A DNA stretch of 64,000 nt, from NCBI GenBank assembly GCA_965224085.1, contig CBDCYI010000004.1, forward strand, positions 992,001 to 1,056,000. The letters are read 5' to 3'. Both the position numbers and the translations under genes were made by a program. This DNA is from Candidatus Marinacidobacterales bacterium (GTDB taxonomy: Bacteria; Acidobacteriota; Vicinamibacteria; Marinacidobacterales; SMYC01). Shown here one piece after another: positions 1-64,000 of the stretch. Each line of letters opens with the position of its first letter. The stretch's first letter is position 1. Below the pieces are notes generated by a model. The model was not told the origin of the DNA. It did not search any database and was given only the letters and a program-made list of their open reading frames with translations.

Positions 1-280
1 GGAGCGCGTAGCGAAAATCCTGCGCGATCGAGCTCGGGAGCTCACGTCTCGGTCGCGGCGTCTCGAAAACGCGACGCGGACGGCGAAGTGTCCACGTCGA
101 GCGGGCGAGGCCCCAAAGCTCCCGCGCTCGGCCGTATTGCCGTTTCAACCACGTGAGCCGCGCGCGGTCGGCTTCCCACTCCGCTACCGTCTGCAACAAG
201 TCGTCGCCATACTTTTCGCGGAAAGCTCGCGGGCAGAAACGGAGCAGCCAACGGTAAAGGTGACAAAATCGCGACATCAT
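1..280 (-). CDS. ADOP-family ABC permease, N-terminal part (runs off window start)
   Basis: Manual translation from ATG at 280, which overlaps the PadR stop (ATGA): MMSRFCHLYRWLLRFCPRAFREKYGDDL...IAQDFRYAL. 'LYRWLL..P..FR..YG' and 'QDFRYAL' are typical ADOP N-terminal motifs. Not in the ORF track. Confidence 0.75.
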   Translation of the reverse strand, partial: MMSRFCHLYRWLLRFCPRAFREKYGDDLLQTVAEWEADRARLTWLKRQYGRARELWGLARSTWTLRRPRRVFETPRPRRELPSSIAQDFRYAL

Positions 281-645
281 GACGCAGTCCCCGGAAGCAC
301 CTTCTTGGCGCGGGCGGCTTCGACGAGTTCGAGGAGCCTCTCCGACTCTCGGCGCAAGACTTGGCGGCCGAAGCTCGTCAGACGGTAGTAGCGGCGCCGG
401 CTATCGCCGCTCCTCCCCCGCTTCGGCCCCGGCTTCGGTGATGCCGCGACGTCGATGAGCTCTTCACCCCGCAGCCGTTTGATGGCCGCGTAGAGCGTTC
501 CTGCCTCGAGCTCGATCTTCCCCGCGGTGCGGGCCGAAATTTCCTTGATCACGCCGTAGCCGTGCAGAGGCCCATCGGCCATGGCGAGAAGCACTTGATA
601 GGTGAGCGGCGTGAGCGGCAAGAGCGCGTCTGGCTTCGATTTCAT
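277..645 (-). CDS. PadR-family transcriptional regulator
   Basis: LLAMADGPLHGYGVIKEI...GTLYAAIKRL...RRRYYRLT winged-helix motifs; coupled to an ADOP permease. Confidence 0.9.
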   Translation of the reverse strand: MKSKPDALLPLTPLTYQVLLAMADGPLHGYGVIKEISARTAGKIELEAGTLYAAIKRLRGEELIDVAASPKPGPKRGRSGDSRRRYYRLTSFGRQVLRRESERLLELVEAARAKKVLPGTAS

Positions 646-705
646 CCCAGTGTCCTCAGGTCGTGCTCACATTATCTACTCGGAGAGCACTGCAGCTCGG
701 TTCCC

Positions 706-1713
706 ATGAGCTTGCTCGAGCGTGACTGGCGCAGAACGGCTCGCGACCTCGTCTCGCTCGCGCGCGTTCAACCCAGCGAAGCTAAAGCGCACTTGCCGCG
801 CTTCGCGAGCCACGACGTCTGGCAGGCGCGCGTGTACGCGGCGCGCGCGGCTCGCATTCTCGAAGACGACAGGACGCTAGAAAAACTCCGCTCCGACAGC
901 CACCCGAACGTTGTCGGTGCCGCGCTCGTCACGCCGGCGCAAGCGCTCGCGACGCTCGGAAGCGATCATTACGGACTTCTCGTGAGAGCACTTGGGCTGC
1001 TCAAAGGGGGCGTCATTCGTTTTGACATCCCGACCTTGCTGACCGCGTTGAAGCGAGTCACGAACGAGGGCCGAGCTACGTCGCGCGACCCGCGGCGCTT
1101 GATGCTCGAGCGGCTAAGCGAGTTCGGTGTCGCGAACGAGCTCGAGTTCCTTCTCTCGGACTTCGATCCGTTCATCGCCGAGCTCGCGGCACGCATCATG
1201 CGAGAAAACGGCGAAACGGCAGCATCGAAGACAACGCTTTTCGCACCCACAGTCGCACCTTCGGAGGCGCTCCTCCAAAAGATCGCTGGTGCAAAGGCGC
1301 GCATCCGCATGAAGGAAGCAGGCAGCTTCGTGCTCGTGCTATTGCCAGAGGCCGCCCCATTCACGGTGGCGCAATTCGTCAAACTCGCCGAGGCCGGCTA
1401 TTACGACGGCCTCACCTTCCATCGCATCGCGCCGAACTTCGTCCTTCAGGGCGGAAGCCCCGGGGCCAACGAGTTCGTGGGAACGGACGGCTACATTCGT
1501 GACGAAGTCGGCCGTCTATCACATGAACGCGGGACGCTCGGCATCTCGACGCGCGGGCGCGACACCGGAGACAGCCAACTCTTCATCAACCTCGTCGACA
1601 ACTATCGACTCGATCACAACTATACGGTCTTCGCACGCGTTGTCGAAGGACTCGACAACGTCGACAAGATCCAAGAAGGCGACGTGATGGTCTCTGTGAC
1701 GATCGAGCGTTGA
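706..1713 (+). CDS. HEAT-repeat/cyclophilin-type peptidyl-prolyl isomerase, probably N-terminally truncated
   Basis: C-terminal cyclophilin motifs YYDGLTFHRIAPNFVLQGG, RGTLGIS, DSQLFINL, YTVFARV. Start is uncertain; the ORF-track start at 562 overlaps PadR. Confidence 0.8.
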   Translation: MSLLERDWRRTARDLVSLARVQPSEAKAHLPRFASHDVWQARVYAARAARILEDDRTLEKLRSDSHPNVVGAALVTPAQALATLGSDHYGLLVRALGLLKGGVIRFDIPTLLTALKRVTNEGRATSRDPRRLMLERLSEFGVANELEFLLSDFDPFIAELAARIMRENGETAASKTTLFAPTVAPSEALLQKIAGAKARIRMKEAGSFVLVLLPEAAPFTVAQFVKLAEAGYYDGLTFHRIAPNFVLQGGSPGANEFVGTDGYIRDEVGRLSHERGTLGISTRGRDTGDSQLFINLVDNYRLDHNYTVFARVVEGLDNVDKIQEGDVMVSVTIER

Positions 1714-1718
1714 GGGCA

Positions 1719-2591
1719 CTAAGTCGCGGATTGCATCCAGCGGAAGCCTTTTTCCATCTCTGCGCGCATGCGTTCACGCTCGAAGTGGCACCGTCGCCCG
1801 TGACCGGGCAGGATCCACTCGAAATCATAGGCGCGTAGTAGCTCCGTAGAGCGCACGAGCTCACTCCAGTCGTACCAGCACACGCTGCGGAACGCATATA
1901 TATGGCCCCTCGTGTCACTCCACGCGATGTGGTCTCCGGTGAACAAGAATTTGTCCCGGTAGAGCAAACAAGACGAGCCCGACGTGTGGCCCGGCGTGGG
2001 GATGACGAGCGTATCTTCATCGAGGCGCACCGGTTCGAAGCCGGAGATAGGTCGCTCGATAGCGCGCGTTCCCGCGCCTATCTCGTCTTCGTGCAACACG
2101 CGCTCGCAGCCGAAGTGGTCGCGGAACTTGGCGTGATCCGCCACGTCGTCCCTATGCGTCAGGAACATCGTGCGCACGCCGCCGAGCGCTTCGAGCCGGC
2201 GGACGAGCGGACGGTTGAAGCGCGGGGAATCCACGAGGATGTTCCCCGCCTCGCGGACAATCAGATAGCTCGTAGCCCCGTAGCTCGACTCGGAATGGTA
2301 GCCGCAGTGATAGACGCCGTCATCGATGCGGTCCGGAAGCGCCATGCCTGCTTCGGTGACATCGTGCTTCCGCTCGGTCCCGATCGAGACCGTGGGACAC
2401 GAGAGCAAGGCCATGAGGGCCCGCAGCCGTTCGTCGTCGCGGACGGGCTGGCGATGGACACTCGCCTGCCCCTGACGCTGCATGAACGTGTCGGGCGCCA
2501 TCCACCGGCAAGTATCGCAGTCGATGCAGCTCGCATCGACGAAGAAATCTCCCGAGGCATTATGTTCTAGCCGGCGCTCCAACTGGGCCAT
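1719..2591 (-). CDS. Ferredoxin-MBL-fold metallohydrolase fusion
   Basis: N-terminal CIDCDTC...CP Fe-S motif; THRDDVADH, PGHT, FTGDH and LPGHG MBL motifs. Confidence 0.85.
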   Translation of the reverse strand: MAQLERRLEHNASGDFFVDASCIDCDTCRWMAPDTFMQRQGQASVHRQPVRDDERLRALMALLSCPTVSIGTERKHDVTEAGMALPDRIDDGVYHCGYHSESSYGATSYLIVREAGNILVDSPRFNRPLVRRLEALGGVRTMFLTHRDDVADHAKFRDHFGCERVLHEDEIGAGTRAIERPISGFEPVRLDEDTLVIPTPGHTSGSSCLLYRDKFLFTGDHIAWSDTRGHIYAFRSVCWYDWSELVRSTELLRAYDFEWILPGHGRRCHFERERMRAEMEKGFRWMQSAT

Positions 2592-2851
2592 GCCCCAGTA
2601 TAACTTGGCCTCAGACCAAGGCCCCGGATGAAACGCAACAGAAAGAGAAGAATCAGCGGGGAAAAATCGAGGCCGCCCATCGGGGGCAGAAGCTTCCGAA
2701 TCGGCGCAAGAAAAGGCTCCGTCAACATCCTCGAATAGTGCACGATGGGGTTATTGGGCGGAAGCTGCATCCAACTCGTTATGACCGCGACGAGCACCAC
2801 GAGAAAGTAGAGATCGAGGAACTGCGCGAAGGGACTGCCGCCGCCGGACAC
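2567..2851 (-). CDS. yggT: YggT-family membrane protein
   Basis: SW...NPI...LTEPFLAPIRKLLPPMGGLDFSP signature. Confidence 0.85.
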   Translation of the reverse strand: MSGGGSPFAQFLDLYFLVVLVAVITSWMQLPPNNPIVHYSRMLTEPFLAPIRKLLPPMGGLDFSPLILLFLLRFIRGLGLRPSYTGAWPSWSAG

Positions 2852-2871
2852 GCGAAGATGCTAACACAGGC

Positions 2872-4434
2872 TCAGTGTGCGCTCACCTTCGTCGTCACGT
2901 GAAGCTCGAAAAGAGCCGCCTCGGCGTCGTTACGCACCAGAAGGTAGCGACCAGCGAGCGCCGGACTGTTCCAGATCTTCCCATCTAGGGCCCGAAAGCG
3001 CGTCAGCTCCCGAAGCTCGTCGGGCGACGGCTCCACGAGCATGATCGCGCCGTGCTCGCCTTGAACGATCAGCAGCCCGTCGTCCTCACCCCGCGCTCGT
3101 ACGAGAAGAAGCTGCCCATGCCCGTAACGCCCCCCTTTCCACTTTCGCTGCCCGTTCTCCGGGTCGATGCAAACCATGATGCCATCGTCGATTCCATAGA
3201 CGAAGCCGTCGTAATAGATGAAGTTGGCGAACTTGGATTTCAGTCGCAGGCTCTCCCAAACGAGCTCTGCGGCGAGGGTATCGTCCGAGCGCTTGTCGAC
3301 GCGGAAGAGCTTCGCGCCCACGCCGTATCCGGCTGATGCCAAGAGCCGGTCGCCCGAAAGTAGAAGCGGCTGGGCAACGTTGGGCTGTCGCCGCGGCCAT
3401 GCCTGCGTCCATAAAACGTGTCCCGTTTGAATGTCATGACCCGTCAAGCTCGCGCCGTTGAAAGCAACGATCTGCTCGACGCCGGCGAGCGTTGCAATGA
3501 TGGGTGAGGCATAGCCAGCGCCGTCGTCACCCGAGCGCCAGATCTCATGCCCGTTCTCCGCGTCGTAGGCGACCAACGTCGCGGACTTGCCGCCGGCGAC
3601 GATGACGCGTCCCTCCGAAACGAGCGGAGAGTCGCTCTTTCCCCAAACCGGGACACCGGACGCGCGGTCTCGAATCACGTCTCGCTTCCAAAGCGTCGTT
3701 CCCGAATCGAGCTCGATAACCGTAAGGAGTCCCGTACCGCCCATCGCGTAAACCCGCCCGCCGTGAATCGTGGGTGTCGCCCGAGGTCCCTCGCCCGCAA
3801 GCGCGTTCTGATAGTGAGCGACTTCACGCGTCGCCCACTCGACCCGTCCGGTCGAAAGCTCGTAGCGCACGACGCGTTCTTCAGCGCTGTGCTGCTCCTG
3901 CGTGAGCGCTGCGTTACCCGACACGGAGAACCCGGACCAACCGCGCCCGACGGGCCGTCGCCACAAGAGCTTGGGTGGCTCGGCCGCCCAATCTCGGGAA
4001 AGACGATCGCCTTTGATCTCGCCGTTACGGTCCGGGCCAAGGAATTGCGGAAAGTCCGCGACCCCCGGAAGCGACGCGAGGTTGTCGGAAGCGAGATTCG
4101 CGGCACTCGAGCGAAATCGTAGCTCGAACCAAGGGACGAGGTCGCCACTCACGCCGCGGTACTCAAACAGCGCAAGAAAGGCGACTAGAAGAGAGAAGAA
4201 ACCTCCGACGAACAAAACACGAGAGCGCCGAGGCAGCCGAGAAAACAAGACGCCCCAGAAGAGCAGGAGTAAGGACGCCAGGAGGAGGACCCCCGTGGTC
4301 ATCACGACTTTCTCTTGACGGATCCGCTCACTGGAGTCGGAAGCTCCGAGCCATGTCATCGTGACGAGCACGACGGCAAGGATTCCGATCAGATAGACAG
4401 GCCACCAACGGGGACGAGAACTCGATTCCGGCAT
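2872..4434 (-). CDS. Membrane-anchored PQQ-like (BamB-type) beta-propeller protein
   Basis: Three N-terminal TM helices, then FPQFLGPDRNG, GPRATP, YASP, RKWKGGRYGHGQ, WNSPAL, LLVRN. Start set at MPESS (4434). Confidence 0.85.
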   Translation of the reverse strand: MPESSSRPRWWPVYLIGILAVVLVTMTWLGASDSSERIRQEKVVMTTGVLLLASLLLLFWGVLFSRLPRRSRVLFVGGFFSLLVAFLALFEYRGVSGDLVPWFELRFRSSAANLASDNLASLPGVADFPQFLGPDRNGEIKGDRLSRDWAAEPPKLLWRRPVGRGWSGFSVSGNAALTQEQHSAEERVVRYELSTGRVEWATREVAHYQNALAGEGPRATPTIHGGRVYAMGGTGLLTVIELDSGTTLWKRDVIRDRASGVPVWGKSDSPLVSEGRVIVAGGKSATLVAYDAENGHEIWRSGDDGAGYASPIIATLAGVEQIVAFNGASLTGHDIQTGHVLWTQAWPRRQPNVAQPLLLSGDRLLASAGYGVGAKLFRVDKRSDDTLAAELVWESLRLKSKFANFIYYDGFVYGIDDGIMVCIDPENGQRKWKGGRYGHGQLLLVRARGEDDGLLIVQGEHGAIMLVEPSPDELRELTRFRALDGKIWNSPALAGRYLLVRNDAEAALFELHVTTKVSAH

Positions 4435-4494
4435 GTAAGGAGCAGCGTAGCCCATCGAGCGGAGGAGGTCCATACGATTGCTACAATAGGTTCG

Positions 4495-5235
4495 ATGGTG
4501 TCGCCCCCTGTTCAAAACCCCAACGAATCGCGATGGCCGCTCGCGCTCACGGTGCTAGGGCTCGGCTTGCTCAGCCTCGCCGGCTATTTCTTCCACAGCA
4601 CGCGCAGCCTACCCGGAGACCTGATCGAACAGGGACGCTCCCTCCTCGGCGAAGCGCGCTCGGTGGCGGAAGGCTTCAAGAAGGGCACGGTCACGACGCG
4701 TTTCATCAGCTACGCCGCCGAGATGAGCGGCAGCCACTATTTACAATTCGCCACTCTCAAGGAAATGGAGGTTTTCGAGCGCAAAGACTCGGCCACGGTT
4801 CTTTGGGGTCAGTTGGCGCTACCGGACATCGTCGTGCGCGCGGAAGCTCCCGTCGAGTACACGTACTATCTCGACCTCGACGAGCCGTGGGAGCTTGTGC
4901 TCGAGGAGCACGCCGTCGTCGTGCGCGCACCCGCCATCCACTACAACACGCCCGCGATCGACGTCTCCAATATCCGCTATGAAGTGGCCGATCGAAGTCT
5001 CTGGCGTAATGAAGAAGAAGCGCTCGAGAGTCTGCGACGCGGGCTCTCGCAGTTGTCGCAGCAGCGCGCCGCGGAGAATGTAACTCTCGTCCGGGAGCTA
5101 GGGCGCAAGCAAACCGCCGAATTCATCCGCACCTGGCTCATGGCCTCTTACGACGATGCCGACGCTTACCGTGTCGATGTGATCTTCGCGGACGAGGCGC
5201 GGTCCGAGCCTACGTTTACCGAGCTCCCGCGCTGA
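4495..5235 (+). CDS. Membrane-anchored hypothetical protein (DUF4230-like)
   Basis: N-terminal TM followed by a beta-rich region (LATL...Y.Y.LDL...V.AP). Start at MVSPP avoids overlap with the divergent gene. Confidence 0.6.
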   Translation: MVSPPVQNPNESRWPLALTVLGLGLLSLAGYFFHSTRSLPGDLIEQGRSLLGEARSVAEGFKKGTVTTRFISYAAEMSGSHYLQFATLKEMEVFERKDSATVLWGQLALPDIVVRAEAPVEYTYYLDLDEPWELVLEEHAVVVRAPAIHYNTPAIDVSNIRYEVADRSLWRNEEEALESLRRGLSQLSQQRAAENVTLVRELGRKQTAEFIRTWLMASYDDADAYRVDVIFADEARSEPTFTELPR

Positions 5236-5240
5236 GCTAG

Positions 5241-7243
5241 CCCATGTTTACCCTTTATGGGCACCCTAACGCTCGTAAGTGACTGAATTCAAAGGAACGG
5301 GGGTTGAATTTTGCCCAAAACGTAGAGACAGATATTGTGCTTTGAGCGCCATTAATACGTTGTAATCGTGGACAATGATATGTAGTATGCGTGAGGACAG
5401 GTTATGTTCTTCCGCATCGTTCGGGCCGCAGGCGGCAAAGGGGTTCAACATGAGTATGTCCGCCTGGTCGAGTCGTATCGGGAGCACGGCAAGCCGAAGC
5501 AACGCGTAGTGTGCAACTTGGGGCGCAAGGATCTCCTAGTTGCCAATCTCGACTCCCTCAATCGGTTGCTTGGGGCCGGTGAACCGGCCGACACCGAGCG
5601 AGCAGCCGAGCAGATCGCGGGGGCAGACGCGTGGGATTGGGGTCCGATGGTGGTGACGGCGACGCTGTGGCGCGAGCTCGGACTGGAGCAGATTCTCGAC
5701 CGGCTCGGAGGCCGCGGCAAGCGCGACGGAGTGGCGCTAAGCGAGCGAGCTTTGGTGCTGGTCGCCAACCGGCTATGTGCTCCGTCAAGCGAGCACGGTC
5801 TGGCGCGCTGGCTCGAGACCGACTTCGTCTGCGACCGGCAGGGGCGGCGGTGGGTGCCGCAGTGGCGCGATGATGGGGAGCGGCGAGCGAGTCGCTCCCC
5901 GCGGGTTCGCGTGGAGTTTTGCCAACTCAAGCAATGGTACCGAACGCTCGACCAGCTGCATGCCCGCAAAGAACAGATCGAGAAAGAGCTGTTTTTGCGC
6001 TTGCGGGATCTGTTTTCGCTTGAGGTTGACATGGTGTTTTACGACCTGACGTCGACGTACTTCGAAGGTCAAGGCCCTCCGGGGCTCGGCGCCCACGGCT
6101 ACAGTCGCGACCGCAGACCGCGTAACCGGCAAGTGCTTGTCGGTCTGGTGATGGTGGACGGTTGGCCGATCGCCCACCATGTTTTCGCCGGCAACTGGCG
6201 TGACGCGAAAACGGTGCCGCAGGTGCTCAACGATCTCAACGAACGATTCGGTTTGCACCGCGTGGTTTTTGTCGGCGACCGAGGGATGGTAACGAGCGAC
6301 AGCCTGGCGGTGGTGCGCTCGCGCAAGCAGGGCTATCTCGTCGGGCTGCAAAGACGACGGCGCGAGGAGGTCTATCGTTACATCGAGCGCGCCAGCGGAG
6401 AGTGGATCGACTGCCCTGGTGGCATCACGGTGAGCGAAAAAGCCGAGCCACCTAAGACTCGTGTGCAAGAAGTCCGCTCCGAGCAGTCTGGCGTGCGCAT
6501 CTTCGTCGTTCACAGCGACGAAAGGCTCGCCTACGAGCGCGGGCAGAGGCTGCGGGCCATGGGACGTGCCCGTGCGGCATTCGAGGCCCTCGAGCGCCGC
6601 GTGCGCGAGGGACGATTGAAAGCCCCCGAGAAAATCGGTGCCGCCGCCGCGCGCATACAGGCACGCCACCACGGTCACCGTTACTACGACTGGGAGTACA
6701 AAAACGCTCGCTTCCGCTTCTTCGAGCACCCGGTCAACCTCAAGCGCGAGCAAGCCTACGAGGGTAAGTACGTTATTCAAACCGAGGAGCAAAACCTCTC
6801 TCCGGTCGACGCCGTGCGCCTTTACAAGGACCTAAACGAGGTCGAGCGAGCCTTCTCATGCCTTAAGGATGTCATTGAGATGCGTCCCGTTTACCACCAG
6901 ACCGATGAGCGTGTGGGGGCACATCTTTTCGTAGCTACGCTGGCCTTCCTTGTGCATCGGGCTCTTGAGAAAAAGCTCAAGGTCGCCGAACTCGACCTGT
7001 CCGCAACCGAGGCACTACAAGCGCTACGCTCGGTCCGGCTCGTCGACTTACAGCTGGGTTCTGGGCGGACCAAGCGCGTCGTCACGCGCGGCACCGCTCG
7101 CGCCAACTCGATCCTGACTGCACTCGGAATCGTTGAACGCGACCCGCCAGCCTTCTCCGAGGAGGTGCTGTCAGCGTAGAGACAAACCGCGGATCTCAGT
7201 CCTTTGTTTATGATGACTTAGAGACCTAAAAGGGAAACATGGG
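5241..7243 (+). mobile_element. IS1634-family insertion sequence
   Basis: Terminal inverted repeats CCCATGTTTACCCTTT (from 5241) and reverse complement CCCATGTTTCCCTTTT (ending 7243). CTAG on both flanks (5237-5240, 7244-7247) fits a target duplication. Confidence 0.9.
5404..7179 (+). CDS. IS1634-family DDE transposase
   Basis: Y.RLVESYR..GKPKQR N-terminus; FYDLTSTYFEG, GYSRD, VFVGDRGM, EVERAFS.LK, RPVYH. Confidence 0.92.
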   Translation: MFFRIVRAAGGKGVQHEYVRLVESYREHGKPKQRVVCNLGRKDLLVANLDSLNRLLGAGEPADTERAAEQIAGADAWDWGPMVVTATLWRELGLEQILDRLGGRGKRDGVALSERALVLVANRLCAPSSEHGLARWLETDFVCDRQGRRWVPQWRDDGERRASRSPRVRVEFCQLKQWYRTLDQLHARKEQIEKELFLRLRDLFSLEVDMVFYDLTSTYFEGQGPPGLGAHGYSRDRRPRNRQVLVGLVMVDGWPIAHHVFAGNWRDAKTVPQVLNDLNERFGLHRVVFVGDRGMVTSDSLAVVRSRKQGYLVGLQRRRREEVYRYIERASGEWIDCPGGITVSEKAEPPKTRVQEVRSEQSGVRIFVVHSDERLAYERGQRLRAMGRARAAFEALERRVREGRLKAPEKIGAAAARIQARHHGHRYYDWEYKNARFRFFEHPVNLKREQAYEGKYVIQTEEQNLSPVDAVRLYKDLNEVERAFSCLKDVIEMRPVYHQTDERVGAHLFVATLAFLVHRALEKKLKVAELDLSATEALQALRSVRLVDLQLGSGRTKRVVTRGTARANSILTALGIVERDPPAFSEEVLSA

Positions 7244-7329
7244 CTAGCAGCTTACTTATCTGGACTCCTCAATCAACACCTTTCTCAAAAAAGTCTTCCT
7301 CAGAGCTGCTCGTCCAAATCGGTGACGAG

Positions 7330-7520
7330 TGGGTCAGACTGCAAACATATCTACGGCCTCAGTGAGGAGCGTCTTGGGTGCTCCGGGCCATGACGGAAAA
7401 TCCGCGCGCGAGGAGCCAATCACTTTGAGCGACCTCTGAGGGCCAGTGTTGCTATCGGCTTGACCCCGCGCCGGTCCGACCGGTACGCCATCAGTTGGAT
7501 GGGTATCGTCGCAGCCTCTG
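7330..7520 (-). ncRNA. Putative bridge RNA / seekRNA of the IS1111-type element
   Basis: Located downstream of the recombinase gene. Two stem-enclosed internal loops whose strands resemble the target junction (7419-7431) and the donor ends (7346-7353, 7390-7396). Boundaries approximate. Confidence 0.7.
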
Positions 7521-7556
7521 TTGGAAGGGAAGAAGGAAAACACGAAAGTGGAGCCT

Positions 7557-8591
7557 CTATGCGGCCGCGGGCACCGACTGGAATTCACTCTCGCGGGTGG
7601 AGACGGCCCAGACTATCCGGGCGAGTTTGTTGGCGACAGCAATCGCGGCTTTGTTGTGTCCCCGCGAGCGGTGGACCTTCCGCGCCCAGGCGCGGAGCTT
7701 GTCGGGCGGGCTCTTGCTGACGTTGGCCGCTCGGAGCACGGCGCGTCCGCCCTGCGTGAGGAGCGTACGGAGGTAGGAGTCGCCACGCTTGGTGATGCGC
7801 CCGAGGCGGCGAATGTCACCACTGGAGTTCTCTTTGGGAACGAGGCCGAGGTAACTCGAGAAGCGGCGTCCCGATGGGAAGCGGCGCAGATCCCCAACGA
7901 AGCCGACGATGGCGGTCGCGGTCAGAAGTCCGATGCCGGGAATGGTGAGAAGTCGTTGCACCTCAGGAAGCTGCTTGGCGAGCGCCTTGAGCTCGTGCTC
8001 GATGCCAGCGCACTTGTCCTTGAGCTCTCGAATCTCGGAGCACGCATCACGCAGGTGCGGACGGAGCACGTCGGGCAAATCAGAATCAGCGTCTTCGACG
8101 AGCTCGGAGATGGCGGGCACGACGAAGTGAGCGCCCTTGGGGATGAAGAGTCCGAGCTCGCGCAGGATCCCGCGTACGGCATTGATGCGTGCGGTCCGTG
8201 TGGAGAGCCATCCTGAGCGTAGGCGATGGAGCGCGGCGAGGGTGTGCTGGCGCACGGACTTGATGGGCACCGAAAGAATCTCCTCGTTCCGGTAAGCCTC
8301 GAGCAAAGCTTTGGTGTCCGCGCGGTCGTTCTTGCTCCCGCGTCGATACGGCCTTACGAGGTGAGGTGGGAGCAGGACGACGTCGTGTCCCAACCGTCGC
8401 AACGTCCTTGCCCAAAAGTGAGCCGAGCCGCAGGCTTCGAGAAGCACGGTGGCAGCGCTCTGTTTCGCAAAAAACGACACCAACTTGGGTCGACTCACAC
8501 GGAGTTGCTTGGACACTTTCCCCGCTTCGCGCGAGATGGCAATCTCGAAGACGTTCTTTGCAAGATCCACAGCGATCGTCGTATCTTTCAT
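7557..8591 (-). CDS. IS110-family DEDD recombinase/transposase
   Basis: IAVDLAK, LLEACG, KNDRAD (RuvC-like DEDD); IPGIG, YLGLVPKENSSG, ITKRGDSYLR, AVANKLAR. GGAG RBS before ATG 8591. Confidence 0.95.
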   Translation of the reverse strand: MKDTTIAVDLAKNVFEIAISREAGKVSKQLRVSRPKLVSFFAKQSAATVLLEACGSAHFWARTLRRLGHDVVLLPPHLVRPYRRGSKNDRADTKALLEAYRNEEILSVPIKSVRQHTLAALHRLRSGWLSTRTARINAVRGILRELGLFIPKGAHFVVPAISELVEDADSDLPDVLRPHLRDACSEIRELKDKCAGIEHELKALAKQLPEVQRLLTIPGIGLLTATAIVGFVGDLRRFPSGRRFSSYLGLVPKENSSGDIRRLGRITKRGDSYLRTLLTQGGRAVLRAANVSKSPPDKLRAWARKVHRSRGHNKAAIAVANKLARIVWAVSTRESEFQSVPAAA

Positions 8592-8648
8592 TCGGACTCC
8601 TCCTTTTTCGATGCGTTCTTTCGACTGACTTTGGCACATCGATGCCGT

Positions 8649-9050
8649 CTATGTCAGCGGAGGAGTCCATCCCATCACTTGAAGCGGCTCTACTTTGACG
8701 CTCTTGTAGCGAAAAAGCGTCACTTTCCCCGCCGGAAGCCCATGCGGCTTCCTCACATCCTTGACCCGGGCCACGTGCACGGCCACCTTCCCCGCGTGCT
8801 TGGCCTTCGAATAGCGGGCTGCGAGCGCAGCCGCAAAACGAAGCGTATCCCGCGGAAGCGTGTCGAGTCCGTCAGGGTTCCGGATCACCACGTGTGAGCC
8901 GGACTCGCCCGCAACATGCATCCAAAAATCTTTTTGCGCCGCGATCTTGAAAGTCAGGACGTCGTTGTCCGAAGCGGTTCTCCCAACGAGGATTTCCATC
9001 CCGTCGGGCGAGTCAAAGCTCCGCGCAACGTCTTCTACGCCCTTGGCCAT
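8649..9050 (-). CDS. NFACT RNA-binding domain (DUF814) protein; last codons replaced by IS110 end
   Basis: ILVGRTASDNDVLTFK...DFWMHV...GSHVV...AALAARYSK...V.KP.G...GKV. Confidence 0.85.
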   Translation of the reverse strand: MAKGVEDVARSFDSPDGMEILVGRTASDNDVLTFKIAAQKDFWMHVAGESGSHVVIRNPDGLDTLPRDTLRFAAALAARYSKAKHAGKVAVHVARVKDVRKPHGLPAGKVTLFRYKSVKVEPLQVMGWTPPLT

Positions 9051-9230
9051 CGGCCTAATCATGCCGGTAGGCGCACCGCTCCGACAGTCGTCCGCTCTCG
9101 TGCTGGTGGATGGCAACGTTGAAAGGGGGACATGTAGGACAGTCCCCGGTTCTTTTGCGCCGGAGGAATCTTTGTCGCGGTCATTGCGCCCGCCCGGATC
9201 GCTACCGCCCGTCCTCGACTGGCAACGGGA

Positions 9231-10954
9231 CTATTCGTCCGCTTCCTTGACGATGGTGACGGTCAGCGGCGATTTGAGCTGAACATAGAGCTCGGTGCCT
9301 GCGGCGAGGACGACCTCTTCACCTTTGGTCGCCATCACCGCGGCGCCACCGGCGGAGCCGCCGACCGCGCCGCCTATCGCTGCGCCTTTCTTTCCGCCCA
9401 AGAGTCCTCCGACAAAGGCTCCTATCCCCGCCGCACCGCCGAGTTTTGCCGCGTCTTTCTTTCTCGTCGTGCGAGCTTTTTGATGGTGCGGCTCGGACTC
9501 GATCGCGAGCGTCTGGCCGTCCGCGGTGACGATCCGATCGAATTCGAGAGTGAGCTCACCGGTGCCGGAGACCTTGCCGGCTTTCGCCGCACGGGCAACG
9601 TGGCCTTCGATACGGCTTCCCGAGCCGATCGCCTCGTAACCTTCGATGATGATGGGGCTCTTCAAAGTTGCCGAAAAGTCGTCTCCGGCCGCAGCCGTCT
9701 CCGACGTGAGCGCGGCGTCGAGCTCGACCGCGGCCGCGGTGCCGGCTGGAACGGTAATGTTGAGCTTCGCGTCCGCGCCGATGAGCCGCCCGAAAAATCC
9801 CACCTCTTCCACTTCGACGAGAGATGTGCCCGGAGCCGCGGAAACGTCGGAATCGGGTGGGGCATCGCTGCGCGAACCGCTGACGCTCCACAACAGGACG
9901 ACCGCGACTAGAGCGAGCGAGGCAACGGCAACGACCGGAAGGGACCGCCTGCTCGTCGAAAGCTCGGCCGCGCGTATCGTTGCGGGGGCGCTTGCGGGAC
10001 TGGGCTTCGGCGCGGAAATGGAGTGCGCGACGCCCATCGTCCCAGGTGCGGCGGCCACGGTAGGCGGTGCCGCATCGTGGCTCGGTGAGCGCAAAGCGTC
10101 GATGAGCTCTGCCCCGCTCGCGTACCTTTGAGCTCGGTCTTTGGCGAGCGCGCGTTTCAGCACCGGTTCCGCGCTCTCGGGAAGGCCGAGGCTCGAATGC
10201 TCGATCGGCGGCGGATCCTCGTTGACGATTTTGAGCAGAATGGCGGTTATTTGATCACCATGGAAAGGCCGGTGCCCGTCAGACACTCATAGGCAACGCA
10301 CGCCAAGGAGAACAAATCCGATCGGCCGTCCACTTCCTTCCCCATGGCTTGCTCGGGTGACATGTAGTTCGGCGTCCCGAGTATCGTACCGGTCGCGGTG
10401 ATCTGTCCCGATGACTCGGCTTTGGCGATGCCGAAATCCATCACTTTGACATGCCCGGACGATTCGACCATGAGGTTGGCGGGTTTGACGTCGCGATGAA
10501 CGACCTTGTTGGCGTGCGCATGGTCGAGCGCGCTTGCCGCTTGAGTGAGGATGTTCAGCGTCTCGTCGAGGCTCAGACGGCCTTTTTGCCGCAGGAGCTC
10601 GGAAAGGGTTTGGCCTTCCACCATCTCCATCACGATGAAGCTCGAATCCAAGGATTCGACGATGTCGTGCGTTGTCACGATGTTGGGGTGGCGGAGGTGC
10701 GCCGCGACCTGAGCTTCGCGAACGAAACGCTTCTTGACGTCCTCGAGCTGCTTGCCATCGGCGAAAGCGTCGAGACGTATACGCTTGATCGCGACCCTTC
10801 GCCCGAGCGTCGTGTCGTTCGCCTCGTAAACTTCCCCCATGGCGCCCGCACCGAGCTTTTTGACGATCTCGTAGCGGCTGCCAAGAACTTCGACGAGCGC
10901 GTCGCGCCCGCCGCTCGAAACCCCATCCTGATCGTTCTGGTTCGACGTGGTCAT
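9231..10954 (-). CDS. Ser/Thr protein kinase with TM and C-terminal TrbI/VirB10-like glycine-zipper domain; split by a frameshift near 10275
   Basis: LGAGAMGEVY, VAIK, HRDVKPAN, DFGIAK, GTPNYMSPE, SDLFS in 10247-10954. The kinase C-lobe continues (HRPFHGD...RYASG) in 9231-10286. The shift lies in a GGG run. Confidence 0.85.
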
Positions 10955-11227
10955 GGCATACTCCCGAGTTTTTCTTTGAGTCTACACCCCGGTTCGGCTC
11001 GGCGCGAGTGATCTGGGACGACTCTAGACAGTCTTCGCGACTTGAAAGCCATCGAGGTTTCGCGATAAGGTCCCAGCTATCCCGTCGGCCGGTTCACATC
11101 CCACGAACGCCCTCAGGGCTGACGCACTCCTAGTTTCAAAACGACAAGCCGCTAGAAGGAACTACATCCAATGTCAACGACGATTTCGTTGATTGGTCGA
11201 TAACGGCGGGCACTCCCTATTGGGAAG

Positions 11228-11254
11228 GAGGCGCTGAGGTTCCCCCAGCGCCTC
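11228..11254 (-). terminator. Hairpin after the VPS10 gene
   Basis: GAGGCGCTG / CAGCGCCTC 9-bp stem about 20 nt after the stop; U-tract is weak. Confidence 0.55.
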
Positions 11255-11274
11255 GTCGACAAAAGCGGCAACCG

Positions 11275-14200
11275 CTAACGATCTTCCGTCGCCGTCGCCC
11301 GGGTAAGGATTACCGGAGGGAGGTTCAATCCAGCAACGAGCTGGTTGAACGCCACCAAGTCACCCGCGACCACCTCGTCGAACTGCGCTTTGAGGCTCGC
11401 GAGATCGGGCTTCAAGTCATCGAACCGCTCATAGGCCCCCGCGGTCGGCTGGTAATCCGCCATCACGACGTAGCTGTAGAGCGTCGTGAGCTGGTTGTCG
11501 ATCATCGGTGGGAAGTTGATGGGATCCTGCCCCGACTTGCTCTTCACCTGCGTAATCTGTTCTTCGATCTCGGTGAGCTTTTCGTCGAGAGCTTTCGCGG
11601 CGTCTGCAATCGCCTCGTTCTCCTCGCCAGCCTTCTTCATTCGGGCAACGATCTCTTTCGACTGCGCTTTCACGTCGCGAAGATCTCCGAGCGTTCCGAA
11701 CAGCGACTCGATCGCAGCAGCAACATCCTTCGCCATCTTGCGCTGCTCTTCGAACTCGGCCACGGTCGTGCTGAGGTTCGGGTTGAGCCTCACTTCGAGC
11801 AGGCGCGTCTCGGTCCATTCGGAAGCGCTCAAACGCACCTGGAACGTACCCGGCACCACTTGCATGCCTGGCGTTCCGCCCCAATGGACGACGCCTTTAG
11901 GCATCTCGGGACCTTTTTCCCGAAGACTCCAATTGAAGCGATTGAGTCCCTTCTTCACCGGAAGACGCGTGTTCCTGCCGCCGAACAATCGCGCAGAGAA
12001 ACCTCCTCCTCCTTCCGGAGCCGTGTCGCCGGTTTTACCCTTGAACGTCTGGATGACATTGTCACCGCTATCGAGCACTTCGAGCGTGAGCTCTTCTTCA
12101 TTTTCTGGGGGCGCGTCCTTCAAGTAGTAGTCGATAGTCGCGGCCCCGAGGGATCTCCCGCGATAAGCTGTGCGTGGCGCATAGAGCCACATGTCAGCCG
12201 ATTCGACCTCGTCCGTGACTTGGTGGAGCGGGGTCACGTTGTCGAGCACCCAGAACGAGCGACCTTGTGTCGCGACGACCAGGTCTTTCCGGTGAACCCG
12301 AAGATCGGTCACGGGTGTCACGGGTAAGTTGAGCTGGAAGCGCTGCCAATGCGCGCCGTCATCGACCGAGAGATACAAGCCGACCTCGGTCCCGGCGTAG
12401 AGCAGGCCTTTCCGATCGGGATCCTCGCGTATTGCGCGCGTGAAGTGCGTGCTCGGGATCCCGTTGGTGCCATCGGTCAGCAGATCCCAGTTCTTCCCGT
12501 AGTCGTTCGTTCGGAAGATGTAGGGATTAAAATCGTCTTCTCGGTAACGATAGACTGCGATGAAGGCACGCCCAGGCGCATGAGCCGAGAGCTCGACGAC
12601 GTTGACGGTGCCGCCTTCCGGCATCCCGTCCGGCGTGATCTCTTCCCAGCTCCCCCCGCGGTCGCGCGAGATGTGCACGCGACCATCATCCGAGCCTGCC
12701 CAGAGCTCGCCCGGCGTATGGGGCGACTCTTCGAGCGCGAAGACGGTGTTGTAGACTTCGACACCCGTGCTGTCATGAGTGATCGGGCCGCCCGCATAGT
12801 CTTGGTGCTCGGGATTGTTCGACGTCAGATCGGGGCTGATGACGCTCCAGCTCTGGCCGTGATCGCGCGACATGTGGACGACCTGTGAGGCGTGATACAG
12901 GATGTCCGGATCGTGCGGCGACAGCCGGATGGGCGCGTTCCACTGGAAACGGTACGACAGGTCGCGCGCCGCCGCTCCCAGCTGCAGCTGGGGGTAAGCG
13001 AGAATCTGGCGGTGCTCTCCCGTCTTGCGGTTGACTCTCGAAATGCTGCCGCCGTAGCAGCCCGCATAGATAATGTCGGGGTCGCGGGGGTCCACGGCAA
13101 TGTGGCCGCTCTCACACCCGCCGACGGAGTACCAATCGGGAACGACTTGACCGAAGCTGGTAGCGCCGCGGCTCGGGACGGAGATCGTGCTGTTGTCTTG
13201 TTGCGAGCCATAGATGCGGTAGGGCCACTGGTCGTCGACGAAGACACGGTAGATCTCGGACGTCTCTTGATTCCGCTGCGTCGACCACGAGCCACCGCCG
13301 TCGAAGGATACGTTCGCGCCGCCGTCATTGGCGTTAATAATGTTCATTGGGTTGTCGGGATTGAGCCACAGATCGTGGTTGTCACCGTGCGGGACGCGGA
13401 TGCGCTGGTCGAAAGTCTTGCCGCCGTCGATCGATTTGTAAAAGGCGGTGTTCAACGCATAGACCGTGTTCTCATCCTTCGGGTCGGCGTAGATGTGGAT
13501 GTAGTACCACGGACGCTGGCGGAGGTTCGCCTCGCCGTTGATACGAGTCCAGCTATCACCCCCATCGTCCGAGCGGTAGACGCCGCCTTTCTCACCTTCG
13601 GCCTCGAGAAGGACCCAAACGCGGTCTGAGTTCGCGGGCGACACGGCAACGCTCGTTTTGCCGACCATACCTTCGGGAAGCCCGCCCTCGAGACGGTCCC
13701 AGGTGTCGCCGCCATCGGTCGAGCGATAGATGCCACCGGCCTCGCTTCCCGAGATCAACGACCACGGCTTGCGCTCGGCGGCCCAGGCACCCGCGTAGAG
13801 AATGCGCGGGTTGTTGGCGTCCATCGAGAGATCGACGACGCCTGTCCGCTCGTCGATAAAGAGGACCTTTTCCCAAGTCTCGCCGCCATCGGTGGAGCGG
13901 AAGACGCCCCGCTCTTCGTTGGGGCCGAAAATATGCCCGAGCGCAGCGACGTAGACATGATCGGGGTCGTCCGGGTGGACGCGGATCTTGCCAACTTGTC
14001 CTGCGTCGCGAAGGCCGATGTGCTTCCATGTCTTCCCTGCATCCGTCGAGCGGTAAACGCCGTCACCCGCGGAGATATTGCCTCGAGGACAGGCCGATCC
14101 CGTCCCCACATAGACGACGTTCGGATCCGACGGAGCGACCGCGATAGCACCCACCGAGCCCACGCCGAGAAATCCATCCGTCACGTTGGTCCAGTTGTTG

Positions 14201-14457
14201 CCGGCGTCAGACGTTTTGAAAACTCCGCCTCCTGTGCCGCCAAAATAGTATACGAGCGGCTGTCCGGAAACCCCCGTCGCCGCGGTCGATCGTCCACCGC
14301 GGGAAAAACCAATCGCTCGGAACTCCATCCCTTCGAAAAGCGCGTGGTCCACTTGGACGTTCTCCGCGTTTTCTTCGTAATCGTGATAACTACCCTGCGC
14401 TGCGGAGAGCGCCGCGCTTGCGGGCGCGCAAAGCATTAGAAAAACCAATCGTTTCAT
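11275..14457 (-). CDS. Secreted VPS10/sortilin-like BNR-repeat glycosyl-hydrolase-like protein
   Basis: Signal peptide; many S.DGG.TW Asp-boxes; RFQWNAP; ATQGRSFW; helical C-terminus. Confidence 0.88.
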   Translation of the reverse strand: MKRLVFLMLCAPASAALSAAQGSYHDYEENAENVQVDHALFEGMEFRAIGFSRGGRSTAATGVSGQPLVYYFGGTGGGVFKTSDAGNNWTNVTDGFLGVGSVGAIAVAPSDPNVVYVGTGSACPRGNISAGDGVYRSTDAGKTWKHIGLRDAGQVGKIRVHPDDPDHVYVAALGHIFGPNEERGVFRSTDGGETWEKVLFIDERTGVVDLSMDANNPRILYAGAWAAERKPWSLISGSEAGGIYRSTDGGDTWDRLEGGLPEGMVGKTSVAVSPANSDRVWVLLEAEGEKGGVYRSDDGGDSWTRINGEANLRQRPWYYIHIYADPKDENTVYALNTAFYKSIDGGKTFDQRIRVPHGDNHDLWLNPDNPMNIINANDGGANVSFDGGGSWSTQRNQETSEIYRVFVDDQWPYRIYGSQQDNSTISVPSRGATSFGQVVPDWYSVGGCESGHIAVDPRDPDIIYAGCYGGSISRVNRKTGEHRQILAYPQLQLGAAARDLSYRFQWNAPIRLSPHDPDILYHASQVVHMSRDHGQSWSVISPDLTSNNPEHQDYAGGPITHDSTGVEVYNTVFALEESPHTPGELWAGSDDGRVHISRDRGGSWEEITPDGMPEGGTVNVVELSAHAPGRAFIAVYRYREDDFNPYIFRTNDYGKNWDLLTDGTNGIPSTHFTRAIREDPDRKGLLYAGTEVGLYLSVDDGAHWQRFQLNLPVTPVTDLRVHRKDLVVATQGRSFWVLDNVTPLHQVTDEVESADMWLYAPRTAYRGRSLGAATIDYYLKDAPPENEEELTLEVLDSGDNVIQTFKGKTGDTAPEGGGGFSARLFGGRNTRLPVKKGLNRFNWSLREKGPEMPKGVVHWGGTPGMQVVPGTFQVRLSASEWTETRLLEVRLNPNLSTTVAEFEEQRKMAKDVAAAIESLFGTLGDLRDVKAQSKEIVARMKKAGEENEAIADAAKALDEKLTEIEEQITQVKSKSGQDPINFPPMIDNQLTTLYSYVVMADYQPTAGAYERFDDLKPDLASLKAQFDEVVAGDLVAFNQLVAGLNLPPVILTRATATEDR

Positions 14458-14505
14458 ATCGAACTCTCCATTCCCATCGGTCCCCTCGGCCAGCCGAAGT
14501 CTATT

Positions 14506-14982
14506 TCACGGTGAGAAGCGTAGCAATGACGTCACCGGCCCGCCGGTACCGGTGACGACGATATAGAGGCGGTCATACTCGTCGTCTTCTATGTCCGTAC
14601 CGGGCTCGCCGTCAATGAGACCGATGAGGTCGGGCGTCGTGTTGCTGTGGCCGACGACCAGGATGCGGCCTTCTGCCGCGCGGAGCTTGATCGCGAGGGC
14701 CTCGAGATCCCGCGGATCATACAGTTTGATGGAAAGACCGCGCGCTTCCGCGAGCGGGCGTGCCGTCTCCCGCGTCCGGATGTAGTCCGAGCTGTAAATC
14801 GTGTCGATTTGCATGTCTTTGAGAAGCGCCGCGAGCACCTCGGCACGCGCTCGGCCAGTCCCCGAAAGCTCCGGATCGCAGCTGTCGTCCACTTTTTCAG
14901 CGTGGCGCACGAGCACGTTGTCGAGCGTGACGGCGGTGGACGCGAGTGTCAGCCAGGCGAACAGAATCCGTGCGCATCTCAT
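14506..14982 (-). CDS. Histidine phosphatase (phosphoglycerate mutase/SixA-like)
   Basis: VRHAEK, SS.YIRTRETA, VGHSNT. Confidence 0.85.
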   Translation of the reverse strand: MRCARILFAWLTLASTAVTLDNVLVRHAEKVDDSCDPELSGTGRARAEVLAALLKDMQIDTIYSSDYIRTRETARPLAEARGLSIKLYDPRDLEALAIKLRAAEGRILVVGHSNTTPDLIGLIDGEPGTDIEDDEYDRLYIVVTGTGGPVTSLLRFSP

Positions 14983-15020
14983 CGTTTGACTCCTTGTTTC
15001 AGCGGGGCTCTAGAATGTTT

Positions 15021-15956
15021 TCATGACGTATCGAATGGAAAGCTCAGAACATCGCGAATCGACGCCGCGCTCGCGGCGATCATGACGAGACGATCGAAGC
15101 CGAGCGCCACGCCGGCGCTTTTCGGGAGGCCAGCGTCGAGCGCATCGAGAAACGCTTCGTCCACGCGCACCGCCGTGAGACCCAAGGCCTCGCGCCGTTT
15201 TCGGTCGTCCTCGAAGCGGGCGCGCTGCTCACGGGGGTCCGTGAGCTCGTGATATCCGTTCGCAAGTTCCATTCCGCGGTAGTAGAGCTCGAATCGCTCA
15301 GCAATGGGGGGCGCATCGGCACGGAGGCGCGAGAGCGCTTTCAAACAAACCGGGTAGTCGTAGACGAAAAACGGCCGTTCCCGGCCGAGCTGCGGCTCTA
15401 TCACCCTCGCCATCAGCAAATTGAGCCAATCGTCCACCTCGAGCTCGGATGCGGCAGAAGGTGCCTCCCCGACTGCCGTTGCCGCGCGCTCGAGCGCGTT
15501 CCGATCCGCCGTGTGAGGATCGAGCCCAATGTGGCGTAGGAAAAGAGCCCTATAAGTTTCGCGTTCCGCAGTCTCGGCTTCGAGTACTTCCTGAAGTAAA
15601 AGGTCCACTTCATCCATCAACGCGTGATGGTCGTATTCGGGCCGGTACCACTCGATCATGGTGAACTCGGGGTTGTGTCGCGTGCCCCATTCGCCCGCAC
15701 GAAAGGCTTTGGAGATCTGGAAGATAGGTCCTGAGCCCGCGGCAAGGAGACGCTTCATCGCGAGCTCGGGTGACGTTTGCAGATAGAGATCTCCACTTCG
15801 AAGGCTCTCGATAAAGGGGTCCGTGACCGACCCGTGCCCCAAGATCGGGGTCTCGATTTCGAGAACGCCGCGCGCTTCGAAAAAGCTCCTGATCCGTGCA
15901 AGGAGACTCGCCCTCAAACGCAAAACCTCGAACGAAGCTTTGGGCTTCCAGGTCAT
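15021..15956 (-). CDS. epmA: EF-P lysine aminoacylase EpmA (GenX/PoxA)
   Basis: LQTSPE.AMKRLL, HNPEFTMIEWY, ERFELY..G.ELANG, GVALGFDRL; no anticodon domain; adjacent to efp. Confidence 0.93.
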   Translation of the reverse strand: MTWKPKASFEVLRLRASLLARIRSFFEARGVLEIETPILGHGSVTDPFIESLRSGDLYLQTSPELAMKRLLAAGSGPIFQISKAFRAGEWGTRHNPEFTMIEWYRPEYDHHALMDEVDLLLQEVLEAETAERETYRALFLRHIGLDPHTADRNALERAATAVGEAPSAASELEVDDWLNLLMARVIEPQLGRERPFFVYDYPVCLKALSRLRADAPPIAERFELYYRGMELANGYHELTDPREQRARFEDDRKRREALGLTAVRVDEAFLDALDAGLPKSAGVALGFDRLVMIAASAASIRDVLSFPFDTS

Positions 15957-16004
15957 CTCATAAGAACACTCGATCCCGGCGAGCGTCGGCGCCGGCTAAT
16001 TCCG

Positions 16005-16577
16005 CTAGTCTTTCACGCGCCCGACGTACTCGCCGGTTCGGGTGTCGAGCTTGAGCTTTTCGCCCTGTTGAACGAAGAGCGGCACGCGCACGACGGTGCC
16101 GGTCTCGAGCTTCGCGGTCTTGCCGCCCGTCCCGGCCGTGTCCCCGCGGATTCCAGGCTCCGTCTCGACGACTTCGAGCTCAACGAACATCGGCGCGGTG
16201 ACCTGGATGATTAGGTTGTTGTAGAGAGTCACGGAGCACTGCGCTTCTTCCTTCAGCCACTTCGCGGCGTCCCCTACGGCGGCCGCGTCCGCCTGATACT
16301 GCTCATAGCTGTCCGGGTCCATATAGTACCAAAACGCGCCGTCGCTATAGAGGTATTGCATCTCGGTCTCGACGACGTCCGCGCCCTCGATGTTCTCTCC
16401 CGATTTCACGGTCTTCTCCAGCATGCGGCCGGTTTTGAGGTTCCGGTATTTCACGCGCGTGAATGCCTGGCCTTTGCCAGGCTTCACGAGGTCCAAATCG
16501 ACGACCACGCAAGGCGCGTCGTCCACAAGAATCTTGAGCCCCGTGCGGAGCTGGTTGATGCCGTAGGTCTCTGCCAT
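16005..16577 (-). CDS. efp: Elongation factor P
   Basis: [36 protein letters not shown]. Confidence 0.97.
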
Positions 16578-16796
16578 GTTCTCTTCGAAAGCTCCTTCGT
16601 TGCCCGCGCCATATTAGCGCCGTTCGGGCAGAAGCTCCACTGTGTCTTCGTGATTCGCTGTTGCTTCCGGCTGCCGTCTATCGGCTTCTCCGCGATGACG
16701 CTGTTATTGCCGTTGAGCTCGTTTCGGCGACTCGGAACTTGCGGGGTAGGGCACGCGCCGTTCGAGTTTGACGCGAGCGGCGCGGCGTGGTCAGGG

Positions 16797-17009
16797 TTAT
16801 GCGGGAGAGCGGCGTGAGCGGCGCAGCCCGATAGCTTGCATGACGCCGACGACGGCGACGATGTCGGCGGCGATTGCGACCGCCCATTTTGCCGAAGTCG
16901 TGATCTCCCCGGGAGACGCGAGAAGCAAGGCGCTCCCGCACACCCAAAGCGCATCGAGCGCGATGACACTGTATCGGTTGATGCGGAAGTTCTCTTTGCC
17001 GTAATTCAC
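16797..17009 (-). pseudogene. C-terminal fragment of a small membrane protein
   Basis: Two hydrophobic helices (VIALDALWVCGS..., AIAADIVAVVGVMQ.IGLRR) with no plausible N-terminus. Confidence 0.4.
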
Positions 17010-17079
17010 CGGTGCGCATGGTTGCCTGCCACCCTCGCTCCTCTTGACATTCTACAGGTCGATCGAGTACATCTATGGA

Positions 17080-17424
17080 ATGGCTAGAGTTAAGAGTAAA
17101 GATAAGAGCGACCTGCTTCAGGGGACGCTGGATATGTTGATCCTCAAGACGCTCTCGCTCGAGCACATGCATGGATGGGGTATCTCGCAGCGGATTCATC
17201 AGATCTCGAGGGACGTGCTGCAGGTCAACCAAGGCTCGCTTTATCCCGCGCTGCATCGGTTGGAGCGCCAAGGGTGGATTCGGTCGAGTTGGGGGGCTTC
17301 GGAGAACAATCGACGCGCGAAGTTCTACGAGCTGACCGCGGCGGGACAAAAACAGCTCCGCGAAGAGACCGAGAACTGGGAACGCCTCTCCGGCGCCGTG
17401 ATACGCATATTGCAAACCTCGTAG
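17080..17424 (+). CDS. Acidobacterial PadR-family regulator
   Basis: LLQGTLDMLILKTL...HGWGIS.RI...QGSLYPALHRLE..GWI...WG.SENNRRAKFY.LT. Confidence 0.95.
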   Translation: MARVKSKDKSDLLQGTLDMLILKTLSLEHMHGWGISQRIHQISRDVLQVNQGSLYPALHRLERQGWIRSSWGASENNRRAKFYELTAAGQKQLREETENWERLSGAVIRILQTS

Positions 17425-17428
17425 CGCC

Positions 17429-18244
17429 ATGTGGGACGGAGTCATCGGCCGGCTGAGATCTCTCTTCGAACGCGATCGCTTCGAGAAAGAGCTCGACGAG
17501 GAGCTGCTCTTCCATTTAGAGATGGAGACGCGGAAGAATATCGAGCTCGGTATGTCTTCGCGCAATGCGCGTGATATGGCGCGACGCACCTTCGGTGGGT
17601 TCGCGCAAACGAAAGAGGACGTACGGCGACTTCGCGGGCTCGAGGTCATCGATACGATTTCCCAGGACGCGCGCTACGCCTGGCGCTCTCTCTCGAACCG
17701 GGCGGTTTCACGACTGCCATCGTCCTGACACTCGCGCTCGGGATCGGCGCGAACACAGGAGCTTGTCGAGGCCGTCTATGCCGTCGACGAGGACCAAGCC
17801 GTCGCGGACATCCAAACGCTCGAACAGGCGCGGCGCGAATCGCTCGCACCGCCGCGGCTGACAACAACGCTTCTGTCGCTTCTCGCTGCGCTCGCCCTGT
17901 GTATCACCGCCGCCGGCGTGAGCGGCGTGCTCGCTTTGAGCGTGAACCAGAGGACGAACGAGATCGGGATCCGCATGGTGCTCGGCGCCAGCCCTTCGGG
18001 CGTCGCCCGCAGCGTGTTGCTCGAAGGATTGAAGCTGGTCGCTCTCGGCCTCGCCATCGGGATCGTCGGATCCGCGGCTTTTAGCGGCTTGATGACGCGA
18101 CATCTCTTTGAGGTTGAGCCGACCGATCCGATTACTTTCGTCACGGTCTCGCTCGTGCTCCTCGCCGTCGCGGCGCTTGCTTGTTGGCTCCCAGCGCGTC
18201 GGGCGACGAGCATCGATCCGCTCGAAGCCCTCCGTCCGGAGTAG
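17429..18244 (+). pseudogene. ADOP-family ABC permease with frameshift and large internal deletion
   Basis: Prefix domain ELDEEL.FHLEM...ARRTFGG...QDARYA, then LALGIGANT joined at about 17756 directly to the C-terminal FtsX part (QRTNEIGIRMVLGA...PARRATSIDP.EALR). About 800 bp, far shorter than a full-length ADOP gene. Confidence 0.85.
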
Positions 18245-18247
18245 CGC

Positions 18248-19264
18248 TCAAAACGATACCCACGCGAGCTTCAAAGGCGGCTTTCCGTCGACCGACGGAA
18301 AATCTTCTTCCGGCTCGAAGAGCTCGAGTGACGCAAAAGGACGACCGTGCTTCTCCGCGGTCCGGCGCAGGATCGCGACCCAGTCCTCTCGACCGACTCG
18401 CGGCGCGTTGTGGGTCAAAAGAAGGCTTCCCCCCGGAGCCGTGGCGAGAAGCGCCGGCTTCAGAAGACTCGGGTAGTCGCGCACGATGTCGATGGCACCG
18501 AACGGCCCTTTGGCCCAGCGCGGCGGATCGAGAACGACGAGATCGAAGCTCCGTGGCTCGAAGCTCTGAAAGGCGCGCTTTTGGGCGCCGCGGCCTTTCA
18601 CTTGAAGCCCGGCGAGCTGGCGCAGCACCGGCACGACGTCTTCTCGAACCATATGGACGCGGTCCCCACCGAAACCATTCAACGCGAGATTCTTTTCAGC
18701 CCAGGCGAGCGACGAACGCGCAAAATCCACGTTCCAAACCTCATCGGCGCCGCCGGCAAGAGCACAAAGCCCGACTCCGCCGGTATAGGCGAAGAGATTG
18801 AGAACGCTTTTCCCTCGGGCGTGCTCGCGCACGCGCCGACGCCCCGCACGCAGGTCGAGGAACAAGAGCGGATCTTGTCCGCGATGGCGCGGCGTCACGT
18901 GATAGCGCAAGCCGAGCTCACCCCCGATGGGCTCGACGACGGGCTCAGCGCCTTCGTAGGGAAGCTGGGCTCCGCGGTTACGACCACGATGGTTCCAGAC
19001 CAGCGTGACGTCCAGGCCGCATTGCTCTCGAACCATTCGGCCAAAATGCTCGACGTCCTCGGGCGTGAGCGGCTCGCGCCACGTCTGCAGCAAGAGAACG
19101 GGCCCGTAGCGATCGATGGTGAGGCCGGGGCGTCCTTCGGCCACGCCGTGAAACAGTCGATAGCAGTCGGTCCCCTCCGCGTGCAGCTGCTCGAGCAGGG
19201 CGCGGCGCCTCTCGATCGCTCCGATAAGAAGTTCTTCGAAAGAAGCGTCTATGAGCTCGGGCAC
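18248..19264 (-). CDS. Class I SAM-dependent rRNA methyltransferase (RlmI/RlmK-like)
   Basis: YRLFHG..EG.PGLTIDRYG; FLDLR; VLNLFAYTGG; FDLVVLDPP. Confidence 0.85.
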   Translation of the reverse strand: MPELIDASFEELLIGAIERRRALLEQLHAEGTDCYRLFHGVAEGRPGLTIDRYGPVLLLQTWREPLTPEDVEHFGRMVREQCGLDVTLVWNHRGRNRGAQLPYEGAEPVVEPIGGELGLRYHVTPRHRGQDPLLFLDLRAGRRRVREHARGKSVLNLFAYTGGVGLCALAGGADEVWNVDFARSSLAWAEKNLALNGFGGDRVHMVREDVVPVLRQLAGLQVKGRGAQKRAFQSFEPRSFDLVVLDPPRWAKGPFGAIDIVRDYPSLLKPALLATAPGGSLLLTHNAPRVGREDWVAILRRTAEKHGRPFASLELFEPEEDFPSVDGKPPLKLAWVSF

Positions 19265-19517
19265 AGATTTAGGTGCCGGCCCAGTCGGGAGGATATGGGA
19301 CCGCGGTGACTTGATAGGCGATACCGTTCGTCTCAGCCAAGGTGATGCACAAAATCCGCGTCGTCATCGCTCCAGACCGGACCGAGCACGCGCGCCGACA
19401 ACTGGAAGTCGGCGCGCGCTGTGGACGGCGCGGCCGTCGGGGCGATGGGTGAATTCGAGTTGCCGCACGCCGCCACCCAGGCGAGAATGCTCAAAAGCGA
19501 GGGCAAAGGCATAGGAA

Positions 19518-21618
19518 CTACGCCCGCACGAGCCCCGAGTGGCGTAGAAGCGCTTCCGTAGACGGTTCGCGTCCGCGAAAGCGCTTGAAGACTTCCATCG
19601 GCGACTCGCTCCCTCCGAGCGAAAGGATGGTGTCGCGGAAGCGCTTCCCCGTCGCTTCGATCGACCCCGGCTCGTCGAGCCCGGCCTCTTCGAAAGCACC
19701 GAAGGCGTCGGCCGAAAGCACCTCCGCCCATTTGTAGGAATAGTAGCCCGCGGAATAGCCGCCTTGAAAAATGTTCGAGAAGCCGCACAAGAAACGATCT
19801 TCGGGAATCGGCGGAAGCACCGTCGTCTTTTCGGCCACGCGCCTTTGGACGTCGAACACCGTTTCGTCGCCATCCGGTTCATGGCGGTGATGAAGCTCCA
19901 AATCGAGCACGCCGAAATTCAGCTGACGCAGCATGAGGCTTGCGGATCGGAAGGTGCGGGCTGCGACAATCTTGTCGAAAAACGCCTCGGGTAGCTTTTC
20001 CTTCGTTTCGACATTCTCCGACAAGCCGATCAACGTTTCACGATGATAGCACCAGTTCTCCATGAACTGGCTCGGAAGCTCCACCGCGTCCCACTCCACG
20101 TTACGGATGCCGGCGGCGAGCCCGTAATCGACGCGCGTCAGCATGTGCTGAAGCGTGTGGCCGAACTCGTGAAAGAGAGTCTCCATCTCGCGAAACGTCA
20201 TGAGAGACGGCTTGCCGTCGACCGGCGGGGACCCGTTACACACGAGATAGGCCACCGGAAGCCGCGCCTCGCCACTCGCCCGCGGGAAAAGACGGCTTCG
20301 CCCGACGACCTCGTTCATCCACGCGCCGCCGCGCTTTTCCGCGGGCCGGCTGTAGTGGTCCATGTAAAAAGCAGCGAGGTCCTCGCCGTCGCGCGCGCGT
20401 ACACGGAAAAAGCGTACGTCTTCGTGCCACACCGGCACTTCGCCATCCGCGGCGACAACGTCGATGTCGAAGAGCTTCTTCGCGAGCGCGAACAGACCGT
20501 TGAGCACGTGCGGGAGCGGAAAGTACGGTCGGAGCTCTTCCTCGCTGAAGTCGAACCGCGCTTCTCGTAAACGCTCGCTCCAAAACGCGATATCCCACGG
20601 CCTCGTGTCATCGGCCGTTTCGTTGGCGCCGTGCTCCCGCATGAAGTCACGAAGCTCGGTCGAGATCGTTTTGTGCGGCGCCATAAGAAACGACTCGCAG
20701 CTCTTCGAGAAGCTTCTCCGCGCGCTCCACCGACCCCGCCATCTTTCGAGAAAGCGAAAGCTCCGCGTAAGTTTGGAAACCTAGGAGCTTCGATTCTTCG
20801 CGCCTCAATTTCAAAATCGAGTTGATGATAGGACGGTTATCGAGCTCGCCGTCGCTCGCACGACTGACGAGAGCGCGGTATAGGGTCTCGCGCAAGCCCC
20901 GCCGCGCGCTGTGGCTCATGAAACCGAGAAAGCTCGGCGCGTCCAACGAGATGCGCCACGGTCCGGATTCGGCGGTAGCGTCCTCCCTGCCCGCGTCCCT
21001 CGCGCTTTGCGCCGCCAACTTCAAATAGCTCTGCGGCAAACCTTCGATCTCTTCTCGGGACGTCAGCTGCACGCTGAACGCTTTGGTCGCATCCAGAAGG
21101 TGGTTCCCGAAACGTGTCGAAAGCTCCGCGAGCTCGAGCTTTAACGCCCGAAAGCGCTCGCGCTCGTCGCCTTCGAGGCCAACGCCCGCAAGATCGGCCG
21201 CTTCGATGAGCTTTTCCAAGATGCGCTCCTGCGCCGCGTCGAGCTTTCCGTCCCGCCTATCCCGAAGTCCTATCAGCCGCCGATAAATCTCCTGGCTCTG
21301 GGCTATCCTCATCCCCAGCTTCACGACTTCCGGCTCCATGGTTTCGTAGGCTTCGCGCAACGCGTCGCTGTTTTGAACGCTCATCAAATGCTCGACGAGG
21401 CCCCAGCCAAATCCAAGGCGGTCCTGCGTCCGCTCGATCGGCTCGACAATGCCTTCCCAGCTCGACGTCCCGTTCGCTTCAAGCTCTTCGAGCATGGCCT
21501 CGACTTCTGCCAAAAGCGCACGGATACCCGGCGCTACGTGCGCGGGCTCGATGACATCGAAAGGCGGGACGCTCGAGGCGTCTTGCAACAGGGTGTTTTT
21601 TTTCGACTCACTCATCAT
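19518..21618 (-). CDS. prlC: Oligopeptidase A (peptidase M3), split by a frameshift near 20660
   Basis: KRGGAWM, TLFHEFGH, WDAVELPSQFMENW, YSAGYYSYKWAEVL; N-terminal half in 20647-21618. Confidence 0.92.
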
Positions 21619-21639
21619 GTCTAGTTTCCATGGTCTATT

Positions 21640-22425
21640 CTACAAATCTAGATCGATTTTTACCGGCGCATGATCCGATGGGAGCTTCCATCCGCGAACT
21701 CGGTCGAGGACGTCCACCGCGAGAAGGCGCTCGCGAAGCTTAGGCGTCACCCAGGCGTGGTCGAGCCGCCGCCCTTTGTTGACACCCTTCCAATCGGGAG
21801 CGCGATAGCTCCACCACGTGTAGAGCTTCTCGGACTCGGGAACGAAATGCCGCGCGGCGTCGACCCAATCCGCCGACGCACGCAGATTCTCGAGCGCCGC
21901 AACCTCGACGGGCGTATGGGTGACGACCCGCAGAAGCTGTTTGTGCGACCAAACGTCATTCGGAAGCGGCGCGATGTTGAGATCCCCGACGAGGATCCCG
22001 CCTGCGCTGTTCACGCCTCGCCGGCGAAACCACCGCGTCATATCGCGAAAAAACTGAAGCTTGTGCGCAAACTTGGGATTCTTGTCGGGGTCGGGCACGT
22101 CTCCCCCGGCCGGCGCATACACATTATGAAGCTCGATGCCACCCGGAAGCGTCGCGAAGATGTGACGGCAATCGGAACGACGGCACCAAGCTTTCGCTCG
22201 GGCGTCAGAGAGCGGCATTCGAGAAAGAATGGCTACCCCGTGATACCCCTTCTGCCCCGAGATGAGCTGATGTATGTACCCAAGCTGACGAAACCGCGCG
22301 GAGGGGAAAAGCTCGTCGACGCATTTGATTTCCTGCAAACAAAGGATGTCCGGCTGATGCTGCCTGAGAACGCGCAAAACCGCCCGAAGCCGCACCGAGT
22401 TGATGTTCCAGCTGATAATTCGCAA
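21640..22425 (-). CDS. xth: Exodeoxyribonuclease III
   Basis: SWNINSVR, LCLQEIK, GDLNIAP, YTWWSYR, RLDH, PSDHAPV. Confidence 0.93.
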   Translation of the reverse strand: MRIISWNINSVRLRAVLRVLRQHQPDILCLQEIKCVDELFPSARFRQLGYIHQLISGQKGYHGVAILSRMPLSDARAKAWCRRSDCRHIFATLPGGIELHNVYAPAGGDVPDPDKNPKFAHKLQFFRDMTRWFRRRGVNSAGGILVGDLNIAPLPNDVWSHKQLLRVVTHTPVEVAALENLRASADWVDAARHFVPESEKLYTWWSYRAPDWKGVNKGRRLDHAWVTPKLRERLLAVDVLDRVRGWKLPSDHAPVKIDLDL

Positions 22426-22452
22426 AACGGGACACCGAATGTTGGCCGGGAG

Positions 22453-22900
22453 CTACTCCGCTACACGAGGGAGCGGTTCAACTGTGCCTGGACAGAGTTG
22501 AACCTCCGGTTCACCGACGCGGTCAGTTGAACGACGGTACGCGTCCATTTTCTCTTTCCCGTAGTCCAGCTCCGCCATATACAGGTTGTGACAACGACAG
22601 ATGAGTCGAATATTGTTCGCGCTACGATCGCCACCGAGTCCGTATGGATCGTCGTGATAGTACTCTAGCCGGTGGCGCTCCGGACATCGTCTGCCGCTGC
22701 CAGTGACGAACGTGCATTTTCCACCATCGCGTTTCCACACGGCCCGCTTCACCGCGGCAGCGATGCCGCGCACACCCGGTGACGTGTCGGCGTCCTCGAC
22801 ATTCTTTCTCGGATTTTTCGTTTTGCGGAAACGCTTGGCTTCGACCCGCTCGTTCTCCTCGCCCCCTTCTGCTCTGTCTGGACAGAGTTGACGTTCGCAA
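22453..22900 (-). pseudogene. HNH endonuclease, C-terminal fragment
   Basis: VKRAVWKRDGGKCTF...RC..RH.LEY.H..P..LGG....NIRLICRCHN; the long N-terminal region is absent. Confidence 0.7.
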
Positions 22901-23042
22901 AGCAGCGCCAGAAATTCGAGTACAATCCGACCCCTGTCACTCGAGCCCGTCACCACTGCCAACGCCCGGCTCGAAATCTTCTATCTGGCACGTGGGACGT
23001 TGATCAATCCTGAATGCTGGTCCGAGCTATACTCCGCCCCCG

Positions 23043-24029
23043 ATGACGGTAGCCGAAGAAACCACCTCCCTCCATGTCGTTCGGGGCGCCATCGGCGGCC
23101 TTCTCATGGGGCTCGCCAACCTCGTTCCCGGCATCAGCGGGGGCACGATGCTGCTCTCGGTCGGTGTCTATCCCGAGTTCATCGGCGCCATCGCGGAAAT
23201 CACAACCCTGCGCTTCAAGCTGCGCTCGATACTTCTTCTTGGCAGCGTCGTGGCCACCGCCGCGCTCGCCATCTTGCTCTTCGCAGGTCCCGTCAAAGAC
23301 CTCGTCGTCGACCACCGCTGGATCATGTACAGCTTGTTCATCGGCCTCACGCTCGGCGGCATCCCGATCGTATGGAAGCTCGCGAAACCGATGAGCTCCG
23401 GTCTTCTCGTGGGCGCCGCGGCCGGATTCGTCGTCATGCTTTTGATGGCGCTCGGCCAGCCGGTCTCGAGTGCCTCTGCCGGACCGGCCTATGGGCTTCT
23501 CTTCGTTGCCGGGCTCGCGGGCGCGAGTGCTATGATCCTACCCGGCGTCAGCGGCGGCTATCTGCTCTTGCTCCTCGGACAATATGTGCCGATTTTGAGC
23601 GCTGTCAGCGATTTCAAACAAGGCCTGACGGGCTCGCCACGCGATTGGGCTCTCTTGATCGAAGCGATGAAAGTGGGCGTCCCCGTCGGCATCGGCGTCG
23701 TAGCCGGCGTTGTCGGAGTCAGCAATCTCTTGCGCTATCTTCTCGATCGCTACCGCAAACCCACCCTCGGTGCCCTCCTGGGCCTCCTTTTCGGCGCCAT
23801 CGTCGGCATCTGGCCGTTCCAAGGAGGCGTGCCGCCCGCGCCCGGCCAGACGATCAAAGGCACGGTCGTCACCGCGGCGAACGCGGGCAGCTTCGACGCC
23901 GAAGACTGGTCCACGGAGCACTTCACGCCCAGCGCGGTGCAAGTGCTTGCCTCAATCGCGCTCATCGGTTCCGGCTTTGCGGCCACACAAGGCGTGAGCC
24001 GTTTCGGAACAAGGCGTAACCATCTCTAA
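23043..24029 (+). CDS. DUF368-family membrane protein (undecaprenyl-phosphate translocase family)
   Basis: MGLANLVPGISGGT and AMILPGVSGG repeats; multiple TM helices. Confidence 0.88.
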   Translation: MTVAEETTSLHVVRGAIGGLLMGLANLVPGISGGTMLLSVGVYPEFIGAIAEITTLRFKLRSILLLGSVVATAALAILLFAGPVKDLVVDHRWIMYSLFIGLTLGGIPIVWKLAKPMSSGLLVGAAAGFVVMLLMALGQPVSSASAGPAYGLLFVAGLAGASAMILPGVSGGYLLLLLGQYVPILSAVSDFKQGLTGSPRDWALLIEAMKVGVPVGIGVVAGVVGVSNLLRYLLDRYRKPTLGALLGLLFGAIVGIWPFQGGVPPAPGQTIKGTVVTAANAGSFDAEDWSTEHFTPSAVQVLASIALIGSGFAATQGVSRFGTRRNHL

Positions 24030-24038
24030 CGGCTAGAA

Positions 24039-24067
24039 TTGACGGCTCCGCTCGAGCGCTGTAACAT
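24039..24067 (+). promoter_or_regulatory. Sigma70-type promoter for ahcY
   Basis: TTGACG-17 bp-TAACAT upstream of the GAAGGAG RBS. Confidence 0.55.
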
Positions 24068-24106
24068 GATTTGATTCGAACGATTTCGAGCGAAGGAGTA
24101 AGCATT

Positions 24107-25609
<1,503 letters not shown>

Positions 25610-25620
25610 TACTGATTACT

Positions 25621-25661
25621 GTGAGGTGACCTCCACGGCGGGCGCCGCAAGGTCACCTCAC
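25621..25661. terminator. Inverted repeat between convergent genes
   Basis: Perfect 12-bp stem GTGAGGTGACCT / AGGTCACCTCAC. Confidence 0.6.
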
Positions 25662-25673
25662 TCATGGAAACGC

Positions 25674-26177
25674 TTACGAAAGCGCTCCGGCCAAGAACAT
25701 GGTGCCGAAGTGAAGCGTCAAAACGGCCTTGCCTTCGAACTTGCCGTGCCCGGGCGTGATGTCGATGAGCATGTGATCGGCGCTGCCCATGCTCCCGGAA
25801 TACATCGAGTCGAGCTTGATGATGTTCGCCTCGGCCGGGGTGTCCCCACGCGAGAGGCCGCCTTTGTAGAGCGCCATCGTCCAGTCGTTGTCGCCGTTTT
25901 TGATGACGCCGATCGTGTGCTCCCCGGATGGGATCTCGGTGCTGCCAGACATAGCAGCCGCAGACAGCTTCAGCCTCGGACCCCGAGGCGTCACGAAGGT
26001 GCCCGCCGCCGCGCTCTCCGCACGGCTGAGATTCGCCGGCGTCGTGTTGTATGAGATGGTCGCTTCGGCACCACCCGGAAGCTTCGCGGTAACGGTCTTA
26101 TTGAAGTGCGGGTGGGCTAGCGCGAAGCTCGGAGCGAGCAGAAGCACCAGCACGCACAGTACGGAAACAATTTTCAT
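25674..26177 (-). CDS. Secreted hypothetical protein (DUF2911-like)
   Basis: Signal peptide ending AFA/ALA-H; 'TISY..P' and 'G.EIP.GEHT' patterns; GGAGG RBS. Confidence 0.6.
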   Translation of the reverse strand: MKIVSVLCVLVLLLAPSFALAHPHFNKTVTAKLPGGAEATISYNTTPANLSRAESAAAGTFVTPRGPRLKLSAAAMSGSTEIPSGEHTIGVIKNGDNDWTMALYKGGLSRGDTPAEANIIKLDSMYSGSMGSADHMLIDITPGHGKFEGKAVLTLHFGTMFLAGALS

Positions 26178-26534
26178 TTGCCTTCCTCCAATTCGGCGGA
26201 TGCTATCGAGCATCGGGTACTAATTGCAAGTGTCTTTGTGGCATTTCTGTGGCGGCAGCATGGCGAGCGAATGGCGCCTCAATCCAAAAGGTTTTTAGAT
26301 CGAGTAAGAAGCGCCCATCGCTCGTAAGAATTACATGCGCGCGCGCCTATCTGTTTTGCCGTTCAACTCCGTCATGTTGAAAAGTAGATTGCGAAACCGC
26401 CGCGCTTCAAGGATGTGCCGTCGGCGCGCTCGTCCTGCCGTCTGCCTGGCGCGATATTTGCTAACCTGATTAAACGTACTTCGATTCAATCAAGAAATCC
26501 GAAACCCCAGGACATTTCCCGAAAGGGGGTCGCC

Positions 26535-29500
26535 GTGAAACTTCGCCGCCGTCTCTTCGTTTGGCTCCTCGTCGCCACAGCCGGAGCCGTCGCTGGATGC
26601 AAACGCGACCAGCCTGCTCCCGTCGATCCGTCGACCCAAGATCCGCTGTGGGCCGATGTCATCGTGTCGCACACGGGCGGCTCGGTCACAAAGAAAACGC
26701 ACGTCCGCGTCCGCTTCGCAGAAGACGCCGTCAACGAAGGGCGCGTCGGGAAAGACGCGAGCTCGGTGCTCTCGATAGAGCCCGCAGTCCCGGGCAGTTT
26801 GACCTTCGTCGACCCGCGCGGGATCGTCCTCGTGCCTTCGGAGGATCTCACCAGTGGTCAGCGCTACCGCGTGACGTTGAACCGCCGTGGATTGCAGAAC
26901 ATCCCCGGAGCTCTTCGGAGCTTTGTTTTCGACTTCGAGGTCATCGAGCAGGCATTCGAGCTCGAGCTTCATGGCTTGCGCGCAAGCGCCGCGGGCGACG
27001 GAAGCATGGTCCTTGGTGGCGTGCTCCGCACCGCGGATACAGAAGACGCCGACCACATCGAACAGGTGCTCGTCGCGCACTTCCTTGGCGAGGAGCAGCC
27101 GATTGCATGGCGCCACCTGGGTGACGGCAAGGCCCACGAGTTCGACGTAGGGGCCATCACCCGACAGGACGAAACGGCCACGCTTCGGCTCGAGTGGGAT
27201 GGCTCGGCTATTGGCCTCGACAACCGAGGCAGGCGGGACGTCGACGTCCCCGCCGCGGGAGTTTTCGAGGTCACCCGTATTCAAACGGTGCGCGAAGCGC
27301 AGCCTTACGTCCAGGTCTATTTTTCGGATCGGCTCGACCCTCAGCAGAATCTCCGCGGGCTCGTCCGTCTCGGCTCGGGCGAGCACACGACACGCGTCGA
27401 AGGGAATATTCTCAAAGTCTATCCCGAGCCCGGTTTCGAAGGCACGGCCACGCTCATTCTCGAGCCCGGCATCCGAAACCGCGACGGCGGCCGCCTCGAG
27501 GACGTGTTCAAGCGCTCGGTCGCTTTCGAGAGGCAGCGGCCGCAAGTGCGCTTCGCCGGCAAAGGCGTCATTTTGCCGGACAACCCCGTCCTTCAGATCC
27601 CTTTCGAAGCCGTCGGGGTCCGCGCGGTGCGCGTCGCGGCGTTCCAGGTCTTCGAGGATAACGTCGGCCAATTTCTGCAATCGAACAAACTAGATGGCGC
27701 GCACGAGCTCAGGCGCGTCGGACGCTACCTCTGGCGAAAGAAGCTCCTTCTCTCTCCCACCGAGCCGAACCGATGGAACCGCTACAGTCTGGATGCGACC
27801 GAGCTCTTCGACAAGCACCCGGGCGGTTTTTTTCAGCTGACGCTCTCCATCACGCGCGCCGATGCGACCGCGACCTGCCCAGGGCAAGCGACGCCAGGGG
27901 ATGTCGAAGCTCCCCTCATGAACAACGAGGACCTGTGGGTGCAGGAGAGCAGCAGCTGGAGCTATGCCGAAGATTATTACGGGCAAAGCGGCGACGGTAG
28001 CAGCTGGCGCGACCGTCACGATCCTTGCAAGGACGCCTACTACCAGTACGAACGGGGCGTGCGCGACGAACGAAATTTTCTCGCATCGAATATCGGCCTT
28101 CTCGTCAAGCGCGAGCCCACCGGGAAGCTTTTCGTCGTGGCCACCGACCTCCGGACCTCGGAGCCGATGCGAAGCGTCGACATCGACCTAATTAATTTCC
28201 AGGACCAGCGCATCGGCGAGGCGAGAACGAACGTCAACGGCTTCGCCGAGATCGACGTCAACGCCACCCCGTTCTATCTCCTCGCCGAGAAAGGCACCGA
28301 TAAGGGCTATCTCAAGCTCTCTCGCGGCACAGCACTTCCCGTGAGCCATCTCGATGTCGGCGGCGAGAAAATCACCCACGGGATCAAGGCGACTATCTAT
28401 GGGGAGCGCAGCGTCTGGCGGCCGGGGGACGATCTTCATCTCACTTTGGTCGTCGAGGACCAGAGCGGCCTCATCCCCCCCAAACACCCAGTCACGATGG
28501 AGCTCATGAGCCCGCGAGGTCAGATCGTCGAGCGCTTGACCAACGCCCTGCCCGTAGGCCGCTTCTACGCCTTCACGATGCAGACCAGGGAGGACGCACC
28601 GGCCGGTATCTGGACCGCGCGCGCACGTCTCGGCGGCGCCACGTTCACGAAAGCGCTGCGTATCGAGACGGTCATGCCCAACCGTCTCAAAGTCGATCTC
28701 GATTTCGGCGCGGAGACGCTCGAGCGGAGCCACATGCCGCTCTCAGCCGAGCTCTTTGGCCAATGGCTGACCGGTGCGACGGCCGCAGGTCTCGATGCGG
28801 ACGTCCAAGTGCGGCTCGCGCCGACACCGACACGGTTGTCGCGCAGCACCGATTTCGTGTTTGACGATCCCGCTCGCACGTTCGCGGGCGAGCCCGAGAC
28901 CCTCTTCGAAGGTCAGCTCGATAGCGACGGCGTCGCCCGATTTCGCGCCAACATCGACGTCGAGCAACAAGCACCCGGTATGTTGCGGGCAAGCTTTAGC
29001 TCGCGTGTTTTCGAGCGCGGCGGTGCCTTCAGCGTGAGCCGCGAGAGCTTTCCCTTTTCACCCTACGACCACTATGTGGGGATCAAGATCCCGAAAGGCG
29101 ACGCGACCCGCAACATGCTTCTCACAGACGTCAACCACACGGTAGAGATCGCGAGCCTCGATAGAGAGGGGCAGCCCGTGTCCCTCGAGAGCGTGCGCAT
29201 CAACCTTTATAAACTTGACTGGCGGTGGTGGTGGGATAAATCCGGAGAGTCGCTCGCCGAGTATGCGAGTGCGCAGCACACCGGCGTCGTGCAGCAAGAC
29301 ACCATCGCGACCACTGACGGCCGCGGCAGATGGACGTTCCAAATCCAATACCCGACTTGGGGCCGCTACATGATCCGCGCCTGCGACACGAACGGCAGCC
29401 ACTGCACTGGCAAAGTCTTCTACATCGACTGGCCCGGATGGGCGGGCCGCGCGCAAGAGCAGTCCGGTCCGGGCGCGAGCACGCTGAGCTTCGTCTCGGA

Positions 29501-31217
29501 CAAGCCGTCCTATCGCGTCGGCGAGGTCGCCGCGATCCAGCTCCCCGAAGCTACTGAGGGGCGGGCGCTTCTCACCATCGAATCGGGCTCTCGCATTCTC
29601 GAGCAACGTTGGCTCGAGTTCCACGGTGACGCCGCCGTCGCGCCGCTTCGCGTCCCCGTCACGGCGTCCATGGCCCCGAACATCTATGTCAGCGTGACCC
29701 TCGTCCAGCCGCATGCGGGAAGGACCAACGATCGTCCGATCCGTCTTTACGGCATCATCCCTCTTCTCGTGGAGGATCCCGAGACCCGTCTCGAGCCCAC
29801 GCTCGAGGCTCCCGAAGAATGGGCACCTCGCTCGACCGCAAGGATCCAGGTCGCGGAAGCATCCGGACGCGCGATGACGTACACCGTTGCGGTCGTCGAC
29901 GAAGGCCTCCTCGGGCTCACGAACTTCAAAACGCCGAAGCTCCACGACCACTTCTTCAAGCGAGAAGCGCTCGGCATCACGACATGGGATCTCTTCGACG
30001 ACGTTGTCGGCGCCTATGGCGGCGAGCTCGAACGACTGCTCGCTCTAGGAGGCGGCAACGCCGCGGATATCGAGCAAGAGACCGAGCGCAAACGCTTCCC
30101 TCCCGTCGTGACGTTTCTCGGACCTTTCGAGCTCCCGGCACGGGCCACAAACGAACACTTGTTCGACATTCCTCAATATGTCGGCGCGGTCCGGGTCATG
30201 GTCGTTGCCGGGAGTAAAGGCGCCTACGGATCGACGGACAAATCCGTCTATGTTCGCAAGCCTCTCATGCTCCTCCCGACCCTCCCTCGTGTGATCGGGC
30301 CGACGGAAGATCTGAAGGTTCCGGTCTCCACGTTCGTCATGGACCCTTCGATCAAAGACGTCGAGTTGACGCTCGAAGTCGACGAACACTTCGAAGTCAT
30401 CGGCGCCAGAACGACGAGCCTCTCTTTCGAGACTCCCGAAGAGAAGCTCGGCTTTTTTTCGTTGAAAGCCGGACGGCGCCTCGGTACTGGGACGGTGAAG
30501 GTCACGGCCACGAGCGGACGCCACCACGCGAGCGCCGAGATCGCCCTCGAGGTTCGAAGCGCTAACCCGCCGACGACCCGAGTCGTGCGGACGACGATCG
30601 ACGCTGGGACGAGTTGGGATACGACGATCGCGCCACACGGCATGCCCGGAACGAATCAAGTGAGCCTCGAAGTCTCGGCCGTGCCTCCGCTCGACCTCGA
30701 GCGACGCGTCGACTATCTCATCCGCTACCCGCATGGCTGCGTCGAGCAGACGACCTCTGCGGCTTTCGCACAGCTCAACTTGCCTCTCTTGACGAAGCTC
30801 GATGACGCCCGGCGCACCGAAATCGAAAGAAACGTTCAGTCCGGAATCGAGAGACTCCGCCGTTTCCAGGTACCGACCGGCGGCTTCGTCTACTGGCCCG
30901 GCGGATTCTGGGTCGTCGACACGCGGAACAACTGGTCCACGAACTATGTCGGGCACTTTCTCATCGAGGCGGACCGGCTCGGCTACTACGTGCCTGCAGC
31001 GATGTTGTCGGATTGGATCAACCATCAGAAATCTGTCGCACATGCGTGGACCGGGGGAAGCGACCACGCGGCGCTCGACCAGGCCTACCGGCTCTACACG
31101 CTCGCCCTCGCGGGGTCCGCCGAGCTCGGCGCCATGAACCGCTTGCGCGAATCGAGCGTGCTGCCGCTCGTAGCGCGCTGGCAGCTCGCAGCCGCTTATC
31201 AGCTAGCCGGAATCTGA
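26535..31217 (+). pseudogene. Bacterial alpha-2-macroglobulin lipoprotein, C-terminally truncated
   Basis: Lipobox AVAGC; MG2 motif ERSVWRPGD; AVVDEGLL; thioester YPHGCVEQT. Stops inside the thioester domain where nitrilase sequence begins. Confidence 0.88.
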
Positions 31218-31834
31218 TCTGGGGACAGGGCGACGGTAGCGGCCTCCAGTTGATCGAGACCGCCGTAGGCCGTGTGGGTGCGCTGGCCTGCTGGGAGCAC
31301 TACAACGCCCTCGCCCGCTTTGCGTTGATGAGCGAGCACGAAGAGATCCACTGCGCCCAGTTCCCGGGGTCCATGGTAGGACCGATCTTCGCCGAGCAGA
31401 TGGAAGTCACCATCCGCCACCATGCTCTGGAATCGGGCTGCTTCGTCATCAACGCCACCGGATGGCTCGACGACGAGCAGATTGCCCAAATCACGCCGGA
31501 CGAGAAGCTCCAGAAAAGCCTGCGGGGAGGATGCTGCACCGCCATCATCTCCCCCGAAGGCAAGCATATGTGCGAACCGATCCAAGAAAGTGAAGGCATG
31601 GCAGTGGCCGAGCTCGACGTCTCGCTCATCACCAAGCGGAAGCGGATGCTGGACTCTGTCGGGCACTACGCGCGACCAGATCTTCTGCGCCTCGAAGTTG
31701 ACAAGACCCCGCGAAAGGTCGTTACATCTCATGTGAGCCCGCCTATCCCCCGACAGAAGGAGGAAGCGACAGATGCTGACGGAACGCGATCTTCAATCGA
31801 CCCTGATCAGCCTGAAGCAGCATCTCATCTCTGA
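31214..31834 (+). pseudogene. nitC: Nit1C (Nit6803-type) nitrilase, C-terminal half
   Basis: [10 protein letters not shown]...[17 protein letters not shown]...[15 protein letters not shown]; the region carrying the catalytic Glu and Lys is missing. Confidence 0.88.
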
Positions 31835-32898
31835 GCTTCAGACCCACGGGCTCAGGCTGACGGACGCTCCCGTGGGAGTGTCGAGTCGAAAAGGAGGTGC
31901 GGGTCCGTCCGATCACCGCGCCGTCACCGTGATGGGAACGACGGTGATGGTCCCGGTACACACCAGGAGCGCGTCCGACTCACCCTACTCCGCGGAACCG
32001 ATCGAAGGGGGCGCGCAAGCTTTTCTCTACCGGGGTGGGGACCGCGTGGGGACGCTGAGCTTTCCGCCTCAGCCGAAGTTCTACGGGCGCTTCACCGACG
32101 ATGGCATTCCCTACTGGAAAATCGCGCAGCTTCACGCGCACGACGTTCTCGCCACGACGGTGCTTCAGAACTGCATTCGCTACGCCGACGTCCGCACCCG
32201 CTGCCAGTTCTGCGCCATCGGAGAGTCGCTCACCGCCGGACGTACCATCGCGCAAAAAACTCCGGAGCAACTAGCTGAGGTCGCCGAAGCCGCTCAACGA
32301 TTGGACGGCGTGACCCATGTGGTCATGACGACTGGAACGCCGCCGACGCCCGACCGAGGTGCGGCTCTCTTGTGCGAGGCCGCCCGCGCCATCAAGAAAC
32401 GCACGGGACTCCCGATTCAGGCGCAGTGCGAGCCACCGGAGCCCATGGACTGGTTCGCCCGGCTTCGTGACGCCGGGGTCGAATCACTGGGAATGCACTT
32501 GGAGGCGTTCGATCCCGAAGTCCGCTCCCGCATCATGCCGAGCAAGGCGGAGCTCACAAATCGATTACTATTTCGAGGCCTACCGCGAGGCGGTATCGAT
32601 CTTCGGCAAGGGGCAAGTGAGCACGTATCTTCTGGCCGGGCTCGGAGATTCCCGGGACGGCATTCTGGACGGTTGCCGCGAGCTCATCGAACTCGGCGTC
32701 TACCCGTTCGTGGTCCCGTTCGTTCCGATTACCGGCACCCCGTACGCCGATCATCAGCCTCCGTCAGCCGAGCTCATGCAATCGATCCTTCAGCCACTGG
32801 GCGACATGCTAACAGAGGCTGGGATGACCTCCGAGGAGATCAAGGCGGGCTGCGGCAAGTGCGGCGCGTGCTCGTCGTTGTCCACGTTCGAGAATTGA
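31773..32898 (+). CDS. nitD: MSMEG_0568-family radical SAM protein (Nit1C), frameshift near 32560
   Basis: [10 protein letters not shown]; [13 protein letters not shown]...CQFCAIG; C-terminal GCGKCGACS in the second frame. Confidence 0.88.
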
Positions 32899-32904
32899 TG
32901 AGCG

Positions 32905-33471
32905 ATGATCGATTTGGATTTTGCTTCGTTCCTCCCGAGCGATTTCGTGTTCAAAATCGCTCGTTCCGAGGAGGAGCTTCGCGGTTTCTGGCGGCGCAGA
33001 ACCGAAATTTTTTGCGAAGAGCAAGGCCTGTTCGATGGGTCCGATCGGGACGAGTACGACGACACCATGATCCCCATCGTGTGCGTCTCACTGGTCATGG
33101 GTATGGAAGACCAGGTAGTGGGCATGGTTCGCATCGACGAGCGTGAGCCCGGACTCTGGTACGGAAGCCGCTTGGGCGTGCACCGAAACTACCGGCATCT
33201 CGCGCGCCTGAGCCACAGTGTGCCCCAGAGAAACCACCAGCCCGATTTCTACGGGGGCCGCTCCATCGGTGCGGGCCTCATCTACAAGGCAGTCTCGACC
33301 GCCAACGCACTCGGATGCCACACGTTTCTTGCTCAAGTTCAGGCGCAAAACGCGCCGTTTTTCCAGAAGCTGCATTGGCGCCCCATCCGAGAGATCGAGA
33401 TGCACGGCATCCCTCACGTAAAAATGCAGGCAGAGCTGGACTTCTACCCGCCGGCGGATCGGGTCTGCTGA
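32905..33471 (+). CDS. nitE: MSMEG_0567/Sll0786-family GNAT acetyltransferase (Nit1C)
   Basis: IFCEEQGLF.GSDRD..D; VRIDE..PGLWYGSRL; AVSTA.ALGC..FLA.VQ.QN. Confidence 0.88.
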   Translation: MIDLDFASFLPSDFVFKIARSEEELRGFWRRRTEIFCEEQGLFDGSDRDEYDDTMIPIVCVSLVMGMEDQVVGMVRIDEREPGLWYGSRLGVHRNYRHLARLSHSVPQRNHQPDFYGGRSIGAGLIYKAVSTANALGCHTFLAQVQAQNAPFFQKLHWRPIREIEMHGIPHVKMQAELDFYPPADRVC

Positions 33472-33487
33472 AGTTGGTGCCAACCCG

Positions 33488-33883
33488 GTGGCAACCGAGC
33501 TCGACGACGTCGTTCGATTCCTGGCCGACTCGCGAGCCGTTGCCGACAAGTTGGATATCCACGCCGCCTACGCGCCGGCTTTGGACACCGTTGGTGACGA
33601 TACCAGGATCGGAGACGATTGCGCCGCCATTCCGGATGGAAGCGGAGGCTCCCTGCTCTTTGCCGCGGAAGGTTTGCTGCAGCGTTTCGTCGTCGACGAC
33701 CCCTGGTTCGCGGGCTACAGCGCCGTGATGGTCAACCTCAGCGACGTCGCCGCCATGGGCGGACGCTCGCTGGCGATCGTCGACGTCATCTGGACGCCGG
33801 ATATGAACGAAAGCTCGGCGGTGTGGGACGGTATGAAAGAGGCAGCGGACGCGTATCGCATCCCGATCGTGGGAGGACACACG
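33488..33883 (+). pseudogene. nitF: Sll0787-family AIR-synthase-like protein, N-terminal half
   Basis: IGDDCAAIPDG, PWFAGYSAVMVNLSDVAAMGG; ends at IVGGHT followed by unrelated sequence. Confidence 0.82.
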
Positions 33884-33978
33884 ATCTCCGGGAGCCGCAT
33901 CGAAGCTCGAGAGCAACCGGCTTGCCTTCCCCAGGACGGCGGTCGCGAGATAGACCGGGCCCGGCTCGCGCGTGAGGG

Positions 33979-34977
33979 TACGTTCTCGCGAGCTGCGGCA
34001 GCGCAGTTCGCTTTTGGAGCTCGCATGGATGGCGATCGCGACGTGATCTCGAAGCGACGACTCCGAACCATTCCCACTGCCTGAACTTCTATCATCCCGA
34101 AATGCAGGAAGTGATGATTGCCGCTGCGGAAAAGGCCGGTGCCGAAATCCGGCGCGGGGCGAAGGTTGTGGGAGTCGAGCCTGGAGCTCCGCCGAAGGTG
34201 AACGTATCCGCCGGCGAGACTCTAGAGGCCCGGCTAGTCGTGGGCGCCGATGGAAGAACGTCGAAAGTACGGGAATGGCTCGGGCTCGAGCGCAAACGCG
34301 ATCCGGAGCGTCTCATGGTCGTGGGCACCCTCTTGAGTGACACGAACGTGCCAGAAGAGTCGGTGCATATCCTCCGAAAATCGGATCAAGGCGAGGGAGT
34401 CTTGCTCTTCCCTCTCGGTGAAGGCCGGCTACGTGCGTATTTCATTTACCGCAAGACGGGCGAGCGCCGGGGTCTCAGCGGTGCGGCTCAAGTGCCCCGT
34501 TTCATCGACTTGCTACTGGGGCTCGACGTCCCGAGAGAGTGGATCGAGGACGCCAAGTCCGCCGGTCCTCTGGCCGAGTTCGACGGCTGCGACACGTGGG
34601 TCGAGCATCCACACAAGGACGGCGTCGTGCTCGTCGGCGATGCCTCGGGCGCGAACGATCCGTCTTGGGGCAACGGTTTGTCCCACACGCTCCACGACGT
34701 GCGCATCCTCAGAGATCAGCTCCTCGCGAACGAAGATTGGAGTCGTGCCGGGGACGAGTACGCCAAGGCATCGAGCGCCGATCTGAGAGCGCTCCGCAAC
34801 ATCACCGGGTGGCTCACCGACATCCTCTACGAGGTCGGCCCCGAGGCGGAAGCCAGACGGGAAAAAGCGTTCCCGCTCATCAGAAGCGACAAGAGCCGGT
34901 CTCCCGACTTCATTGCTCTCGGGCCGAAAGCACCGCACGACGAGACCGCCCGACGCCGTCTCTTCGGGGAGGAGTGA
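33979..34977 (+). pseudogene. FAD-dependent monooxygenase lacking the N-terminal GxGxxG region
   Basis: ARLVVGADGRTS and VVLVGDASG.NDPSWGNG. The frame extends upstream of ATG 34102 (RDLEATTP...FYHPEMQE) to about 33979, with no Rossmann start. Confidence 0.75.
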
Positions 34978-35228
34978 CGGACCCAGACTCATGCCCGATA
35001 GCCAAGAGCCGCCGCCCTTTGCCAAGCTCCATCAACTGAGCACGGGTGTCTCGTCCTCGTGGAGATGGTGTTCCCCGCGGGGGACGAACCGATTTTCCGC
35101 AAGCTCCTCGACCTCGAGAGGCTTCGTGAGCGTCGGCGGACGGGAGCGGACCGAAGAAGAATAACGAGAGCTTTCTCGCTCAGGCCGGAAGATTGCGAAC
35201 GAGGCTGGTAGGGTCCAGCAAATGAGCG

Positions 35229-36234
35229 TCAGGATGAACGTGCCCTCCAAGGCCCCGAGAAGAAGCCCCGCGACGCCAGCGAAGATATAGTGCGTCCCCA
35301 AATCCAGCGCCGCCTCGACACCGGCGGCAACTGCACCGTCCATCGCTCGCCCCGCCGGTACACACCCAAAGTTCCGTAGTGTTGATAACCGGGCTCCCCG
35401 TGCTCCGCGAGCACCAGCCGGGCGATCTCGCCGCTCGTGAAAAAAATCACGTCATGCCAGAAGCGCTCGGGTTCTTCACCGCCCACCGCCTGGAACGCGT
35501 CGCGCGGCCGGGCGCGAAGCGGTTGCTCGAGCGGATCGGTGTGCGATGCCTCATGGAAGATCATTTTGAGACCTTGCGGCATCTGGTTGCCGCGCGGAAC
35601 GCTCGAGATCGTAAGGCGCCCGCCGGTGGAATACGCACCCACGGCATTGGCGTAGACCATAACGTCGACGGGGATGGTCGTGTCGGGCCAACTGCCGCCG
35701 TACGCCGCGTCGAAGCGGGCGATCATCTGCTCCTCGACGGCACCGAGGGTTGGGAAGACCGACTCGATCCATGTCCGGTTCCGGGCATCGTGCGCCGGCC
35801 ACCAGTGACGCTCGAAGATAGGGCGCGCGAGCTCGACCGCGTCGGCAAGCGGCCGGTCCGCAGTGGGGATGGCGTCGCGAGGCCCTGCTCCTGCGGCCCA
35901 GTCGCGCGCGGCCACCAGGCCTTCGTCGAACAGCAGGCTCCGGCCGAGCGTCGCGGCATAGCTCTCGACGGCTGCTGACCACGCACGCTGTTCCTGCGCG
36001 TCGAGCACGGATTGCCAATCGTCGCGCTCGGCGAGCTGCACTGCATAAGGCGGCCACTCGCCGGCTTCGGCACTCGCCCAATCAATGAGAAAGTGGTGAA
36101 GGGCAACGCGGGGTTCGCTGCGGAGCTCGAACCCTGCCGTCGCCGCGACCGACCACACTGGCCTGCTGCGCCGCTGTTGCTCCATCGGATTGGAACCCGA
36201 CCGTCAAACCGACGACGATTGCGAGAAATGCCAT
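35229..36234 (-). pseudogene. Secreted HExxH-containing hypothetical protein, frameshifted with altered C-terminus
   Basis: Signal-like MAFLAIVVGLTVG (ATG 36234) is in a different frame from the body; IFHEASH motif; C-terminus joins an unrelated membrane fragment near 35320. Confidence 0.5.
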
Positions 36235-36363
36235 CACTCCTCCATTGCGAACGCAGTATACAACATGGTTACAGGCGTTGGTGCTAAATCGAAAGTGCCG
36301 ACCAAGATCAGGAGAGCGGTTTTGTTGACTTGCAACACGCGCGTCGACTATGTTTCTTAGCTT

Positions 36364-37902
36364 ATGCCGGACTCCAAGATTCGTCGCTCGTCGTCGCCTC
36401 CGCAGTCCCCTCGCGGCTCGGTCAAGCTCACCCGGCGCCAGCTTCTCGCCGGCGCCGGCGCCGCGGCTCTCCTTCTCGAGCAACGCGGCCTCGAGGCTCA
36501 GGCGACGTCGAGCGGGACCGTCGTCTTCTCTCATACAACCGTGGTGAATGTCGATGCCGTTCAACACGACATGGCGCTTGCTGTCGAAGGCGACAAGATC
36601 GTGGCGATCGGCCATACCGACGCCATCCTTGAAACGTATCGCCAAGCGGAGGTCTACGACGGACGGGGGAAAGCCCTCCTCCCGGGCCTCATCAATTGCC
36701 ATGCCCATCTCGCGGCGACCCTCGCTCGTGGTTTCAACGAGGACTTCGGATTCCCCAACAGCTATCGCCTGGACATCCGGCCTAGAAGTCTCCTTTCCGA
36801 AGAGGAGGCCACGCTGATGGCAGTGATGGGTGCTCTGGAATCCATACGGGGCGGGGTCACTACGGTTGTGGAGTATACCGGCGCCATCGGCCGGTCGGCA
36901 GCGGCGTTGGCGGACACGGGCCTGCGCTGGGTGTTCGCGGAGTCCGTCCGCGACGTCGAGAACGGTGCTGGTCCTTTGTCCGCGGAGAGCCTCGCCCAGA
37001 GCGAAGCCCCCAGGTTCTCTCCCAAGTTGCGAGAGGAGGGCTTAGAGAGCGCCCACGACTTGTTCGCCAATTGGCACGGCGCGAGGCAGGGACGCATCAG
37101 CGTTTTCCCGACAACGGCGCTCGCCGAGGACTCATCGCCCGAGCTCCTGCACGCCGTCCGCGACTTCGCGGAGAAGAACGATCTCGGATACACGATCCAC
37201 TTGGCCCAGAGTACCTGGGAGGTGGAATACATGCTGCGACACCACGGCCTTCGCCCTTCGGAGTATCTCGCCAAGCACGACTTCCTCGGCCCCCGGCTGT
37301 TTGCGGCGCACTGCCGCTACGTCGACGATTCCGAGATCGCGTTGCTTGGCCGCTCCGGCACGATCATTTCGCATCAGGCTCACATGGCAGCGAACCGAGG
37401 GGTCATCCCGCCCATCGCCGCCCTACGAGCGGCGGGCTGCCCCATCGCTCAGGGCACCGACAACAATACTAACGACATGCTGGAGACCATGCGGATCGCT
37501 CTGGTAACGGAACGCATCCAGCGCGACGATGCGACACCCGGTAGCCAGCCTCAGCCAGAAGACATGCTCGCAGACACAGTACAAGGGGGCGCGCGAGCCG
37601 TGCGGCAGGAAGCTCTCCTCGGCTCGCTCGAGGTCGGCAAGAAGGCAGACCTCATTGTCCTGGACACTCAGCGGGCCCACCTCGTACCGGCGGGGCGCAT
37701 CTTGTCCGCGTGGATCAACAACGGTCAACCGTCCGATGTCGAGTCGGTCCTGGTCGATGGCGAGTTCGTCATGCGCGACCGCAAGATTCTCACGGTGGAT
37801 GAGGCAAGCCTCATCGCCGAAGCCGACAAGATTGGGCGGCGGATCTGGAGTCAGGTGGAGGCAGCCAGCCCTGTTACGGTGCCGCGCCTACCGCGCTCGT
37901 AG
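36364..37902 (+). CDS. TAT-exported amidohydrolase (MtaD/Atz-like deaminase family)
   Basis: LTRRQLLAG TAT motif; PGLINCHAH, IHLAQ, AAHC, GTDN, GSLEVGKKAD. Confidence 0.88.
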   Translation: MPDSKIRRSSSPPQSPRGSVKLTRRQLLAGAGAAALLLEQRGLEAQATSSGTVVFSHTTVVNVDAVQHDMALAVEGDKIVAIGHTDAILETYRQAEVYDGRGKALLPGLINCHAHLAATLARGFNEDFGFPNSYRLDIRPRSLLSEEEATLMAVMGALESIRGGVTTVVEYTGAIGRSAAALADTGLRWVFAESVRDVENGAGPLSAESLAQSEAPRFSPKLREEGLESAHDLFANWHGARQGRISVFPTTALAEDSSPELLHAVRDFAEKNDLGYTIHLAQSTWEVEYMLRHHGLRPSEYLAKHDFLGPRLFAAHCRYVDDSEIALLGRSGTIISHQAHMAANRGVIPPIAALRAAGCPIAQGTDNNTNDMLETMRIALVTERIQRDDATPGSQPQPEDMLADTVQGGARAVRQEALLGSLEVGKKADLIVLDTQRAHLVPAGRILSAWINNGQPSDVESVLVDGEFVMRDRKILTVDEASLIAEADKIGRRIWSQVEAASPVTVPRLPRS

Positions 37903-37911
37903 CGTTCCCCG

Positions 37912-38040
37912 ATCGACAACACCGGTCCCGAGCTGAACGCGGTCATCACGCTGAATCCGGACGCGCTCGAGAGGGGGCGTGCTCTCGATGCCGAGCGGAG
38001 GAGCCGCGGGCCGCGCTCTCCCCTTCGCGGGATCCCGGTC
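37912..38040 (+). pseudogene. Amidase N-terminal fragment
   Basis: IDNTGPELNAVITLNPDALE.G.ALDAERR..GPRSPLRGIPV, cut at both ends. Confidence 0.65.
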
Positions 38041-40085
38041 AGCCGGAACGCAGCCATTTCTTCCCTGTTGCGAACCAGCAGGAGATCGCCGACAAGGACC
38101 GGCTGGTTCCACGTCTTGCCTTCGATTGCCGGGAACCGCGCGAGCTCCGTGAACTGGTTGGCGGCCGCCGCGACCAACGCCAGCTCACCTTGCTCGGACA
38201 CCACCAGCAGCAAGTCCTGGTCGGGCAAGAGCACGAGCTGGCCGCTGCCGTAGCGTCCGCCCTTCCACTTGCGCTTGCCGTCCTCGACGTCCATGCACGC
38301 GAGGATGCGGCCGTCGAAGCCGAAGGCATGGCCTTCGTGAACGACGAAGGCGCTGAAGGAGGGCTTCAGACGGTTCGACGTCCAGCGTTCTTCGATGGTC
38401 CGCTGATCATGCTGATCAGGACGTCGCCGTCCGCGGTCAGTGCCGGCTGCACAATGCCGACGCCCGGCCACGCGTGCTCCCAGACAAGCGTGCCATCGGC
38501 CGGCGCGACGCTGGTCGCGCCGGAATGGCTCATCAGCAGGATCTGGGCGATTCCATCGAGCGTCACTAGATCCATCCGCCGGGTTCGTGCGCGATCGCGA
38601 TGCGACGCGTGCCGATTGGAACGGCGCTGTCAGAGCGCCGTCACGGGCGTCGAGCGCGTTCAGGATTCCGGTCGCACCGAATGTGTATACGCGACCGTCG
38701 CTGAGGGCCGGCGTCGCGCGCGGACCGGCGCCGACATGCGAGTCCCAGAACCGGGTCCGGTCGCGGTGCCTCCACACCGGCTCACCGGTCGTCAGTTTGT
38801 AGCAAGCGACGACCTCGTCACCGCCGCGCTGCTCCTGGGTGTAGAGGAGGTCACCGTGGACCGCGAAGGAAGAAACGCCCGGTCCGATGGGCCGGCGCCA
38901 CAGCTCGACCGGCGGCGACTTCGACCAGTCGGTCTCGATCCGCACGCCGGGGATGATGCCGTCGCGATCGGGTCCGCGAAAGCCGGGCCAGTCAGCTCCA
39001 TTCTTCGCCGTTGCCGGAGCTGACGGGAGCGCCGCCGGCTCTTGTATCAAGTCGGGCATCACGTCCGGGGCTTTGGCCAAGAGCCGCTCCTCGGCGGTCT
39101 CCGCCCACCGCCACGCGAACTCCGCAGCGCCATCGCCGGTTATGCCCTTGCTCCGGACGAGCGTAAACACGCCGCACGCGAGCAGGATCGTCGCGACCAT
39201 CGGTGGCGCCGAACGTGTAGACGCGACCGTCTCTGAGTGTCGGCGTTCCGCGCGGACCAGCGCCGCCGTTAGACTCGTAGAACCGGACCGCGTCGCCGTG
39301 TCGCCACACCGGCTCGCCAGTTCGTGCGTGGTAGCAAGCGACGATCTCTGCGTCACCGCGTTGCTCTTGCGTGTATAGGAGGTCGCCGCTCACCGCGAAA
39401 GACGACCATCCCGGTCGATCGGCCGGCGCCACAGCTCGACGGGTGGCGACTTGGACCAGTCGGTCTCGATGCGCACGCCGGGGATGACGCCGTCGCGCCG
39501 GGGTCCGCGAAATCCAGGCCAGTCGGCTTCCGTTGCGGTCGCCGACGCGGTCGGCTCGGCCATCTCGTCCGGAGCGTGCGCGAGAAGACGCTCTTCCGAA
39601 GTCTTCGACCACCGCCACGCGAAATCCGAATGAACGTCGCCGGTAATGCCGCCCGTCCGGAGGAGCGTCCACACGCCGCACGCGAGCAGGATGGTCGCCG
39701 CCATCGACACCCACCGAGCTCCGCCGGTGCGACGACGCGTGGCCACCGCCCAGGCGACGAACGCGAGGCTCAGGAACGGGATCGCGTACATGTAGAACAA
39801 CATCCCCTGCCCCGCCGTCGCCATCGACACGTCGAGGAATCGCGGTGTTGCCGCGAGTGCTATGACCATAAGGACGACGGCCCCCACCCGCTCGGACCAC
39901 GGCGCGCGGCTTACGAACACCCACCACACGACGACGAGCAATCCGCCGGCGAATCCGCTCACTACGCCGAACGGGAGGGCCTCGGGTACGAAATGGGGGA
40001 CGCCGTACCTGGCGACCCACTGCAGAAACACGATGAGCACGCCGGGCCACACCCGGGGCGGTTTCTGAAGAGTCGGTTCGTTCAA
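38040..40085 (-). pseudogene. Chimera of two paralogous membrane-anchored PQQ beta-propeller genes
   Basis: [31 protein letters not shown] occurs twice in diverged form; join near 39203; further internal deletions and frameshifts. Confidence 0.8.
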
Positions 40086-40115
40086 ACCATTCCTCCCGTT
40101 CGATTCGGAACGTGT

Positions 40116-40589
40116 TTATGCGGTGCTCGCGGCGGGCGCTCGCTTCCGCATGACGGCGATAACGATCCCGCCCAGAATCGCCCCGACAACCGTAATCGCA
40201 AGGGTGGTCAGCACCAGATTCTGGAGCGGGATCAGTAGATAGCCTTCGACAGCTGTGATGCCTTCTCCGATCACCCCGCCGTGTTCGACGAGAAACCTGG
40301 GAGCGCTCCACGAGAGGGCGAAAGCCGCCGTGTACGTCAGGGCGACGAGAATGCGGATGAGTAACACGAAGACGGCGAGCGTTTTCAGGAACGCGACGAA
40401 GGGCTTGGCCTCGCCCGACTTCGTGATCTTGACTGCGAAGTAGAACGGTATGAGCAAGCAGAGCCACGCCACCCCGAAGATTTGGTTCAGCCCGTGAGGT
40501 GCCCCAGCCTGCTCTAGGATGATGCGCGCGACCATGATGATCACAGCGATGATGAGAGGGACTTTGATGAGGGATCTAATATCGGTCAC
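40116..40589 (-). CDS. Four-TM hypothetical membrane protein
   Basis: Four hydrophobic segments; AAGGAGG RBS. Confidence 0.7.
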
Positions 40590-40639
40590 TGGACAACCTC
40601 CTTATCCCCACGACGATAGCCGACGCGCCGAAGCGTGGG

Positions 40640-40737
40640 TTCGTATTCCTTCCGGAAGTCGGTGGATGATGTTGTCGCCGTGAGCTTGCGCCAGCCTCAG
40701 CCGCCGCCAGCAGCAAAAGATCCAGATGCTTTTTCAA
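40640..40737 (-). pseudogene. Possible PadR remnant
   Basis: AAGGAG RBS plus TTG start: KKHLDLLLLAA.. then AHG..II..L across a frameshift. Confidence 0.35.
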
Positions 40738-41032
40738 CGTCTCCTTCTCCATACCTCGGGCTACTACACCTCGCTATACGATGTATACCAGAAAAAGGTT
40801 CAGTTTTTCCTCGGCATGCCGTCGCCGATCGGTTCGTGAGCGCCGACCGGTCTCCCGGCCTTCGACGCGACGAGTGGAGCCAGGCTGAAGAGGAGCGCGG
40901 ACAGCCATGCGAGACTGAGCGTGAACCTGGAAACGCCACCGTCAATGGCAACGTCCTTGATGCGGGGGATGGTCTCCAGGCGGAGCGTCGTGTGTACGCC
41001 GAGGTGCGCGAGTCAGGACGCTGGTCGGATCG

Positions 41033-41719
41033 TTGACTGCGATCCTAGTGGCCCATGCTTTGCTACCATCGAAATATGACCCTATTTGTTCGCTTTGTTG
41101 CGTTGCCACCGCCGCGCTGGTCTTCGCGGGAGAAGCGCACGACTGGAGCCTGGTCCCCGAGAAACGTGCCGGTCCGATCACGGTGACGACCGATCGTGCG
41201 GAGCTCGTGCGAATCTTCGGCGCCGACCAAGTGCAGGATCGCCCGTTTTACGTCGCTGAAGGGTTTTGCGTTCCCGGGGCTGTGATCCTGGCGGGAACGG
41301 CGGACGAGGCCGACATCGCCTGGCGTGACGGCGGCCCGGGCGTGGCGTGGGTACGGGTTACGCAACCCGATGGGCGTTGGGTGACGACCGCAGGCATTCG
41401 CGTCGGGACCACGCTCGCGGAGCTCGAGCGCCTGAACAGCGGTCCGTTCATGTTCTCCGGCTTCGGGTGGGTCTATGGTGGCGGTATCGGCGGGTGGAAC
41501 GGCGGGAGGCTCGACGAGACACAGGGCACTGGGATCGGGGTGCGGCTCGACGCTGACAACGACGCGGTCACGATGCTGAGCCGCGAAGGCGCTGTCGACG
41601 AGTTGTTCGGCGACCAGACCGTGCGTTCGGACCATCCCTTGGCTCGGCGTGCCGGTATCCGGGTCACGACTCTCCTAGTCCGGCTGAGCGCCCCACCGGA
41701 CGAAGAGCCGTGCGAGTGA
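41033..41719 (+). CDS. Secreted hypothetical protein
   Basis: Hydrophobic N-terminus; GIRVGTTLAELERLN.GPF.FSGFGW.YGG conserved-looking block; start uncertain. Confidence 0.6.
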   Translation: MTAILVAHALLPSKYDPICSLCCVATAALVFAGEAHDWSLVPEKRAGPITVTTDRAELVRIFGADQVQDRPFYVAEGFCVPGAVILAGTADEADIAWRDGGPGVAWVRVTQPDGRWVTTAGIRVGTTLAELERLNSGPFMFSGFGWVYGGGIGGWNGGRLDETQGTGIGVRLDADNDAVTMLSREGAVDELFGDQTVRSDHPLARRAGIRVTTLLVRLSAPPDEEPCE

Positions 41720-41926
41720 ATTAGAAAGGAGCCGGTGGAACGCGACGCACTTGGCCGGCGCCGCATCGCGCAGCAAGGGCGACGTCGCGAGTTCGGAATG
41801 TGAATAAACGTTCTGGGAGTAGCGATAGCGCGTCGCGAATCGGCGTGATCGGAATAACCCGAAGTCGAGGGCCCAGACGTGGTCGCCTGACCCCAGCCTC
41901 TGCTCGACCCTGCCAAGTGGCTTCCA

Positions 41927-42980
41927 TCACTTCCCTTTTGCGAGATATCTCTCGTACGCTGCGAGCGACGAGCCGAAGCTGTCGCGGCCAAAGCCAAACC
42001 GCACATGGGTGTCGCTATATCCGAGAAAAGAGCTCGGTAGCAGAACGATCCCGGCTTCCTTGGCGAGCGTATGGCAATATTCCTTCGCGGACGCCACGTC
42101 CACGCCGACGAGGGCGACCGAGCCTGCTTGCGGCCTTCGCCAGTCGAAGAAGCCCGCATGCTGCTCGAAGAAGGCGTCGGCGAGGGCGACATTAGTGTGA
42201 AGTCGCCTCGAGTTGCGCTCGACGAGCTTGTCGCGCGCTTCGAGAGCCGCCATCGCGAGTGTTTCTGACGGAGCCGGCGGGCAAATGCTCGTGTAATATT
42301 TCCAGTTCAAAAGGTTGTCGTAGAGCTCACGGTCACGCGCGACGAGCCACCCGAAACGTAGGCCCGGCAAGCCGTAGGTCTTCGATAGCCCAGACAAGAC
42401 GATGGCACGCTCGTAGTGATCCGCCGCCGATGGCAGCATAGAAGCGCCATCGAGCTCGAGCCCGCGATACATCTCGTCGCTGAAAAGCCAGAGGCCCTTT
42501 TCACGCACGCGCTCGAGGATCTGGTAGTACTGCGTCTCGGTCGGTAGAAAGCCCGTCGGGTTTTGTGGGAAGTTGATCACGAGGAGCTTCGTGGGTGGTT
42601 TTAGGAGCGCGTCCAGCTTGTCGAAGTCCAGCGCCCATCCACCTTCGACGGGCTCGAGCATCCAGAACTCGACGTTGCCTGAGACGTGCGCGGGTATGTT
42701 GTGCAAAGCGTCGTAGCACGGCCCAACAACGACGGCGCGTTCGCCAGGCTCCAGGAGCTCCTCCATCGCGATGTAGATGCCTTCGATGGGCGCGCTGAGC
42801 TCTAGGATGGCTTCCGCGTCCACGTGCTCGTAGCCCGCCGCGATCGCGGCTCGGAGCTCCAGGCGGCCCCGCGACTCGGTGTAGCCAAGACGCGTTCGAC
42901 CTAGATCCTCCATGGTTCGCCCGGCGAGCGCCAAAAGCTCCACGATGCTGACGGTCTCGCAGTCAAGGTGCGATTCTCAT
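41927..42980 (-). pseudogene. Class I/II PLP aminotransferase with small N-terminal deletion
   Basis: NFPQNPTG, FSDEMYRG, GLSKTYGLPGLRFGW. Native-looking start MRIAP (42980) is joined out of frame to DCETVSI. Confidence 0.8.
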
Positions 42981-43217
42981 GACGTGTAAGTCTATCTTGC
43001 TCGACTCGAGGCGCGCCCTACGATCGATGCGTACGTTCGTCGACAAACGCGCGGAAACGTCTCAACTCGACGCTTAGAGCTCCCGTTTCGCTAGAGGTTT
43101 CTTTTGCTGTCGAACGGGTCGGAGCCGACGTTACCGAGTAGGCGGACGGCGATAGAGCTCGAACCCCCATTTGCGTTCTCAACAAGCGGGCTATAGGGTC
43201 CCGATCTTGGAGGGGGA

Positions 43218-43574
43218 ATGACGTCGGCTAAAGTACTCCAGAAGTGGTACACGCGTGCGATCGGGATCTTCTTCCTACTCGTGTTCCTGAGCCTTGTCGC
43301 CGACTTCCGGGAGTTTGGGCACCGGGCCGAGACGTGGCACAAGATCTTTCACTGCCTCGTCGGAGCAGGAGTCCTCACCTTCGGCTGGAACAACGAAGGC
43401 TTCTGGCGACCCTTCTGCATCATCAACGGATCGTTCTTTGTTTTCGTCGCGGCCTTCGGATGGGTATTTCCTGACTTCGGCGGACTCGATGCCTTCAATC
43501 GACTCGACACGACTCTTCACAGTATGGTTGGTAGTTTGGGGCTCTTGATCGGATTACTCGGGAGCCAACGCTAA
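43218..43574 (+). CDS. Small membrane protein (DUF4383-like)
   Basis: Four TMs with H..FH and D..LH motifs. Confidence 0.55.
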   Translation: MTSAKVLQKWYTRAIGIFFLLVFLSLVADFREFGHRAETWHKIFHCLVGAGVLTFGWNNEGFWRPFCIINGSFFVFVAAFGWVFPDFGGLDAFNRLDTTLHSMVGSLGLLIGLLGSQR

Positions 43575-43582
43575 CGTAGGAG

Positions 43583-43950
43583 ATGATGCAAAACTGGAAG
43601 CTCTTTCCGCTGCTTGCTTGCGCCGGCTGCTACGGACAAACGACGACTCCCGGCCCTGCGACCGTGATTTCGCGACGATCGCATCGTCTTGCTCGAGCGG
43701 GCGCTTATGCAAGAAGCCGATCTTTGGGTCGTGCCGGCCGATCTGCCTCGGGTCAACGGATTCGAGCTCAAGCCCGAAGGCGCGTGTCTGGAAGCTCGGT
43801 GCGTACCGGCCTCGGAGGACGGGGTGGACCCCTTGCGCGCGCCTGGCTCGAGCGGTTGTCGCCGCACCGGAGCGCCGCATTTGGAGCCTCGGTCCAATTG
43901 CGCTCGCGCGACGCGCTTACTACGATTCGGCTATTGCCCCGGACTTCGAC
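43583..43950 (+). pseudogene. N-terminal part of a redoxin (AhpC/TSA, TlpA-like) protein
   Basis: LWV...DL...NGFELKPEGAC....CVP; stops right after APDF, where the redoxin domain would start; frameshifted. Confidence 0.55.
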
Positions 43951-44070
43951 GTACTGGAGAGGACACTAGGACACCTTAGCGTCACGCTCTATTCGGGCGC
44001 GACCACGACGTCGTAGTGCTCGAACTCGCACGTGCGGTAACCGCGCCAAGGCGCGCCGGTATCACGAGAG

Positions 44071-44553
44071 GTGGGGAAGAGCTCGATGGATTGGCTGTTG
44101 CCGTTTCTGGGTTTCGTAATCGCTGTGCTCATCCTGCTGCTCCTCCAAAGCCGCCTCGATGTCGAAAACCGTGCCGCGCGCCGCTTCGAGCTCTGGCGCG
44201 AGCGCGAGCTCGAAACGCGCGTCACGGAGCTCCTCGATCATTGGAAGCTCGAAGCAGAGTCCGATATCCGTCGCGACGCCGTCGAGCGCAGCCGCGCCGT
44301 TGTTATCGGTAAAGTGAGCGAGCATCTCGCGCCATGGATCGGGGAATTTCCTTACAACCCGAAGGACGTACGCTTCCTCGGAACCCCAGTGGACCTCATC
44401 GTGTTCGATGGACTGGACGAGGACGCACTCGAGGAAATCGTCTTCGTCGCAGTCAAGACCGGGCCGTCCGCCAATCTGACGAAGCGCGAACGACGATTGC
44501 GGGACGCTGTAAACAACGGCCGGGTGCGATGGGAAGAGCTGAGGCTCGACTAG
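44071..44553 (+). CDS. Holliday-junction-resolvase-like endonuclease (Endonuc_Holl) with N-terminal TM
   Basis: SRAV..GKVSEHLAP...FPYNPKD.RFLG.PVD.IVFDGL...IVFV.VKTG. Confidence 0.85.
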   Translation: MGKSSMDWLLPFLGFVIAVLILLLLQSRLDVENRAARRFELWRERELETRVTELLDHWKLEAESDIRRDAVERSRAVVIGKVSEHLAPWIGEFPYNPKDVRFLGTPVDLIVFDGLDEDALEEIVFVAVKTGPSANLTKRERRLRDAVNNGRVRWEELRLD

Positions 44554-44740
44554 TGCTCGAACGCGCTAGTCGAACGGGATAGGCATGATCACGATTTTTT
44601 CACCCCGGCGCGACTCGGCACAACTACTGCAATCAGGAACGTTGCGTCGCTTTTGTCGTATCTATTGGTGCAATCTTCCCGCATGGTATCATGACAACGC
44701 CCCCGGGAGCTTGGGTTTTTGCAGGAGGAGGTTGAATCAG

Positions 44741-45145
44741 ATGGCGAACGATTCGGAGGTCGCTAACAAGAACGACCGCATTCCGGGGATTGACTACGAC
44801 CCTGGCAACAAGAAGGGCCCGGCCTCTTACTCGATGATCGAGCCACGCTTGAAGAACATCTATGCGCAGTTCTACAAAGAGACCTACTACACGGACAAAA
44901 AGGTCTTGGATGCAAAGACCCAAGAGCTCATCGCTTTGGCGTGCTCGTTGGTTGCGAAGTGCGATGGCTGCATAGAAGGGCATATCAAAAAGGCGCTCAA
45001 GGAAGGCGCGACCAGGGAAGAGATCAGCGAGTGTATCGTGATCGCGGTCGGGATCAACGCGGCAGCGATCGTGGACATGACCGACAAAGCGGCGGCGAAG
45101 CTGGAATTGAACCACTTCCCTGCCGGGTCGGGCCGCAAGACTTAG
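44741..45145 (+). CDS. Carboxymuconolactone decarboxylase/AhpD-family protein
   Basis: LDAKTQELIALA.S...CDGCIEGH..KA..EGATREEI.E; AGGAGG RBS. Confidence 0.85.
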   Translation: MANDSEVANKNDRIPGIDYDPGNKKGPASYSMIEPRLKNIYAQFYKETYYTDKKVLDAKTQELIALACSLVAKCDGCIEGHIKKALKEGATREEISECIVIAVGINAAAIVDMTDKAAAKLELNHFPAGSGRKT

Positions 45146-45181
45146 GGCCCGACACGGCATCCGCTGCGAGCTATCCGTGAG

Positions 45182-47236
45182 CTATTGGCGTGGCGAACCT
45201 TGTTGATGCCGGCCATTGTACAGGCGGTCCATCAGGTCGCTGAATTGAGGAAAGAGAAGCGCTTGGGGACCGTCGCTCAGCGCTTTTTCGGGCTCGGGGT
45301 GGATCTCGACCATGACGCCGTGAGCGCCGACGGTCTTGCTTGCGAGCGCAAGCGTCGGGACGAGCTCCCGCTTGCCGGCAGCATGAGACGGGTCGACGAT
45401 GACCGGCAAATGAGTGCGGCTCCGGAGGACTGGGACGGCGCTCAAGTCGAGCGTGTTGCGCGTCGCCGTCTCGAACGTCCGTATGCCACGCTCGCACAGA
45501 AACACTTGTTGATTGCCACCCGCGAGAATGTATTCCGCGGCTTGCAGGAGCTCATCGAGCGAGCTGCTCATGCCGCGCTTCAACATGACAGGGCGCCGTA
45601 CTCTGCCAACTTCCGAGAGCAGGGTGAAGTTCTGCATGTTCCTCGCGCCAATCTGGAGGATGTCTGCCGTCTCCGCCACCCGGACGACATCATCCGGTGA
45701 CAGGACTTCCGTGACGACCGGAAGCCCGTATTTCTGTCCCGCCTCGACGAGCATCTCTAGCCCCTTGTAGCCGAGGCCTTGAAAGCTGTAGGGAGACGTC
45801 CGCGGTTTGAAACATCCGCCCCGCAAGATGTGTCCTCCCTGTTGTTTGACTTCGCGAGCGCAGGTCATTATCTGGTCGCGCGTTTCGACCGCGCACGGAC
45901 CGGCGATCATCACTAAGCTGTCGCCACCTAGCCTGACGTCTTTGACGTCGATGACGGTGTCGTCCGGTTTGTACTCGCGGCTGGCCAGCCGGTAGCCGCT
46001 CGCTTTCCGGACGTCCGGCGGCGGCATCGTCGCGACGATGGCTTCCGTGCGCGTGTGGTCTTGCGCGGGAAGCGGCGCGCGAACGGCTGGCGCGGGCAAG
46101 TCCTTCGACGGATAGCAACCGAGCACCTTGATGAAACGAGCGCGTCTCGTAACTTCGTCGAGTCCATTTTGAATTTTCTCGTCGGCCAGATTGCCTTGAA
46201 AGTCGAGATAGAACATCTCCTCCCATGGGTTCTCGAGGATCGGTCGAGACTCGAGCTTGGTGAGGTTGATACCGTGCTCCCGGAACACCAAGAGCGCTTC
46301 GAGGAGGGAGCCCGGCTGGTTCCCCGTCATCATCACGATCGACGTTTTGCACGGGATGCGCGGATCCACGTGGACGGCTTTGCGCGCGCTGACGAGAAAG
46401 CGCGTGTAGTTCTCGCGTTGATTCGCGATGTTACGCTCGATGACACCGAGCCCGAAGATCCGTGCGGCCTCTTCACTGGCGATCGCCGCTTGGTAGACGA
46501 GCCCGTCCTCAAGGATCTTCTTTCCCGAGAGTGCCGTGTCGCTGAAGTACTCGATCTTGCAATGGGGCAGCCGCGTCAGGAAATCGCTGCACTGCAGTAC
46601 GGTTTGGGGGTGACAATAAATGGTGCGGATATCAGAGAGCTTCGCGTCGGGAAGCGCCAGAAGGCAGTGGTCCACCTTGAGCTTTACTTCTCCCACGATC
46701 GATAGCTGCGCGTGCAACAAAAGGTCGTAAACGTCGGTGATACCTCCCGACGTGGTGTTCTCGATCGGCAAGATCGCAAGATCTGCATGGCCTTTCTCGA
46801 CGGCCTCGACGACGTCTTTGAACTGGGCGTGACCGAAATAAGACACGGCGGCGGCCTTTCGGGAGAAATATTCCTGCGCCGCGAGATGGCTATACGCACC
46901 TTCGATACCTTGGAAGGCGATACGCAGTGAACCGGACCCTTTATTGACACGGCCTTGGTAGTACTCTTCTTGAACGCGGATCGAGTCTTCTAAAACGTCG
47001 TGAAAGACGCTCGTCACGTAGTGCGAGTCGAGCCCCTGACTCGCACCCTCCTCGACACGGTCGGCGATAAGCGCTTCCTCCCGCGTCTTGTCCCGGAACC
47101 AATCGGGCTGAGCTTGTTTAGCCCTCGCCGCTTCGATGCTGCGTTTGCGACGCTCCGCCAGCAAACGGAGCAACTCTCGATCGATGCCGTCGATGGCGTC
47201 TCGGACCGATTGGATGTCGCGTTTGTCGCTACTCAT
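45182..47236 (-). CDS. pheA: Trifunctional chorismate mutase / prephenate dehydratase(ACT) / DAHP synthase
   Basis: AroQ R..ID.ID..L..LL..R; PDT motifs [28 protein letters not shown]; class I-beta DAHPS motifs [39 protein letters not shown]. Confidence 0.93.
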
Positions 47237-47316
47237 TTCTTTTCCTCTCGAGGATAGGAACCATACAGATCTGTCGGCGAAAAATGGGCGGCGTGGGTAG
47301 TGAAATCGTCGGCGCG

Positions 47317-47385
47317 CTAGGCGCCAAAAAAGAAGAAGAAAGCGCCGCAGAAGGTAGGTCGAATCGTCTTGGCGGCCACTTGCAT
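47317..47385 (-). CDS. Phe-rich leader peptide [22 protein letters not shown]
   Basis: 22 sense codons including 6 Phe (5 consecutive), 80 nt upstream of the pheA fusion; GGAG upstream; GTG at 47379 is an alternative start. Confidence 0.85.
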
Positions 47386-47400
47386 CACTCCAACGCGCGC

Positions 47401-47429
47401 ATTGTGACCCAAACGCGACCGATCGTCAA
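47401..47429 (-). promoter_or_regulatory. Sigma70-type promoter for leader and pheA
   Basis: TTGACG (47429-47424), 17 bp, CACAAT (47406-47401). Confidence 0.65.
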
Positions 47430-47571
47430 GCCGAACCCTACAACGTCCTAATTGTAATGGAGTGAGATACAGCCCCGAGAGGGGGGAAGTTCAATTGCGT
47501 GTATCAGTTAGCGGTGTGGTTTCTCTGGCATGGTCTCTGCACTGGGGGTATGGCAACAAAGGAGAGTCGCC

Positions 47572-48050
47572 ATGAGAACGAACAAGACAAAGAGCTACCT
47601 GATGGTCTTCCTGCTCGCCTCCGTCGTCAGCACACCTTTGGCGGCGAAATCGAAGAAGAAACTGCTCAACCGAAGCGTCTACATGCCGATCGACTTCAAG
47701 CTGTGCGAGCATCTCGGGGAGGGGATCCTCTACGAGAACGACCGCCCCATGTCCAAGATGCCCGCGGGACGTTTGTTCCAGTTCACGTATTACGCCGAGC
47801 GTGAGGTCCTCTTGCCCGAGCAAGTGCGTGTGCGTGTCAACGGCAAATATCTAGCTGACGACGAGCCCTTCACCGCAAAGCTCTCCGTCACGGTCCAGGG
47901 CATCCACACCGCGCATCGGTTCCGCTCGGCCAAAACAAAGGTTCAGTTGCAGAAGCAACGCAAGAAAATCGACACGAGACTCGAGAAACGCACTATTCGC
48001 CTGGCTTGCAAGAGGTTTGCAAACGGGAGCGCCAAGTTGCGGCGCCGTGA
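47572..48050 (+). CDS. Secreted basic hypothetical protein (end inferred)
   Basis: AAGGAG RBS and signal peptide. The tracked ORF runs on antisense into cnoX; a 1-nt shift near 48015 gives a natural end (CKRERQVAAP*). Confidence 0.55.
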
Positions 48051-48084
48051 CAGGACTGGTGAGCGCGCCTGGTCGTTGGGTTCG

Positions 48085-48948
48085 TCAATAAAGCAGACGA
48101 GTGAGTTTCTTGCGATAGTCGTCGGCCAGCTCGCTTCGGACGCCGACGACATGAAAGACTTCGACCATCCGCTTCTTCGCCTCACCCATGGCGAGCACGC
48201 GGTCGCGCTCGGCCGCTTGCAAGAATATGTCGAGCGCCTCCGGGTAGCGGCGGTTCGCCGCGAGCACTTGGCCAAGCTCCATCATCGCGCTCGAGTCCTC
48301 GGGATTCGCTGCGAGTCGTTCACGAAGTTCCTCTTCGCTCGACTCCAATCGAACGTCGCCGAGCGCGAGCTCCGACTGCAGTTGATCTATCCGTTCGGCG
48401 TGCGCGCCGGTTGCTGGCTGGAGTTTTTCCACTATCGCCTGCGCCTCCTCACGCTCGCCGCGCCCGGCCAGTATCTCGGCGAAGCCGATACAGGCACCGA
48501 CATGACCATCGTCCATTTCGAGTGCTCGCAGATAAAGCGGCTCCGCCTGCTCCGGCGATGACGCGCGAAGCTTGTCCGCTTCCTCCACGATCTCGTCGGT
48601 GGGTGAGGGCAACAAGCGCCCGAGAAATTCACGGACGGCGTCTTCGGGAAGAGCGCCCGAGAACTGGGCGACCGGCTCGCCGCTGCGAAAAGCGATTACC
48701 GTCGGGATGCTATGGATACCGAAAATCTGCGCCACCCGCTGCGCGCGGTCGGTATCGACTTTGGCGAGAAGGAACTTCCCTCTTCCCTCATCGGCGAGCT
48801 TCTCGAGCGTCGGGCCCAGAACCCGGCAGGGCCCACACCACTCCGCCCAGAAATCGACGACGATGGGCAGCTGGTGCGACCGCTCCAGCACATCCGCTTC
48901 GAAGGTCTCGTCGGTGACGTTGATCACTGTGGTGGGTCGTTCGGTCAT
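48085..48948 (-). CDS. cnoX: Thioredoxin-TPR chaperedoxin (CnoX/YbbN)
   Basis: VDFWAEWCGPC, SIPTV, TPR-like helices, C-terminal YRKKL..LLY. Confidence 0.9.
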   Translation of the reverse strand: MTERPTTVINVTDETFEADVLERSHQLPIVVDFWAEWCGPCRVLGPTLEKLADEGRGKFLLAKVDTDRAQRVAQIFGIHSIPTVIAFRSGEPVAQFSGALPEDAVREFLGRLLPSPTDEIVEEADKLRASSPEQAEPLYLRALEMDDGHVGACIGFAEILAGRGEREEAQAIVEKLQPATGAHAERIDQLQSELALGDVRLESSEEELRERLAANPEDSSAMMELGQVLAANRRYPEALDIFLQAAERDRVLAMGEAKKRMVEVFHVVGVRSELADDYRKKLTRLLY

Positions 48949-50054
48949 GACACTCCAGCAAAAACACCGAGTTGTTGCTCGGCGGGATTCGGCACCGAGT
49001 GCTTGCCGCTTTCTAGAGCTTGACGTGCCGCTTCCTCCACCTCGGCAAGGACCTCTTGCTCGGCTCGCTTGAGGACTTCACGGTTCGGGACATCGGTCGC
49101 GAGCGCGAGATCGGACTCGGTAAGATAGGTCTCGTACATGCCGATCGGGTCCCGCTTGCCCCAATAAGTGAAAGCCTCCTCACGGAGAATCTTCCGAGAC
49201 TCTCCTTCGTCATGGGTGGCGTGCCCGCCCATGCGGAAGGTCTTGGCCGTCACCATTATCGGACCTTTGCCGAGACGAGCGAGTTCCGCTGCGAGCGCGC
49301 TCGTCGCGTAGACGTCGAGAACGTTGTTGCCGTTGCAAATGTATTTCGTCGCCGCGTAGATCGTCGCCACCCCGCCCATAGGCGCTGCGCTATGGCTCTC
49401 GAGCGGCGTTCCGAGTGCAATCTGATTGTCCTGCACGAAGACGACGAGCGGCAGCGACAAGGATTTAGCGCACATCATTCCTTCGTGAAACGCCGTAGTG
49501 CGCGTGCTTCCGTCCCCGACCCATGTGAGCGCGATGTTGTCTTTGTTCTGAAGCTTGAGCGACAACGCGACGCCGGCGCAAACCGGGACGAGCGCGCCGA
49601 CCATGCTGATGGGTGCGACGACGCCCTTCTCCAAATCTCCGAAGTGAATATCTCGACCTCGCGATGGCGAGTCTTCCGTCCCTAGATAGGCGCGCAGCAT
49701 GTCCGCGATCGACATGCCCATTTCATGACACGCACCCGCGTTTCGGATCATCGGCCCCACCATGTCGCCCTTCTGGAGCGCATGGACGGCGCCGACCGTC
49801 GCCGCCTCTTCCCCGGTCCCGAGCCACGCTTTGGAGATGATGCCCTGGCGGACCCATCGCTTGAGCGTGATGTCGTGGAGTCGATTGCGTACGAGACCCT
49901 TGTAGAGCCCGAGATGTTGCCCGGGCGTCAGTGCCGACACGACACTCCGGCGCGTCGGGTCCTGCATCACGCGCGACCGGAACTCTTCCATGACGGCCGG
50001 ATCGGGAGTCCAGTTCTGATATTCGGGAGGATCGTAAGCGGCGTATCGCTTCAC
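48945..50054 (-). CDS. ThDP-dependent 2-oxoacid dehydrogenase E1 alpha subunit
   Basis: GEEA, VGDGST...N, FRMGGHATHD, RDPI. Confidence 0.88.
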   Translation of the reverse strand: MKRYAAYDPPEYQNWTPDPAVMEEFRSRVMQDPTRRSVVSALTPGQHLGLYKGLVRNRLHDITLKRWVRQGIISKAWLGTGEEAATVGAVHALQKGDMVGPMIRNAGACHEMGMSIADMLRAYLGTEDSPSRGRDIHFGDLEKGVVAPISMVGALVPVCAGVALSLKLQNKDNIALTWVGDGSTRTTAFHEGMMCAKSLSLPLVVFVQDNQIALGTPLESHSAAPMGGVATIYAATKYICNGNNVLDVYATSALAAELARLGKGPIMVTAKTFRMGGHATHDEGESRKILREEAFTYWGKRDPIGMYETYLTESDLALATDVPNREVLKRAEQEVLAEVEEAARQALESGKHSVPNPAEQQLGVFAGVS

Positions 50055-50569
50055 GCCGACTCGATCTCGTCAATATTCTCGGTGGTCTCGATGCCTTTGG
50101 TCTTCTCGAGTGTTTTGTAGAGAACGTAGGTCGTCTCGTAGTGCAGATCGTCGAGGACGACATTGTCCCCCGGCTTCAAGTCGAGTGCGTTCGCAACGAT
50201 GTTCTCGCCCTCGCTCGTCGCGAAGAGAAACGAGACCTCCTCGGGCTTGGCCCCCAAAAGAGACGAGAAGCTCTGGCGCACTTCGTTCCCTTTCTCGAGC
50301 ATAGCTCCGAGCAGGATGGGGTCTTCGGACTTCGAGCGCGCAAAGGCAACGCCCGCCTCTTCGACCGCGCGCGGCGGCGGGCCGATATAGGGCGTGTTGA
50401 GGTAGTTCGATTTCGTGGCCGCCGGAAAATCCGCGCGCACGCCGAGTGCGTCCGCGGCGCCTGTCGAGCCTGTCGTCGAGCCTGTTGAGATTGTCGAGCT
50501 GCGTGTGCTTTCTGCGACCGCAAGGGCGGCCGCCGTCGTGGCCAGGAACTCTCTGCGATCCAGTTTCAT
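50051..50569 (-). pseudogene. TAT-exported class V aminotransferase, N-terminal third only
   Basis: DRREFL TAT motif; RADFP....YLN; ATSEGEN; DDLHY; ends before the PLP-lysine. Confidence 0.75.
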
Positions 50570-51084
50570 GATGCCTCCTGTGGGAAGGGTTTTATCATCC
50601 GGAGGGCACGTTGTCCGGCGGGATAGATTCCGAGACCGTCGCCGAGCCGGAAGCCAGCGCTTCGAAAAAGACGTTGCGCACGCGGGTTGTCCTCGGCGAC
50701 GACGAGCCAGACTTCGCGCGGCTTGCTCGGCGAGCTCTCCGCGAGTGCCAAGGCTTTCGCGAGAAGCTGGCCGCCGATGCCGCGCGACTGGAGCTCCGTC
50801 ACGACCGCGATGGCTACGAGGTCGGCGACGTTTTCTCGCGGACGTTCCGGATCGGCGTAGGCGGTGATCATGGAGAACCCCGCGGCTCGTTCGTCGAGCT
50901 CGGCGATGGAGGTCGTTACCGCGTCGTTCTCGAACCAGTCTGCGAGGTAGCGGTCATAACTGCCAAAGGCGAGAAAAGTATTTTGGGCCATGGCGCGGAT
51001 GAACGGTGCGTCCTGCGCGCGCGCGGGTCGCACGATGATCTCGCTCTCGCAGGGGCTGGGTTTCGAGCTCGACAATTTCAGCAT
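50566..51084 (-). CDS. GNAT acetyltransferase (RimI-like)
   Basis: IAV..ELQSRGIG..LL; L.VAEDN.RAQRLF...GF. Confidence 0.85.
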   Translation of the reverse strand: MLKLSSSKPSPCESEIIVRPARAQDAPFIRAMAQNTFLAFGSYDRYLADWFENDAVTTSIAELDERAAGFSMITAYADPERPRENVADLVAIAVVTELQSRGIGGQLLAKALALAESSPSKPREVWLVVAEDNPRAQRLFRSAGFRLGDGLGIYPAGQRALRMIKPFPQEAS

Positions 51085-51088
51085 AGGC

Positions 51089-51124
51089 TCAACATAATCA
51101 ACATGATCAACATGATCAACATGG
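51089..51124. repeat. 4 x 9-bp tandem repeat TCAACATRR
   Basis: TCAACATAA TCAACATGA TCAACATGA TCAACATGG. Confidence 0.9.
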
Positions 51125-51141
51125 GGTTCAGGACGCGCGGT

Positions 51142-51555
51142 CTAGAACGGACCGGGCAGCGCGTTTTTGAGTACTTCGAAATCTTGCACCGGTGAGGTGA
51201 CCACGCGTTGGCCTTGTGTCGAGAGCTCGCAACAAAGTCCGACGCCGATCCACGCCACTTTCAAGAGCGTGCCGCCGTAGCCAGAGCCGCAAACAAATGC
51301 CATCCGTTCCGTGGGGAAGAACCGTCCGCCCCGTACGAGGACCTTCCAGTCCTTGGGCTCGACGACAGTTATCTGATACTCGGTGTTCTGTGTGAGGACC
51401 CGCAGAACCGTTACTGGCGCGAGAGCGCCGATATGGATCCCTTTTTGTCCCGTTGTGGCTTCGGTGAAGCCCGACAGTGTGCCATGGCGCGGGACGAGAA
51501 CACCTCTGTCTTCATCGTTCCCGATAGACGTTGTCAAAGGGTCTGTCTTTTGCAT
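51142..51555 (-). CDS. Conserved-looking hypothetical protein
   Basis: V.TQNT.Y...V..GG.FFP...GS..GG..LK..WIG.G...VTSPV; co-oriented in an operon with dacB. Confidence 0.65.
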   Translation of the reverse strand: MQKTDPLTTSIGNDEDRGVLVPRHGTLSGFTEATTGQKGIHIGALAPVTVLRVLTQNTEYQITVVEPKDWKVLVRGGRFFPTERMAFVCGSGYGGTLLKVAWIGVGLCCELSTQGQRVVTSPVQDFEVLKNALPGPF

Positions 51556-51567
51556 GCCGCCCTGCGC

Positions 51568-53037
51568 TCAATAATCGAGGAGCGCCCGTGCCATCTCGTC
51601 TTCGACGTAATCCGCGCGATACTGCCTTCCGATCCCGTTCGTGATAACGGAGAACACGAGCGGCCCACGGCTATCGGAGAATGCGAAGCCGGAGAGCGAA
51701 CTGACGTTGGCCAAGCTCCCAGTCTTGGCTATGATACGGCCCATGTGTTTCTCGTTCAAGAAGCGCTTCCGGAGCGTGCCGTCGACCCCCCCGAGAGCGA
51801 GAGTGCAGATGAAGTCTGTACGCATCTCCGGCGCCCTGTAGACCTCTTGGAGGACCTGTACGAGGATACTCGCGCTGACGTTGTTGTCGTAGGAAAGGCC
51901 CGATCCGTCATCGATGCGAAAGTCTTTCTGGCTGAAGCCGAGACCGACGAGATACTCGCCGACCGCGCGCGCCCCCGACTCGAAGCTTCCCGGAGCACCC
52001 CAGCGATGCGCGCCGAGCGCTTTCAACATTTGCTCAGCGGAGAAGTTGTTGCTGTATTTGCCAAGGGCTCCCAACACTTCGACAAGGCGTGCCGAGCGGT
52101 GAACGTAGAGAGGCTTGACGTCCTTCTGTCCGACAAGGCCTTCAATGAGTTGACCGCGCACGAGGATACCTTTTTCTCTGAGTTTGCCGACGAAGGCGGC
52201 GGCGAAATACTGCGTCGGGTCGGGTGCAATGAAGCTTCCGACGCTCTCTTCTTCGTCGCCTTGGATCACACGGCCGCGCACGATCACGCGATCGCGGCGA
52301 AGCTTCTGCACCCGCGTCCAGGGGCGGCCACTAGTCGCGGTGGTGACGCGATTGAGGACGTCGAAATAGCCGTAGCCTTCGTCGTGAAGCTCTGCGCGCG
52401 AGCCGGCATGGCTCGGCGTCAAGCGAAGCTCGACGAGATTGAAGTTGTAAGAAAGTGCGCTTTGGATTGGAAGACCCTTTTTCAAGATGTTGTCGTACGA
52501 AGCGGGGCCTCGAAGTTGATCGTCGAAGAAGCTATCGTCGACAACGATGTCCCCTCGGATTTCCTTGAGGCCGCGTGCAGCGAGCTGACGGGCGAGGTAG
52601 TCCATCTCGTACCGCGTCAGCGAAGGGTCGCCGCTTCCCCGGATATATAGATTTCCGTGGACGACGCCGTCTTCGAGGGGTCCGTCGACGAGAAACGTCG
52701 TTTCGAAGCGATAGTTCGGCCCTAGATAGTGAAGGCTTGCCCCCATGATCGCGAGCTTCATACCAGAAGCGGGGATGAAGCGTTTTGTGGGGTTGTGGGC
52801 GTAGAGCGTCTCACCTGTCGTCAGATCGACGACTTTGACGCCAATCGCGCGTCGAAGACGAAAGCTTCGGCGCAGTCGATCGAGTCGCTTCGCCACAGGG
52901 TTGTCGAAGTCGTTGGCGGGAGCGAGAGCTGGGAGTGCGAGGAGCAAAGCGAGACCAGCTAGAAATATGCGTAATCGAACCAAATCAATCTTTCTCCGAT
53001 GTTTTTGCCCTTTCCCGCCAATGATACCCCGACTCAT
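51568..53037 (-). CDS. dacB: D-alanyl-D-alanine carboxypeptidase/endopeptidase (PBP4, S13)
   Basis: PASGMK (SxxK), GSGDPSL, SNN, DGSGLS, GTL..R, AKTGS. Confidence 0.93.
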   Translation of the reverse strand: MSRGIIGGKGQKHRRKIDLVRLRIFLAGLALLLALPALAPANDFDNPVAKRLDRLRRSFRLRRAIGVKVVDLTTGETLYAHNPTKRFIPASGMKLAIMGASLHYLGPNYRFETTFLVDGPLEDGVVHGNLYIRGSGDPSLTRYEMDYLARQLAARGLKEIRGDIVVDDSFFDDQLRGPASYDNILKKGLPIQSALSYNFNLVELRLTPSHAGSRAELHDEGYGYFDVLNRVTTATSGRPWTRVQKLRRDRVIVRGRVIQGDEEESVGSFIAPDPTQYFAAAFVGKLREKGILVRGQLIEGLVGQKDVKPLYVHRSARLVEVLGALGKYSNNFSAEQMLKALGAHRWGAPGSFESGARAVGEYLVGLGFSQKDFRIDDGSGLSYDNNVSASILVQVLQEVYRAPEMRTDFICTLALGGVDGTLRKRFLNEKHMGRIIAKTGSLANVSSLSGFAFSDSRGPLVFSVITNGIGRQYRADYVEDEMARALLDY

Positions 53038-53657
53038 TGGGACGGAACCAGGGTCAAGGCGGTGATGAAGCGCTCCTCGGTCAGCGAGCCCAGAAGCTCT
53101 ACGGAGTCGTTGATCACCAATTTGGGCACACTGGTCACAGCGTGGCGCCGTGCGAAATCCGGAAACTCGTTAATCTCCACGACTTCCGCGTCGACTTGGC
53201 GGCTTTCGACCGCCGCTTGGTGGGCCAGCCGGCTCACTCGGGGGCACATGGGTCACGTTTCTGTCGTGAAGACTCGGACATGAACGCGATGCGACAGCGC
53301 CTTCAGCTGGCTGCGCGCTGTAGCACTCAGCGCAGTCTGTCCACGCGAAACGTCCACGAGCGCTTCGATCAAACTCGGAAGCTCGTAACCCGCTGGAACG
53401 CCGAGAAAACGAACCTGACCCCGGGCCTTTCCGACGAGCCGGATCGTCGGAGCGAGTCCCGAAGTGGTGAGTCGCGTGCGAAGGTTGATCGTAGTCGACT
53501 GTGCTGTGATTTCCCGAAGCAGCTCCTCGCTTTGCTCGCAAGGCGTGCAGTTTCTTTCGCGCGCATGCCGATCGAGCTCGACGCGAACTGGGCTTTCGAG
53601 CTTGTTTGCGAGCTCCGTTCGGAGTCTTTCCTGGTCGGCCAGTGAGATGAGCGGCAT
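53034..53657 (-). CDS. Two-domain protein disulfide oxidoreductase, putative selenoprotein (UPMC)
   Basis: Two in-frame ORFs separated only by TGA (53253-53255) in VFTTET-U-PMCP; N-terminal CTPC; GVPAGYE; SVP. Confidence 0.85.
53220..53237 (-). promoter_or_regulatory. Putative bacterial SECIS hairpin
   Basis: GUGAGCC-GGCU-GGCCCAC stem-loop starting 15 nt after UGA; loop begins with G. Confidence 0.6.
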
Positions 53658-53734
53658 CGTTCGACATCTTATAGTATCCCCGACACAGAACACGGGAGGT
53701 TCGTTATGGCGGAGATGGAGCTCACCGGAATTTC

Positions 53735-53931
53735 GTGGCGGCAACACGTTCCTCGGGAACATGACGGGAAACCCCGCGGTGACGATTCCGTGCGGCTTCA
53801 CGAAAGGGCCGCCGGTTCTCCCGCTTTCAATCATGTTCTATGGGCGACCGTTCGACGAAGCGACCATCTTGAAGCTCGCCCATGCTTACGAGCGCGCCAC
53901 GACGCGGCACGAGCGGCGGCCGCCTATTTGA
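53735..53931 (+). pseudogene. Amidase C-terminal fragment
   Basis: GNMTGNPAVTIPCGF...LPLSIMFYGRPFDEATILKLAHAYE. Confidence 0.75.
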
Positions 53932-54022
53932 TTTAACGGCGGGATGCGGCAAGAAATCGCCTCATGATGAACTTCCCCCGCAAAAAATGATAGCTGGTGC
54001 GAGGAGTTGATTAAAATGGGCC

Positions 54023-54585
54023 GTGCTATTGTCACAGACTTCTCCTGAATGGCTCGCGACCGCGCTCGCGGACATGGACGCGGTGCTGCTCGACCATGCA
54101 CATTGCGAAAAGAAAGCGGCTGCGTCGGCGATGTCTCTCGTCGCCGGCTATTCGTCTCGCGAGGAGCTGGTGCGCAAGATGAGCGCACTCGCCATCGAAG
54201 AGCTCCAGCACTTCCGTGCCGTCTACGAGCGCCTCGTCGAGCGCGGCCTTTCGCTAGGCCGTGACCCAGGCGACCCCTATGCTCAAAAGCTCATCGCCCT
54301 CGCGCGGCCGAGAGAGGGCCGCCTCACGGACCGTCTTCTGATCTTCGGCTTCATCGAAGCGCGCTCCTATGAGCGCCTCGAGCTTCTCGCCAAGAATCTA
54401 AGACCCCGGATCTCGCCCGCCTCTACACCGAGCTCAAAAACGCTGAGTCCCGCCACAGAAAGCTCTTCGTGAACCTCGCCTGCCGCTACGACGATGACGA
54501 CGCCGTCAGGCGCCGCATCACCGAGCTAGCCCAAGCCGAGGCCGAAATTGTCGCCAGCCTTCCGGTAGAGCCGCGAATTCACTAG
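54023..54585 (+). CDS. miaE: tRNA ms2i6A37 hydroxylase MiaE, frameshift near 54400
   Basis: LLDHAHCEKKAA, EELQHF, DPYA, IEARSYER; second frame LY..L..AESRH...EPRIH*. Confidence 0.9.
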
Positions 54586-54658
54586 TGATTTGCTCCCCAC
54601 GACCCCCACCTCTAATATGGTGCGTCTTCTCTGGAGGGAGACGAACCGTGGAGAGTTC

Positions 54659-56797
54659 ATGAGTATGGAACAACGTTCGCTCTTAAAATTACTCGCGGCG
54701 TGGATCGTCGTTTCGTTTGTTGTCCATGTCCCTTTTCTCGGAGCCCAAGACCCAGAGCCCAGACAGGACGATCCCGAGAACGTGTCGCGTTCAGATCCCC
54801 GGCCCACGCTCACGGAATATGTTTTCGTCGAGGGTAGTCTTCCCTACGTACCAACGGCGAATACGATCGTTTCGAAACTGCCGCTCGCGCTCCGATGGAC
54901 CCCCAATAACGTCGGGATCGTGACGGCGCCGCTCTTCCGGGAGCAATATGACCGCGTCGTCAGCGAGGCGCTCGTCAACGTGAGCAACGTGAATATCCAG
55001 ACCCAGAACGGCGTGCACGACTTTTTCTACATCCGCGGCTTCGATTCACTGTCGAGCGGGCTCATGCTTACCGACGGGGCGGCAGAGCCGGAAGCGACCT
55101 TCTATCAGCTCTATAACGTCGAGCGCGTCGAGGTCCTCAAGGGGCCGGCCGGCTTCCTCTACGGGAGCAATCCCCTTGCAGGCACGGTCAATCTAGTGCG
55201 CAAGCAGCCGACGCCGACGAACGGTCTCGACTTCGGCGCCACCTTCGGCTCATACGACAACTATGAAGGGACCTTCGACTGGAACGCGAGTACGGCGGAC
55301 GGTTCGAAGTCCTTCCGCTTGAACGGGCTTTTTCGCGATCAAGGTAGCTACCGCGACGGCAAAGAAGGCCGCACGCTGGCGATCAATCCCGCCTTTTCCT
55401 GGCAGTTCGATGACACGGGCCGGATGAACGTGAACTTCGAATATCTCGGCGCCGACTTTACGCCCGATAGCGGCCTTCCCGTGCTCGGCGACAACGTCGC
55501 ATCCGTCGATCGGGAGACGAATTACCAATCGCCGCTCGATCGCTCGGAGCAAGACGTTCTGCGTTTTCAAGCGGACTTCGAGAAAGTGCTCTCGCCCTCG
55601 ATCACGATCCGCGACAAGTTCTACCGGCGCGATCTCGATTGGGTTAGCAACGGAACACTCTTCAACGGTATCGAGCCTATGGCGGGTCTCCTCGTGCGTA
55701 CTTTCCTCGAGCTCGACGATCGCCAAGCGCTCACCGGGAATCAGCTAGAAGCGATCTTCTCTTTTGACACCGGGGGGCTGCGGCACAGCCTGCTGACGGG
55801 ATTCGAGGTCACACATCTCACCGACGCGTTCACCCTGGACGTCAACTTGCTCGCCCCCGTCAACCCGCTCGACCCTAGAATCGGCATCGACTCCGCCCCA
55901 TTTCCACTTCCCGGCGCTGGCTTCGCCGGGGATGCGCGCAGTCTCGTCGCCGCGCCTTACGTCATCGACCAGCTCCAATTCGGCGAGAAGTTCCACGTCC
56001 TCATTGGAGGCCGCGTCGACAACATCGACTTCCAGGATCACGCGAGCGGCCGCGAGACGAACGACACCGAGTTCTCACCGATGGTCGGGCTACTCGCGGC
56101 GCCACAACCGGAGCTCTCCATCTACGCGAACTACTCGCGATCCTTTGCGCCTCCCTCGGCTCGCGCCTTCGGTGAGCTCATGCCCGAGCGCAGCACGCAA
56201 TACGAAGTGGGCGTGAAAAAGGGCTTTTCGAGCTTTGGCGCCGAAGCTACTTTGGCCGTCTATCAACTCGAGCGCGACAACATCGCCATTCCGGACGACA
56301 ATGGTTTTACCCAGCAAATCGGAAATCAGCGCTCGCGCGGCATCGAAGTCGATTTCGCTGCCGAGCCCGTGCGCGGCGCACGCGCTTTTGTCTCCTACGC
56401 GTTCAACGACTCCGAGCTCACCAATTTCGCCGAGTCGTTTCTCGTCTCCGTGAACCCGCCGATCGTGTTCGTCGTCGATCGCACGGGCAATCGTGCCGCG
56501 TTCGCACCGAAACATATTTTGAACTTCTGGTTGAGCAAAGACCTTTCCGAGGTTTGGGGGGTCGGCGGCGGCGGCCGGTTCGTGAGCGATCAATTCATTG
56601 CCGAGGACAACGCGTTTACCATCGATGGCGTGATGACGTTTGATGCGATGGTTTACTACGACTTCGGGATGGCGCGCTTGCGGCTGAACCTTCGGAATCT
56701 CACGAATCGCGAGTACTATCTGCGCGGCTTCGGTGCCGCCTCGGTCATCCCAGCGCCGCCTTTTACGGCTTATGTCGGCGTGGACTTTCGACTCTGA
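54659..56797 (+). CDS. TonB-dependent (siderophore-type) receptor
   Basis: Signal peptide; IRGF, NVERVEVLKGPAGFLYG...GTVNLVRK, QYEVGVK, RSRGIE, NLTNREY; terminal F.L. Confidence 0.92.
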   Translation: MSMEQRSLLKLLAAWIVVSFVVHVPFLGAQDPEPRQDDPENVSRSDPRPTLTEYVFVEGSLPYVPTANTIVSKLPLALRWTPNNVGIVTAPLFREQYDRVVSEALVNVSNVNIQTQNGVHDFFYIRGFDSLSSGLMLTDGAAEPEATFYQLYNVERVEVLKGPAGFLYGSNPLAGTVNLVRKQPTPTNGLDFGATFGSYDNYEGTFDWNASTADGSKSFRLNGLFRDQGSYRDGKEGRTLAINPAFSWQFDDTGRMNVNFEYLGADFTPDSGLPVLGDNVASVDRETNYQSPLDRSEQDVLRFQADFEKVLSPSITIRDKFYRRDLDWVSNGTLFNGIEPMAGLLVRTFLELDDRQALTGNQLEAIFSFDTGGLRHSLLTGFEVTHLTDAFTLDVNLLAPVNPLDPRIGIDSAPFPLPGAGFAGDARSLVAAPYVIDQLQFGEKFHVLIGGRVDNIDFQDHASGRETNDTEFSPMVGLLAAPQPELSIYANYSRSFAPPSARAFGELMPERSTQYEVGVKKGFSSFGAEATLAVYQLERDNIAIPDDNGFTQQIGNQRSRGIEVDFAAEPVRGARAFVSYAFNDSELTNFAESFLVSVNPPIVFVVDRTGNRAAFAPKHILNFWLSKDLSEVWGVGGGGRFVSDQFIAEDNAFTIDGVMTFDAMVYYDFGMARLRLNLRNLTNREYYLRGFGAASVIPAPPFTAYVGVDFRL

Positions 56798-56855
56798 TTT
56801 GGGGCGTCCGATGAGAGCTTGCTTCGATCGTAGTGCGCCACTATCATCTCCGCCG

Positions 56856-57866
56856 ATGCCTAAAAGAACTTTCTCGATACTCGCACTCGCGCTCATAGCA
56901 CTGCTGTTTCCGGCGTGTGGTGGCGGTGGCGGAGACGAAGATGTGGGCTCGGCTTCGAGTACGCGGAGCTCGCGTTTCATCAGCATCGGCACCGCGCCTC
57001 CCGGAGGCGCTTTTTTCGTTGTCGGCGGCGCGCTCGGTGAAGTGCTCAACCAATACGGACCGGGTTGGGAGGTCACCTCCGAAGCGACGAAGGGTTCGCA
57101 GGAGAACATCCGCCGTCTCGAATCGGGAGAACTCGACATCGCGCTTTCGAACGCGGCCATCACCTATTTCGCTGTGCGTGGCGAAGGGAGCTGGGAGAAA
57201 GCCTACGATCTGCTTTCCGTAATGACGCTCGCGCCGAACGTCGCGATGTTCGTAGCACCCCGGGGCTCGGGCGTCGTGTCGATTGCGGACATCCGCGGCA
57301 AACGCGCGGTCGTGGGTCCGGCGGGCGCCGGGTGGGAATCCTTCGTGCGACCGATCGTCGAGGCGCACGGTGTGACGTATGACGACTTCACGCCTCTCAA
57401 CAATACGCAAGCAGGTGCGGTCGATAACTTGGCGGACGGTTCTGCGGCGGCGGCGTTTCTGGGCGGAGCTGTTCCGACCGCATCGATCGTGCAAGCGTCC
57501 ACGTCACAAGACATCTTGCTCGTGCCCTTCGACAGGGAGGCACGGGCCGAGCTCGTCACCAACTATCCGTTCTTCTACGAGCGCACCGTCCCCGCGGGCA
57601 CCTATCGCGGCCAAGACGAGGACTATCACGGGCTCGACGTCGGCTCGATGCATCTCGTCGCCTCGGCGAAGGCGGACGAAAAGCTGATCTACCGGATCAC
57701 GAAAACCATCTACCAAAACCGCGAGAGCGTCACCGAGAAACATCCCGCCGGCAATTTCATCAACGCCGAGAATGCGGTACGGGATACCGGCGTCGAGTTC
57801 CACTCGGGCGCAATCCGCTTCTATCGCGAGATTGGGAACTGGCCCGAAACGGACGACGAAAGTTAA
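56856..57866 (+). CDS. TAXI-family TRAP substrate-binding lipoprotein
   Basis: Lipobox FPAC; IGTA..GG.F; T.GS.EN; FHSGA.RFY.E. Confidence 0.9.
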   Translation: MPKRTFSILALALIALLFPACGGGGGDEDVGSASSTRSSRFISIGTAPPGGAFFVVGGALGEVLNQYGPGWEVTSEATKGSQENIRRLESGELDIALSNAAITYFAVRGEGSWEKAYDLLSVMTLAPNVAMFVAPRGSGVVSIADIRGKRAVVGPAGAGWESFVRPIVEAHGVTYDDFTPLNNTQAGAVDNLADGSAAAAFLGGAVPTASIVQASTSQDILLVPFDREARAELVTNYPFFYERTVPAGTYRGQDEDYHGLDVGSMHLVASAKADEKLIYRITKTIYQNRESVTEKHPAGNFINAENAVRDTGVEFHSGAIRFYREIGNWPETDDES

Positions 57867-57873
57867 CCGCTCC

Positions 57874-59811
57874 ATGCCCAGCTCGATCCGCGGGCATCTT
57901 GTTCGAGTTCTCGGGATTGGTCTGTCCCTTTTCGTTCTCGCGGAAGTCAACTACGCCCAGCTCTCACCGCAATCGCAGCTGGCGATCTTTGCCCTCTTCG
58001 GCCTCGTTCTTTGCTTTCTCTTGTTTCCGATACGCTTCGAGCATAGGGCGGCGTGGCTCGTCGACGCGGTCTCGGGCCTCGCGGCCGCGTTCGTTTGTCT
58101 CTACGTCGTCGTGCAAACGGAGCCCGCGTTCCGCTCGCTATGGACCGGCGGCTTGTCGCTCGGCGATCGCGCGGGCGCTGAGTCGGCGCTCGATTACTTC
58201 GTCGGGGGCCTCGGTGTTCTCATCGTGCTCGACGCGACCCGGCGCTGCCTCGGATGGGCGATTCCTGTTCTCGCGTGCACGTTTCTGATCTACGCCCTTG
58301 GCGGCTCCTCGTTTCCCTCCTGGCTCTTCCCCCATCGCGGCTACTCGATCGAGCGCATCGTCGGCCAGACCTTTCTTCACAGCCAAGGTGTGTTCGGCGT
58401 CGCACTCAAGGTGATGTTCACCTACGTGTTCTTGTTCGTGCTGTTCGGGGCCTTTCTCGAGGCAACGGGTGCCACGAGCTTCATCGTCGATTACGCCAAG
58501 CGTCTTTTTCGCCGAAGCCCTGGTGGCGCGGCGAAAGTCGCAGTCTTGAGCAGTGGTCTCATGGGCTCGCTTTCCGGAAGCGCGGTCGCGAACACAGCGA
58601 CGACGGGAACGTTCACGATCCCTCTCATGCGCAGCATTGGCTTCCGCCCGCACATCGCGGCGGGCGTGACAGCGGCGGCGAGCTCCGGTGGCGCGCTCGT
58701 GCCGCCCGTTATGGGCGCGGGCGCCTACATGATGCTCGAACTCGTGACACCGCCGGTTACCTATTTACAGGTCATCCGCGCGGCGCTCATCCCGGCGTTC
58801 ATCTATTACCTCGCCCTCTTTTTGATCGTGCACTTCTATTCGCAGCGCATCGGCGCCGGCAACATCGAGCCGGACGTTGCACCTGTGCCCAAGAGCTCAG
58901 GCTTTCCCTACGAAGGGCTCGTTTTCGTCCTGACGCTAGGTACGCTTGTCGGGTTTCTCGTGGCGGGCTATACCGTGTTTCGATCGGTCAGCCTTGCGCT
59001 CGCGCTCGTGATCGTCCTGAGCTTTTTCAATGAGCGAACGCGTCTCGGCTGGCGATCGGTCGAAAAAGCATTCGTGAAAACGGCGAGAGGCGGCGTCCCT
59101 CTCGTGGCCGCGGCGGCGTCGGTCGGGATCATCCTCGGCGTGGTCACTTTGACCGGTGTCGGCACCAAGTTCCCGTCGACGATCCTGATGATTGCTGGCG
59201 AGAACCTGCTCCTCGCGCTGAGCCTCATCATGGTCGGGTCGATCGTCCTCGGCATGGGGTTGCCGTCCGCGGTCTGCTATCTCTTGATGGCCACGCTCAT
59301 CGGGCCTATCATCGGAAAGCTCGGGGTGGTGCCACTCGCCGCGCATTTTTTCATCTTCTATTTCGGGATGATGTCCATGGTGACCCCGCCGGTCGCACTC
59401 GCGGCCTATGCGGCAGCCTCCATTGCCGACTGCCATATCATGAGCGCAGCACTCGCCGCTTTTCGCTTCGCCCTCGTCGGGTTTACGCTCCCGTTCATGT
59501 TCGTCTTCCGCCCCGAGCTCCTGTTGTTGAGCGCGGATGGATCGGACGTGGGCTTCTTACCTCCCTTTCTGGCTTCGGCGATCGTCATCACCGGGATCGT
59601 ACCCCTGGCCGCGGGTATCGCTGGTTATTTCGGCGGAACGCTCTCGGCCGCCATGCGCGCCGTGCTCATCGTCGCGGCGGCGCTTCTGTTCTACCCCGGC
59701 CGCGATGCGAGCTTCGCGGGTGTCGGGTTGTCGATCGCGAACGCGGCAGGGTTCGTGCTCCTCCTTATCGTCATCGCCCGGCAGTTCGGGAGAAAGGAGA
59801 CCGTGCCATGA
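57874..59811 (+). CDS. TRAP fused 4TM/12TM permease
   Basis: GGAAKVAV.SS...G..SGSAVAN; ASSGG...PPVMGA.A; LGMGLP; TPPVALAAYAA. Confidence 0.92.
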   Translation: MPSSIRGHLVRVLGIGLSLFVLAEVNYAQLSPQSQLAIFALFGLVLCFLLFPIRFEHRAAWLVDAVSGLAAAFVCLYVVVQTEPAFRSLWTGGLSLGDRAGAESALDYFVGGLGVLIVLDATRRCLGWAIPVLACTFLIYALGGSSFPSWLFPHRGYSIERIVGQTFLHSQGVFGVALKVMFTYVFLFVLFGAFLEATGATSFIVDYAKRLFRRSPGGAAKVAVLSSGLMGSLSGSAVANTATTGTFTIPLMRSIGFRPHIAAGVTAAASSGGALVPPVMGAGAYMMLELVTPPVTYLQVIRAALIPAFIYYLALFLIVHFYSQRIGAGNIEPDVAPVPKSSGFPYEGLVFVLTLGTLVGFLVAGYTVFRSVSLALALVIVLSFFNERTRLGWRSVEKAFVKTARGGVPLVAAAASVGIILGVVTLTGVGTKFPSTILMIAGENLLLALSLIMVGSIVLGMGLPSAVCYLLMATLIGPIIGKLGVVPLAAHFFIFYFGMMSMVTPPVALAAYAAASIADCHIMSAALAAFRFALVGFTLPFMFVFRPELLLLSADGSDVGFLPPFLASAIVITGIVPLAAGIAGYFGGTLSAAMRAVLIVAAALLFYPGRDASFAGVGLSIANAAGFVLLLIVIARQFGRKETVP

Positions 59812-61093
59812 AAAGGTTCGGCTTACTACTTGTCTTCGGCCGTCTTTCCCCAATACAATAAAGAAACTCGGCGTTCCTCAAGAACAGCTGGCCTTCGGAA
59901 ACGGCGACGGAGCTCAACGTGTAGCTCTCGAGATCGTTCTCGGCGATGACGCCGAACTCGGCTCCTGCCTTCATGACCGTCGTCACACCGTCTTCGTTCG
60001 TTACGTAGACCTTCCCGTCCGCGAGCACGGGCGATGAGCTGTAAGTTCCAGCCGCAATGCGCTGCGGGCCCCAAATGACCTCGCCGGACTTCGCATCGAG
60101 ACTGAACGTGACGCCCCGGTCGTTCACGACATAGAGATACTTGCCGTCCGTGACTGGCGTCGGAACGTCCGGACCATTGTTGAAGGACCACAGCAGATGG
60201 CTCGTCGTGATGTCGCCTCGGCCGCCCGCTTTGAGGGCGAGCATGGGGCGGACGCGGGTCGGCGCGTAGATGATGCCGTCCATGACGACCGGAGAGGCAA
60301 CGATGCGGTAGTTGCGATCGTTGTCCGGGTTGAGTCCATCGGCTCGCCAAAGCTCTTTGCCCGTCTGAAGGTCGTGGCCAGTCACAACGTCGCCGCCCGT
60401 CAGCACGATCTCGTACTTCCCGTCATATTCCAGAAGCGCGGGTGTGATGTAGGCGTCCGGGGATTCGCGGATGGCGTCTGTCAGCCGCTCGACCCGCCAG
60501 ACAGTCTTTCCCGTTGCAGCGTCAATGCGCAGGAGATAAGACGGCTCGTCGGTCTTCATGCCGTGTAGCACCGGCATGTAGAGTGCGCCTTGGAACAGAA
60601 GCGGCGACGATGCATAGCCCCAGTTGAGGCCGAACTTACCGTAGTCGGCGGGGATGTTACGCGACCAGAGCTCGTTGCCGTCGAAGTCGAAGGACTTCAA
60701 GATACCTGTCCCTGTCATCACCCAAACGTGCTTGCCATCCGTCACCGGCGACGGGGACGACATGTTCTGCTTTCGCTCACGGTGGTCGCCGCCGCTTAGA
60801 AAAGCCTTCCACTTCACCCGTCCGTCCTTGCGGTCGACCGCCCAAAGATGAAGCTCGCCTTCACCGGCCACGTTCAGGAAAACGGTCTCGCCCCAGACGA
60901 TGGGTGTCGCACCCGTACGGTCCGGCATGGGGATCCGCCACGAAACATTCTTCGTCGTGCTCCAATCGCTGGGAAGTCCGCGCTCGCCGCTAACACCGTC
61001 GCGCGTCGGGCCTCGCCAATGAGGCCAGTTCTCGGCGAAAGCGGAGCTAGCGAGTGTCGTGACGACTATGAGTAAGGATAATAGTGTCTTCAT
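59771..61093 (-). CDS. Secreted PQQ-like beta-propeller protein
   Basis: Signal peptide plus ENWPHWRGP; SPSPVTDG; YASSP; [11 protein letters not shown]; GGAGG RBS before 61093. Confidence 0.88.
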
Positions 61094-61134
61094 TCGTTCG
61101 TGTACCTCCGGACCGCCTCGAGGAATATTAACGC

Positions 61135-62684
61135 TCATTCGGAGATCCCGTAAACATGCGTCAGCGTGCGAATGACAAGAAGTCCGTTCGAAGCCGCGGG
61201 CGTGGACAGCACTGTCCCGTCCACGGTGTTTTTAGCGAGAAGCTCGTACTCGTCTCCCGCGCGCACGACGAAGGTCTCCCCTTCCTCGTTGGTGAAGTAG
61301 AGTTGGGCGAGCTCGAGTGCCCCCACTGATAGTCCGGATCGTAGAACCAGCCTACGTTGAGGACTCCGATGTCTTTTCTCCAAAGAAGGTTTCCGTCGAC
61401 GTCGTAGCAAAGCAAGAGACCGACCGAGCCGAGCACGGCCACGACATGCTCACCGTCGGTCACTGGCGTCGCGTTGGCTTGGCTCGACTTGGAATGCCGC
61501 TTCGTTCCCGGTTCACCCTTGTGAAGCTCGCGCTCCCAGGCGATCGCGCCGTCTTTGGTGTTCAAGGCATATAGTAGCCAGCGATGTTCTGAGAGATCTT
61601 CGATAGGAGTGACGTCTCCGTAGAGGCCGGTCCGAAAGGTGTCGTTCCCGGCGCCGCTTACCGCGGTCAGAACAAAGATGCGCTCGCCCCAAATGACGGG
61701 GCTCGACACGCTGAAGCCGGGAAGCTCTGTTTTGAAACGGATGTGCTTCCCTGCTTCCGCATCCCACTCGATCGGTACCCCCTGCGCGTCAGCGATCCCG
61801 GATCGGTTTGGACCGCGGAAACCCGGCCACGGAGCGGCCGGAGCGCGTGCCACGGGGGCGACGTCTGTCGCGACGACGACGTTCGGGCGGTCGATGGGGG
61901 CCGCCTCTCCGCGTTCCTCGGACTCGTCGAGCGGGCGAAAGGCAGTCGACGTCTCGCCCTGGCGGAGGACGACGCGCTCAATCATGCCGCCACGGCCTCC
62001 AAAAAAGACTTCGGCGTCGCTGCCGACGACTTCAAAGTCATGCTCGCCCCTCGGGCGGAGCCGCGCTGAGAAATCTCCAGACACTACGAGGGCGCCGTCG
62101 CGCAGAGCAACCGTGACATAGCGCTGCTCGGATTCGTTCTCATAGCGGCCGACGAAGCGCTCGAGCTCTGCGCGCGAGAGCACGACGATGGCCGCGGGCG
62201 TACCTTCTTGAACGTCGGCGTCCGCTATCAGAGCGCGGAGGTCTCCCGCCGCAATCTCGAGAGCACGGTCATAGGCCGGGCGCGTCACGCCTCCCGTCGC
62301 GAGAGCGGCCTCGACGAGCGTACGGTCTTCGTTCGCGACGCCCAAACGCAGAACAGCGTCCGCGCCGGGCGAGCCGCGCGAGAGAAGAAACCGCGCGACG
62401 TCGAAATGCTTGCCGCTCAAAGCACGGCTGAGCGCGCTCATCTTGTAAAAGCTGTCTTCGATGTCGAGGCGCGCGTCGTGCTCCACGAGGAGCGTCACCA
62501 TGTCGAGGTCGCCTTTTTCCGCAGCGAAGAAAAGTGCGGTGGCGCCGTAGCGATTCCCCGCGTCGACGTCGATGCCTTGCTCGATGAGGGCCCGCGCTCT
62601 TTCGAGATCCCCTTGGCGCGCGGCCTCGTGAAGGTCCTCGCCGTTTTGGAACAGAAGAAGCGCCAGGAGCCATGCCATGCTCAC
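61135..62684 (-). pseudogene. Ankyrin + DUF3471-like + PQQ beta-propeller protein with internal deletion
   Basis: Ankyrin LHEAARQGD, GATALFFAA; L.RFVGRY; WPGFRGP. WGHSSSP is joined out of frame (about 61310) to the final blade LYFTNEEG...STPA. Confidence 0.78.
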
Positions 62685-64000
62685 TCTCCTCCGAAGCAGT
62701 AGAGAATATTGCGGGTGCGTATGTAGAGGCGTCCATCCGCAATGGCGGGTGTCGCGTGGATCAAATCGTCGAGGTCATTGACCGCGAGCACTTCTAGATC
62801 GCCCGCCGGACTGAGCACGGCGACTTTCCCGAGCTCGCTTGCCATGAAGATCTTGCCGTCCGCCGCCACGGGCGAGGCGTAATAGTTGTCGACGGCGCCT
62901 TTGAGGCGTCCCTGCGCGATGATACCCCCTGTTTTTGGCTCGAGCGTCGTTACGATCCCGCCGTCGTTCACCATGTAAAGAACATCCATGTAAAGAAGAG
63001 GCGACGGGAGCTGGGGGACCCGTTTGTGATAGGTCCACACCACGTTCTGCTCCGTCATGTCGCCTTCACCGCCCACACGGATCCCGAGAATGGCGTTCTT
63101 CGACGCGAGCGCGGCGAGGTAGTAGTCATACTCTGCCGCGTCGAGCCGGCCGTCGGCGCTCAAGTCAACGAAGCCGAACCACGACCGCACATGTCCCTCG
63201 GCCTCGTCTCGAGCGAGGAATCCGTCATCGTTCGGGTCGAGTTCCTGGAACGGAGACGCTACGACGTTGCGCCCCGGTTGATTCTCCGGTGTGCCATAGC
63301 CGTTGATGTAGAGCATGTCGCCGGCGAGAACGGGCGTCGACTTCATCTCGAAAGAAAGACCGCTCACCCACCAGAGCTTCTCACCGGTCTTCGCGGCGTA
63401 GGAGGTTAAAAGAAACGAACCGGGCACGAGGATCTCGAGCGAGCCGTCCTTCGCCTCGTGGAGCACGGGCGTCGAGTGGCCGCTCTTCGCTTCGGGGCGG
63501 CGCTTTTGCCAGACGACTTTCCCATGCCTCTTGTCGAGCGCGATGATGTAGGAGTTCGTGGCCTGATCGCAGACGAGGACGACGTGGTCGCCCGCGAGGA
63601 TGGGTGAGGCGCCCATCCCGTAGATATTGTCGAAGTCTTCGACGGCGAATCGCCATAGCTCCTCGCCTTCGAAGTCATAGGCAAGAAGCCCGAAGTCGGG
63701 AAAAAAGACAAAGACGCTCTGGTCGTCGACCACAGGGCTCGGTGATGCGGAGTTGTTGCGGTCGTCGAAGTTCGTGACGCGCGTGCGGGGTGCTTCCCTT
63801 CGCCACAAGATCTCGCCGGTTTCGCGATCGAGGCAATACGTGAAGAGTGTCTCGTCTTCGAACGCCGTAAGGAAGATCCGTTCTTCTGTGACGATTGGAG
63901 ATGAATGCCCCGGAGGAAGCGGCGTCTTCCACACGACGTTTTGGGACGGACCGAAATGAAGCGGAAGCTTTTCGGTGTCGACGACGCCTGTTCCATTCGG
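62681..64000 (-). CDS. PQQ-like beta-propeller with EF-hand insert (5' end outside window)
   Basis: GHSSP, ASPSP, STPV, YYASPV; EF-hand-like DPNDDGFLARDE and DLSADGRLDAAE. Confidence 0.85.
   Translation of the reverse strand, partial: PNGTGVVDTEKLPLHFGPSQNVVWKTPLPPGHSSPIVTEERIFLTAFEDETLFTYCLDRETGEILWRREAPRTRVTNFDDRNNSASPSPVVDDQSVFVFFPDFGLLAYDFEGEELWRFAVEDFDNIYGMGASPILAGDHVVLVCDQATNSYIIALDKRHGKVVWQKRRPEAKSGHSTPVLHEAKDGSLEILVPGSFLLTSYAAKTGEKLWWVSGLSFEMKSTPVLAGDMLYINGYGTPENQPGRNVVASPFQELDPNDDGFLARDEAEGHVRSWFGFVDLSADGRLDAAEYDYYLAALASKNAILGIRVGGEGDMTEQNVVWTYHKRVPQLPSPLLYMDVLYMVNDGGIVTTLEPKTGGIIAQGRLKGAVDNYYASPVAADGKIFMASELGKVAVLSPAGDLEVLAVNDLDDLIHATPAIADGRLYIRTRNILYCFGGE

Follow-up and report, generated by a model that had tools for sequence, protein, structure and literature searches.

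A predicted guide RNA of the seekRNA/bridge RNA type in an IS1111-type insertion sequence of an uncultured acidobacterium

Introduction

The RNA class, the mechanism and the subfamily scaffold that are the subject of this study are already published or predicted; the class is that of the seekRNA or bridge RNA, first described in 2024. In the IS1111 family, seekRNAs have been shown for the IS1111-attC group and predicted for ISPa25, and the pair ISEc11 and ISXne4 represents a natural re-direction of the IS1111 seekRNA (Siddiquee 2024, PMC11187229). In the IS1111 seekRNA, the segment that is complementary to the top strand of the target precedes, on the 5' side, the one for the bottom strand, with overlapping matches in the target; the IS1111 transposases share the motif GL-P----S(t)G (Siddiquee 2024, PMC11187229). 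The inverted repeats of IS1111 elements are given a length of 7-17 in Durrant 2024 (PMC11208160), where donor-binding nucleotides of many IS1111 orthologues are placed within a multi-loop.

The locus described here lies in the window, that is, the whole stretch of 64,000 nucleotides that was analysed. Its transposase is 47% identical to that of the ISPa25 family and 43% to that of ISPa21. It resembles the IS1111-attC group (ISKpn4, ISPst6, ISPa25, ISPa21) in that our RNA model matches the 3' non-coding regions of ISPa25 and ISPa21, and it has in common with this group the subterminal inverted repeats, terminal extensions of 7 and 3 nt, insertion without target duplication, and a right-flank guide (T) that is located 5' of a left-flank guide (B) with overlap. 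Unlike the members of the attC group, however, the element resides in an uncultured acidobacterium, its target is not attC-like, it is known here from its sequence alone, and its T segment reads TGTTGCTA at the cut, not ...TGTTAGGC a few bases away.

Comparison with the IS621 bridge RNA (Durrant 2024, PMC11208160; Hiraizumi 2026, PMC13626964) gives a similar picture of likeness and difference. Both have separate pairs of guides for the target and, as predicted here, for the donor, each half-site being read on one strand, and both have a DEDD plus serine recombinase (C-terminal E 6.7e-8). In contrast to IS621, the RNA of the window is located 3' of the gene, the order of its guides is reversed, the inverted repeats are long, and the candidate donor guides lie on either side of a hairpin next to a multi-helix junction instead of being located in a simple internal loop. 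The element of the window is also without a clear shared core dinucleotide duplicated at both junctions.

In this study, we found that the minus strand from 7556 to 7257 is very probably the right non-coding arm of an active-looking IS1111-type element and encodes a guide RNA of about 160 nt of the seekRNA/bridge RNA type.

Methods

Homologous loci were collected by a protein-guided search, which gave 60 loci from genomes, with transposase identities from 99% down to 35%, and 80 loci from metagenomes, with identities from 61% to 48%. The covariance model R1 was built from 15 homologs, and its structure was written by hand from the alignment. Dinucleotide shuffles of the 300-nt non-coding region served as chance controls for single motifs. 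The ends of the element were fixed by 11 left and 19 right ends that were found with short probes within the window's genome, and further by unoccupied target sites and an empty orthologous site in four genomes of the same genus.

Results

Ends and gene of the insertion sequence

The features of the locus are listed in Table 1; a slash in a sequence marks the insertion point or a junction. The first-pass annotation had let the element end at 7254, which has to be corrected to 7257. It had also offered two circle junctions, and CCAGATA-TGATGGG is the one that fits the ends derived from empty sites.

Table 1. Positions of the features of the insertion sequence, its predicted guide RNA and its flanks within the window
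Feature	Position	Strand	Remarks
Whole IS1111-type insertion sequence	7257..8677	minus	1,421 bp, TGATGGG...CCAGATA
Left target half-site of this copy (CGCTTCAAG)	8678..8686	minus	3' end of NFACT-R domain gene (ORF 9116-8649)
Left terminal extension TGATGGG(A)	8670..8677	minus	Opening two bases, TG, are kept by the element at the left junction
Left subterminal inverted repeat TGGACTCCTC	8660..8669	minus	Inverted repeat with 7270-7261
Transposase/recombinase gene	7557..8591	minus	344 aa plus stop; ATG at 8591
Structured guide RNA, long seekRNA/bridge RNA form (predicted)	7332..7494	minus	163 nt; sole R1 match in the window
Helix P0, 5' strand CUGAUGG	7488..7494	minus	Pairs with 7396-7390; same sense as left end
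Target-loop closing stem, 5' strand A-GCCGAU	7454..7460	minus	Pairs with 7420-7414; holds the conserved G-U pair
T guide AGCAACAC(U)	7445..7453	minus	Complementary to top strand, right half-site (AG/TGTTGCT)
Hairpin within target-binding loop, GGCC-CUCAGA-GGUC	7431..7444	minus	4/4 pairs changed on both sides
B guide CUCAAAGUG	7421..7429	minus	Same sense as left half-site plus first two bases right of the cut
T' CCGUCAU, 3' strand of P0, candidate left-end guide	7390..7396	minus	Pairs with A/TGATGG, one G-T wobble
Hairpin P3 (GGCC...GGCC, inner GGAGC/GCUCC) between T' and B'	7355..7389	minus	
B' AGAUAUG, predicted donor guide	7346..7352	minus	Copy of the right end's last five bases plus TG
Right subterminal inverted repeat GAGGAGTCCA, then terminal GATA (7260-7257)	7261..7270	minus	
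Right target half-site of this copy (AGTAAGCTG)	7248..7256	minus	Includes the host gene's original stop TAA, 7254-7252

The subterminal inverted repeats, (A)TGGACTCCTC and GAGGAGTCCA(G), are 10-11 bp long, which is the short end of the published IS1111 range of 11-13. The terminal extensions are asymmetric, with 7 nt on the left (TGATGGG) and 3 nt on the right (ATA), the arrangement published for the IS1111 family. Of 65 homologs, 53 have a left end that begins with TG. Consensus junctions and empty sites indicate that insertion is site- and orientation-specific and occurs without target duplication.

A ribosome-binding site, GGAGGAG, lies upstream of the start codon of the transposase gene. 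Pfam detected DEDD_Tnp_IS110 (PF01548) at residues 7-145 with an E-value of 3.7e-11 and Transposase_20 (PF02371) in the C-terminal domain with an E-value of 9.7e-26, and the latter domain can be aligned with the recombinases ISCro4 and IS621, whose structures are solved (E about 5e-8). In the alignment of eight homologs, which leaves out two loci whose translation met stop codons, D9, E52 and D92 are invariant; one homolog has N at the position of D89, the fourth acidic residue. The protein contains the motif GLVPKENSSG, and S or T precedes the invariant G258 in the homologs. The DEDD/IS110 transposase gene looks intact, as the first reading of the sequence had proposed.

The window's genome contains eight other near-full copies of the element with 98.5-100% identity, as well as many fragments. 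There are 17 copies of the guide RNA in it, 11 of which have the identical score. Across the phylum the family is patchy, being found in 4 of 150 other sampled genomes.

At several loci of the window's genome, which we call G000 (C5:1163413-1163743, C4:1232216-1232926, C9:514575-515897 and C9:653254-653818), fragments of the element that start internally lie behind a full copy, and the terminal 46 nt or so of the right end form tandem arrays there. The junctions read CCAGATA/TG... and are found at internal pseudo-sites with a partial resemblance to the target, which suggests that the element targets itself or recombines aberrantly.

A conserved structured RNA downstream of the gene

The non-coding region 3' of the transposase gene extends over 300 nt from the stop codon to the right end, and the homologous non-coding regions share a common scaffold with variable inserts. 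R1 matched the RNA of the window with 146.7 bits (E 9.5e-34). It matched 94 places in 92 of the 100 sources that have a homologous transposase, always downstream of the gene and on its strand; of the eight sources that gave no match, six are contigs whose sequence stops within about 100 nt of the gene, and the other two contain truncated genes. R1 also matched the non-coding regions of known elements, namely ISPa25 (86.6 bits), ISPa21 (79.3 bits) and a Klebsiella plasmid element (80.4 bits).

The pairing was evaluated over 92 distinct aligned rows. Paired cells amounted to 91.7% as compared with 80.8% after shuffling, and 22 of the 33 pairs have changed on both sides. The number of compensated cells was 284, as compared with 68 after shuffling and 25-51 with the partners slid, although the shuffles overstate the significance because the rows were aligned by fitting to the model and come from related homologs. 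Helix P0 is paired in 91.3% of cells, with changes on both sides in four of its seven pairs. The outer helix of P3 is paired in 99.4%, with two of four pairs changed on both sides; its inner helix was seen by eye. One G-U pair is kept in 87 of 91 rows and would become a C-A mismatch if the other strand were read, so only the strand with the sense of the transposase fits.

In the fold that we propose, P0 would enclose a small hairpin and a long stem, the latter being capped by the target-binding loop, and P0 would be followed on its 3' side by hairpin P3 and then by a single-stranded tail. The minimum-free-energy fold of the window RNA as a single sequence was no better than those of shuffles (z -1.5 and -1.6); therefore, the weight of evidence rests on the comparison of homologs. 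A scan of 6500-9500 with Rfam 15 gave three matches at chance level, none of them in 7257-7556.

The matches of R1 to the homologs and to ISPa25 and ISPa21 and the covariation of the helices bear out the first-pass annotation, which had recognized an IS1111-type guide RNA here and had named a covariance-model alignment with IS1111 non-coding regions as a check. The motifs on which it was founded are found on the minus strand where it had placed them: GCCGAT (7459-7454) with ATTGGC (7420-7415), the hairpin GGCCCTCAGAGGTC (7444-7431), CGCTCAAAGTGAT (7431-7419), CCGTCAT (7396-7390) and TAGATATG (7353-7346). The conserved region might instead be a protein-coding extension or a structure at the DNA level, since an open frame of 84 aa (ORF 7588-7334) overlaps the guide-RNA region. 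However, gaps of a single base occur between homologs throughout the region, the variation preserves base pairs and not codons, the G-U pair described above would be mispaired on the opposite strand, and in published work on the related ISKpn4, ISEc11 and ISPa11 the non-coding region yields a transposase-bound RNA. We consider it extremely improbable that the region is anything other than an RNA gene.

In one homologous locus (L079 2071-3411), the IS1111-type gene and its guide RNA are separated by foreign DNA of about 1.3 kb that contains a transposase-like frame.

Predicted guides for the target

The first loop of the first-pass annotation is the target-binding loop: its 5' segment is complementary to the right flank and its 3' segment is identical to the left flank. 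Guide/target covariation, which had been named as a check, was found for both segments. T matched its cognate right flank with 6.68/9 and non-cognate flanks with 4.82 (n=65 distinct elements; 0/5000 permutations). B matched its cognate left flank with 3.98/8 as compared with 2.58 when no gap was allowed, and with 5.43/8 as compared with 3.79 when a bulge of 1-2 nt was allowed (n=60 and 0/5000 permutations in each case). In the window, B repeats TCAAG/TG with one extra A, and such a bulge is seen in many family members.

Single motifs were also compared with chance. The exact 10-mer TAGCAACACT, which is the complement of the consensus target AGTGTTGCTA, was found in 0/5000 dinucleotide shuffles of the 300-nt region. 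The reported match of CGCTCAAAGTGAT to the left junction CGCTTCAAGTGAT (8686-8674) is indeed 11/13, and a match of at least 11/13 was obtained in 10/2000 shuffles. The RNA of the window also follows the published order, T being 5' of B and the target matches overlapping.

A sister element, L032 (1501-2900), has a transposase that is 95% identical, and its T and B guides are different (AACAAUCG and UUUGCAGCG, respectively). Its insertion site, CTGCTCCAG/TGATTGTTATCC, also differs and agrees with its own guides. Guides and flanks have therefore been swapped together, a natural re-direction such as ISEc11 and ISXne4 were reported to show. As in that pair, the scaffold was kept while the guides were swapped with the target; the window type, however, belongs to a different subfamily, and the swap was observed inside one group of genomes.

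Another arrangement was seen in the metagenome contig L126, where a second stand-alone target-binding loop (1484-1548) is located downstream of a complete RNA. T of this second loop matches the actual right flank at 7/9, and that of the first loop at 5/9.

Segments that may read the ends of the element

B' agreed with the last five bases of the right end at 4.83/5 as compared with 4.12 (n=71; 0/5000 permutations). The agreeing types were AGATA (41), ATATA (18), ATACC (3), ATACA (3) and AGACA (1), and 6 of the 71 were mismatched. The heptamer AGATATG, that is, the right end plus TG, was found in 11/2000 dinucleotide shuffles. From this agreement, B' is probably a donor guide. T' matched the left end at 6.25/9 as compared with 5.84 in permutations, a weak signal (n=64; 0/5000 permutations). 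The central base of T' tracks its RNA partner (G-C in 51, C-G in 35) while the left end keeps G. Because the link to the left end is small and T' is a strand of the covarying helix P0, T' is regarded as a candidate guide only. The first-pass annotation had assigned both segments of this second loop to the ends of the element; the assignment of AGAUAUG to the right end stands, with clear covariation, and that of CCGUCAU is qualified, since this segment is complementary to the left end, covaries with it weakly and is also a strand of P0. An alternative register of T' on the second GATGG of the left end was judged by eye to be no better.

It is plausible, though rather unlikely in our judgement, that the RNA guides the choice of target only and that the protein recognizes the ends through the subterminal inverted repeats. 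B' would then be a second protein-binding DNA copy of the right terminus, and T' simply a strand of P0. The pairing of T' with the upstream strand, with its compensatory changes, and the weak covariation with the left end are consistent with this idea. Because B' has the same sense as the right end, a repeat at the DNA level would covary identically. The account of the guides in Siddiquee 2024 (PMC11187229) describes target matches alone and states that the end-binding domain is not known. On the other hand, the geometry of T'-hairpin-B' is the same as that of T-hairpin-B, and the two extra bases of B', CG or UG, are also those of B. In L112 and L117, whose left ends start with GG, T' reads CC while its RNA partner does not. 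The arrangement of T' and B', the candidate and the probable donor guide, respectively, fits the donor-binding nucleotides that Durrant et al. placed within the multi-loop.

B' ends with CG in 85 of 88 homologs, and, as described above, the left end mostly begins with TG. This implies a mismatch in donor pairing in most relatives, which is absent in the window. The window RNA is one of three in which B' ends with UG and would match the joined ends fully. A shared core of 2 nt that is duplicated at both junctions, as in IS621, was considered as the simplest description and was rejected, because the left junction reads TG in most relatives whereas the right one keeps the bases of the target (AG here).

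One reading of this difference is that P0 normally holds T' paired to a mimic of the left end that lies upstream, and that the donor-side guides differ in the first bases that they read across the joined ends, TG in T', as on the left end, and CG in B', as on the usual right junction. We offer it as a speculation with little chance of being right. If it were true, donor recognition would be gated by the opening of P0, and B' would be tuned to the integrated right junction, the substrate of excision, or to a heteroduplex circle, and not to a simple duplex circle junction. Such gating by P0 would be a regulatory layer that has not been described for seekRNAs or bridge RNAs.

The preferred target

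In the window's genome, the consensus of the preferred target is CCATCAAG/TGTTGCTAC, which lies within a repeat; the target predicted earlier from the guides, CTCAAAGTGTT, is close to it. Most junctions in the window's genome and two related genomes read GGTGCTTCCGCCATCAAG/IS/TGTTGCTACGCC, and unoccupied copies of the target read CCATCAAGTGTTG. Therefore, the element is TGATGGG...CCAGATA and is inserted before TG without duplication. Five of the 48 motif-like sites in the window's genome are occupied. The preferred site is located 17-18 nt inside the sharp end of the repeat, which is about 90-140 bp long.

IS4321 and IS5075, which are members of IS1111, are said in work by Partridge and Hall from 2003 to target the terminal repeats of Tn21-family transposons. 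The element of the window is similar to them in that its preferred site lies inward of the end of another repeated element by a short, fixed distance, but no transposon is delimited around the target repeat here.

The target repeat in G000 (e.g. L097 2380-2516) has the sharp end GTGCTTCCGCC... and forms a diverged family of at least three sub-types. In L098 it adjoins a truncated IS256-type transposase frame. We considered the conserved ATGGCGGAAGCACC beside the target as the start of a gene family, and rejected this because the open frames that follow it are related neither in length nor in sequence. When the repeat was examined as a known RNA or group II element, the sole Rfam hit was a group II intron domain at another position of one locus, and a Pfam search of its neighbours for a TnpB-type or group II element found no related gene adjoining it. 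A group II intron, in L099 1518-2735 on the minus strand (G000 C4:1823517-1824734), has domains V-VI (RF00029, 53.2 bits) and carries a reverse-transcriptase frame of 375 aa.

The right flank of the integron attC site carries the consensus GTTRRRY. This motif lies within 20 nt of the insertion in 32 of 63 distinct relatives. No GTTRRRY was found within 20 nt in the window-type right flank, TGTTGCTAC, and the same applies to L047. The element of the window is retargeted away from the attC-like sites that many relatives occupy.

The off-consensus insertion of the window copy

The copy in the window is inserted within the last codons of a gene in which Pfam detected NFACT-R_1. The intact gene in four genomes of the same genus ends with ...CCGCTTCAAGAGTGA or a close variant, and the relatives' end is ...CTTCAAGAGTGA; therefore, the site used by this copy is CTTCAAG/AGTAAGCTG. 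The site had been read as CTTCAAGTAAG, which is corrected here to CTTCAAG/AGTAAG, and the TG in the previously given 'CAAGTGATGG' belongs to the element. The left junction of the copy reads TG, which is borne by the element, and the right junction retains the AG of the target.

The left half-site of this copy agrees with guide B at 6/8, whereas the right half-site agrees with the expected TGTTGCTAT at 2/9. The T score of the copy against its own right flank is 4/9, the lowest class among the 65 elements. Since the left half-site matches and the right one does not, mismatch-tolerant targeting, which the first reading had proposed, is supported for this copy. A second, unrelated insertion sequence is located nine bases to the right. 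Those nine bases are all ancestral, so the mismatch of the right flank is independent of which element arrived first.

The guide-RNA gene may be genuine and the window copy nevertheless a dead end that undergoes no further excision from its off-consensus site; we consider the chances of this to be even. Excision of IS1111-type elements needs flanks that match the guides, which is why such a copy could not excise. The poor fit of AGTAAGCTG to the expected half-site, the low T score and the presence of another insertion sequence at a distance of 9 nt are in line with a dead end. However, the gene and the RNA of this copy are identical in score to those of other copies, so both could still be supplied in trans, and excision in the family may tolerate some mismatch.

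The second insertion sequence (5237-7247, plus strand) encodes a DDE_Tnp_1 transposase of 591 aa and has the terminal repeats CTAGCCCATGTTT.... The genome contains 19 full-length copies of it with over 99.6% identity, and an obvious target duplication was not seen. Also in the window, at 9231-10954 on the minus strand, two adjacent frames appear, by eye from their translations, to be a split or frameshifted serine/threonine protein kinase, the kinase-like N-terminal frame being 10954-10247 and the C-terminal frame 10286-9231.

Search for traces of transcription

The RNA-library runs that were found by the search contained 0.19-0.31 of the sampled words. In four RNA libraries, short contigs of low depth covered parts of the gene and 7265-7383, and they may be due to DNA carry-over. 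In the contigs of these four libraries, 7404-7505 was uncovered, and there were no RNA ends and no joint across the ends of the element. A promoter scan of 7200-8750 gave no sigma-70-like site and one irrelevant terminator-like site. It is possible that the guide RNA of this copy is produced by read-through from the co-oriented host gene.

Discussion

The following mechanism is proposed for the element. On the target side, T (AGCAACAC) would pair with the top strand rightward of the insertion point and B (CUCAAAGUG) with the bottom strand leftward of it, T and B overlapping by two to three bases at the cut. On the donor side, B' (AGAUAUG) could pair with the bottom strand of the right end of the element plus TG, and T' (CCGUCAU) with the top strand of the left end once the ends are joined in the circle. 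The RNA-bound DEDD/serine recombinase would bring the circle junction CCAGATA/TGATGGG to the target CCATCAAG/TGTTGCTAC, where strand exchange between the circle junction and the target would take place without target duplication.

What was observed in this study is that the RNA is homologous to the non-coding regions of ISPa25 and ISPa21, that its helices covary, and that T, B and B' each covary with the DNA that they would read; the consensus of the target and the deviating site of the window copy are likewise observed. The transcription and processing of the RNA, its binding by the protein and the chemistry are inferred from the work on ISEc11, ISKpn4, ISPa11 and IS621, and would be expected here by analogy. 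The suggestion that the element is a programmable recombinase ortholog is fair as that of a candidate.

In conclusion, the RNA of the window is a real and well-supported but ordinary example of a seekRNA or bridge RNA, and the picture of how IS1111 elements work is left unchanged by it. This study adds an apparently active, predicted RNA-guided recombinase from an uncultured acidobacterium, for which the natural target consensus has been defined and all four guide segments have been mapped, T' as a candidate. About 90 relatives show natural swaps of the guides, including the 95%-identical sister with different guides. The findings may be useful for the choice of orthologs and for guide-design rules, namely the bulge of 1-2 nt in the left-target guide, the preference for YG at the cut and the tolerance of a mismatched right half-site.
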